Shown one piece after another: positions 1 to 64,000 of a stretch of DNA of 64,000 nucleotides. The stretch lies in NCBI RefSeq assembly GCF_009914755.1, contig NC_060937.1; one strand, 5' to 3'. The DNA is from the human T2T-CHM13v2.0 reference genome, Homo sapiens. Position 1 is the first letter of the stretch; each line of letters opens with the position of its first letter. The notes under the pieces were generated by a model that searched no databases, had not been told where the DNA came from, and saw nothing but the letters and a program-made list of their open reading frames with translations. Made by a program: the position numbers and the translations under genes.

Positions 1-1572
1 GAGACAAACCAGAGTCAGTGAACTGAAAAGCCCTTGTGGTCAGGACAAGGAGGACAAGGCAGTGACCATGTTCGCTGATGCACTGGCTACACCTACCAGG
101 ACATACAGCAAAGGCTCAGACTGACAGCCCTACAGGAGGTCTAGAAATCATCTCATCCAGCCTACTAGCCTAAAGCTAGAAGACAGAAACCTCCAAAAGG
201 AAATTCTACCCACCCCCCACCCCACCAAAAAAAAAAGGTGGTTTTGGGCAGAGACAAAAGATGGCATAGAATACAGAGTATAATTAAATTCCTAGCTACT
301 ATGAATGATTGGTTTGATTCAGAAGGGCTTTGCATCAGCCCACAGACCAAATACAGGAAAATACTAGATACATTTTTTAAAAGAACTTAAGCAACTATGA
401 AAACTAGAAGGAAACATTTCTAGATGCCAGAAATGAAGAGTTAGGCAAAAACCACAATGGTCAGTGGCAGCGGAAGCCAACAGCTTCTGAGGCTATCAGA
501 TCTAGAAATACAGGTGGGTAGCTGGGACCATATTTTCACAGTCATGCAAGATTATAGATGAGTCTAATAGAAGTTAGGACCTGGAACTGAGCTCCCTGAT
601 TAGAGACAAAAGCTGCTGACTGGCAAGCTGTCTCATCTATAAAACAGAGTGGAAAACGTTCATCAGCCATTATGGGAAAGCAGTGAAGAGTCTGGCAGAG
701 CCCAAATTAACTTTATGTGCATCATGGGAGAAACTGAAGTTAAGAAAATAATAAAAACAGCTTTGAACTAGTGAAAATGGAAAATCTCCCTGGGGATCAT
801 GAACCAGTCTCCAGAGGACCCAGTCCTTCTTCATATCTGAGTTATGTGTTCCTCTCTGTTGGCCCCATTTTTAGTTAATAAAATAGGCTGGACTAGAAAG
901 GTTGATCTCGGTTCAAATATTGGCAAGGATGTTAACTGGGAATTTATTGACATTGTTTTCCCTTTGACCACTAAGCCAGCAAAGAAACCCTGCAAGGTCA
1001 GTATTACACACATCAGTGTCTCTCAAATTGGATGTTCTTAGTAGCCTGTCTGTAGTGAGGAATCAGACAGGTCAGAGATTCTCGGAATCTTAAGGGACCA
1101 TTCTATTACCATTAGAAGAAATTCTTACTGCTCCACAATTAGAGACAAGCACATTCTAATTTTTATGTGTGTCTTAAAAGGTATCCATCAGGATTGGCCA
1201 TAAACCTACCACAATCAGGCTCTTTCCTCTCTCCTTGAGGTTGCAAAAGCTTATACAAGCTCCAAATTAATGTTCTTACAGCTCCACTCACAGCAGAAAA
1301 GTGAACACTTCCATCCTGATTGCCCAGGAAAAAGTTTCACTTTAGTTTTGAATGGGTTTGGTTGGCTCAGCTTAATTAAATGTCCTTTCCTGGAGAAATC
1401 ATGGTACCAAGAATATTCACTATTCTGGTTGGCCAAGCCTGGGTTTTATGGCCACCTATGGAGATAGCTTCAGGGTAAGTTCTAACTATGTTCAATAAAA
1501 AGAAAATTCCTTATGTGTTTTATATTATTCAGTAGAGCAAAACATGCTGATTCTGTAGAAGTAGAGAGTAGA

Positions 1573-2200
<628 letters not shown>

Positions 2201-2600
2201 GAAAGACTGCTTGTGCTTGCTACATAAAAGAAGAAGAAAAGAAAGGAAATAATAAAGAGAACTCCAAAAATCAGGAAAATCGAGAATTGGGAAAACAGTA
2301 GGAAAAAACAGCAAATCATCAATATCTTTTCATGTTTATTGATCATCTAGATTTCTTCTTGAAGGATTTGATGCTCCTATCTTTTGCCTGCTTTTAAAAC
2401 TGGGGTCAAATGATAGAATCTCCCTATATTAGGGATAGCAGCATTTTATCCAACATATGTTTCATATATTTTTCTGAGTTTATCATTATTTTTTGTGGAC
2501 ACAAAAAAGAAAGAATACAGATTTTTTTTCTCCAAGCACTCATGAAATATTCAGAAAAATTAACCACATCTTGTCTTTTGACATGTTTAAGATGTCTTAA

Positions 2601-2951
<351 letters not shown>

Positions 2952-3091
2952 TTAATTCAGCCTACACCCCCAAATGGGTACTACTTACTAATGTTCCTGA
3001 CAGACAAATGAATGGCAAGAAATCTGAAAATGCCATTGTTTTTACATGAGGAAATTGAAGTACAAAATAAGTGGATAAAGAAAGTAACATT

Positions 3092-3391
<300 letters not shown>

Positions 3392-4130
3392 GGAACATTG
3401 CAGAGAATGAATGGAATACAGGACTGATTGCTAATCAAATATACAATGCTTGGCACAGAGACAGTGATTAATAAGTGCCTGGTCAATGAATTCATTTAGA
3501 GCTCTCTTGAACGTCAAATAACAGATCAGTTAGTTTCAGAAGTTAAACATTTCTACAGAGGAAGTGATTATTTTTTCCCACTATAGGCTGGTGTGATTTT
3601 ACCAATACCCATTTTTATCTTACTGCATAATTCAGAAGTCTGTGTGGTTAACATTTAAGTTCTTGAGCAGTCTGAAAACTCTATTGTCACAAAACCTATT
3701 TGAGGTGTAAAGGGAAACAGAAAGTTAAAACAAACATTTATTTATTGCATGCTTTCAGGCTAGAGTTCCACGCCAGCCAAGCCTGTGAGATAAACCACAA
3801 GTTGTGAAATACTGTTTATTTGTATGAGGGTACTAATGTGGAGTGACTAAACATTTCCCTCACTATACACTTTACCATTGAGTGAAACCTCACATTTATG
3901 CTGTTCAGAATTATGTGGACTTATATTGATATTATTGACTGTTTTCTCTTTAACCTAATAAAAACCTTTATAACTAAAAGCAGGATTAATGCCACAGTAA
4001 AATCTTCCCCCCATAAGAATACTTCTTGTTTAATTGCTATTTCTAATGGGCTCTAAAAAAAAACATAAAAATAAATCTATCTTAAATTTGTCATGGATGA
4101 ATTATTCCAAGTCTTTATTGCTGTTTTTAA

Positions 4131-4538
<408 letters not shown>

Positions 4539-5974
4539 TAGGTAATATATGCAGATTGTATACTATTCAGAAGTTACAAAAAATATGTATAGCAAAAAAT
4601 GTAAGTCTCCTTTCCACTTCTTTCCCCAGCTACCCATTTTTTTAGAAGCAGTTTATGTTACAAGTTTGTTCTGTTTGGATGCAAGCATGAAAAAATAGTA
4701 ATAATCACCATTTGAGTTTTTTTTACTCTGTACCAAACATTCTGACAATAATCGTGTAAGTACTACTATTATCCTTATTTTACAGATGAGAAGACTGAGT
4801 CATACAGACATTAAGAATCTTTTTTAGGAATTACATTTCGTAGACGGGTCGATTTTGCTTCAAATAAGAGCCACTATTCGTGTGTATACAGGTTGTACTC
4901 TAATAGGTACAATACTAAAGAGGATAGTTAAGAAGAGACTAGCTGAACTAGAGTACTCATTACTAAGGTAATACAGATTAGATAAAACTAAGCAATGACA
5001 CCTTTAAAAGGTCTCTAGGAATGAAGAATCACCGTATTTATTTATTTATTTATTTACTTATTAAGTAATATTTATTGAATACCTACTATGGTCCAGGGAC
5101 TGGAAACATCCTTGCCATTCTCATGGAACTTGTCCAGTAAGAGACACAGACAAGTGAAAGGCAGCTACAACATTATACAGTGTATAGAACTGGGATGGCG
5201 CCATAACAACATTCTACAATATGTGACATTGATTCCAAGATTATGTGGCAGATGGAAAGGAAACTGTTAGTGGAGGCTGGAAAAAAGAGCAAGAAAACTA
5301 TTGCAGGAAACTGGAAAAAGTCATGAAGACACTGCTATAGAAGCAGAAAAACCCCATGTCATGGAGTGGTATAAGAATCACCTGCAGGAACTGGAAAAAT
5401 AGTTCACTCAATAACTTGATGGACTTTTGGATTTGAGTGAGAGTGTTTCCAAGCAGAAGATTGAGAGTGTCAGCTGGTTTATACTGGCTGTGTATAGTAA
5501 GGCACTTTAAGAAAGAGATGGACTCGTTAAACACCTGGCCAATTTGCTAGCTGAATTTAGAGAATTATAAAGGTTTAAAATTTGTCCGTCTGGAAAATAA
5601 ACTATCTCTTATTCTCAACTTCTCAAGCAAATAAAAGATACTCAAAATTTAAAAAATAGCTTAAGGATAAAGATCAAATCAAAGTATGGCTGTAAGACAC
5701 ATTTTAAAGTTTCTAGAGAATTAAGTTGGTGCTTCCATTGCTGAACCAAATGACTTCCTGAAAGCTTAAAGATGTAGTCGCATGGAAGCCTAATCTCAAA
5801 CTTGCAGTAAGTAAACCTAAAGAAGAAAAGCCTGTCTTGAAACTAATGGTGGGTTTGGCTTCTGGAGCATGGAGTGAACTCTAGTCTGATATACAGAAAG
5901 CCCCCCAGATTCTTAAAGGAATTGAGTCAGCAAAAGTATGGCCACCCGGGACTAACAAAGACCATGAATATTCA

Positions 5975-6275
<301 letters not shown>

Positions 6276-7257
6276 CTTTTTTACAAAAGACATTTCTGAG
6301 CTCCTAACTTTATACAGACAGGGAGCAGTCTGAGAAAGTTGCTTAAAAGGCATAGAAGAATTAGGCATTGCATTGGAATTTTTAGTATCTGTGGAATATC
6401 AGAGCAAAGAAATCAGAGGAGTTGAACATATAGTTCTGAAATTTAGAAGATAGATCTGGGCTAGAGATACAAATTGAGAGCTATTAACATATAGTAAAAA
6501 TACAAAATTAAAATTCCAAACTTTCAGCCTTGGTTGAAATGTAGGTGAAATCTTGGGACCCCCCCTCTCCCATATCATGGTGTTATTTAATGAGAATCCT
6601 TAATAGAAGCAGAAAATTGTTGGCACAAGTGCTTTTGAGAATGCAAAGCACTGGGCTAGTTTTCAAAATTGTTATATCAGTCAGGTTCTCAGAAGGAAAA
6701 AATTTACCCTAAGTGAGTTAAAATTAAGACTTTAATGAAATAACTCTTAACAAAGGTATGGGCAGAACTGATGAGACAAACAGGGAATATTGAGGTGCTG
6801 GGAGACTTACAACAGTGGGAAACCACTGGCCCTAGGACTAAAAAGCCAAGAGTAGGAAACCTTGTTGGAACCCAGTGGGAGTCACTGCCCCACAGAACCT
6901 GTAGTTGGGAAAGGTCACAGCTAATGCCAGTGATACAGCACTGAACAGGAAGGGGACAGAGGAGGCATGCCCTGACCTATGCTCTTGTTTTCCATCTCCT
7001 CCTGGTATCCCTCCAGCATACAGTCCTCAGAGGACACTGTCCCAGGGCATAAGGCAAGGGAGAAAAGGGCAGAGAAGCTATCTGGATGAGCAAATGGAGA
7101 ATAATTAGTATAGGTTTTAAGGTAAAGGGGATTTAGTAGTATTTGCAAATCAGATACCATAAATGCATAAATAATACTTAGTACTAACTAGATGGGGAGA
7201 AGGCTATGTTCAATTTATATATACCAGTTCTGTGTCTTATTAATTTAAATATGAAAT

Positions 7258-7460
7258 ACTGGGCAAGGTGCAGTGGCTCATCCCTGTAATCCCATCACTT
7301 TGGGAGGCCGAGGCGGGTGGATCACTTGAGGTCAGGAGTTCGAGACCAGCCTGGCCAACATGGCTAAACCCCATCTCTTCTAAAAATACAAAAATTAGCC
7401 AGGTGTGGTGGTGGGCACCTGTAATCCCAGCTACTCGGGAGGCTGAGGCACGAGAATCGA
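7258..7460 (+). mobile_element. 3'-truncated Alu
   Basis: Left arm plus part of the right arm. Confidence 0.88.
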
Positions 7461-7799
7461 GAGATAATGTAAAGTTTGTTTTTCATGTTTGTTGTGATTA
7501 TGTATTTATGCAGGATGTCAATGTTACAAAAAATTGTATCTGTTAGAATCTTTGCTGTAGGAATGGACTTTACCCATCTAAATTGTAATGTATATCCAGC
7601 ATTGTGATGACAAAGACACTAACTATAAACTTAGTAACTTTGTTCCTTCACTCCACTAATATTTAATTGGTATGAAATAGATTATTAATCAGAGTTCATA
7701 GTATATTTTGCTTTGGCTTTGTCCCTGTAGACCTATTTAAACAAGACAATCTTTGCAATTCCAACAACTTCATTTCTGAATACAATACCAAGCATGTCC

Positions 7800-8260
7800 C
7801 TTATATGATAATTACAGTGTTAGGAACTGATGGCATCAACCAGAAAGAGTGCTAACAACGAAGGAAAGAGTGTGTAGGAAACCCCAAGGAACACCAATAC
7901 TTAGAGAAACACAGACAAAAATGCAGCTTGCCAAAACAACTGAGCTAGATGAACCAGAAACATAGGAGTAATGTGGCATCATAAAAACCAAGTGAAAAAA
8001 AGAAGTGGTCCACATTTTAAAATGCTGCATCCAGATCAAGATCAAGTAAGATGAAGACCAAAATGGTTCCATTCAATTTAGTCACACGTAGGTTGTTGGT
8101 GACCGCAGTGAAAGCAAATTCAGTGAGAACAATGGGAGCAAAAGATAGACTACTGTGGGCTGTAAAATGACTGAGAGATGGTGACATGAAAATACTAAGC
8201 ATACATAAAGTTTTAGAGATGCTTGGCTTTAAAGAAAAGAAGAAAGATAAGCCAACAGCT
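7800..8260 (+). mobile_element. L2 fragment
   Basis: AAATGCTGC...AAGTAAGATGAAGAC...GGTTGTTGGTGACC...CAGTGAG motifs. Confidence 0.6.
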
Positions 8261-9184
8261 GAAGAAGGGTTAAGGGTGGAAGGTGGAATTTTTTTTGTGT
8301 TTTGGTTTTGTTGGTTTTTAACTGAGAGATAGCATCAGGCATGATTAAGTGCTAAGGAACCAGTGAAGGGAGATGAGCTGAATCTACAAAAGAGAAAGGG
8401 ATTAGTCACTCAGTGGAGCATGGTTCCTATGAAAAGGAGATGCTTAATAAGTAATATTAAATAAATGAGTGGATTTCTTGAGAAGGCAAGAAGGCATTCA
8501 CTCCAGAAACCAGGTAAAGGAATTATCTATGGACCAGAGGCAGGGTATCTCTTCCATCAGAAAGTCAAAAAGGAGGAAATCAGTAAGGATACAGGTAATT
8601 TGGTTAAGTGTGGTGCCCAGAACTTGAGAAAGTTTCATGGGATGCCTTCTGTTTTCCTTGTGAAATGAAAAATGAAGCCATCTGAGGGAAATAAAGGAGG
8701 GATGGTAGATTGAGAGGACTGAGAAGAATGAAAAAGGCTTACGAAATAATCTCGTGTCCTTAAAGGATGCTTCAGAGAAGAGCTCTTTGAAGCAGCTGCC
8801 AGCCTCCACAGAATGTACAGTGGCAGGTAAAGGGGTTGCCCAGGGATGGTTCCTATGCTGGGCCTCAGAGCTGAATCAGATTAACTCATGATCACCTAGC
8901 ATCTTTTCCTGTCCCTGTAGGGCACAAACTTCAATACTTGTTCTCTCCTTTGTTTTCTTCACATTGCTCCACAAGATGGGGTATATACTGATAGCTCCCT
9001 GGGAGTCCATGACCTCGGACAATTCTGCCTCCTTACCTGGACAATGTTTCATCACTCCACCTTGAAAACATTTCTTGTAACTCATTACAATTCTGAGATC
9101 TTCCTTACTATGTACATACTCTACCATCAAGGCACTCACCAACCTTTAAAGGAGCAAACTGAAAATAAGTTGTAAGAGGTGAGG

Positions 9185-9550
9185 CGCTGTGGATTCAATG
9201 TTAGTGTCTCTCCCAAATTCATGAGTTAAAGTCCTAATCCCCAGTGTGAGTATATTTGGAGGCAGGTCTTGAGGAGGTAACTAAATCATGATGGGGGGGA
9301 CCTTGTGATGGGATTAGTGCCCTTACAAGAAGAGACACGGTAGAGCTTGCTTCCTCTCTCTTTCTTGGCCATTTGAGGATGCCGGGAGAAGACAGCTGTC
9401 TTCAAGCCAGGAAGCAAACCCACACCAGACACTAGATCTCTTGGCACTTTGATCTTGGATTTCCAGCCACCAGAATTGTGAGAAATAAATTATTGTTTAA
9501 GTCATCCAGTGCATGGTATTTTTGTTATAGCAGCCCAGGCTAACTAAGGT
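9185..9550 (+). mobile_element. MaLR solo LTR (MLT1A/MST-like)
   Basis: GTCCTAATCCCCAGTGTG...ATTAGTGCCCTTA...TGTGAGAAATAAA...TTATAGCAGCCC. Confidence 0.8.
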
Positions 9551-10414
9551 ATGGAGTAGGCCTACTTTATTTTCCACTCAGCCCCTTGTAGCACTCCAGT
9601 CATCTTTGGGGAGAGAAGCAAAGGCAATGGAAGTCTGCCCTTAACTTCCTGCTCTAGCCTCCCAAGGACTTAAATCCCTCCACTTTCCCGAGTGGCTGAC
9701 AGAGGAAAGGAATGTCTTTCTGAGTAAATAGCCGGCAATGTTGAAATTGATGGAAACCACGAAATAAATGTTTCCGATAACCTAAAATGCCAAGTGGATT
9801 TCATAGCTCAGGAATGAAGCCAGAAGTACAGTGAGGTTTGATGTAACCACAAACAGAAAGTTTTTGAATGAAGCCTTTGGGAGGCGGAGTTCATTCCACT
9901 GCTGTACTACTATAATATGAAAGCATCTGATATTTGAAAGTAACAAGATTTTCCATGTAACCTCCTCTTTAATGTTCTGATATTGTTCTATATTTGTAAA
10001 TGAAATAACTCTTCCATAGCTATTGTCTCTGTTTTAAATACTAACTTAGAAAGATTCAATTAAACAACCAGGAACATGCCTCCAATTCAAGGAGTAACAC
10101 AGTTCTCACTTGGTTTTGCAGCACAAGGTAAAAGAAAATAGCAAAAGGTTTTCCACCTCCAGGTACCAAGTTTAGAGAGTTTTAGGTGCCTCGAAGTCTC
10201 TGCTCTTTTGATTTAATATGCATGGCAAGCATTCATTTTAGCATTAGTAACTTCACTATTACCTATTTGATCCTAGAAGTTTTCCTTATATGTATACGTA
10301 CTTTATTTATTAAAACACAAAGTTTGTGTAGGGAAAACTGAGAAAGGACATAAGGTTAAAAAATTTTAAGGAAGCATAAACTAGGCACACAAGAGCAAAT
10401 AAAAACAACAAATA

Positions 10415-11633
10415 GGCCAGGCACAGTGGCTCACACCTGTAATCCTAGCACTTTGGGAGGGTGAGGCGAGAGGATCGCTGGAGCCCAGGTGTTCAAGACC
10501 AGTCTGGGCAACATGGCCAAACTTCGTCTCCACAAAAGATACAAGAAGTAGCCAGGTGTGGTGGTGGACGCCTGTAGTCCCAACTACTTGGGAGGCTGAG
10601 ATGGAAGGATCACCTGAGCCCAGAAGGTCGAGGCTGCGGTGAGCCATGATGGCACCACTGCACTCCAGCCTGGGTGACAGAGTGAGACCCTGTCTCAAAC
10701 AAACAAACAAACAAAAAAGGTCTCAATAAAACAGAAAATTAACAGTGAGGCCTCATCTCTTAAAAAGCAAACAAAAGGGCCCGGTGCAGTGGCTCACGTC
10801 TAATCCCAGCACTTTGGGAGGCCGAGGCTGGTGGATCACCTGAGTTGGGAGTTCGAGACCACCCTGACCAACATGGAGGAACCCCGTCTCTACTAAAAAA
10901 ATGCAGAATTAGCCAGGTGTGGTGGCACATGCCTGTAATCCCAGCTACTCGGGAGTCTGAGGCAGGAGAATCACTTGAACCCGGGAGGTGGAGGCTGTGG
11001 TGAGCCAGAGATCACGCCATTGTACTCCAGCCTGGGCAACAAGAGCGAAACTCCATCTCAAAACAAAAACAAAAACAAAAACAAAAAACAAACAAAGAAA
11101 TAGAAGATCAAAAGAAGGAGGAGAATATTAATGAAAAGAAATGAAGAAATGAAAAGGATTTGAGAGAAAGTGTCAGATACAGAGGATAATCAAAGAACCT
11201 ACATATTTATACTAGAAGTGTACCCAAGGAAGAAAACCAAAGCAATGGAACAGAAGAAATGTTAGGAACCTATCATTCAAGAAAATCTTCCTAAAATAAA
11301 AAGATACTTGAAAAATAAATTTTGTGGCTGGGCACAGTGGCTTATCCTATAATCCCAGCACTTTGGTAGTCTGAGGCAGGAGGATCACTTGAGGATAGGA
11401 GTGCAAGACCAGCCTGGGCAGCACTGCGAGAACCCCCTCTCTACCAAAAAAAAAAAAATTAGCTGGGTGTGGTGGTGCCCATCTGTAGTACTAGCTACTC
11501 TGGAGGCTGAGGCAGGAAGATCCTTTGAGCCCTGGGCTTTGAGGTTACAGTGAGCTATGATCACACCACTGCACTCCAGCCTGGGCAATAGAACAAGACC
11601 CTGTCTCACTAAAAAAAGAAAAAAGAAAAGAAA
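10415..11633 (+). mobile_element. Cluster of three sense Alus (10415-10718, 10778-11095, 11326-11633) within old L1-like sequence
   Basis: Three Alu dimers with A-rich or (CAAA)n tails. Confidence 0.9.
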
Positions 11634-12304
11634 ATACATATTGCAAAGCACATCATGTACCTAGAGAAATTGACTCAAAATGGCCAACACTAAGATATAG
11701 TCTAGTAAAACCATTGAATTTTAAAGAAAGATTAGATTTTTTAATTTATATGCTTATTTTACATGCAGGGGGTACAGTACCCAATAGGAAGCTTTTCAGC
11801 CCTCGCTTACTCCCCTCCCTCCTTCTCTCCCTCCTTTTGGAATCCCCAGTGTCAATTGTTCCCATGAAAGAAAGATTTTAAAAGATTCTATTTATATCCA
11901 GACAAAGCCCAAATGACATATAAGGGAAATGATAAATTGTTATCAGATCTTTTTACAGTAACCTTTTATGCTTGAAGATAATAGAGCAACATATTTAGGA
12001 CACTTAAGGAAAGAAAATCTGACCAAAGGGTTTTATGTCCATGCAAACCGTCAAGGATCATAGACAGTTATGAGCATTCATGAACTTAAGGAATAGTTTC
12101 CATGTCCCTTTCCGCAGTATCTTCTGGAGAATGAGCTTCTAGCAACCAAAATGAGTAGAGAAACATCAATATTGGGATGATAGTGAGCCAAAATATCTAT
12201 TGACCTGTGGAACTCGGACTCTAAACAATAGATATAAAGGAGAGTATAATATGTAATTTGCCATATGCTCTGATAATGAAGGGAGTCCAACTTCCAAAAT
12301 TAGG

Positions 12305-12830
12305 AGCTGGGGCACAGTGGCACGTGTCTGTAGTCCCAGCTGCAAGGGAGGCTGGTGCAGGAGGATCAGTTGAGCCCTGGAGTTTCACGCTGTAGTGTGC
12401 CAGGATGGCACCTGTGAATAGATACTATGGGACTATGTCTCTAAAAAACAAAGAAAAAGACAAAAATAAGAAGGAGTGGGAAATGGGGAAATGGGAAGGA
12501 CATATCAAGGACATATAAAAAGTAGATGTCAGTCGCGGTGGCTCACGTCTGTAATCCCAACACTTTGGGAGTCCGAGAAGGGTGGATCATCTGAGGTCAG
12601 GGGTTCGAGACCAAAAATAGAGTTTTCTCTACTGAAAATACAAAAAATTAGCGGGCGTGGTGGCAGGCGCCTGTAACCCCAGCTACTCAGGAGGTTGAGG
12701 CAGGAGAATCACTTGAACCCAGGAAGCAGAGGTTGCAGTGAGCCGAGATCACGTCACTGCACTCCAGCCTGGGTGACAGAGCGAGACTCTGTCTCAAAAA
12801 AAAAAAATTAAATTAAAATAAAAAATAAAA
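12305..12830 (+). mobile_element. Alu monomer (12305-12450) and Alu (12530-12830)
   Basis: Alu consensus motifs. Confidence 0.85.
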
Positions 12831-14616
12831 CAAGAGGAAAATAAGCTAGCTGACTGCCTTACAGTTATTACCTGGAAATACAAGGATATTACTTCAAATC
12901 AGATGCTTGGGGAGTAGAAGAACAGGAAGCAAGAAGAGGTTATTAGCAAACATCAATATTTCTCATAGTAGAGAACAAACAGAGAATTACTAAGGGTATT
13001 ATATGAAGGTATTAGTATATAAGGAGCCATTCAAGCAGAAATACAAACTTTACCAATAAAAGAAAAGAAAGAGAACAAATGAAATAGACAAAGATTATTT
13101 CTATCAAAATCGTATGTATTAATTATAACATTAACATATGGCAGAATTAAGGTGAAGTATATAGACCATGGACATGATTCTTTATATTATTAAGGTACAC
13201 TTAACAGTAATCAAGTTTGAAATGACTGAGATTTCCTAATAGATGAGACTTATAAAGATATGAACAAAGTACTTCACTCATTATATTGAGTAGAAGAGGG
13301 GTCCCAAATTCAAATGCCTATTGGAAAAAGACACTGAAAGAAGCTGGCTGCTCTAAGTGGGAAGGCATTTATTGTATGTATGTCTGTGTGTGCACACACG
13401 CATGCATGTGGATGGAATTCAAACCCCATCTTAAAGGAGCAGTTACTATTCAGCTGCAGCCAATTGTTGGAACTGGAGCATGTAGGCCCAGTATTTCCGG
13501 GTCTTTCAATTTTTTTTGAGGGAATCTCAAAGTAATAATCACAAAATTGTGGAGACCTAGCAAAATATTTTTTTGCTGACCACTAGCTGTGGGACCACTT
13601 AAACTGAGGTTGAAGGAAATCACTTATTTATTTATTAAGTGATATTGTTTGACCTTTTAACAATGCGCATAAAATGTGTAAGAAGATATTTTTAAAAGAT
13701 GACCACTTTATTTTATTATTTTGCAGCTTTATTTATGTTTCACACATAGTCGAGCAAGAATTCCTGCCTTCAACTGTACACCATGGCTACGGGGCTTTTT
13801 TTTTCATGTATAGATTATGTATTATGTTCATCTTAACACATTCCTCTGTCCCACCTTTCACTCAATTTAAAAAAAAATGTAAGATTTTAGCCAAATTAGT
13901 ATTTCCCAATGAGCTGACTGCAAAGCTACTTTTGGAAATTTGGTAGAATCAAATAAGCATCTTTCACTGCCAGCGTAATTATGGAGCAAGCTGCTAACCA
14001 GTTTATGTATCACTATTCAAAATAGAAAAAGTACATCGTCTGGCTCAAAATACACTTTAATTATGGCAATGTGTATGATTTAGCCCAGCTGCATGATAAA
14101 AATTGCTCTATGATAGATCTTCATTTCCCATATTGGAATATGAACAAATACATTTGTAAACTACAGAGGTTAATGTGTTTTAATTTTTCATAATACATGC
14201 TAAATTATTAGGATTTTAAAATATTTATTATGGAAATTTTTCACACACACACACAAAAGAATAGTATGACGAGCTCATTACCCAGCTCTAACGATTATTA
14301 ATAAATGGCTAATCTTTCACCTACACCTCCAACCACGTTCACCTCTCCCCAATTATTTTTAAGCAAACTGTATTCCTCATATCCTTCATTTCAGCTGTAA
14401 TGATTTTAAAACTATAATTGTCATTCCTAAAAATACAATTTAATATTGTTTTTCCTAAAAATACAACTTAATATCATAAATTTCCAGCTAGTGTTCACAT
14501 TTCTCTAATTGCTGTACAATTTCTTTTACAGTATACTTGAGTCAGAATTTAAATTCCATGCATTGCAATAGGTGGATATATCTCTTAATTCTTTTTTTTT
14601 AAATTGCTGACTTTCC

Positions 14617-14926
14617 ACTTTATTTTATTTTTATTTCTTTTTGAGACAGTGTCTCTACTCTGTTGCCCAGGCTGAAGTGCAGTGGCATGATCTCGGCTCA
14701 CTGCAACCACCGCCTCCCACGTTCAAGCGATTCTTGTGACTCAGCCCACCGAGTAGTTGGGATTACAGACATGCGCCACCAAGCCCAGCAAATTTCTGTA
14801 TTTTTAGTAGAGATGGGGTTTCGCCATATAAGCCAGGCTGATCTTGAACTCCTGACCTTATGTGATCCACCAGCCCCTGCCTCCCAAAGTGCTGGGATTA
14901 CAAGCATGAGCCACCATGCCCAGCCC
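14617..14926 (-). mobile_element. Alu
   Basis: Antisense dimer. Confidence 0.9.
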
Positions 14927-15109
14927 CTCTTAATTCTCTTTTAATCTATTGATTCCCCCGTCATATCTTTTGTTTTGCATTAAAAAGAATTTTAGAAACT
15001 GGCTTGTTTATCATATAGTGTTTCTTATGGTCAAGATTTTGGTAATTACCTCTTGGTGGTGTCATTTAATACATCCTTCTGTCCTTATATGTCCTGGAAA
15101 GTGCCTAAG

Positions 15110-15300
15110 CCCTGTCCAATAGAATGTTCTGCCATGATGGACTTGTTTTATACACTATCCAATACACTGTCTATGTGGCCATGGAAATGTTACCTGTGAA
15201 GCTGAGGAACTGAATTTTTAATTTTATTCCATTGTAATTCATTTATATACATTTAAATAGCCACAGATAACTAGTGGCTATAGCATTAGAAAGCAAAGAG
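15110..15300. mobile_element. hAT-Charlie MITE (MER3/MER33-like)
   Basis: CTGTCCAATAGAA...AATAGCCACA...TAGTGGCTA motifs. Confidence 0.65.
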
Positions 15301-15881
15301 CTAGAATCCTGATAGGATTGAAGGTAGAATTTTTTTTGGTTTTCATTTGTATTTGTTTTTTGTTTGATTTTGTTTTGGTTATTACAACAAAATCACTTAA
15401 TAGGCAATGTTGTGTACTTTACAGAAGAAACATACTGTCTCTCTGTCTCTCAACATCGAAAATCATTTCCTTGATCCATTAATTCATTAGGACTTGCAAA
15501 ATTTTATTATCATTATGGAAAATTTAAACATACATATAATTAGACAGACTCATATAATCAACTTTATGAATTCATCAACCAACTTATGGCCAGTGACGTA
15601 AGTTACCCTCTACTGACTTCCCTTCTCTCCTGTATCATTGTAAATTAAATTCCAGATATCATATTTTATTCATAAATATTTCAAAATTCCTGAATATGGA
15701 AGCTAGTGACTCTTTTTAAAGAGTCATTATTCTCATTCATTATTCTCATAATCATCATTCTCATACCTAAAAATGTTAATAATACTTCCTTAATAGCAAA
15801 TGTTATAGTTGGTTGTTACAAATTCCAGATTTAAATATATTTGATATATTTCAATTTATTGAAGTTGTTATCCTTACTGGC

Positions 15882-16243
15882 TATATTAGTCCATTCTCGT
15901 GCTGCTAATAAGGACATACCCAAGACTGGATAACTTATAAAGGAAACAAGTTTAATGAACTCAGAGTTCCACATGGCTGGAGAGGCCTCACAATCATGGC
16001 AGAAGATGAAGGAAGTGCAAAGGGATGTCTTACATGGCAGCAGGGAGGAGAGCTTGTGTAGGGGAAGTACCCTTTATAAAACCATCAGATCTCCTGAGAC
16101 TTATTCACTATTTTGAGAACAGCATGGGAAAGAACCACCCCCATGATTTGTTACCTCCCACCAGGTCCCTGCATGACACAAGGGGATCATGGGAGCTACA
16201 GTTCAAGGTGAGATTTGGGTGGGGACACAGCCAAACCATATCA
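15882..16243 (-). mobile_element. THE1-type MaLR solo LTR
   Basis: TATTAGTCCATTCTC...GGGGACACAGCCAAACCATATCA; TSD-like CTGG(C/T). Confidence 0.88.
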
Positions 16244-17523
16244 CTGGTGTTCAAATTATCCCACCTTTGGGCAGTTTGATTTCTTCCATGATAATGGATT
16301 TCACAGTATATTCTTCTTTACGTTTCCTGCCCTAGACTCTGAATCCATCATTTCTCCAGAGTCCTGGTTTCTTTTCATCACATCATATCAGGGGATTTAT
16401 GATACTAACATGATTTATCACCTATGATACCAAACTTGACCACCTGGTTAAAATAGTGTTTGCTAGGTTTCTCTGCTCTAAAGTGACTATTTTTTTTTCC
16501 TTTTTTATGCCTTATTCCTTGGAATTGAATCACTAAGTCTAGCCCACACTCAGAGGTGGAGGATGGGGAATAAGCTCTCCCTACCTCCAGGTGGAGGAAG
16601 AGTATATACATATGTAATATTTGGAAATATTCTGTAAGGAAGATTTGCCCCTTCTCCCCAAATGATTACTTTATTCAATCATTTATTTATATCATGTGGG
16701 TTAATAAATATTTATTTCATACTTGGGTTGTAACCCAATACCGTGTTACTTATTTTGTTGTTCAAATTGTTTCAGCTTTGGCAATCAAGAGGTCCTTCGA
16801 GTTGACTCCTGTGTCCTTTCACATGCCCCACTTTCTTTCTCTTCTTTTTAGCATTTCCTTGCTTTTTGGCATTATGAGATGTTCTAGGTTCATCTTGTAT
16901 TTTGCCTGCCCTAGTCCTAGAATCAACCATTTCTCCAAATAACTTACAATAGGGTTTTAGGATATAAAGTTATATGAGAGGGGCTACGATTTTAGTTAGG
17001 ATATGTTCAAATTTATGTGATGAATCCTAATAGCATTCTAGTGTATTATATCCCAGTAATTCTGTGCTGACCCATTGGCACCATGTCCCATTGTAGAAAG
17101 CTCATTATTCTGATCATATGGAGAAATTAGAAGTCTCAAAGAGATTTTAATTTTGCTCTGTCTGAAATATCTGCATCTATGGAAATTAATAGATGCTGTA
17201 CCTCCACTTCAAGGTATATAGTGCCATCTCTTGCCCACAATATAAAATCTGAGTAATACAGAATTACTGCTGATTTCAGATATCTATCCAGAAAGAGTTA
17301 ACTGAGAAATATTGGGGAAAATGTTAAAGTAATTTCTACTAATGTGTCAATGTTCTCAGTGATCACCAAATACTGAACCATGCCTGCAGATCTATAAATT
17401 TTCCCTTGCATAATCACACCATCAGATCACCTCTGAAATAAAGTTGTTTCAATGTAAGATGGCAATGCAACTTGCAAGTTCTGTTGGGCTGACAAGCTTT
17501 TCATATTTAAGAGGTTAAGTTTA

Positions 17524-17820
<297 letters not shown>

Positions 17821-18266
17821 TTAAGTTTGGAACAATTGCATTAAAACCTAGCTTTCATCATATCCACCCCAGAAAAGCAACCTGAGGCATTAAATAATTC
17901 TCCTATCTCATTCACTCTTATGACTATTGCCAAAGTCATTGATTTTATAGATGCTGATTTCACTCTGCTGATACATCCAAGTTTTTAACTTCTGGAATTT
18001 CCTTTTAAACAACTGACTCTCTTTGTCAAAATAAATAACATCACAGTTTTCTAGGGGATGCATAATTAGCCACTTTCCTCATCAAATCTATGGTTGTTAG
18101 CTTCAGCAGGGCCCTTAATAATGCTGTCCTTCCTTTTGCACCCACCTGTTAATTACCTTTCCCATTTCTCCTAAGCAGCTATTCAAAACATTTACCACTT
18201 TCTACAAGCTCTCAATTCAACCTCGCTCCTCCTCTCATTCTCAGAATATTGTTCATGTTCCATTAA

Positions 18267-18770
<504 letters not shown>

Positions 18771-19649
18771 GGCCTCACTTTCTGTATCAGACAGGGTTCT
18801 GAGTTGCAAGCAACAGAAACAAACTCTGACCAATTTAGGCAAAAAAGAAATTTATAGTTATTGGGTAGCTCACAAGTTCTGAAACACCAAGAATGAGACT
18901 TGGAAGTTACAGAACTAGCAACGATGCCCAATATACTGAAACTCGGAAGTTGCTGTGGGTAGAGGCAATTTGGAGTAAACTGTATTATTGTTAAAAAATA
19001 TTTTCTTCTCTCTGCAGGAGTTGTATATTTTCCTGTCCCATTATTGTTCAGCTTAGCAATATAACTTCCTGTCTGATGGAATGTGAGTGGAAGTGATGTC
19101 TTCACTTCCCCAAAAATTTTAAGAGCCACTGAGTGGATTTACCACTTCTCCTTTCCATATGCCACAAGACTTACAATTCCATGATAGCAGCTGGTCCTGA
19201 AATGAAGACAGCTGGAGCAGAACCCGAGTTAACCTGCAAGAGACATTTAACTGGAATTTGAAGGTTTTGTTGTTGTAAGCCACAACAACAAAGAGGTTGT
19301 TGGTAATTGCAACGTAACCTGTGTGAACTGGCTAATAGAGGACAGCTGAATAAATGCACACGGCTCACAGCTGACAGAGCAACCAGCCCAAGAGATATCC
19401 TTAAAATGCTGATATTTCCATATCCTTAAAAATATTTGAAATATGAATGATTTGTGTCTTGAGGTCAGGATCAGTGCCTTAATTATTCAATTTATGATGA
19501 AATATTTTGAACAAAATATTTTTCCACTCAAAAGTTATATGCTATTTTACGTTTTTAAATGGAAGCAAAAGTGACTTGTCTTGAAAATAGTCTTCTAAAC
19601 CACTGTAATATTTGAGAAGAGTAAGAAAATCATGATTCATAATGTTTCT

Positions 19650-20160
19650 ATTTGTGAACCCTGAAAGAGGCAATCCTTTGATATGGATCCTGAATAGGTA
19701 ACTGGGCCTAAATTCAAAATAGAGCAAAGTGGCCATTTGCTGACTAGAGGTCACATTCACACTCTGCTTTCTCAGAAAACTCACATGCTCACGTAACTTT
19801 GAGACTTTCATAGCTATCTGTTCCTCTTTACTTCAACTGAATCAACAGCTGCTGGAAAAATCCTATGTTGTCTTCTGAAATTAACCAATAGGCTGTAAGT
19901 TGTGCTGACCAATCAGAACTAAATAAGCATCAACCAATCAGAACTGAACAAGTTTGCATCCCTTATTTGCATAGCAGATCAGACTGGGAACCTGGGTGGG
20001 AACTTTCTCTTTTTTCTATAAAAGGCAACTCCTCTCTTTGTTCCCTCAGAAGAAACCTTGGTTTTGTACAGAAGGCTGTGTCTCCCCATTTACAAACTGT
20101 TTCCTGGAATGAAGTCTCTTTTCTTCTTAAAAAAGAAAATCCTTTTGAGTGGATTTGTGG
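19650..20160 (+). mobile_element. ERV-type solo LTR, family uncertain
   Basis: Repeated CCAATCAGAACT, octamer ATTTGCAT and TATAAAA, an LTR U3-like layout. Confidence 0.55.
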
Positions 20161-20706
20161 CCATACTGCAAAAATAATTCTCACTCTAGTTCAAAGACTT
20201 TCTGAGCAAATGGAATATTAGCATGACAACTCTCCAAGTAATTCAAGTAACTCTGTAACAGTTACCTGCGATGAAATAAAGATGAAGAGGCCCTGTAAAC
20301 ACTTTTTTAAAACAAAAAGCAAATATTTTTTGAATGCATAGTTACCTAGAGCAACAGAAAGATTCATATTTCTGGTCCTCCTTTCAAAATAAATAAATAA
20401 TGCCTTTTTAAAAAATAAGTCCTTATGGGCTCTCTGATACAAAGCCCTAAGAAACACACAATCTCACCTCTGTGGTATTCCTGCCAAAGACATATAACTG
20501 TACCTAACCATGAGGAAATATCAGACAAACCTAAACTGAGATATGTTCTACATAATAACTGACCTGAACTCTTTTAAAAATACCAGTACTATAAGAGACA
20601 AAGAAAGATGGAGGAACTGTTCCAGATTAAACAAGGTTAAAGACACATGCCCCCTGAATGTAACATATCATCTTAGATTTTCTTTTACAATAAAGCACAT
20701 TATTGG

Positions 20707-22181
20707 TGTCACAAAATCCTTGGGGTGTCACTTCACCAGCTGGAAACTTCTTTGGCTGGCAGTGCCTCTTGCCTGAGTATTACTTGCACCCGCTGGGCCC
20801 GTTCCACCCACTCAGCCCAGCAGGCTATGATCAGCTCACACTTCTGGCTTGGATCCCACACCTGCCCAGGGTGAGCCAGGCGTGGAGCAGCAAGGGGTGT
20901 GTGGGTGAGCAAATGCAGGGTCCAGCCACTGCACACAGCCAGGCATGCCAGCTGCTGTGCTGGGGCAGGCAGCTCCAGATGCTGGCACAGGTGCTGGCTC
21001 CAAGCAAGGCTGCAGTTGGGCCAGATATACTGCACACAGTTTCTGCTGTGGGCACCCGCATCTGGACAAGGGGGATGTGGTGGCATCCAGAAGCTTGGAG
21101 ACAGCAGGGACTGCAGAGACCCAAAGAGGGTGTCACAGCTCTGGCTTGGTGAGCCCCTAGGTCTGGGATCCCGGAAGGGCCACAGCTCTTCTCTCCTTGT
21201 CTCCTTCTCATCACCCACAATGTGGCAAGCGGTGGGGGCTGGGGGGTGTGTTTCAGCCCTGTTTATGTTATAACTCTTTCAGTCCCACTATTCAGTGAGT
21301 CTCAAGTTCTTTTCCCAAGTCCAGGAAGAATGAGGTATGGGGACAGCTGTAGGGTGAGCAAGGTGGAGAGGAGCTTCATTGAGCAATAGAACAGCTCCCA
21401 GGAGACCTAAAGTGGGTAGTTCCTTCTGGCAGTTGGTAGTCCTGATGTCTGTGTGAGTCTGGCTGAGTCTCTGGGGTTTTTATGGGTTCCGAAGAGAGGA
21501 AGTGCATACTGATTGGCTCATGGGCGGCCACGGGCAGGCTGGGAAAAGCACCATAAGTTGTCACTCTGGGCTGCAAACTCCACCCTGAACTAGTAGCCTG
21601 GTCCCCCAGGCTTCAGGCCATCCCTGGCTTGAAAGTGGAGTTTCACTGGGGACCCACCAATAACCTGTCTGCCTCCTGCCATCAACATGCCATCCAAGGT
21701 GCCCAAGCTGTTCATGCCAAAGGGTGCCTGCAAGCCTGTGCTGAGCTGCCCTCAGCTCCCCTTCTGGCTTCCCTCTTGCACTCATTGGCATCCAAAGTCT
21801 GGAGGTGGCAGGGGGCTGGCATGTTAGCATAGCCCTGAGTGCATGCACACCCAGCCAGGTAGCAACAGCACCCAGGCTTGGCCACAACTTTGCTCTGCAC
21901 CAGAGTGGGTGCCGGGAGCAGGGAGAGGCCAAACAGTGGGAGCAGGCACTTCCAAGCCTGCAGGGGCAGGGGCTTCCCAGGCCCCTGAGAGCACAGGAAT
22001 GCCTGGGTCCAGAGCCGTGGCCAGGCGGCTACAGCTGTATCCAGGAGCACAGGCCTCCAGTCTTGCCAACTTGGTAGGGGTAGGGCTCCTGCCCCCTACA
22101 GAGGTGCAACCCCAGCTGCACCTCCCACGCTGCAGCCAGCATCTTCGCAGCGGCCACTCCAGACAGCTGCTGCTGCCATCA
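20707..22181 (-). mobile_element. Long GC-rich ERV1 solo LTR (MER52-like)
   Basis: TG...CA termini and 4-bp TSD TTGG (20703-20706 / 22182-22185). Splits an older L1 fragment. Confidence 0.85.
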
Positions 22182-22350
22182 TTGGGACACTGGCAAAAAC
22201 TGAATAAGAATTGAAGATTAGGTGACATCAGTGTTAATTTTCTGATTTCAATATTGATTCTGTGGTTAGTTGAGGTGTTCCTTGTTCTTAGAAAATATAC
22301 ACTGCAGTATTTAAGGGGGAAAATGAAAGTGTGAAGAGGGTACAAGAATA

Positions 22351-22359
22351 CTTTATTTT

Positions 22360-22406
<47 letters not shown>

Positions 22407-22710
22407 GTTTAGAAAGAGTCTCACTCTGTTGCACAGGCTAGAGTGCAATGGCCTGATCTCTGCTTACTGTAACTTCTGCTTCCTGGGTTCATGCAATCCT
22501 CCCAGCCTGGGCAACACAAAGAGACCCTGTCTCTATAAAAAAATAAAAAAATTAGCCAGGCATGATGGCACGTGCCCATAGTCCTAGCCTCAGCATGCTG
22601 GGACAGAAGGATCCCTTGAGCCTGGGAGGTCGAGGCTGCAGTGAGCCAAGATCGCACCACTGCACTCTAACCTGGGTGACAGAGTGGGACCCTGTCTCAA
22701 AAAAAAAAAA
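22351..22710. mobile_element. Fused head-to-head Alu fragments with a (TTTA)n tail
   Basis: Antisense right-arm piece joined at ~22500 to a sense Alu lacking its 5' part. Confidence 0.85.
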
Positions 22711-23870
<1,160 letters not shown>

Positions 23871-24889
23871 AGTATCATTTTGATATGAGCTTTTTTGTTC
23901 TCTTGAAGCTAATTTTTGTACACAGATATTACAACGTTTATTTTTGTTTTAATAATTGGTACTTAACATATAAAAGTTACTTCAAAACCCCACTCTGTCA
24001 GCTTTTAAGGTCAGTTTACAAATATTTGTAAGTCAGACATTTCTAAGAAGCCTTTGAATGATATTCAGCTCCTTTTTCAAAGTTAAGTAGCTTCAACAAT
24101 TTTAAAATTTTCTAAAATTAATTTTTCTAATTTTATTTTTCTGTACTTCACCTGTTTAATCTGAATTAACAAACAAGATCTTCCATGGGTTTAAATAACT
24201 TCAATATACATAAGAGGGTAAGTATACAAATAAGCTGAAACTAAAATTTTCTTAAATGTTCCATCACCATACATAAGTTGAGGAAGTTATCACCTTAGAC
24301 TCTCAAGTCTAAATCAATTACTCAATTCCATATCCTAGATTGAAGTTAGAAGGCTGTCCCTCTACTAGGACAAATTATTTTATAAAACTACTTTAAATAT
24401 CAAATATGTACATATTCCTTTTAACATAAAAGTATTAGTACTATGGTTTCAATTCTCTTAACTATTTCTATACTTACCTCAAAACCCTCTGGAGTAGAAA
24501 AATGTATATCCACCTGAGGAAGATTGTTACTATCTCACGTAACTGTGCTTGCCAACTCAGTATGAAAAACAATTTCTGCCCCAATTAATTACAAATGTTT
24601 TCGGTGTGGACACTGTTTGTTTTCAAGCCCCCTACTGGATTGAATGAACCCTATTTTTTAAATGCTATTTAATAGTTGCTGGGTCATGGGCTTTAAGATT
24701 TAAAAGAGGGTTGGTTTGGCGGGTCATGGATCTCAAATTCATGGATTTAAGTAATAGATACATTAATTTCTCCGTATGCTCACAGATGTCTCTGGCACCT
24801 ACTGAGGTTTATCATGTGATTGCATTTTATATTTCCTCAGTTGTTAAGAAATATACTTTTGTATAAACATAGTTTAGTAGATAAGATCT

Positions 24890-25075
24890 CTGTTTCTGAA
24901 GTCAGACTGTCTGGGTAAGCATCCAACTCTGACCATAGGTGCATTACTTAGCATTTTTGCACCTTGGTTTTCACACTTGTAAAAATGAAGATAACAGTAC
25001 CTACCTCATAGGATTGTTATAAGGATAAAATGAATGAATGAATATTTATAAAGCACTTAAGCAGTGCTTGGCACA
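24890..25075 (+). mobile_element. MIR
   Basis: GTAAAAATGAAGATAACAGTACCTACCTCATAGGATTGTT MIR core. Confidence 0.8.
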
Positions 25076-25230
25076 CTCCTACCTACAAACACTTATCCAG
25101 TACTCACTGATAAGGAATACTGCTCCCCAGATGACTTGTCCTCGCCCTAAGTTTTGAAAGCCACTACCACAAAATGGTAGATCCTCAGGGGCATGGTCTT
25201 CATTTCATTAACCTTGTCTCTTGACATATA

Positions 25231-25310
25231 TTAGGTTGGTGCAAATAATGGCAAATTACTTTTAATTAAAAGTAATGGCAAAAACAGCAATAACTTTTGC
25301 ACCAACTTAA
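25231..25310. mobile_element. MADE1 mariner-derived MITE
   Basis: 80-bp palindrome TTAGGTTGGTGCAAA...TTTGCACCAACTTAA flanked by TA on both sides. Confidence 0.92.
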
Positions 25311-26394
25311 TATGTAGTACAGCATAGGCACTAAGCATATGATTGATAAATGATTGAATGTCTGTGCTAGAAAGCAAGTTTTTTCCCTCTCTGGGTGGCA
25401 TTTTTAGAGTTTTAGTGATCCTCCTGTCTCAGCCACTTAAGTAGCTGTGAAAGGCATGGGCCAGCATGCCTGGCTATAATTCAAGAGTCTATAATAATTG
25501 ATTGTAACTACAATTTGTTATTATTTTGGACACAACATTGTAACCCATGTTATGAGCCATTGATAAGAAACTCTCTTTTAACTGATGTCAGGATGTTGTC
25601 CACGATGACATCTGTCCCATGGTATAGTACCTTCTCTGTTAGGCAGGACACGTGGGTAAAATTTAGATCTCTTTCCCTGAATAAATTAGGCTTCATCTTG
25701 AACTAAATGTGTGATTTTACCTTACAGTGTCTCTAATGGGTGGCAGAGGTTGTTGTTTTGTTGTTGTTAACGTTAGAAAATTCATAGTCCAATTTGCAAT
25801 CCAACCTAAACCACTGTACATGATAGTGTCCTATACACACATATTCTCTGCACTGAACTTACCCTGGATTACTATTTCCTCCTAATATTTTTAAAGTGTT
25901 CTGATTTCTACAATGCTTTTCTAACTCTTTCTACTGTGTGTATTTTCTCAGACACATCAAAACTTCTCAGATGAGCCACATAGGAAGACAAAGAGGAAGA
26001 AAATCAGGGCATCGAAACTGTAACAAGTCTAAAAAAAGACTGTGTGGGGAAAGAGGGGATTCAAGTATTTAGTATTGAAAAGTGAAAGCCAAAGACTGAG
26101 AATTAGTCAATGTGTCACTAAGCACTACAAGGGAAGAGACTAGACTGACCAGCTGTCAGATGTACTTGGGCCTGCTGGACAGATACATTTTTCTGGTGAA
26201 GACGGCTGCATCTGGCTTGCATCATTCCCTATTCTCTGATTTCATCTTCATTGAGCATCCTTCAGATTCGCATTCCTCAAAGAATATTAACATGTTTTCA
26301 GTGTTTACTATGTTACATATGGTATTTAATTTTACAGCAATCCTACGAGTTGTTTTCCCTATTTTTACAGCTGAGAAAAAATAGCTAGCCATGT

Positions 26395-26396
<2 letters not shown>

Positions 26397-26432
<36 letters not shown>

Positions 26433-26710
26433 AGACAAGGTCTCACTCTGTCACCCAAGTACAGTGGCATGATCAGGGCTTACTGGAGCTTTGACTTCCC
26501 AGACTCAAACGATCCTCTCACCTCAGCCTCCTAAGTAGCTGGGGACTACAGGCACCTACCACCATGCCCAGATAATTTTTTAAAAATTTCTGTAGAGACA
26601 GAGTTTCACTATGTTACCCAGGATGGTCTCAAACTCTGGGGCTCAAGCAGTATTCCCATCTCAGCATCCCGAAGTGCTGGGATTACAGGTATGAGCCACC
26701 GCACCTGGCC
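26397..26710 (-). mobile_element. Alu (J-type) with a long T tract
   Basis: TSD ATAGCTAGCCAT. Confidence 0.92.
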
Positions 26711-26917
26711 ATAGCTAGCCATTTCTGCCAGGAGCTGCCACTCTGGCCTCCAAATATCCACAACCCTTCTCTTCCCACACATAGAAAACACCACATCTTT
26801 ATCTAAGTGAAGGATCTCCATTTGATGCTCATTGCCACCATCATATTCAAATGTAGATCCACATACTACAGCAACCTAGGAACCAAAAGTCAACTTATCT
26901 AGCCACCCATTACACAC

Positions 26918-27336
26918 CTGTAATTTAAGTGTAGCCTAGAGCTACCTCCTTAACATATTTTAAGTTCAGCCTAAAGGTTTCTCCGTATATAGTGAATGGT
27001 AACCAAACTGGATGTGTAAACAGACTGTAAGCCACTCTTATACCAATCACCATGTTTTGGCCAATCAAAGGCAACCAACTGTTCAAACCATGTTCCAATG
27101 AGGCAAACGCCAAGCTGTAAGCAGTCCAGCTGTTTCTGTACCTCACTTCTGTTTTCTGTACCTCACTTCTGTTTTCTGTAAGTCATTTTCCTTTTTCTGT
27201 CCATGAATCCTCTCCAACCACATGGCAGTGCCAGGGTCGCTCTGTATCTATTCTGGTTTAGGCGAACTGCCCGATTTGCAAATGGTTCTTTGCTCCATTA
27301 AATACTGTTAAATTTGTCTAAAGTTTTTATTTTAAC
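26918..27336 (+). mobile_element. ERV1 solo LTR (MER57-like)
   Basis: AAGTTCAGCCTAAAGGTTTCT, CCAATC boxes, internal 20-bp tandem duplication, ends TTTAACA. Confidence 0.7.
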
Positions 27337-29069
27337 ACACCAATACACACTGATGGATCAGGGACAAAGTAAAGATAACACAAGTAAGAGTCCCATTTGG
27401 AAAGAGACTAATGGGGAGCTCAGCAGTCCTGGTCCACAGCAGTGTTGAAATGCTGCAAAGCAGGCATGGCGAAGACCTTCTGTCCAAGGTCACATAGCTA
27501 AGTCAATTTGTTCAGTCTTCAAAATGGATACACTTTCCACTCCTCTACATTATGTAAAGCAAGTTAGTAGGCTGATGAGCTGACTTTTATTATTATGTTA
27601 TTAAATGTCTGGCTTTCTAAATAGATTACAAGCCTTGTGAAAATTTTCTTATTCAGTGCTGCATCCCAAGTGATTAGCAAAGTGTCTGGCACATAGGATA
27701 TGTTCAATAAATATTTGTTGAATGAATGAATAACATAACCATTATAGTCCACTTGGCCATTAAATTTTTCAGTGTAAATTAGAAAACAGGAATTTTGAGT
27801 GATATATCAGTCTTCACTGAATTTGCTCAGGATGAATCATTTCTCTGGAGGAAGGATCGCTAGCCTGACTGAGTTTTTTGACTTACAAAGTTAAGCTCTA
27901 GATATTGGACTAGTTGATGCCCTGTGTTCTTTTCAATAATACCTACATCAGCAAAATGCATACATTCATAGGTTTTGTTGTATGTTTATTTGCTTGTTTT
28001 AACTTCAGAAGCACAGAATTGCACCCTGGATTAATCATCTAATCATGTTCCTTGGCTTGCTGCACACTTTCATCTTTCATCTAAACATCATTGGTCTATG
28101 CCCCTTTTTATTTTATGGATTTATTTAATGATATTAATAACACCACAAATTTATGACCCAACCTGACGGCTTGCACATTACCAGGAATTGACATCTACTA
28201 TGGGCTCCTCTTCTGTCCTGCCCCTAACTTCTTCCCATCTTGTAGCTTGGAGGTAACCACTATTCTCCATTTTGTTTTTCAGTTCCTTAATTTATTTTTC
28301 AGTAAGTTTTCACATACACATATATTGCATACATTGTATTACTAAGATTCACTCATGGTGTTGTGTGTATTTTTATCTCACTGATTTTCCCTTCAGTACA
28401 GTGCTCCACTGTGAAAACCACGATTTCTTAGTTTTCCTGTGTATGGTCTTTTGGGCTGTTGTCAGTTTTTTGCAGTTGTGAACAGGAAGCTATGAACATT
28501 CTTGAAGATAAATGGGAAGAGCTTCAAGCAGTGGAATTGGTGAGTCATAGGACATAGATAATTCAACTTTATAAAATAAACCAAATAATTTTCCCAAGTG
28601 GTTATACCAATATATACTCCCTGCAGCAATATACAAGATACCATTGGTATTATCTAACTTCTTGTTTTCCTTTAAATTATATTTTGATTTGCCTGACAAT
28701 GCCAATTCTCTATGGAAATGCCAAAATATCTTTTTGAATATATTTATCACATAATTTTAGAATGACCAAAAAAAAAAAAGAAAAGAAAAAAAGAAGACTG
28801 TAATGCCAAACAATTTTTATTTTGGGCTTGTAATAATGAATTTTACATTCCTATCTGAATATATGTAACATCATTTAAAAATGATTAACATTGATACAGT
28901 TAGAAGAATCTTATTATTATATAATTTCTTCTTTTTCTAATTTTTTTTCTCTCTTAGGGTGGACTAGAACCTCTAGGGAGCCTTTAGCAACCCACTAGTC
29001 TCTTCCACACTCATACAATACTCTACATACCTTTGTCTTAACACTTACAGCAGAAACTATTTGCCCTCC

Positions 29070-29410
29070 TGTGTTAGTCCATTTTCACACTGCTGACAAA
29101 GACATACCTTAGACTGGGTAATTTATAAAGAAAAAGAGGTTTAATGGACTCAGTTCCACATGGCTGGGGAGGCCTCACAATTATGGCAGAAGGTGAAAGG
29201 CACATCTTACATGGCAGGAAAGAGAGAAAATGAGAAAAGGGAAACCCCTTATAAAACCAACAGATCTCATGAGACTTATTTGCTACTATGAGAACAGCAT
29301 GCGGGAAACCATCCCCGTGATTCAATTATCCCCACCAGGTCCTTCCACAACACATGGGAATTATGGAATTCAAGATGGGATTTGGGTGGGGACACAGCCA
29401 AATCATATCA
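29070..29410 (-). mobile_element. THE1-type MaLR solo LTR
   Basis: TG...CA termini and 5-bp TSD CCTCC. Confidence 0.9.
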
Positions 29411-30000
29411 CCTCCAATATCTGTTCTTTCCTTCTTATGATTATGGAAGTTTTATTTAGGCACAGAGTTGCTAAGGTAAAACTGCCAGCTTTCCTTGCAG
29501 GTAGCTATGGCCATGTTACTAGGTCTGGACAATGGTATGTGAGCAGAAGTGATGGGGGAAACTTCTGGGTTAATGGCCCTAGAACATCACTTCTACTAGA
29601 AGTTGAATATGAAGCCAGGAGTTGGAGCAATCATCCTGAATCTATTAAGGAAGCTGTACATTGAGAATAGTAGAGTTACAAGACAGAAGACTAGGCCCCT
29701 GATGTCTTCAAGTAGAGCAGCCAGCCTGGACATATAGAAATAAATTTGTCTTATTTAAACCATTTTGGGTTTACTACTACAGCAGCAGGACTGATATCCT
29801 AATACATAATTTGTACCTAAAAGTAAGATGATACTGTAATAAAACCTATAACAAGAGGCATTGGCACTCAGGCAACAGGTGATGAGCATATCGTAAGCTA
29901 ACACTGGCGACTCTTATGCTTGGCCCAACATTTGGTGAAACCGTCACCATATGATGCCTTAAAATTTAGACCACATGTATGTAGAGCCTATAGCTCTATG

Positions 30001-30212
30001 GCAGTGTTTCTAAATATGTGTCATATTGGCATTTTGGGTAAAACAATTTTCTGTGGTTCAAGAATGCCCCGGGCATTTTAGGATGTTCAGCATTTTTGCT
30101 CGTAACCCATGAAATGCTAGTAGTAATCCTCAGTCAATATAACAACCAAAAACATCCCCATGTTCTTCCTAATGTCCCTTTTAAGAGCTGACCCTAGGTA
30201 AGAATTACTGCA
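30001..30212. mobile_element. hAT-Charlie fossil (MER20-like)
   Basis: CAGTGTTTCTAAA...ACAACCAAAAA...AGAATTACTG termini. Confidence 0.55.
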
Positions 30213-30299
30213 TTAGAAAAAGTAGCTAGAAAAAAATGTCAGAACATCGGTGTGCTTCTTCCCACTTCTGCCAAGGTCCTACAAGAAAGAGAAACTCAG

Positions 30300-30957
30300 T
30301 GCTATGGTTTGAATGTGTCCCCCAAAGTTCATGTGTTGGAAACTTAATCCCCAATGCAATAGTGTCTAGAGGCAGGACCTATAAAAGGTGATTAGGACCC
30401 AAGGGCTCTGCTTTCATGAATGAACTAATACTGTTATTGTGGGAGTGGGTTAGTTATTGTGAGAGTGGGAATCAGATGAAGGATGAGTTCAATCTCTCTC
30501 TCTCCCCCTCCCCCACCCTGCACAATTTTGCACATGTTTTGTTACCCTTCCACCTTCTGCCACTATGGGATAATGCATCAAGAAGACCCTCACCAAATAC
30601 AGGCCCCTCAACCTTGGACTTTCCAGCTTCCAGAACTGTAAGAAATACACCTTTGCGGCCAGGTGCGGTGGCTCATGCCTGTAATCCCAGCACTTTCAGA
30701 GGCCGAGGCAGGCATATCACAAGGTCAGGAGATCAAGACTACGAAACTCTATCTCTACTAAAAATACCAAAAAAAAATTAGCTGACCTGCGATCGCGCCA
30801 CTGCACTCCAGCCTGGGTGACAGAGCAAGACTCCATCAGAAAAAAAAAAAGAAAAAAGAAATACATCTTTGCTCTTTGTCAATTACCTCATCTCAAATAA
30901 TCTGTAATTACCTCATCTCAAATAATCTGTAATAGCAACACAAAATGGACTAAGACA
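30300..30957 (+). mobile_element. MST-type MaLR LTR with a nested, internally deleted Alu (30657-30860)
   Basis: TGCTATGGTTTGAATGTGTCCCC...GACTAAGACA; Alu TSD AAGAAATACA(C/T)CTTTGC. Confidence 0.85.
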
Positions 30958-31102
30958 CCCAGGCTAATTTTATAGAGGTGGACAGAATACAGCTTGGAAA
31001 ATTAGGTTGGCTGGATGTAGAAACTGGATGGGAGCCCTCAATGACTTGCAAAGGAGAGCCACCATGTCAGCTTAGATACTTCAGTGAAAGAGAAATAAAC
31101 TA

Positions 31103-31440
<338 letters not shown>

Positions 31441-31629
31441 TTATATAAATTGAACCCATATGCTAAATAATAGAATACTTACCACCCTGATTTATAATCT
31501 TTGAGTAGATTTAAAGTGGTTTGAGGCCTGGAGACCTGCCATTTTTGTTTTTATTTTCAATATCTAGGACAGTGTTGGGTATTTTAAACATCTTTCTTGA
31601 TCTGAGAAAGCAAAAATAAATTCTGAGCC

Positions 31630-33426
<1,797 letters not shown>

Positions 33427-33614
33427 GTAGGGGATATTGGTAATGGGGGGTTGTGCATGTGTGTATGATGTAGGAGGGCAAATATATGGGAACTTTATAC
33501 TCAATTTTGTGGTGAACCTAAAACTGCTCTAAAAAAATAGTCTATTACAATTTTTTTAAAAAAGTTAATCCTCAGATATAAATTACTGATTACATGAATT
33601 TGTACCATGACATT

Positions 33615-36012
33615 TGATATGGTTTGGATCTGTGTCCCTGCCCAAATCTCATATCAAATTATAATCCTCAGGGTTGGAGATGGGGCCTGGTGGGAGGTGA
33701 CTGGATCCTGAGAGTGGATTTTCTCCTTTGGTGCTTTTCTCCTGATAGGATTCTCACAAGATCAGGTTGTTTAAAAGTGTGTGGCATTTCCCACCTCTCT
33801 CTCTTCCTCTTGCACCTGGCTATGTGAAGTGCCAGCTTCCCTTTTGCCTTCCACCATGATTGTAAGTTTCCTGAGGCCTCCCCAGAAACTGAGGAGATGA
33901 TGCGACCCTTTCTGTACAGCCTGTGGAACAATGAACCAATCAAACCTCTTCTTTATAAATTACCAAGTCTCAGGTAGTTCTTTATAGTAGTGTGAGAATG
34001 GACTAATACAAAAAATTGGTAGAAGGGAGGCATTGCTATAAAGATACCTGAAAACGTGGAAGTGGCTTTGGAACTGGACAGAAGCTGGAAGAGTGTGCTA
34101 GGCTCAGAAGAAGACAGGAAGATGAGGGAAAATTTGGAACTTCCTAGAGATTTGTTAAAATGTTGTAACCAAAATGGTGATAGTAATATGGACAATGAAG
34201 TCCAGGTTGAGGAGGTCTTGGATGAGATGAGGAACTTACTGGAAACTGGAGCAAAGGTCAGTTTTGTTATGCATTAGCAAAGCACCTGGCTGCATTGTGC
34301 CCCTGCCCTAGGGATCTGTGAAAATTTGAACTTGAGAATGATTTAGCCTACCTGGCAGAATAAATTTCTAAGCAGCAAAGTGTTCAAGAAGTAGCCTGGC
34401 TCCTTCTGGTACCTATGTTCATATGTGTGAGCAAAGAAATGATATGAAACTGGAACTTATATTTAAAGGGAAGCAGAGCATAAAAGTTTGGAAAATTTGC
34501 AGCCAAGCCATGTGATGGAAAAGAAAATCCCATATTCAGGGGAGGAATTCAATCAGCCTGCAGAAATTTGCATAACTAAAAGGAACACAAATGCTGATGG
34601 CCAAGACAAGGGGGAAAACACTTTGAAGGCATTTCAGAGAACTTTGTGGCAGCCTCTCCCATCACAAGCCTAAAGACCTAGGAGGGAAAAATGGTTTCCC
34701 GGGCCAGGCCCAGAGCCCAGTAGTGTGTGGCCTTAAAACACTGCTTTTTGCATTCCAGTCTTCAGCTCCAGCTGTGGGTTGAAGGGGCCCAGGTACAGTT
34801 CAGGCCTCTGCTTCAGAAGGTGTAAGCTATAAGCCTAGGCAGCTTCCATGTCATGTTAAGCCTGTGGGTGCCCAGATTATGAGAGCTGAGGCTTGGGAGC
34901 CTCTGCCTAGATTTCAGAGAATGTATGGAATAGCCTGGATGTACAGGCAGAAGTCTACTGCAGGGGCAGAGCCCTCATGGAGAACCTCCACTAGGGTAGT
35001 GTGGAGGGGAAATGTGGGGCTGGAGCTACCACACAGAATTCTCACTGGGGCACTGCCTAGTGGAGTGAGATGAAGGCCACCATCCTCCAGACCCCAGAAT
35101 GGTAGATCCACCAGCAGCTTGCACCCTGCACCTGGAAAAGATGCAGACACTCAATGTCAGGCCGTGAGAGCAGCCACAGGGGCTAAACCCTGCAAAGTCA
35201 CAGGGTGGAGCTGTGCAAGGATTTGGGAGCCCACCTCTTGCATCAGTGTGCCCTAGATGTGAGACATAGAGTCAAAAGAGATTATTTTGGAGCTCTAAGA
35301 TTTAATGACTGTCCTGATGGGTTTTGGACTTGCATGGGGCCTGTAGCCTCTTTCTTTTGGCCAATTTTTCCATGTGGGAATAGGAATGTTTACCCAATGC
35401 CCATATCTCCATTGCATCTTGGAAGTAACCAACTTGTTTTTGATTTTACAGGCTGATAGGGGAAAGGGACTATCCTTGTCTCAGCTGAGACACTGGACTC
35501 TGTACTTTTGAGTTAATGCTGGAATGAGTTATTAAGATTTTGAGGAACTATCAGGAAGACATGATTGGATTTTGGAATATGAGAAGGACTTGAGATTTGG
35601 GAGGGATTGTAGCAGAATGATATGGTTTGGATCTGTATCCCCACCCAAATCTTGAATTGTAATCCCCAGTGTTGGAGATGGGGCCTGGTGGGAGGTGATT
35701 GGATCAAGGAGGCAGATTTCCCTTCTTGGTGCTGTTCTCATGATGGTGAGTTTTCATGAAATCTGGCTGTTTAAAAGTGTGTGGCACCTTCCACCACCTC
35801 TCTCTCCTCTTCCTGCTCTCGGCCATGTGAAGTGCTCGCTTCCTCTTTGCCTCTCACTATAATTGTAAGTTTCCTGAGGCCTCCCCAGAAGCCGAGAAGC
35901 TGCCATGCTTCCTACATAGCCTGCAGAACTGTGAGCCACTTAAACCTCTTTTCTTCATAAATTACACAGTCTCAGGTATTTCTTTATAGCAGTGCAAGAA
36001 TGGACCAATACA
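33615..36012 (+). mobile_element. Full-length MST(A)-type MaLR provirus: 5' LTR 33615-34010, internal region, 3' LTR 35618-36012
   Basis: Two TGATATGGTTTGGATCTGT...AATACA LTRs around a MaLR internal region; 5-bp TSD ACATT. Confidence 0.92.
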
Positions 36013-36829
36013 ACATTAAATGATGAATGCTTTATATGCATATAGGTGTCTTTCAAATGTAAGATTTTTTTTTTCCTTAGAACATGACCAGTAAGTCTAA
36101 TATGAGCTGTGACTAGCCAACACTTGGTCTACTTTAAGGGCACTACATTGAATGCTTCAACAGGCTTGACGATGCAAAGGGAAATAGAGCATAGATGTTG
36201 TGGCTAAGTAATAATTTCTTAGTATGATGAGAATTGGGTGACCATATGTCCTGGTTTGTTCAGGGCAGTCCCAATTTGTATCTGTATTGTAGCATATTAA
36301 TGATGTCCACTTTTATTTTCAAAAATATCCTGGTAAGAGTGGGTCCTCTCCCCATCCGTCCCACCCAGCTCAAAACAGTATGAAAGACAGCAAGCCCAAA
36401 ATTCTGGGCTCCTCAAACTTAGATGATATCTGCCTCCTCATGAGTTAGTAAAACTGTCAACCTTCTGGCCTACCTTACCAAATAGATATATCCACTTTCT
36501 TGCATCTTTGATCTTATACATACAAACAGGGCATATACAAAATATTGTCCTGTTGGTTAGGTGATTCCATCGTAAACTAAAGTGAGAGCATTTACTGAGT
36601 CCAGGTCATCATTCTTACCAATCCTCAAACAAGGGCTTGGCTTTGTGGTCTAACGTATCTTGGTCTTGTCCTGTCACCCAGGCTGGACAATCATAGCTCA
36701 CTGTAACCTCAAATGCTTAGCGATCCTCCTACCTCAGCCTCCCAAAGAATTGAGATTACAGGCATGAGCTACTGCACCCGGGTGACTTCTACGTTTTAAT
36801 GCTCTCAAAATATAAAATATAAAGCAAAC

Positions 36830-38209
<1,380 letters not shown>

Positions 38210-38468
38210 CTATATAAAACTGATACTTATGTCAACATGTCTTGGTAGTGGAATACATGAAAAGACTTGGGTTTTGCTTGATGAATTCAGGGTGGGGGCA
38301 ATCTATTTCCTTTTGAAAACTTAAAAGCGTATTAATAGTTTCCAATTTGAGAATGAGTTGTTTTCTAAAAGTTTACATTTAAGTCAACTGTTTGAAACTT
38401 GAAACACCCTTTTCCACAGAAATGTTAACAATGGTTAATTCCCAGGCCAGCCCAGTAAAGCTGATTAA

Positions 38469-38857
<389 letters not shown>

Positions 38858-38893
38858 TAAATTCAAAAGACAAACTTAAACATGCAATTTAAA

Positions 38894-38899
38894 TTTATT
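38894..38899 (-). terminator. Distal AATAAA poly(A) signal of COMMD6
   Basis: TTTATT on the plus strand, followed on the minus strand by GU/U-rich sequence (GTTTAAGTTTGTCTTTT). Ends ~1.35 kb of non-repeat 3' UTR-like DNA. Confidence 0.6.
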
Positions 38900-40116
38900 T
38901 CAAATCTGCTACCCACAGTGTTTGAGCCAGGGCCTAACTTTGGGTCTTTTTGCATATTGCCTTAAACCTAGAAATGCTACCCTGCAAACAGGGAAGGGGA
39001 AAGAGGAAGGTGTTAATCCGAAGTAAGTGGGAGACAGAGGAACCTCATGCACAGTTACAGAAGGCAGGTTTGCTGTTTTAACCCAGATAGAGGGGTTTCT
39101 ACTCTTATTTCTAGGAACACGACGACACTGGTTGTGGGAGGGAGAGAGAAGGGATCTTTGGTTTCTCCTAATTCTAGAATCATTAATGCACTGGCATCCA
39201 GAGGGTGGGTAATAGAAATGTCTGTGGGTAGTTGGTATGCACAAATGGCCCATCAGCTAACTCATCAAGCTGGTAGGAATCTGAGCGCACAGGTGGGCTG
39301 CGGCAGGCAGCAGTCCTGGGCTCCTCACAGCAGTGTGCTACCTAGCAGGGAACAAAAAAGAAAGTGGACTCACACAGACCTGCAGAAATGCAGACAGGGT
39401 GTGAAGAGGGTTTAAATTTCTAATATGGCGGACCAGAATGTCTTGATCTATTTCTAGGCCATCTATTCTATTCCGGTGGTCTATTTGCTTACTTCTAAAC
39501 AAATGCCATACAATGTGGTGGCTTTATAGTATAAAAGCGTTTAACAACAGGTTTATGTATTTAAATTCAACAGAGATCATCTAATGCAATAACTTGTGCT
39601 AACGGGTTAACTCCGTCGTACAGAACTCAGACTAAAACTCGTCTTTCCAACTCTGCGTATGTATTTGAACTTTCTACAACCATTAATAACAGAAATAATT
39701 GAATGCTAGACTAATACTGTGTAAAGGAGCAATGGTCAATCTTAATCTGATTACAAAAGTTTGAAAAAAGAAGCCTCACTCTTCTGATTGCCATTATAAT
39801 AAGTGATGGCTATACTATTGAATTTGTAAAGTTATCCTAATCAAATACTACTTTTCTAATTTATATATATTTTTATATACATGACTCCAAATAAGACTGT
39901 TTATAAAATGGGTTCCATCCAGTACAAGTTTTTAAACTATTGTTGTAACACATAAATTTGTGCTGCCTCCAACAGCAATGATTCAACTGTTAGTCTGATT
40001 ACATCATTCACATTATCACCAAGTATATCCTCTAAAGTGTCTAATTATCACTTTTATAAAGCACATTCACAAAGTTTTGCATTCATCACCACTACCCAGT
40101 TCCTGTTTGTCTGATT

Positions 40117-40122
40117 TTTATT
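40117..40122 (-). terminator. Proximal AATAAA poly(A) signal of COMMD6
   Basis: TTTATT on the plus strand, about 130 nt after the stop codon. Confidence 0.55.
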
Positions 40123-40252
40123 ATTTAAAAAAATGGAAAAACAAAAGTGCATTTTTCATTCAATAAATGTTCCATCCTTATTTAGTTTTGTTGCCGAAAG
40201 TGAAGTCCATGACTTTAGAATGATAGCAATTTATCAACCAAAGAATCCGTCT

Positions 40253-40303
40253 TCACACCGTTTCAATAACTGCAGCAATTTCCTTGAACTGTCTGTAGAA
40301 ATT
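40253..40303 (-). CDS. COMMD6: COMMD6 last coding exon (NFYRQFKEIAAVIETV*)
   Basis: Polypyrimidine tract and CAG| acceptor, 16 codons then TGA. The four exons join in frame to give 85 aa. Confidence 0.96.
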   Translation of the reverse strand, partial: NFYRQFKEIAAVIETV

Positions 40304-41299
40304 CTGGAGAGAAAGGGGGAAAATAATATTAATTTTGCTTTTAGAAGATATTTAAGTAGTTATTTTAATTATATCTGACTACCGGAGACTATATAACATA
40401 TTAAGTTTGCATTTTAGTGTTACATTCTCAATTACTGAAGGTTGCTGTAAGAAATAGGTGCAATTTGGTACTGCAAGCAAAAATACTACTGTGGGGTTGG
40501 ATAATTATCTTATGACTAAACTTTTCAAAAAGCACATGAGAAAGTCCTTTTAAGATCACACCAGATTTATTAAATACTCAGCACTGTCCTAGACACTGAA
40601 AATAAAAACAAAAATAACAAGTTGGTTCCAGGCCTCAAAACACTTTCAATCTAGTAAAGGACTGCATTTCAGTGTGGTAAGGGCTATCTCATTTAAGATT
40701 ATGGGTTCAATTACTAGAAGAGAGATCCAACATTAACTATGGTTTATATGGTAGAAGTTTATTTCTCTGTCATTTAAAAATTAAGCTGGTATAACGGTTC
40801 TCCTATAGAAGTCATCTTCTTTTAAATCTCAGGTAAGAAAGGAATCAAGCAAATTGTTCTTCTGTCTTCTCCTGTACCTACCCCAGGAAGCTAGGAGACA
40901 AATTTGAAACTTAACCTTGGCAATCAGGGTACCTTCTAATGATTTACACATCTGCATTTTCCTTCTTATTTGGTCTTAATTTTCTATTTTGCTACTTAAG
41001 AGGATTTGTATTGTTTTAATTTATATGCAAATTTGTCACAGAATGAAGCAAAGTGTAACTATTTCTTTAAAAATATGTACTGATGTTCAAAATTTTAGTT
41101 ATCAAAAAGATATAAATTAAAAGCTCAAAGAATGTTCCTTAGCTCTCAGTCATGTAATGTGATTAACAGGCTATCTCGTGGTTAGTTTTAAGCCATGTAA
41201 AAACTCTCTTTAAAAGAGTTGCCTCTAATGAAAATGTTTTTGTGTATATTTATATTTAATATGATTATAATGTATGTCTATATGTATATACTATGTATG

Positions 41300-41662
41300 T
41301 GTATACATACACACACAATGGAATATCACACAGCCATAAAAAAGAAGGAAATCCTGCCATTTGCAACAACATGGATGAACCTGGAGGACACTGTGCAAAG
41401 TGAAATAAGCCAGACACAGAAAGGCTAATACTGCGTGATCTCACTTATATGTGGAATCTAAAAAAGTCAAACTCACAGAAGCAGAAAGGAGACTGGAGGT
41501 TGCCAGGAGCTGAGGCTGGGGGTCAATGGGGAAATGTTAGTAAAAAGGTACAAACTTTTGGTTACAAAATGAGTAAGTCTGAGATCTAATGTACAATATG
41601 GTGACTACAGTAATATTGTTATTGTTTACTTGAAATTTGCTAAAAAACATTTTACATGCCCT

Positions 41663-41697
<35 letters not shown>

Positions 41698-41871
41698 TGC
41701 ACACACTCTCTCCAAAAAAAAAAAAGGTAACTGTGTGGGGGTGGATGTGTTAATTAGAGTGACTGTGGTAATCTTTACACAATGTATATCTTTTATCATA
41801 TCATCACATTGTGAAACCTTCAAAATACACAATTTTGTCAACTGTACCTCAATAAAGCTGGGGAAAAAAAG
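41300..41871 (+). mobile_element. L1 (L1MA/MB-like) 3' end with (CA)n; hosts the COMMD6 cassette exon
   Basis: GGAAATCCTGCCATTTGCAACAACATGGATGAACCTGGAGGAC...CTCAATAAAGC. Confidence 0.88.
41477..41515 (-). CDS. COMMD6: COMMD6 alternative 39-nt cassette exon (PQLLATSSLLSAS), derived from antisense L1
   Basis: TACTAAC branch point (41536-41542), CCCCCAG| acceptor, TCT|GTGAGT donor. In frame with no stop; inclusion gives a 98-aa isoform. Confidence 0.75.
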
Positions 41872-42185
41872 TTAATCCAATTGTGATTTTTTTTTTCCTA
41901 TAGGAAAAAATTTCTAGAGGTGGAATCAGGACAGCACAAATGCTGCACAGAATAATAACAATTAGGCCAGCACTGTGAATTACAAAAAAGACCAAAACGT
42001 GTATTCTCTTTCGAAATTGACTGAGTCCTCATATTTAGTTGAATGTTATTCCCATATCACAATATACATTTATTTCCTTTTCACTAAGTCTCAGTTCCAA
42101 GACACTAATCAATATTAATAATGTTAAATTTGTGAACATTATTTTTGTTTCAAAGCAGGGATATCTATTTTAAATAAAGAAATCA

Positions 42186-42536
42186 GGCTGAGCATGGTGG
42201 CTCACGCCTGTAATTCCAGCACTTTGGGAGACTAAAGTGGACGGATCAACTGAGGTCAGGAGTTTCAGAAGTGGATGGATCAACTGAGGTCAGGAGTTTC
42301 AGACCAGCCTGGCCAACATGGTGAAACCTCATCTCTACTAAAAATACAAAAATTAGCTGGGCGTGGTGCTGCGTGCCTGTAATCCCAGCTACTCAGGAAG
42401 CTGAGGCAGGAGCATCGCTTGAACCCAGGAGGCAGAGGTTGCAGTGAGCCTAGATCATACCATTGCACTCCAATTGCATCCAGCCTGGCCAAAAAGAGTG
42501 AAACTGTGTCCCAAAAAAAAAGAAAAAAAAAAAGAA
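42186..42536 (+). mobile_element. Alu with an internal 34-bp tandem duplication
   Basis: 42236-42269 is repeated at 42270-42303. Confidence 0.9.
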
Positions 42537-42898
42537 ATGAAAGGGAAACAAATTATTTAAAATGTAGTTTATAAAAGCAGAAATCAAAAGTATCATAAAG
42601 TGGTATATGAAAGGGTTTTCTTTAAAAGGAAGCCTAGGACCAATATAATTTTAGTTAGTTTTACAAAGAATCACTTTTTATTTCCATTTCATTCACGATG
42701 GTTGCTTTCTCTGACTTTTAGAGTACTAACTGCTGTTTAAGTACTAAGTGTAAGTACTAACTTCGTACTAGTGTAAGTGCTAAGAATAGATTCCTACCTA
42801 TTCATACCAAAAGGAACAAACCAAACAAAAACAAAACTGTACAGGACAGTTAAATTAATGACAAAACATCTCCAGTATGTACATTTAAAAGAAAACCT

Positions 42899-43282
<384 letters not shown>

Positions 43283-43764
43283 TCACTCTAAACTACTGAG
43301 TTACTTAAGTCCCTAGCTGATAAAGCCAGCCAAGAGGTACACTTGCTCTGACCTATCTTTTGTAAACATTATCAGTCAGAAAATTCAGGGTCAACACTAT
43401 TCAAAGATTCATTTAGCTTAACATTCTTGAATATTAAGCCCAAAGGAATAAGAATAAAACATTTAAATGCAAAGTAAATATCCTGCCATTGAAGATAAAA
43501 CTTTCCTAAATATACTCAGAGAGGAGTACTGTTCAAGCGATCAAATGGCGCAGTACACAACTTCAGCACATTATATTGAAAATAATTTATCAAATTCCCA
43601 AAGAAGACAAATTAATGTCTCTTGCATATACTACTAGTAAACGTAAAGCATATCAATCTACAAATAAAAACCATTAAAGTTTTCCCGTAGAAAGATTTTA
43701 TACATCTTTTTATGCAATGATTACAGAAAAGCTGAGCTAAAACTGGATGAGTTAAATCACAAAC

Positions 43765-43917
43765 CTGAAACTGTGGAATCGTCATTTCAAAGCACTTGGT
43801 CTTTACTTGGCCTGAATGATCTGCCACTTTTAGCATCACTGCAACGTAAGGATACTTAAGAGATCTGCAAGTGTCTGAGCTCACAGCCATACCCAGTTTC
43901 CACTGAAAATCTACAAG
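43765..43917 (-). CDS. COMMD6: COMMD6 exon 3, COMM domain (LVDFQWKLGMAVSS...FEMTIPQFQ)
   Basis: 153 nt (51 codons) with acceptor TTAAAG| and donor CAG|GTTTGT. Contains the COMM-domain DFQWKLG motif. Confidence 0.97.
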
Positions 43918-44268
43918 CTTTAATAAGACAGGACAAAATAATACATTAGTAGTAACATTACCTGGAATGCAGATATTTATTCAATTTTACTGCAGTTACA
44001 CTCAACTTTTAGTTTCAACGCTGGTCATATTTACATAAAGTATCTTCATTTTAATACTGCTAGAGGAACAATAATCAAATGAAAAAATGGAGAGGTTATA
44101 AGGGATATAAACAGTTAAAAAACACCATCATAGTTTAAAATGGAAAAAACAAAAAGTGAAAAAAAAAAATCTCCCCTCCAATGTATAACGGAAGTGGAAG
44201 GAAGATGTGGCAGTATTGGTTTCCTTTAACAGGCTTGGAGTATCTTTTAGTTCACTTTGCTGTTCCAT

Positions 44269-44925
44269 GCTCAAGACTTACATTAGCATGTATAGTGATA
44301 AGGTGGTTTTGGATTTCATCATTGTTCATGACAGATACATACCCTGGGTGAAGTGCTATGCAGTTTACATGTATTACATACCTCACTGAATCAACATAAC
44401 ACTATAGGTTATTGTTTCCACTTTGCAGATGACAAAAGCCAACTTCAGAGAGCTTAGGTAATGTGCATAAGGTCACACATTTCTGGAATCAGAACTGAAG
44501 CCAAAGTCTGTTTGACTCCAAAGATTACATGCTTAGTGACTACTGGTTGTCTTAATACTTTTAATCTAATTCCTGTCAATGATTGTTAAATGATGCCATG
44601 GCATAAAACATGCAGCTGTTAATACTGCCTCATATTAAGGCACATAACTCTAAAACATAAAACACAGGGGTAAATACTGTCTGTCTTGTTTCCAAAGCAT
44701 AGCCTGGTACATAGCAGCCACTCAAAAAGTACTTGCTCACTGACTGATACCTTTTTCTACAAAACTAATGCTCACTGGGCAAAAAACTTCACTTGTTAAT
44801 ACATTTCTTCTTGGAAAAGTTAGGATTTTTGTAAATCCCACCACGTATCCTACCACATATCCATCATGAACAATGATGAAATCCAAACCACCTTATCACT
44901 ATTTACACTAATGAAATATTTGAGC
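44269..44925. repeat. Long-range inverted repeat (cores 44292-44331 and 44864-44902) enclosing a MIR fragment
   Basis: The cores are reverse complements except for a 1-nt indel. Confidence 0.92.
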
Positions 44926-46205
44926 TTGAGGACTATGGTGAGGTAAAGAAATAGAATGGTTCCCAAGTGTGCCTCAATCAACCATAAAAGTTATATAACC
45001 CATTTTCTATTTTAGGACTTTTGGGGTATGGAATAGGGGAAGGCATTTGTAAATCTCCCATTTTTATAAAAGGGGGACCAAAAATTCCTCCTATCTCAGA
45101 CTTTCTTTGCACCAATCTCCTACAGCATTAAGTCCAAGCTAGTGCTGACAAAAGGTTAACATCTTTTATAAGTAAGAAGATTGAATAAATTCATTTTAAA
45201 GAAAAGTTCTCCATATAAAAATAGAAAGGCAAATCACAAAATAACTACAAATTTCTAATAAACATATGAAAATGTGCTCACCTTAAGAAACAAGGAATTA
45301 AAAGCCACAATTAGATACCACTACACAGCTACCAAAATGGCAAAAATTTAAGTCTGAAAATTCCAAGTATTGGCAAGGAAGGATGTGAGGCAATGGGAAG
45401 TGTCACATGCTGTTGGTGAAAGTGTAAACTGGGCCAATCTATCAAAGAGCTGACTTTAGCTAGTAAAACTGAAGCTCTGCATACTGTGATCCAAATTCTA
45501 CTAGGGATAGAACTTAGAAAAACTTTTTGAATATGTACACAGGATACATATATGAAAATGTCCCCAGCAGCTTTATTCATAATAGCCCTAAACTGAAAAC
45601 CCAAATGTTCAACAGAAATAAAATGGATAAATGAAATGCTATACAGCAATGAAAATGAACTTCAGTTACACGTAAAACCAAAAATATTTAAAACAAGTCC
45701 AAAAGTTATGATTCAGTTCACTTAAACTTGAGAAACAGGTGGTAAAACTATAAAGAGAATATGCCTATCCTTTTGGGGTGGAGAGAAGTGGGCATTGATT
45801 GAAGAGGAGCATCTGGTGGGCTTCTGGGGGACTGGTAACACTCCATTTATTGACTTTTGCTTGTGGTTACACGAGTGTTCGCTTTTAGATAATTCATTAA
45901 CTGTCCATATTTTGTGCACTTTTTGCATATATAGTCCAGAGAGAGCAATGTAAGTCAGTGACTACATTTCTGGTTGAAAGGAAGAGTTTATTGTAGCCTA
46001 GGGAGTTAAGGGAAAGCTTTACAGAAGGCTTTAAGCTCCATTTTGAAGAATAAACAGAACAGGAATTGAGGAAAATGTGTTTTATTTATACATACCATAA
46101 ATGCACACCTAGCAAAGAATAAATGCTTAATAAATATTGGGCGGAACCAATTACAGATGAAAAGAGTCGAAATTTGGTTTAGGGATAGAACATTTTATCT
46201 GTCTT

Positions 46206-47242
<1,037 letters not shown>

Positions 47243-47578
47243 GAGAGAGAGAGAGATATTCTTCTGGTGGCAGCAGAACACAATAATCCAAGTCTGAAGT
47301 TATGTAAGTGCCTGAACTAAGTTGGTGACAAGCAGGACTAAACTGATCATATGAAGGATGCATTGCTAGGTCTTGATGATTGCCTACAAGATACAACTAT
47401 AGTTGTTTATAGAAAATTATAAAAAATTGAGCTTGGATAACTGGGAGAATGCTGAGGTATCCAGTCCAAAAGTATCATTAAGAGATGATACTAGGGTTAT
47501 CTCTATAGGAATGTTCAGAAAGTGGCTAAAAATCCAAGAACAGAATTCAGGAGAGTTCATGAGTAGAGAGAGTTTTAA

Positions 47579-47761
<183 letters not shown>

Positions 47762-48589
47762 TGAGTATGAAATAAGTAAGCAATTTCTTATTCTTAACAG
47801 TATTTAGCCTGTACAACTCCTTGATGGAAGAAGTTCCACTTTTACCATCAACATTAAAGTGGCAGAGTAAAGGGTTGCCTATTTGTTTCTCAGAATCTGA
47901 AATAAAACTAGAAGATTTCAAGCAGAAAAGCAATGAAGGCGTGCAATGCTAAGTTCCACTCACTATTAAAACAGTGAAATTGTCAGGTGAGGAAACGGAG
48001 AGCTGCCATCAAGACACTGTGCAAAGTCAGTCTTCACAATTGAAAGAAAGCTAAGACTAGGTTTATGAGATGAGAATTTCCAAAATTCTAACCTCAACAG
48101 TTAAATGCAAACTGAAAGCAAACCTTCTAATAAGTGTGGTTTCACCTTAAGTAGGAGTGAACTGCACAGATTTTAAAAATAAAAGAATATAAAAGAAAAA
48201 ATCAGAACAGAGAGCACTTACCACTATGCAGAATGTTAAGAATGAAACAATGTGCGGTAGCCCCAAAATCATTGTATGATGAAGTATTAAAAAAGGAAAA
48301 CATACAAAGAAACAAAAAGCTAGTAGTAAAAAAGGAAATATAAAAACATCCAGAAGTAAAATGAATATAAAGAATAATCAGAAAGTAAATATATAAAAAG
48401 GTAAACACACAAATTAGCTGTAGTCACACTAAAAATTGATGTGGAGGCTGAAGTTACTAGTAATATAAAAACATGACTATAAAAACTGTCTATATAGATA
48501 AAACTGGTAATTCCTATGTGTTTTGAGTAAGAGAGGGAGGCCTCACTATTCAGTATATACTAAGCAATACTATATTCTAGGAATTAGGG

Positions 48590-49200
48590 ATGTAAAAAAT
48601 AGTTCCTGACCTTCAGAATTCTAGTGGGGAAGGCAGACAATAAACAAAAATATAATGTAATGGTAGTATTATAGCGTGACGAAATGCAGGGTAAGGTGAC
48701 AGAGTGACAAGAAAGGCTATTTAGATATAACCTGGGACGACCTCTTTCATGCGGCTTTTGAACAGAAAGAGACTCGAATAAAATGAAGAAAAAGCCACAG
48801 GATCTGGAGAAGAGCATTCTGGACTGAGGGAGAAGCATGCTTGGCGTGTTCAGGGAACAATGAGGCCCAGGTGGCTGGAGGGGCATGAGCTAGGAAGAGT
48901 GGTAAGAGATGAGGAATCCATCTTCGAAGGGCCCTGTAGGCCACAGTAAATACCTACGACTTTTTTCCAGTGTGACAAGAATCTCTTAAAAAGCTCTGAG
49001 TAGCGGAGATACCTGGTCTAACTTACATTGCAAAAGGCTCATCCAGACCGCCAGGTGAGGCACAAAGTTTAAGGAAGTTGGAAGACCCTGTTACAAGGCT
49101 ACTGCGGTATTCCAGGAAAGAGAATGGCGGCTTGGACCCAGGTGGCAGCAAGAGGAGGTGAATTTAGAGTGAGAGAAAACAATATGCTGATCTGATTGTA
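48590..49200 (+). mobile_element. L2 fragment
   Basis: TCTAGTGGGGAAGGCAGACAATAAACAA...GGCCCTGTAGGCCA...GGCTTGGACC. Confidence 0.7.
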
Positions 49201-49543
49201 TGTCAGGTGTGAGGGAGAGTTGGGAGCCTCCAGTAATTTGTCGATTTCAGTTTAGGCACTGGTTTCTGTGGAGCTTCTGCTCTAAGCTGTGGTTCTCTGT
49301 ATTCGCAGTCTGTCTCACCAATTTGGGGGACAGCAATTTGCCCTGTGACCTTGCTTCTCTGACAGATCCAAGAGGAGTTGTTGATTTTTCAGTTTGTTCA
49401 GTTTTTCCTTGTTGCTAGGACAGGTGGTGACTTCCAAGCTCCTCATGCGCTGGATCACAAAGTAAAAGTCTACCGCTTTTTGTAATTTTCTTCATAAAAC
49501 TTTTAAATATCTTTTATTAGATTTCTTGCAAGATACTCCGTAA

Positions 49544-49826
49544 TTTTTTTTTTTTAAGAGATGGAGTCTCACTCTGTCACTCAGGCTGGACTGCTGTGGT
49601 GTAATCACAGCTCACTGCTGCCTCAAACTCCTGGGCTCAAGAGATCTTCTCTTCTCAGCCTCCTGAGTAGCTAGTACTACAGGTCTGTGCCTCCACACCT
49701 GATTAATTTTTTTATTTTTATAGAGATAAGGTCTTGCTATGTTGCCCATGCTGGTCTCAAACTGCTGGCCTTAAGCAATCCTCCCAAAGCCCTGAGCTTA
49801 CAGTCATGAGCCACCATGGCTGGCCT
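49544..49826 (-). mobile_element. Alu (J-type)
   Basis: Antisense dimer. Confidence 0.88.
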
Positions 49827-50015
49827 GTAATTTCTTCATGTTATAAATGACATCTTTAAAATTATATTTTCCAACTCTTTATGTCTGAACTAAAGAACGT
49901 TCAACAATGGAATCACCTTGCTGACTCTCACATTAATTCTAATAATGTTTGTAAATGATCTTGGCTTTTCCTATGCAAACAATCATATAATCTGTGAATG
50001 ACTGCATAGAAGGAT

Positions 50016-50430
50016 GTGCAGTAGGCTGAATAATGGCCCTCCCAAATATGTCCACATGCTAATCCTCAAAATCTATGAATATGTTACCTTAGGCAACAAA
50101 ACAGTATTGGTAGATGTGACAAAATTAAGGACTTGGAGATGTGGAGATTTTCCTGGATTATCCAGGTGGGCCTAATGTAATTGAAAGGGTCCTTATAAGA
50201 GGGAGGAAAAAGGGTCAGAGTCAGAGAAGGCAATGTGACAACGGAAGCAGAGGCTGGAATGATGTGCTTTGAAGATGGAAGCAGAGGCCACAAGCTAAGG
50301 AGGAAACATTCTCCCCTACCGCCTCAGAAGGAACAAAGCCCTGCAGACACCTTGCTTTTAGCACCGTAAGACTAGTTTAGGACTTCTGACCTCCAGAACT
50401 ATAAGATAATAAATTTGTGTTTAAGCCAAA
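50016..50430 (+). mobile_element. MLT1-type MaLR LTR
   Basis: GGCTGAATAATGGCCC...GGATTATCCAGGTGGGCC...CTTCTGACCTCCAGAACT. Confidence 0.85.
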
Positions 50431-51315
50431 AAGAGTTCAACTTTAAAAACCCCATAATTAGTATAATTCTGTTTCAGAATATCTTAAATACAAAACTTAA
50501 CGTAAGAGAATGGATAAAATGACTTATGAAAGATTGACTCGAAATGCACTAAATCATATAACTAAGCAAAGCCAGGTAGACGGTTGACAGCTCTCTGACT
50601 TCCCCTACTTCCCAGGAATCCTCGAAAGCAAGATCAGTTAGAGAAAAATGACAGACAGCAGTCAATGGACACCTCTTTCAGCCCCTGTATTCTAATTATT
50701 TCTTACCTCATCCCTTTCTTACATTTTGTATGGACTTGGGTAACTCCTGGCCTAAAAATACTCTAGTTTTAGTACTCCTATTCTGGGAAGTGTGTTATAA
50801 ATTATTTGCCTACAAATAGTTTATTGGCTACAACAGCACAGCAGCACTTGAAACAGAAATGGGGCTAAGATATACTTTAAAAGTCAAATTCATATTCCTA
50901 GCATTATAAATGCATACTCTAAAAGGCTAAAATGCTATACTCCATCTTCAAAAATAACTTAGAGACTAAGAAAATGTTTGCGGTGCTATCTCTGCAAATT
51001 TTCCTAACTTCTTTATCCAACACTTTAAAATACCGTGTTCCTGGCTTCGAATAACTGTCGCCTAATCAAAGCCCAACAATCCTTGATCTGCATTCTTCGG
51101 GCTAGTGCAGGGTGGGGAAGAGGAGCTTTCATTACAATGGCAACGGCTACCGGCTCAGGTGCAAAAGAGAAGGAGCAATGCAAGAGGGACGGCTGAAGGT
51201 CACCGGCTCGCGGACACAGGACTAGGGGAGACCTGGGGAAGGCTCAGGGTGGCACGGCCTCGCGGCCGTGGGAGGCAGGCTGGCGGAGGACAGGGCGGGG
51301 CGGCCGCTCACCCAC

Positions 51316-51327
51316 CTGGTTGGTGAC
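51316..51327 (-). CDS. COMMD6: COMMD6 12-nt micro-exon 2 (VTNQ)
   Basis: TTTCAG|GTCACCAACCAG|GTGGGT on the minus strand, after an 88-nt intron; phase 0. Confidence 0.93.
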
Positions 51328-51415
51328 CTGAAACGGAAGCAGAAACACAATTTAGAGAAACATCTTTCTTGCTCCAGAGCCTCGCTGCCCACTCTCCTTC
51401 CAGGTTGGAACTCAC

Positions 51416-51457
51416 ATCGGACTTAGCATCCAGCGGCGGCTCGCTGGACGCCTCCAT
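51416..51457 (-). CDS. COMMD6: COMMD6 coding exon 1 (MEASSEPPLDAKSD)
   Basis: ATG at 51457 in CCCATGG context, 14 codons, donor GAT|GTGAGT. The peptide is recognised as the COMMD6 N-terminus. Confidence 0.96.
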
Positions 51458-52887
51458 GGGCAGCGTCTGGGACTTGCGGCCCGGACTCGAGAGAACGCCC
51501 CCAGACCAGCGCTTCCGCTTCCACGTCCTGCCCCTAGCGGCCTGGCGCATGGGGCGGACGTAGCAGGGGAAGCTGAAAAAAGCATCTTTATGTGACTCAT
51601 ATTTTTTCTTAATTCAATATATATCTTAGGAGACATTGAGCTAAAAGAAAATTATTTTATGGAAAAAGGCCAAAGATTTGGGAGATACTTTGAGAAGAGA
51701 AGCGCTAATTAAATTTAGGATGCCGCTTCCCCCATCTAACAGTGACACGTGGGCTCTTCCAGACTGGAGCGGGGCGGGGCACAGCATCCCGCTGCGCGGC
51801 TCCTCAATCCCAACCAAATTCGGAAGGTGCTGGGCGACCGCACCCCCGGCACATGGGAGTTTGTCCTGCAAGGGAAGGCTGTGGGAACCACAGTTATAGG
51901 ATGAGCTGCTTCGCTGGCCTAGCTGTGGGCGGGGCATGCTTTCCATTATCCCTGCTGTTCCTCTTGAATCCCAGCCCTCAGTCTGGCTGCGGAATACCTT
52001 CCCATCTTGTCTTCCCACCTCTTTCCTATTGACCTCAAATCCATCCTACAGGAAGTATCCACAGTGATGTTTTTTCCCCGCCAACTTTGTATTTTGAAAA
52101 ATTTATTTTTTTCAGAAAAATTGCAAAAAATAATTCAATGAACACCTGTATACCCTTCATCTAGATTCACCAACTGTTCGCATTGTACATATTTGCTTTA
52201 TCTCGGCTTGTATTAAGGATGATACTTCACTCCTAAATGCTTGAGCATGTTGTCTCCTAAGAACTAGGGCATTCTTCTAAATAACCACAATTCAACTATC
52301 ACATTCAGGAAATTTAATATTGATAAAATACTATTCTCTAATAAATAAGTCAAATTAAAATTTCCCCACTTGTTTAAACAATATTCTTTAAAGTTATTCC
52401 CTACCCCATCCACAACTAGAATCTAATCAAGGGCCGCCTTGAATTTGGTGATCATGTCTCTTTAGTCTCCTCTAATCTAGAACTGCACCGGTAAACGGTC
52501 AGCAGGACTGTGTTCCTCAATGAAGGTTCCGGGGTGGTGGGGTTTGGGTGGGGGACAGGGGTGGGATCTGCTTTCAGCCTCAATTCAGGTTGTTGGCAGA
52601 GCTCAGTTCTGTGCAGTTTCCTTGCTGGCTTTTAGATGGGGACTCCCAGCTCCTAGAGGCCATCTGCATTCCTTGGCTTGTGGCTCCTTCCTCCACCTTC
52701 AAAGCCAGGAAGGGCAGGTCAAGTCCTCCTCACACTTTAAATCTCTCTGATCTCCCTTTCTGTATGATCTCTCCTGTTCCTGTTCCTTCTTTTGCCACAT
52801 CTCTCTGACTCTAGCCTGAAAAAATTCTCTGTTTCTAGGGGCCTAAAAAATTATTAGATCAAATATAACCAAACAATTAAGAATAAC

Positions 52888-53204
52888 TTTTTTTTTTTTT
52901 GAGACAGAGTCTCAAAAAAAGACACTCACTCTGTCACCCAGACTGGAGTGCAGTGGTGCAATCTAAGCTCATTGCAACCTCTGCCTCCCAGGTTCAAACA
53001 ATTCTCCTGCCTCAGCCTTTTTGAGTAGCTGAGATTGCAGACATGCATCACCATGCCTGGCTAATTTTCATATTTTTAGTAGAGATGGGGTCTCTCCATA
53101 TTGGGCAGGTTGATCTGGAACTCCTGTCCTCACATAATCCACCCACCTCGGGCCTTGGCCTCCCAAAGTGCTGGGATTACAGACGTGAGCCACTGTGCCT
53201 GGCC
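52888..53204 (-). mobile_element. Alu
   Basis: Antisense dimer with a small foldback insertion near the tail. Confidence 0.9.
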
Positions 53205-53565
53205 TCTTTCTATCTTAAGGTACATAAATTTTAATTATATTTGTAAAGTCCCTTCAGATCAGTACCTAAATTAGTGTTTCAATGAGTAATCAGGATGGAA
53301 ATCTTTGGAGGAGGGCATTTTTAGAATAATGCTTACCTTAAATACCCTCATAGGGTTGTTGGAGAATTACATTAGTTAATGCATGTTAAGCACCTAAAAA
53401 TGTCCCTGGCATGTAGCACTCGGAAACTAGGCCAAAAAACCAAAAAACAAACAAAAAAAACCCCCACTGACTCAAGGTTATTGGACGTGATTAAATGTAC
53501 TAATTAGCTTGGGAGGATAGTCCCTGAATGAATCAGACGATTTCTTCTCTAAGGAAGTCAGATGA

Positions 53566-54048
<483 letters not shown>

Positions 54049-54623
54049 TAAAAATGCTTCAAAAAGGTGAAAAGATGTGTATTTTAAAAGGTATTTTTTG
54101 TTATTTCTTTGTATTTTTCATGCATTTCTTTAAAAACTGTTTATTATTGTTCTAATTCAACATGAGTGCACTTCAAAAACCTATCGATCTGATTTGGGGA
54201 GAGTAAAATGTCATTAGAGTTTAGGGCAATCTCTGCCAATTGTTACTCCAGCAACAAGTGATAAACTGTTTATGTTTCAGACCTCCATCTTACAAGAGAT
54301 CACTTACACAAACTTCGCAGTTGGAAAATACAGATGTTATCAATAGAGTCAAAAAATGCTAATATTAAAAATGCATGAGTATAATTTTGTTTTATTTTTA
54401 CATAATGACATATAAGTAGAACATATGTCAGAAAATATTTTTGGAGCTCTTACAGTAAGCCTAGTACTATCACATGCATAGGAAGAAATCCATAGAACTA
54501 TGGCATAAACTCTGATCTCATGAGCATTATGGTGTAATGTAAAAAACGAAATTGGTACTCATGAAGCAGGCAATGCTTCAATTTAAGTATTTATTTTAAG
54601 ACTTTTTTGTGCCAAGAGATATG

Positions 54624-54868
54624 CAGTTGTCCCTCAGTGTACTTAGGAGATTGGTTCCAGGACCAATTAAGGGAGATGACAATGTACCAAAATCTGCATA
54701 TACTCAAGTCCTACATACAGTCTGTCCTGCTGAACTTGAGTATAGGAAAATTCTGCCTCCCTATTTGTCGGTTTAGCATCCTGGGAGTATAGCAGCTTTG
54801 ATCTGTGGTTGGTTTTAAAAAAAATCTCACCAGCACAGTTCAAACCCATGTTGTTCAAGGGTCAACTG
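54624..54868. mobile_element. Tigger-family MITE (MER8-like)
   Basis: Terminal inverted repeats CAGTTGTCCCT / AGGGTCAACTG. Confidence 0.8.
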
Positions 54869-55459
54869 AAATTCTAACTTGAGCTAGCCTAAGCAAAGTA
54901 GCAGAAATTATTGTCTCACAGAGGCAGCCTTTGAAATGTAGTGGTAGCAGCTTCAGGGTCAACAGAATTGTGAGATGTGAATAGCAAAAGTGCCCCATCT
55001 CCACTTCTCAGTTGTGGTATGGCCTTCTGCTTGACTGCTGGCTTCGGTCTCTTCAGCTTCTCCATACATTGTTGGAGAGTAGTGTGTATATATAGACATA
55101 TGACCACCAACATCTCTGGGTTCACAGCCTTATGACTCATGATCCAAGGAGAAAGAGGAAGCTGCCCGTTCATCTCAATTCTCAGAGAAGGACTCTAGTT
55201 GATCTGCTTGGACCAATACGGGTCTGGAGTGATGTGTTACTATTTTTGCCCATGTTGCCTGCTGTGTTCATAAGGCGTAGAGTTGTGTGATTGGTAGAGT
55301 CACTGGAAGTAAAAGGGGTGAAAAGCCATGCTCTAGAGAAGATGGAGGTGAGAATGAGGCAACAAAGCTTGGGTGCAAATATACTAGGGAAACAAAATAA
55401 ATGTGCACTCAACATATTTACTATACTGTATTACAATACACTATCCTGTGTAGTCAATG

Positions 55460-57200
<1,741 letters not shown>

Positions 57201-58099
57201 TTTGACAGAGTAGAGCATAACAATGAGTGCTGCGATCTTGACAGTCACCTAGGCCTGAATCTAAAGCCCTCTTCTACCACTCAGCTGTGTGATATCATTC
57301 AAGTTGGCTTTTCTGAGCATCAGCTTTCTTAGCTGTAAAAATAGAGCTATCAATATTTGTCCCACAAGGTTTTTATTAAGGGATAAATGAGATCTTGTAT
57401 GTAAAGCATGTAACAAAGGTTCTGAACATAGTAAGTGCTGATAAATCCTAGATGCTATTGTCATCAGCACGATATTCAATACTCCAAAGAAGCCTATAGG
57501 TTATGTAGATCATACATTATCTCTATTTTAAAGGTGAGAAAACTGAAGTTCAGGAATGGTAAGCAACAGCACCTAGCTAATAAGTAAAACTTAAAGCAGT
57601 CTGGTATTAATTTACAATTTGCAATCTAATTTCAGAGAGCTCTGGAGAGATTCCTGACTCCCAGTGTATCTGCTGAAATGCTCCTCAGCTACTTTCTGCT
57701 AATTGACTGTTTTATTTGTACTCCAGGTTATTCAAGAAGATGAGTGATTCTGTGTGTGTTGTGGTGGTGGTGGGTGGGGGGGAGGTGGGGTAATCATCAA
57801 GCAGCATCAGTAAGATGCAGAACCGGGAATAAGCATGATCACTAATCCTATAATCATGGAAGTTTTAGAGTTTAAAGTGGGACTTAAAATTTTTAGCCTT
57901 TAGGCCAAATTTGGCCTACTCACATGATTGAAAAACAAAACAAAACAAAAAACAATCTATATCAGAAACTCCGAATGAGAATGCACTTAGAAAAGTTTTA
58001 TGCCTTCCAGTTGTCACAGTCCTTACATCACTCTTTCATTTCTCCTGTCTACTTCACACATTTGAAAACTTCAAGACATAGTTTTCAACCTTCGGCTTA

Positions 58100-58612
<513 letters not shown>

Positions 58613-59117
58613 AAGACTTAAGTAGGTAAAGTGCCTGGTTTAGAGAAACACAGCTAGATAGTCATGATTTCTGATCAAGTGTGGAGAATGAGTTCATTCT
58701 GAGGACAAGGCCTAATTACGTAAGGCATTGGTATGTTTTCAAGCACTGCCAAAAGGCCACGTTTAGGAATGATAGTTTGGCAATACAACATACATTCAAG
58801 GCAGATGATGGGTACAAACCCATGCAGCAGGAAGGAAGCTGGACATACTGCTATTAAGATAAGTAATATAAGATGGTGAGTAGTCAAAGTGAAGTGCCAT
58901 GAATGAGTTACAGGTATACAGAGAGACTGACCCCGCCCAACCCCACAGCCCTAGGGGCAGTTAGGTGGGGCCTGAACGTGAAAGATTCCCTGGGCTGGTT
59001 ACAACTGTGATGACAAACTTAAGTCAGGTGTTGTACAAATAGCAAATTTCATCAATTCTTAGACATGTATTTTTTCACATTTACATCAGGAATTATAGTG
59101 ACCATTACATCAGATGG

Positions 59118-59432
59118 TTTCTTTTTCTTTTTCTCTTTTTTTTTTTGAGATGGAGTCTTGCTCTGTCACCCAGGCTGGAGTGCCGTGGCGGTGGCGCTAT
59201 CTCTGCTCACTGCGAGCTCCGCCTCCTGGGTTCACACCATTCTCCTGCCTCAGGCTCCCGAGTAATGGGACTACAGACGCCCGCCACCACGCCTGGTTAA
59301 TTTTCTGTATTTTTAGTAGAGACCGGGTTTCACCATGTTAGCCAGGATGGTCTAGATCTCCTGACCTCATGATCTGCCCGCCTCGGCCTCCCTGAATGTT
59401 GGGATTACAGGTGTCAGCCACCGAGCCCAGCC
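59118..59432 (-). mobile_element. AluY/Sc-like
   Basis: TSD TCAGATGG. Confidence 0.9.
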
Positions 59433-59584
59433 TCAGATGGCTTCTTAAAGTGATAGTTAATCAGGGTAGTAGTCGTGACTCAGTTGTTTTTGCAGGTGCA
59501 TGCATGAACTTCTTCATAGCTCTTCTACACTTCTATAGAGTTATGAATATTGTTTGCTCTATATTTACTATGGTTAATTGCCAT

Positions 59585-59815
59585 TTATAGCACAATAGGG
59601 TGACTATAGTCAATAATAATTGTACATTTTAAAAATAACTTAAGGAGTATAATTGGAGTGTTTGTAACTCAAAGGATAAATGCTTGAGGGGATGGATACC
59701 CCATTCTCCATGATGTACTTATTTCACTCTGTATGCCTATACCAAAGCATTTCATGTACCCATTTCAATATATATACCTACCAAGTATCCCCAAAAATTG
59801 AAAAATAAAATTTTA
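59585..59815 (+). mobile_element. L1MA-like 3' end
   Basis: AGGATAAATGCTTGAGGGGATGGATACCCCATTCTCCATGATG. Confidence 0.85.
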
Positions 59816-60509
59816 AAACATTGACATTTAAAATGTCTTTTAAAAGGCTATGCTGTAATTTGGCAAAACAAAAAGTTACTGGGTATGGAAATAAGCATGA
59901 ACAGAACAACAGGTTGCAAACTTGCACTGGTGAGGCAAATATGGACTATTGGAGGAATAGCCACAATTCCATGTATTCTTGCAAAGTAACCAAATAATTT
60001 ACAATTCCTAAAAAAGGTGGATAGCTTTGAGTAGATAAGTTACTCAAGTTGCTTATTTCAGTTTAAGGTTGGAGAAATCACCAAATCCCTCAGAATATAA
60101 GAAAAAAATGTATTAGGATGAGAGAACAGTTTTTTGAGTCACAAGTACTCTTGTTAAGGCATCAAACATTAATTTGTCAAAAACTTCCTGCTTGTCTTTG
60201 AATAGAAGCTATTAAATTTCCAAAGATGTATGATTCAGCAGTTGCTGCAAAATTAACTATATGCTTAGTCAAGTAGGAAATAGCGATAAACCTTTATATC
60301 CTTTGACAACCATCAAAATTATACTGTCAATGCTAAAGATACTAAAAGTGCATGGATTTATGTAAATAAGTGGCATGACACTATGACACTGTGCATAGGC
60401 ATGCCACTATATTTAATTGAAAACTGTAAAATATTTAAGAAAATCTTCTCCTGTGATGATATTGTGCATACTCACAAGAAGGGGATGTACAATGTTTTAG
60501 TTGATGATC

Positions 60510-61108
60510 TATAAAGTTGCCGTGAACACTGAATTAGCAAATACTAAATCGTTGCTTCTAGGGGAAATACAGGTTAGGTTCCTGTGAGCCTGTGGTCACA
60601 ATATTTTCATTAGCTAATCAATACATAACCTTGTTTTATGTGTATTTCTGTTTAAAAACACCTTATGTAATATATATTGTTGATTCATTAGCATTGAACT
60701 ACAGCCAACAGCACTGTAAGTGAAAACCTGAACAAACCTTATCTAATATGTGTATTTTCTCTGTAAGGCACATGAAAGCCTCCTTGGGCTTGGGATTACT
60801 AAATAGCAGTTGAGCACGATGCTTGGGGGCCATTTTAAACATTGAATTCACTGACAAAAATCTCAAAAATGGGAAAATGAGCATTAAATAGACCATCAAG
60901 AGGACTCTCGTTTCCAGTATAAGAGCTGCAAGAAGAAGGCAGAGTATCACCTTGCTCAACCTTGGCTGGGAACTACAATTTTTTGTCATCCTGTGAATAT
61001 TTGTGAGTGACCACGACAACTTTGTGAGTATAGATTTGGGAATTACCAATAAATTTTAGCAAGTAGGCAGGTTCAAAATGCAAAACCCATAAATAATGAG
61101 GATGGACA
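60510..61108 (-). mobile_element. Tigger-family fossil (MER82-like)
   Basis: GAACACTGAATTAGCAAATACT...AATAAATTTTAGCAAGTAGG...ATAATGAGGAT. Confidence 0.65.
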
Positions 61109-61399
61109 GAACTTTGTAAAACTTCAAAGTCATATGGCAAAGGATGTGGGTAAAGGGAAGATTAAAAAATTAGAACCAGTGATGCCCAATCTTGGGCTCC
61201 GTCTCAGACTTATTGAATCAAAATCTGCATTTCATATTCCCCAGGTGTTTTTATGCACCTCTGAGACATGCTGCCCTCAATACCATGATAGGTACATCCA
61301 TACCAGACGGTGTAGGTTAAACTGTATAAACCATATAAACCAGACGGTGGAAGTTAAAATGTACAGTTTAACTCTACAAATTAGAGTCCTACATTTGTA

Positions 61400-61960
61400 A
61401 GGGTTTTATGGGTCTAAAGGTCTGGGGTGTGCTAGGACAACCTCTGTAAGGTGAAAGACAAGTTATTGCATCTTGCAATTCCTATTCACAGCAAAATGGC
61501 AGAGAACCTACTGGGCCTCTTTGGCTTTTGGAGATAGAATATACACTTGGGAATACAGCTTCAACACATTTATTGGGTGGTATGGAAAGCTACCAATTTG
61601 AGTGGATCCCTAGCAAGACAGTGCTCTGCAGCAAGTCCCTGCTGGGATGCAAACTGTCTTGCTGTCCGGCCTTGTGTCTCAGCAGATCCAATGCTGCTAG
61701 TGTCCCTGGAAGATAAAGATGCTGTGTGAAGTCTTAAGCAACCCTAACAGGTGAATCACAGTGCAGAACCTCAGGGATCTGGAACAAGGCAATTCCTTTG
61801 ACAGTAAGTAATTTGAAAAGCAGCCCCTGGCATGCACTGAGTCCAGCAGAGACTAAGAGTCTGGCAATGTAACTCTAGTGATAATGCAACTAAGCCCATC
61901 ACGAGCTGGACACTGCCAGTTTTACCAAGCCAAAGTGTTAGGTGAGTATAGCAGCAATCC
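61400..61960 (+). mobile_element. Decayed ERVL pol (RT/RNase H region) relic
   Basis: Fragmentary translations KDKLLHLA, LLGLFGFWR, DPMLLVSLEDKDAV and FEKQPLAC, broken by stops and frameshifts. Confidence 0.7.
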
Positions 61961-63481
61961 ATTAGATAACGATGAAGAGGAGTTAAGGTAATGAAATACC
62001 TCTGAAGTCAAAGAACAGTGGCCAGAAGAACGTGGGTGGGAGAGTTGGAAGTTTCCCAAGAAATATAAGCTCAGCATAATATTATCTTTTTCTGACTCCC
62101 TAACTGCTCTCTACCTGAATTTCCTCTATTAGGTGCAGAATAGTAATATGCACTCTTCCCCAGGTCAAATTTATGGAGTTATCATTGATAACTTCTGCTC
62201 ATCAAAGGCATCATCCCTTAAAACAGAATCTCTTTAATCTGTGCCTTTCTCCGTGGCTACTGTTTTAATTTTTTCAGCATTTATTTCTCACACGTTTTTC
62301 ACATTATTGACAAGTGATGTTTCTGCATATCTGATCATCCCATTTATTCTTCAGATGTTTACCGAGCATTTTCTATGTATCATGCACTGGGTTAGGCCCT
62401 GGATAAATAATGTGAAGAAGAAAAAAAAGACACTGCTACTGGGCTCCTGGAATTTGCAGTTTGGTGAAAAAGATACATGACAAATCCTGCTTAAGATCCT
62501 TCAGTGGTTCCTTGCTGTTTTCAGGAAGCCCAGATGTCTTGACCGGGTTGCCTCTGTTTACCTCTACAGCATCACCTCTAATCAGCACCCTTTACTCTGC
62601 AGCCACAGTGCGTTTTCCCTTCTTCACAGCACCTTCCTCTCTGCCTAGGTAAAGTCTACCATCTTTTAAGGGTTCAGTCCAGGAATCCACTTTTTCAGGA
62701 AGACTTCTGGACACTCTCTTCCCCCTTCCTCCGTAATTCCAGCACACTTCATGCCATCACTATCATATAGGTACCACGCTTTTTATCCTGATTCTCCGTT
62801 GTCTTGTCCACTGCCTCTACTCCACAGTGAACTCAACTTTGTGTCAATACTTAGTACAGTGATTTCTAGTACTCGACATTTTTTGTCAAATGGAATCGGA
62901 TATATAGAAACACCCGCTGCCTCCCGCAAGAGCAGACAAGGCCAACCCATCACTCCTGCACCCCGACAAAGGAACAACAGTACCGTGCTGCACGGCGTCC
63001 TCCGGCCTTGCTGCCTGGCAATGGGTAGCCACCTGGCGTCTGTCTCAGAATAGGACTCCGCGGCACGCCTCCTAGCGCAGTCGGTTGACACTGCAAGAAT
63101 GGGAAGGTGCGGGTGACCACGCGGTCCCAGACCGGCGCAAGGCGCATGCGTAGAACGCGAGCGCTTGGCAAGGCTCGGCTCGGAAGAGTCCAAGCGTGAG
63201 GGAAGAGGGCTGTGGATTCAGATACTGTTTTTCTCCCGAAATAGGAAATTGGCTTATTTTTTTCTCCTCGGCAGCATCTTAATTTAAAATATGACACTTG
63301 ACCTACGGCCCTGCACGGAGCGGTTAAGAGGGTGAGAGGCCCGTCAAACTCTTTTTGGTGTTTAGGCGCTCCTCCTCCGGGCGGTGTGTTGGGAGGGCCC
63401 AGGTCAAGGCGCGCGTGGGCGGAAGCGGCGGCGGCGGCGAAGGCGGCGGCTGTCAGAGCTGGAGGGCCGGGCACCGCGGCC

Positions 63482-63523
63482 ATGGAGGGTCAACGCTGGC
63501 TGCCGCTGGAGGCCAATCCCGAG
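63482..63523 (+). CDS. UCHL3: UCHL3 coding exon 1 (MEGQRWLPLEANPE), ubiquitin C-terminal hydrolase L3
   Basis: Kozak GCCATGG, the UCH-family WLPLEANPE motif, donor GAG|GTGGGC. Confidence 0.97.
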
Positions 63524-63636
63524 GTGGGCGCGCTTCGGGGCAGCCCTGGGCCGTGGGCAGGTGCAGAGGGAGCCGGCTTGCTGCCGCGAGTCCACGGTGG
63601 TTTGTCTCTAAAGCGTGTTCTCTGTTTCGTTTTCAG

Positions 63637-63648
63637 GTCACCAACCAG
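63637..63648 (+). CDS. UCHL3: UCHL3 12-nt micro-exon 2 (VTNQ); gene continues beyond the window
   Basis: TTTTCAG|GTCACCAACCAG|GTGAGT after a 113-nt intron. Confidence 0.94.
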
Positions 63649-64000
63649 GTGAGTGAGGTGTCTGTCGCTCGGGACTTCGGAGTCTTTTCTGTCTGCTCGG
63701 TCCGCTTCCCTGCTGGACTCCACCTCCACGCTTCCAGGGATTCTGGGATTTAATTTCTTGAGGGCCCCTCTTGTTCGGCTTTACGCGGGTCCGCCCCTTT
63801 CAGAAAGGGCCATCTCGCTGCCACCTGGCTCCTGAAGATTCTCCCACCACTCCTCTGGTCCCATTCTGCAGTCACCACGTATCTTGGGGACTCCGGGTCT
63901 GAGGTTTGGAGGGACTTTTACCCTGTATTCCTATTCCCCTTCCTTCTTCGTTTTGCCTCCTGTTAGTGCCGATTCCATAATTTTCCTACCGGTGTACCTT

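What the first reader, a model, noticed from the sequence alone, without database searches (positions are those of the whole stretch)
51307..63657. The 5' end of COMMD6 looks like an inverted duplicate of the 5' end of its neighbour UCHL3 (chimeric gene)
Seen: both genes start with a 42-nt coding exon (CC-ATGGAG...CCGCTGGA.GC.AA..CCGA.|GTG; 28/42 nt identical by my count; MEASSEPPLDAKSD vs MEGQRWLPLEANPE). Each is followed by a short intron (88 vs 113 nt) with alignable 3' ends (TCTCTAAATTGTGTTTCTGCTTCCGTTTCAG vs TCTCTAAAGCGTGTTCTCTGTTTCGTTTTCAG). Both then have an identical 12-nt micro-exon GTCACCAACCAG (VTNQ) followed by GTG(G/A)GTGAG. The copies face away from each other ~12 kb apart. Established: WLPLEANPE is the conserved UCH-family N-terminus, so UCHL3 is the donor, and human COMMD6 is the COMMD member that lacks the N-terminal helical domain. 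Inference: a local inverted duplication captured the UCHL3 CpG promoter, start codon and micro-exon and replaced the ancestral COMMD6 5' exons. I cannot check whether this has been published.
Basis: partly seen in the sequence, partly recalled or inferred. Interest (0 to 1): 0.85.

Follow-up and report, generated by a model that had tools for sequence, protein, structure and literature searches.

The report
COMMD6 start exons copied from UCHL3
The first two coding exons of human COMMD6 are an old, inverted copy of the first two coding exons of its head-to-head neighbour UCHL3, which plausibly explains how mammalian COMMD6 came to lack the helical N-terminal domain found in birds, reptiles, amphibians and fish.

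Summary
COMMD6 (- strand, 51459-51307) and UCHL3 (+ strand, 63480-63657) share, in the same order:
- a 42-nt start-codon exon, 28 of 42 nt identical;
- the last ~32 nt of intron 1;
- an identical 12-nt micro-exon and its donor site.

The local alignment scores 55, against 14.8±2.3 for 500 dinucleotide shuffles (z = 17). A whole-genome search finds no third copy.

UCHL3 is the donor. Its N-terminus is kept from fish to mammals, and it forms positions 1-13 of the Peptidase_C12 profile. The COMMD6 version appears only in placental protein models. Bird, reptile, amphibian and fish COMMD6 are 199-207 aa and carry an HN domain.

No remnant of the HN exons is detectable in the window.

Three points are not shown:
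- Promoter capture. Upstream similarity is at chance level, apart from one shared 9-mer at -61/-63 from the start codons.
- The order of HN loss and cassette gain.
- The date. Echidna has a short form without the micro-exon residues, and no marsupial COMMD6 was seen.

None of the nine full-text searches returned a paper whose listed title or opened passages describe this origin. Verdict: a real, apparently undescribed example of a known kind, a chimeric gene made by partial duplication of a neighbour.

The parts
51416..51457 (-). COMMD6 first coding exon (42 nt, MEASSEPPLDAKSD), a copy of UCHL3 coding exon 1
   Evidence: 28 of 42 nt identical to 63482-63523. 0 of 1000 shuffles reach the score. 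Sequence.
51458..51545 (-). COMMD6 proximal 5'UTR and core promoter region (annotated TSS 51493). Holds GCGGAAGCG at 51518-51510. Homology to the UCHL3 promoter is not demonstrated.
   Evidence: Upstream alignment is at chance (244 of 1000). Shared 9-mer at -61/-63 reached by 21 of 2000 shuffles, and CpG o/e 0.77 for 51200-51650.
51328..51415 (-). COMMD6 intron 1 (88 nt). Only its last ~32 nt (TCTCTAAA..., pyrimidine tract, AG) align with UCHL3 intron 1.
   Evidence: First half 552 of 1000 shuffles; 3' part plus micro-exon 0 of 1000.
51316..51327 (-). COMMD6 12-nt micro-exon (VTNQ), identical to UCHL3 exon 2
51307..51315 (-). Donor site after the micro-exon (GTGGGTGAG) and end of detectable homology
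   Evidence: The 300 nt beyond show no similarity (447 of 1000).
63482..63523 (+). UCHL3 first coding exon (MEGQRWLPLEANPE), the donor copy
   Evidence: This N-terminus is present in 77 of 120 UCHL3 protein models from fish to mammals. The Pfam Peptidase_C12 profile starts at residue 6.
63524..63636 (+). UCHL3 intron 1 (113 nt)
63637..63657 (+). UCHL3 12-nt exon 2 (VTNQ) and its donor GTGAGTGAG
63419..63427 (+). GCGGAAGCG motif 63 nt upstream of the UCHL3 ATG, matching the motif 61 nt upstream of the COMMD6 ATG
43765..43917 (-). COMMD6 COMM-domain exon (51 codons, phase 0), the ancestral COMMD6 part onto which the UCHL3-derived exons splice
   Evidence: The HMM of 26 full-length COMMD6 hits it at E 7e-33, profile positions 137-188.
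40253..40303 (-). COMMD6 last coding exon (16 codons plus stop)
   Evidence: HMM E 3.6e-6.
62984..63100 (-). Distal alternative COMMD6 first exon, 63 nt from an annotated UCHL3 TSS (63163). Probably the ancestral head-to-head promoter. In Old World monkey models it codes and splices directly to the COMM exon.
   Evidence: Supplied annotation. tblastn of P0005 maps its N-terminus to 63078-62972. Sequence.

Best explanation
In a mammalian ancestor, no later than the common ancestor of placentals, a short piece of the 5' end of UCHL3 was copied in inverted orientation. The copy landed about 12 kb away, inside COMMD6, upstream of the COMM-domain exon. It held at least the start codon and exon 1, intron 1, the 12-nt exon 2 and its donor site, and possibly the core promoter.

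The two genes lie head to head, so an inverted copy of UCHL3's start points the same way as COMMD6. All junctions are phase 0, so the two copied exons splice in frame onto the COMM exon. The product is the 85-aa protein that starts MEASSEPPLDAKSD-VTNQ-LVDFQWKL.

This cassette gave COMMD6 a new proximal transcription and translation start. That start bypasses the HN-domain exons, which then decayed beyond recognition.

Shown: the homology, its extent, its orientation, the donor, and the restriction of this N-terminus to placental models.
Inferred: that the cassette caused the HN loss, that the promoter came with it, and the date.

Similarity survives only where selection acts: the coding exons, a TCTCTAAA element at the usual branch-point distance, the pyrimidine tract, and the acceptor and donor sites.
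For: Homology and extent: (z = 17; two colinear blocks; 12 of 12 micro-exon). There is no third copy in the genome, so this is not a repeat family. The intron was copied, so the event was at DNA level.

Donor direction:
- 77 of 120 UCHL3 models carry LE[AS]NP[ED] before exon 3. In 60 of them it is followed directly by V[TMI]NQ. They include marsupials, birds, reptiles, Xenopus and fish.
- 22 of the 83 representatives with >=10 upstream residues (132 scored, 50%-identity library) carry W.P[LIVM]E[SANT][NDS]P just before the exon-3 match.
- Pfam Peptidase_C12 positions 1-211 align to UCHL3 residues 6-214, and exon 3 starts at profile position 10.
- PDB chains of UCHL1, yeast YUH1, UCHL5 and BAP1 align from UCHL3 residues 4-7.

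Recipient history:
- At least 40 of 227 COMMD6 models have a long HN-type N-terminus. By the names these come from birds, reptiles, amphibians and fish.
- 75 of 227 have the exon-1-like plus micro-exon N-terminus, and 17 of 227 the same with the micro-exon skipped. The named ones I read are placental, and they include manatee, tenrec, sloth, bat, sheep and rodents. The one exception is P0132, attributed to a tick, which I read as host contamination (see noticed in passing). Many of the rest are unnamed.
- Turtle COMMD6 hits COMM_HN. Pig and echidna hit only COMM_domain.
- Adjacency predates the event: quail UCHL3 and COMMD6 carry consecutive locus tags on the same contigs (ASZ78_014102/014103 and H355_004818/004819).

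The copied peptide is under constraint in COMMD6. In 50 models with an 18-aa N-terminus, the mean majority frequency per column is 0.84, against 0.87 for the COMM part.
Against: - Demonstrable homology is only about 100 nt in two blocks.
- The promoter region (244 of 1000), the intron interior (552 of 1000) and the downstream flank (447 of 1000) are at chance.
- No HN-exon remnant lies between the cassette and the distal promoter. The former position of those exons therefore cannot be shown.
- The echidna model (P0182, 80 aa) is short and lacks VTNQ. Its 13-aa N-terminus shares only MEG and two prolines with the placental form. HN loss may therefore be older than, or independent of, the cassette.
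- No marsupial COMMD6 appeared in the complete 'near' list (107 of 107 shown) or in the 120 shown of 389 'longer' hits, although marsupial UCHL3 is in the same database.
- All cross-species evidence comes from protein models, many of them predicted and some plainly wrong. No non-human DNA was examined.
Confidence: 0.8

Rival explanations
1. Two steps. COMMD6 first lost use of its HN exons through an internal start or promoter, as in the COMM-only isoforms predicted in other vertebrates. The UCHL3-derived cassette was acquired later, in the therian or placental stem, and only improved an already truncated gene.
For: Six models from fish and a bird start at a Met in the last HN exon (M..[VIT]GQ, then the COMM exon; P0185, P0187, P0191, P0192, P0193, P0198). 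The echidna model is short but has no VTNQ, and its N-terminus is not clearly related. The platypus model also lacks HN (P0081), though that model is poor.
Against: The short non-mammalian forms are predicted isoforms or partial models. Echidna starts MEG like UCHL3 and like the placental consensus MEGSSEPQLDAKSKVTNQ, so it may be the same exon after divergence, with the micro-exon skipped. Placentals also have models that skip the micro-exon (17 of 227).
Confidence: 0.17
2. The similarity is chance or convergence. Two GC-rich first exons with Kozak ATGGAG starts and two micro-exons with strong splice signals could look alike without common descent.
For: Similarity is confined to functionally constrained elements. 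The flanks and the intron interior are at chance.
Against: 0 of 500 and 0 of 1000 shuffles reach the observed scores. The two blocks are colinear and have the same exon-intron layout. The micro-exon is 12 of 12 identical, with 37 nt at 89% around it. It is the only other match in a 3.1-Gb genome.
Confidence: 0.01
3. The reverse direction: COMMD6 owned these exons and UCHL3 copied them.
For: None found.
Against: The UCHL3 N-terminus is conserved to fish and Xenopus. It is part of the Peptidase_C12 profile and of the alignments to UCHL1, YUH1, UCHL5 and BAP1. Non-mammalian COMMD6 has an unrelated HN domain there.
Confidence: 0.01
4. A modifier rather than an alternative: the identical micro-exon and its flanks reflect later gene conversion between the two copies, not purifying selection alone.
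For: All four synonymous third positions of the micro-exon are identical, as are 33 of 37 nt around it, while exon 1 has 14 of 42 differences.
Against: Rodent and other placental models have VTCQ, VTGQ, VTSQ or VTDQ in COMMD6, which argues against steady homogenisation. A 12-nt exon needs strong, conserved splice signals, and those alone can explain the conservation (inference).
Confidence: 0.1

Closest known systems
Chimeric genes formed by DNA-level partial duplication or exon shuffling from a neighbouring gene (a general class; the class is recalled, not tested)
   Same: One reading frame joins exons of two unrelated ancestries. The donor keeps an intact copy. Intron and splice signals were copied, so the event was at DNA level. 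Exon phases are compatible (all phase 0; coordinates).
   Different: The copied piece is very small (two exons of 42 and 12 nt). It is inverted and lands inside the head-to-head neighbour. Its effect is to remove a domain (HN), not to add one. Only 13 of the 211 profile positions of the donor domain are carried over.
Full-length vertebrate COMMD6 (199-207 aa, HN + COMM; for example chicken P0084, turtle P0101, axolotl P0068, gar P0111)
   Same: The COMM-domain exons are orthologous. Listed non-mammalian models are 71-88% identical to human exon 3, and the exon boundary before L[IV]D.QWKLG is the same.
   Different: The human gene has no detectable HN exons. In their place are 18 residues of UCHL3 origin.
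UCHL3 exons 1-2 (start of the Peptidase_C12 domain, PF01088)
   Same: 9 of 18 residues match between the placental COMMD6 consensus N-terminus and the commonest UCHL3 N-terminus. In human DNA, 40 of the 54 coding nt match.
   Different: In COMMD6 the conserved W-L-P of the UCH motif is replaced, and no catalytic domain follows. Pig COMMD6 has no PF01088 hit at E <= 0.01.
Human Commander/CCC complex structures (PDB 8F2R, 8F2U, 8P0W)
   Same: The deposited COMMD6 chains are this 85-aa protein, or its residues 9-85, and include the UCHL3-derived residues.
   Different: [quoted passage not shown] No origin is given in the passages I saw.

Membership tests
Chimeric gene by DNA-level partial duplication of a neighbour | Two parts of one ORF have different ancestry | tested here: met
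   COMM exons match the COMMD6 HMM (E 7e-33 and 3.6e-6). The first 18 codons match UCHL3 exons 1-2.
Chimeric gene by DNA-level partial duplication of a neighbour | Nucleotide homology includes non-coding parts (intron, splice signals), which excludes retroposition | tested here: met
   The last ~32 nt of intron 1 and 9 nt of the next intron align. 0 of 1000 shuffles reach the score. Also.
Chimeric gene by DNA-level partial duplication of a neighbour | The donor gene is older and keeps an intact copy | tested here: met
   The UCHL3 N-terminus occurs in 77 of 120 models from fish to mammals. Pfam covers residues 6-214.
Chimeric gene by DNA-level partial duplication of a neighbour | The chimeric form is absent from outgroup lineages | tested here: inconclusive
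   Absent from the bird, reptile, amphibian and fish models seen. Echidna is short but lacks VTNQ. No marsupial COMMD6 was seen. Only protein models were examined, no DNA.
Chimeric gene by DNA-level partial duplication of a neighbour | The chimeric mRNA and protein are made | not testable with these tools
   This rests on the supplied RefSeq annotation (NM_203495.4) and on the 85-aa chain deposited in 8F2U and 8P0W. No expression data were examined.
COMMD family (COMM_domain PF07258 with COMM_HN PF21672) | C-terminal COMM domain | tested here: met
   Proteins 100% identical to the query over exon 3 carry a precomputed PF07258 hit. The pig orthologue scores E 4.1e-15.
COMMD family (COMM_domain PF07258 with COMM_HN PF21672) | N-terminal helical HN domain | tested here: not met
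   Nothing in the six-frame window matches profile positions 1-136 (best non-COMM E 8.8). tblastn with 10 full-length proteins gave only E > 1 outside the COMM exons. Turtle has COMM_HN.
UCH / Peptidase_C12 (PF01088), considered for the COMMD6 N-terminus | Catalytic domain of 211 profile positions | tested here: not met
   Only residues equivalent to UCHL3 1-18 were copied. There is no PF01088 hit in pig COMMD6 at E <= 0.01.
Head-to-head gene pair with a shared bidirectional promoter | Divergent transcription starts less than 1 kb apart in a CpG island | tested here: met
   The TSSs come from the supplied annotation (COMMD6 distal exon ends at 63100; UCHL3 starts at 63163 and 63452). CpG o/e is 0.86 for 62900-63750. 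[quoted passage not shown]

The most novel reading that the evidence does not exclude
A single event in the mammalian stem lineage, the inverted copy of UCHL3's promoter, start exon and micro-exon into its head-to-head neighbour, is what removed the HN domain of COMMD6 from the mammalian Commander complex. The borrowed 18-residue peptide has since taken on a role of its own in the complex, since it is conserved across placentals about as strongly as the COMM domain. The 12-nt micro-exon with its splicing signals has then been kept as a working module in two unrelated genes since before the placental radiation.
Probability: 0.35. Interest if true: 0.65.

Novelty: new member of a known kind. Interest (0 to 1): 0.55.

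Why it matters
Structural papers on the Commander/CCC complex note that human COMMD6 is the only one of the ten COMMD subunits without an HN domain, while other vertebrates keep it. In the passages I saw they give no cause. This finding offers a concrete genomic mechanism that can be tested.

It is also a clean small example of three things:
- a head-to-head gene arrangement lets an inverted local duplication donate a start exon to the neighbour;
- gaining exons can cause the loss of a domain;
- a 12-nt micro-exon and its splice signals can persist in two unrelated genes.

In practice, it warns that the first 18 residues of COMMD6 are homologous to UCHL3. That matters for homology searches, for antibodies or peptides raised against either N-terminus, and for primer or guide design at the two micro-exons.

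Tried and rejected
- **Remnants of the HN exons.** tblastn of 10 full-length non-mammalian COMMD6 against the window hit only the two COMM exons; everything else was E > 1. An HMM of 26 full-length proteins against 3838 six-frame pieces gave the same result, with best non-COMM E 8.8.
- **Promoter homology.** Not above chance. Only a post hoc 9-mer test gave 21 of 2000.
- **Distal exon 62984-63100 as the old COMMD6 exon 1.** The monkey peptide encoded there (P0005) shows no similarity to the tuatara N-terminus.
- **An 'RWLP' string in that monkey peptide.** It looked like the UCHL3 motif, but it maps to the distal exon on the minus strand, not to a UCHL3 exon copy. I treat it as coincidence.
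- **Dating through marsupials.** None appeared in the lists.
- **de Bie et al. 2006 and Maine & Burstein 2007.** These are the papers most likely to describe COMMD6 gene structure, and neither is held. I could not check them.
- **Structure prediction and complex prediction.** Not run, because a monomer model of an obligate-dimer domain would not decide anything here.

Full report
**1. The observation**

Read on the minus strand, COMMD6 runs as follows:
- ATG at 51457 and a 42-nt coding exon (51416-51457);
- an 88-nt intron;
- the 12-nt exon GTCACCAACCAG (51316-51327);
- the donor GTGGGTGAG.

UCHL3 on the plus strand has the same layout:
- ATG at 63482 and a 42-nt coding exon (63482-63523);
- a 113-nt intron;
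- the same 12-nt exon (63637-63648);
- the donor GTGAGTGAG.

The two start exons are 28 of 42 nt identical without gaps. Codon by codon, the 18 codons give 9 identical residues in human.

blastn finds two colinear matches. One is 53 nt at 86.8% (E 2.3e-10). The other is 48 nt at 77.1% (E 6.5e-4).

A gapped local alignment runs from 51545-51307 to 63399-63657 and scores 55. Five hundred dinucleotide-preserving shuffles give 14.8±2.3 with a maximum of 22.75, so z = 17.2. I also slid 430-nt segments over both strands of the whole window. The UCHL3 site is the best hit that does not overlap the query. Apart from the query's own region on either strand and a segment overlapping the UCHL3 site, the listed scores are <=20.25.

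The repeat finder reports the pair independently: 37 nt, 89% complementary, 12,277 nt apart. Of the pairs whose sequences it printed, this is the only one that is not Alu-like or an A/T run by my reading. The ten longest pairs are shown without sequence. All but two of them (I5, I8) have both arms inside stretches that the supplied table marks as masked repeats; in those two, the arm at 52920-53018 is not in that partial table.

A search of the whole 3.1-Gb assembly with 51300-51470(-) returns only the query and the UCHL3 site, 2 of 2 matches. This is therefore not a dispersed repeat.

**2. Extent of the homology**

Each section was tested with 1000 shuffles:

| Section | Shuffles reaching the observed score |
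|---|---|
| Exon 1 | 0 of 1000 (z = 7.6) |
| Last 32 nt of the intron + micro-exon + 9 nt of the next intron | 0 of 1000 (z = 17.5) |
| First half of the intron | 552 of 1000 |
| 150 nt upstream of the ATGs | 244 of 1000 |
| 300 nt downstream | 447 of 1000 |

Demonstrable homology is thus about 51459-51307 against 63480-63657. It is confined to elements that selection would keep:
- the coding sequence;
- a TCTCTAAA element about 25 nt before the acceptor;
- the pyrimidine tract;
- the acceptor and the donor.

Reading TCTCTAAA as the branch point is my inference from its position. An old duplication should look like this once its neutral parts have decayed.

**3. Which gene is the donor**

UCHL3 exon 3 lies at C13:74784398-74784538 and matches Pfam Peptidase_C12 positions 10-57. 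The first nine or so profile positions must therefore lie in exons 1-2.

A full-length UCHL3 (P0245) aligns to profile positions 1-211 with its residues 6-214. PDB chains of UCHL1, Plasmodium UCHL3, yeast YUH1, UCHL5, Calypso and BAP1 align from UCHL3 residues 4-7.

Among the 120 listed relatives of UCHL3 exon 3, 77 carry LE[AS]NP[ED] just upstream. In 60 of these it is followed directly by V[TMI]NQ, and in 10 the micro-exon residues are absent. Eight of the 120 had no recognisable exon-3 start. By name these include placentals, marsupials, birds, lizards, turtles, Xenopus, coelacanth, gar and teleosts.

In the nameless 50%-identity library, 132 representatives were examined. Of these, 83 have at least 10 residues upstream of the match, and 22 of the 83 carry W.P[LIVM]E[SANT][NDS]P there. 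Most of the others look like unspliced single-exon fragments.

UCHL3 is therefore the original owner of these exons.

**4. History of the recipient**

I searched with the COMM exon (P0001) in two length classes and tabulated what precedes the COMM exon in 227 proteins:

| Count of 227 | What precedes the COMM exon |
|---|---|
| 75 | Exon-1-like peptide plus micro-exon residues |
| 17 | Exon-1-like peptide with the micro-exon skipped |
| at least 40 | Long HN-type N-terminus ending ..[VI]G[QK] |
| 9 | Short upstream ending [VIMT][GN][QK]; six of these start at a Met in the last HN exon |
| 56 | Other upstream sequence (alternative first exons, intron read-through, poor models) |
| 30 | No recognisable COMM-exon start |

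The classes are regex-based and approximate. Two axolotl-type HN proteins fell into 'other', and two VTNQ models fell into the fourth row.

Going by the names:
- The UCHL3-like N-terminus occurs in all four placental superorders: manatee and tenrec; sloth; bats, ungulates and carnivores; primates, rodents and rabbits. The only named non-placental carrier I read is P0132, attributed to a tick, which I take to be host contamination (section 9).
- The HN-type occurs in birds, crocodilians, turtles, tuatara, amphibians, sharks and bony fish.

Pfam finds COMM_HN in turtle COMMD6. It finds only COMM_domain in pig and echidna.

In quail, UCHL3 and COMMD6 have consecutive locus tags on one contig. The two genes were therefore already neighbours while COMMD6 still had its HN domain.

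The echidna model (80 aa) is short, with a 13-residue N-terminus that starts MEG but has no VTNQ. The platypus model is poor.

No marsupial COMMD6 appeared, although marsupial UCHL3 proteins are in the same database. Only 120 of the 389 'longer' hits were listed, so this absence is weak evidence.

**5. What is left of the old 5' end**

Neither search finds anything but the two COMM exons in the window. The searches were tblastn with 10 full-length proteins and an HMM of 26 full-length proteins against all six frames.

The supplied annotation shows an alternative COMMD6 first exon at 62984-63100. It lies 63 nt from one UCHL3 start (63163) and 352 nt from the main one (63452). The surrounding CpG island has an o/e of 0.86, against 0.19 in the 9 kb between the two sites.

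A gelada isoform model codes in this exon and splices straight to the COMM exon. In human, the position of that ATG reads CTG and the frame differs.

I read this exon as the ancestral head-to-head promoter, still weakly in use. Its peptide shows no similarity to the ancestral exon 1, so this remains an inference.

**6. Promoter capture**

The hints are:
- GCGGAAGCG lies 61 nt before the COMMD6 ATG and 63 nt before the UCHL3 ATG. An exact match that long, within ±3 nt of register, occurs in 21 of 2000 shuffles. I chose this test after seeing the motif.
- The proximal COMMD6 site is a CpG island, with o/e 0.77.
- The annotated 5'UTRs are 36 and 30 nt.

I put promoter co-duplication at roughly even odds.

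**7. Mechanism**

The genes are divergent, so an inverted copy of the UCHL3 start is co-oriented with COMMD6. All exon junctions are phase 0 (42 nt, 12 nt, 153 nt). The ancestral HN exon also ended in phase 0 before the same COMM exon (..VGQ | L[IV]D).

The cassette could therefore splice in frame at once. It provided a start codon, and probably a promoter, downstream of the HN exons.

The copied peptide has since been constrained in COMMD6. In 50 models with an 18-residue N-terminus, the mean majority frequency per column is 0.84, against 0.87 for the COMM part. The consensus is MEGSSEPQLDAKSKVTNQ, with 9 of 18 residues identical to UCHL3.

The deposited COMMD6 chains in the Commander structures are the 85-aa protein (8F2U, 8P0W) or its residues 9-85 (8F2R). 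I could not inspect the coordinates.

**8. What is in print**

Passages in Healy et al. 2018 (PMC6089597), Healy et al. [quoted passage not shown] The passages I saw give no cause.

| Full-text search | Papers |
|---|---|
| COMMD6 + UCHL3 | 16 |
| COMMD6 + UCHL3 + exon | 4 |
| COMMD6 + 'chimeric gene' | 0 |
| COMMD6 + 'inverted duplication' | 0 |
| COMMD6 + 'exon shuffling' | 0 |
| COMMD6 + marsupial | 0 |
| COMMD6 + amino terminal + isoform + orthologs | 0 |
| UCHL3 + microexon | 0 |

A ninth search (COMMD6 + 'HN domain' + lacks) returned the 4 HN-domain papers used above.

Of the 16 COMMD6 + UCHL3 papers, 15 were listed and I judged them by title and abstract start. I opened passages in three. 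Those treat the two genes only as neighbours or as members of an interaction network.

de Bie et al. 2006 and Maine & Burstein 2007 are not held. Subscription journals are largely outside the library, and I read no supplementary files. I can say the origin is not in the searched text. I cannot say it has never been noted.

**9. Verdict**

The duplication is real, old and directional (UCHL3 to COMMD6). It most likely underlies the HN-less COMMD6 of placental mammals. The general mechanism is a known kind. This instance appears to be undescribed, and it explains a recognised oddity of the Commander complex.

Seen in passing:
- a tick-attributed UniRef COMMD6 with the placental N-terminus (P0132), probably host contamination;
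- two intronless UCHL3 copies with stop codons on contig 11;
- read-through gene models that fuse TBC1D4 with COMMD6 in pig and UCHL3 with LMO7 in apes.

Noticed in passing
protein P0132: A UniRef COMMD6 attributed to the tick Ixodes ricinus has the placental-type N-terminus (MEGSSDPVLDAKAKVTNQ) and is 90% identical to human exon 3. It is most likely host (blood-meal) contamination of a tick transcriptome.
   Followed up: no
G000 C11:56433725-56434285 and C11:56447575-56448105 (L003, L004): Two intronless UCHL3-like stretches cover Peptidase_C12 profile positions 15-209 and 25-209 in one piece, with 6 and 4 in-frame stops. They look like processed pseudogenes of UCHL3 in tandem, 14 kb apart.
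   Followed up: no
window 62984-63100 (-): Distal COMMD6 first exon beside the UCHL3 promoter. In gelada and colobus models it begins with ATG and codes for 33 residues spliced directly to the COMM exon. In human the same position reads CTG and the frame is broken.
   Followed up: partly
proteins P0052-P0057 and P0277-P0285: Some gene models fuse neighbours of this locus. Pig TBC1D4 models carry a COMM domain, and chimpanzee and baboon LMO7 isoforms carry a Peptidase_C12 domain. These point to read-through transcripts, or to model errors, across TBC1D4-COMMD6 and UCHL3-LMO7.
   Followed up: no
proteins P0185, P0187, P0191, P0192, P0193, P0198: Six fish and bird COMMD6 models of 73-78 aa start at a conserved Met six residues before the COMM exon (M..[VIT]GQ). 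This may be a COMM-only isoform that predates mammals. All are predicted or partial models.
   Followed up: no
window 61554-63483 (-), LOC128966782 in the supplied annotation: The predicted ORF runs antisense through the UCHL3 first exon and the shared CpG island, and reuses the distal COMMD6 exon boundary at 62984. It looks like a GC-rich open frame rather than a conserved gene. Not evaluated.
   Followed up: no
window 51136-51327 (-) and protein P0003: An orangutan isoform model starts at an ATG in the intron after the micro-exon (human 51132-51031, 88% identical) and splices to the COMM exon. This gives a third, unrelated N-terminus for COMMD6.
   Followed up: partly
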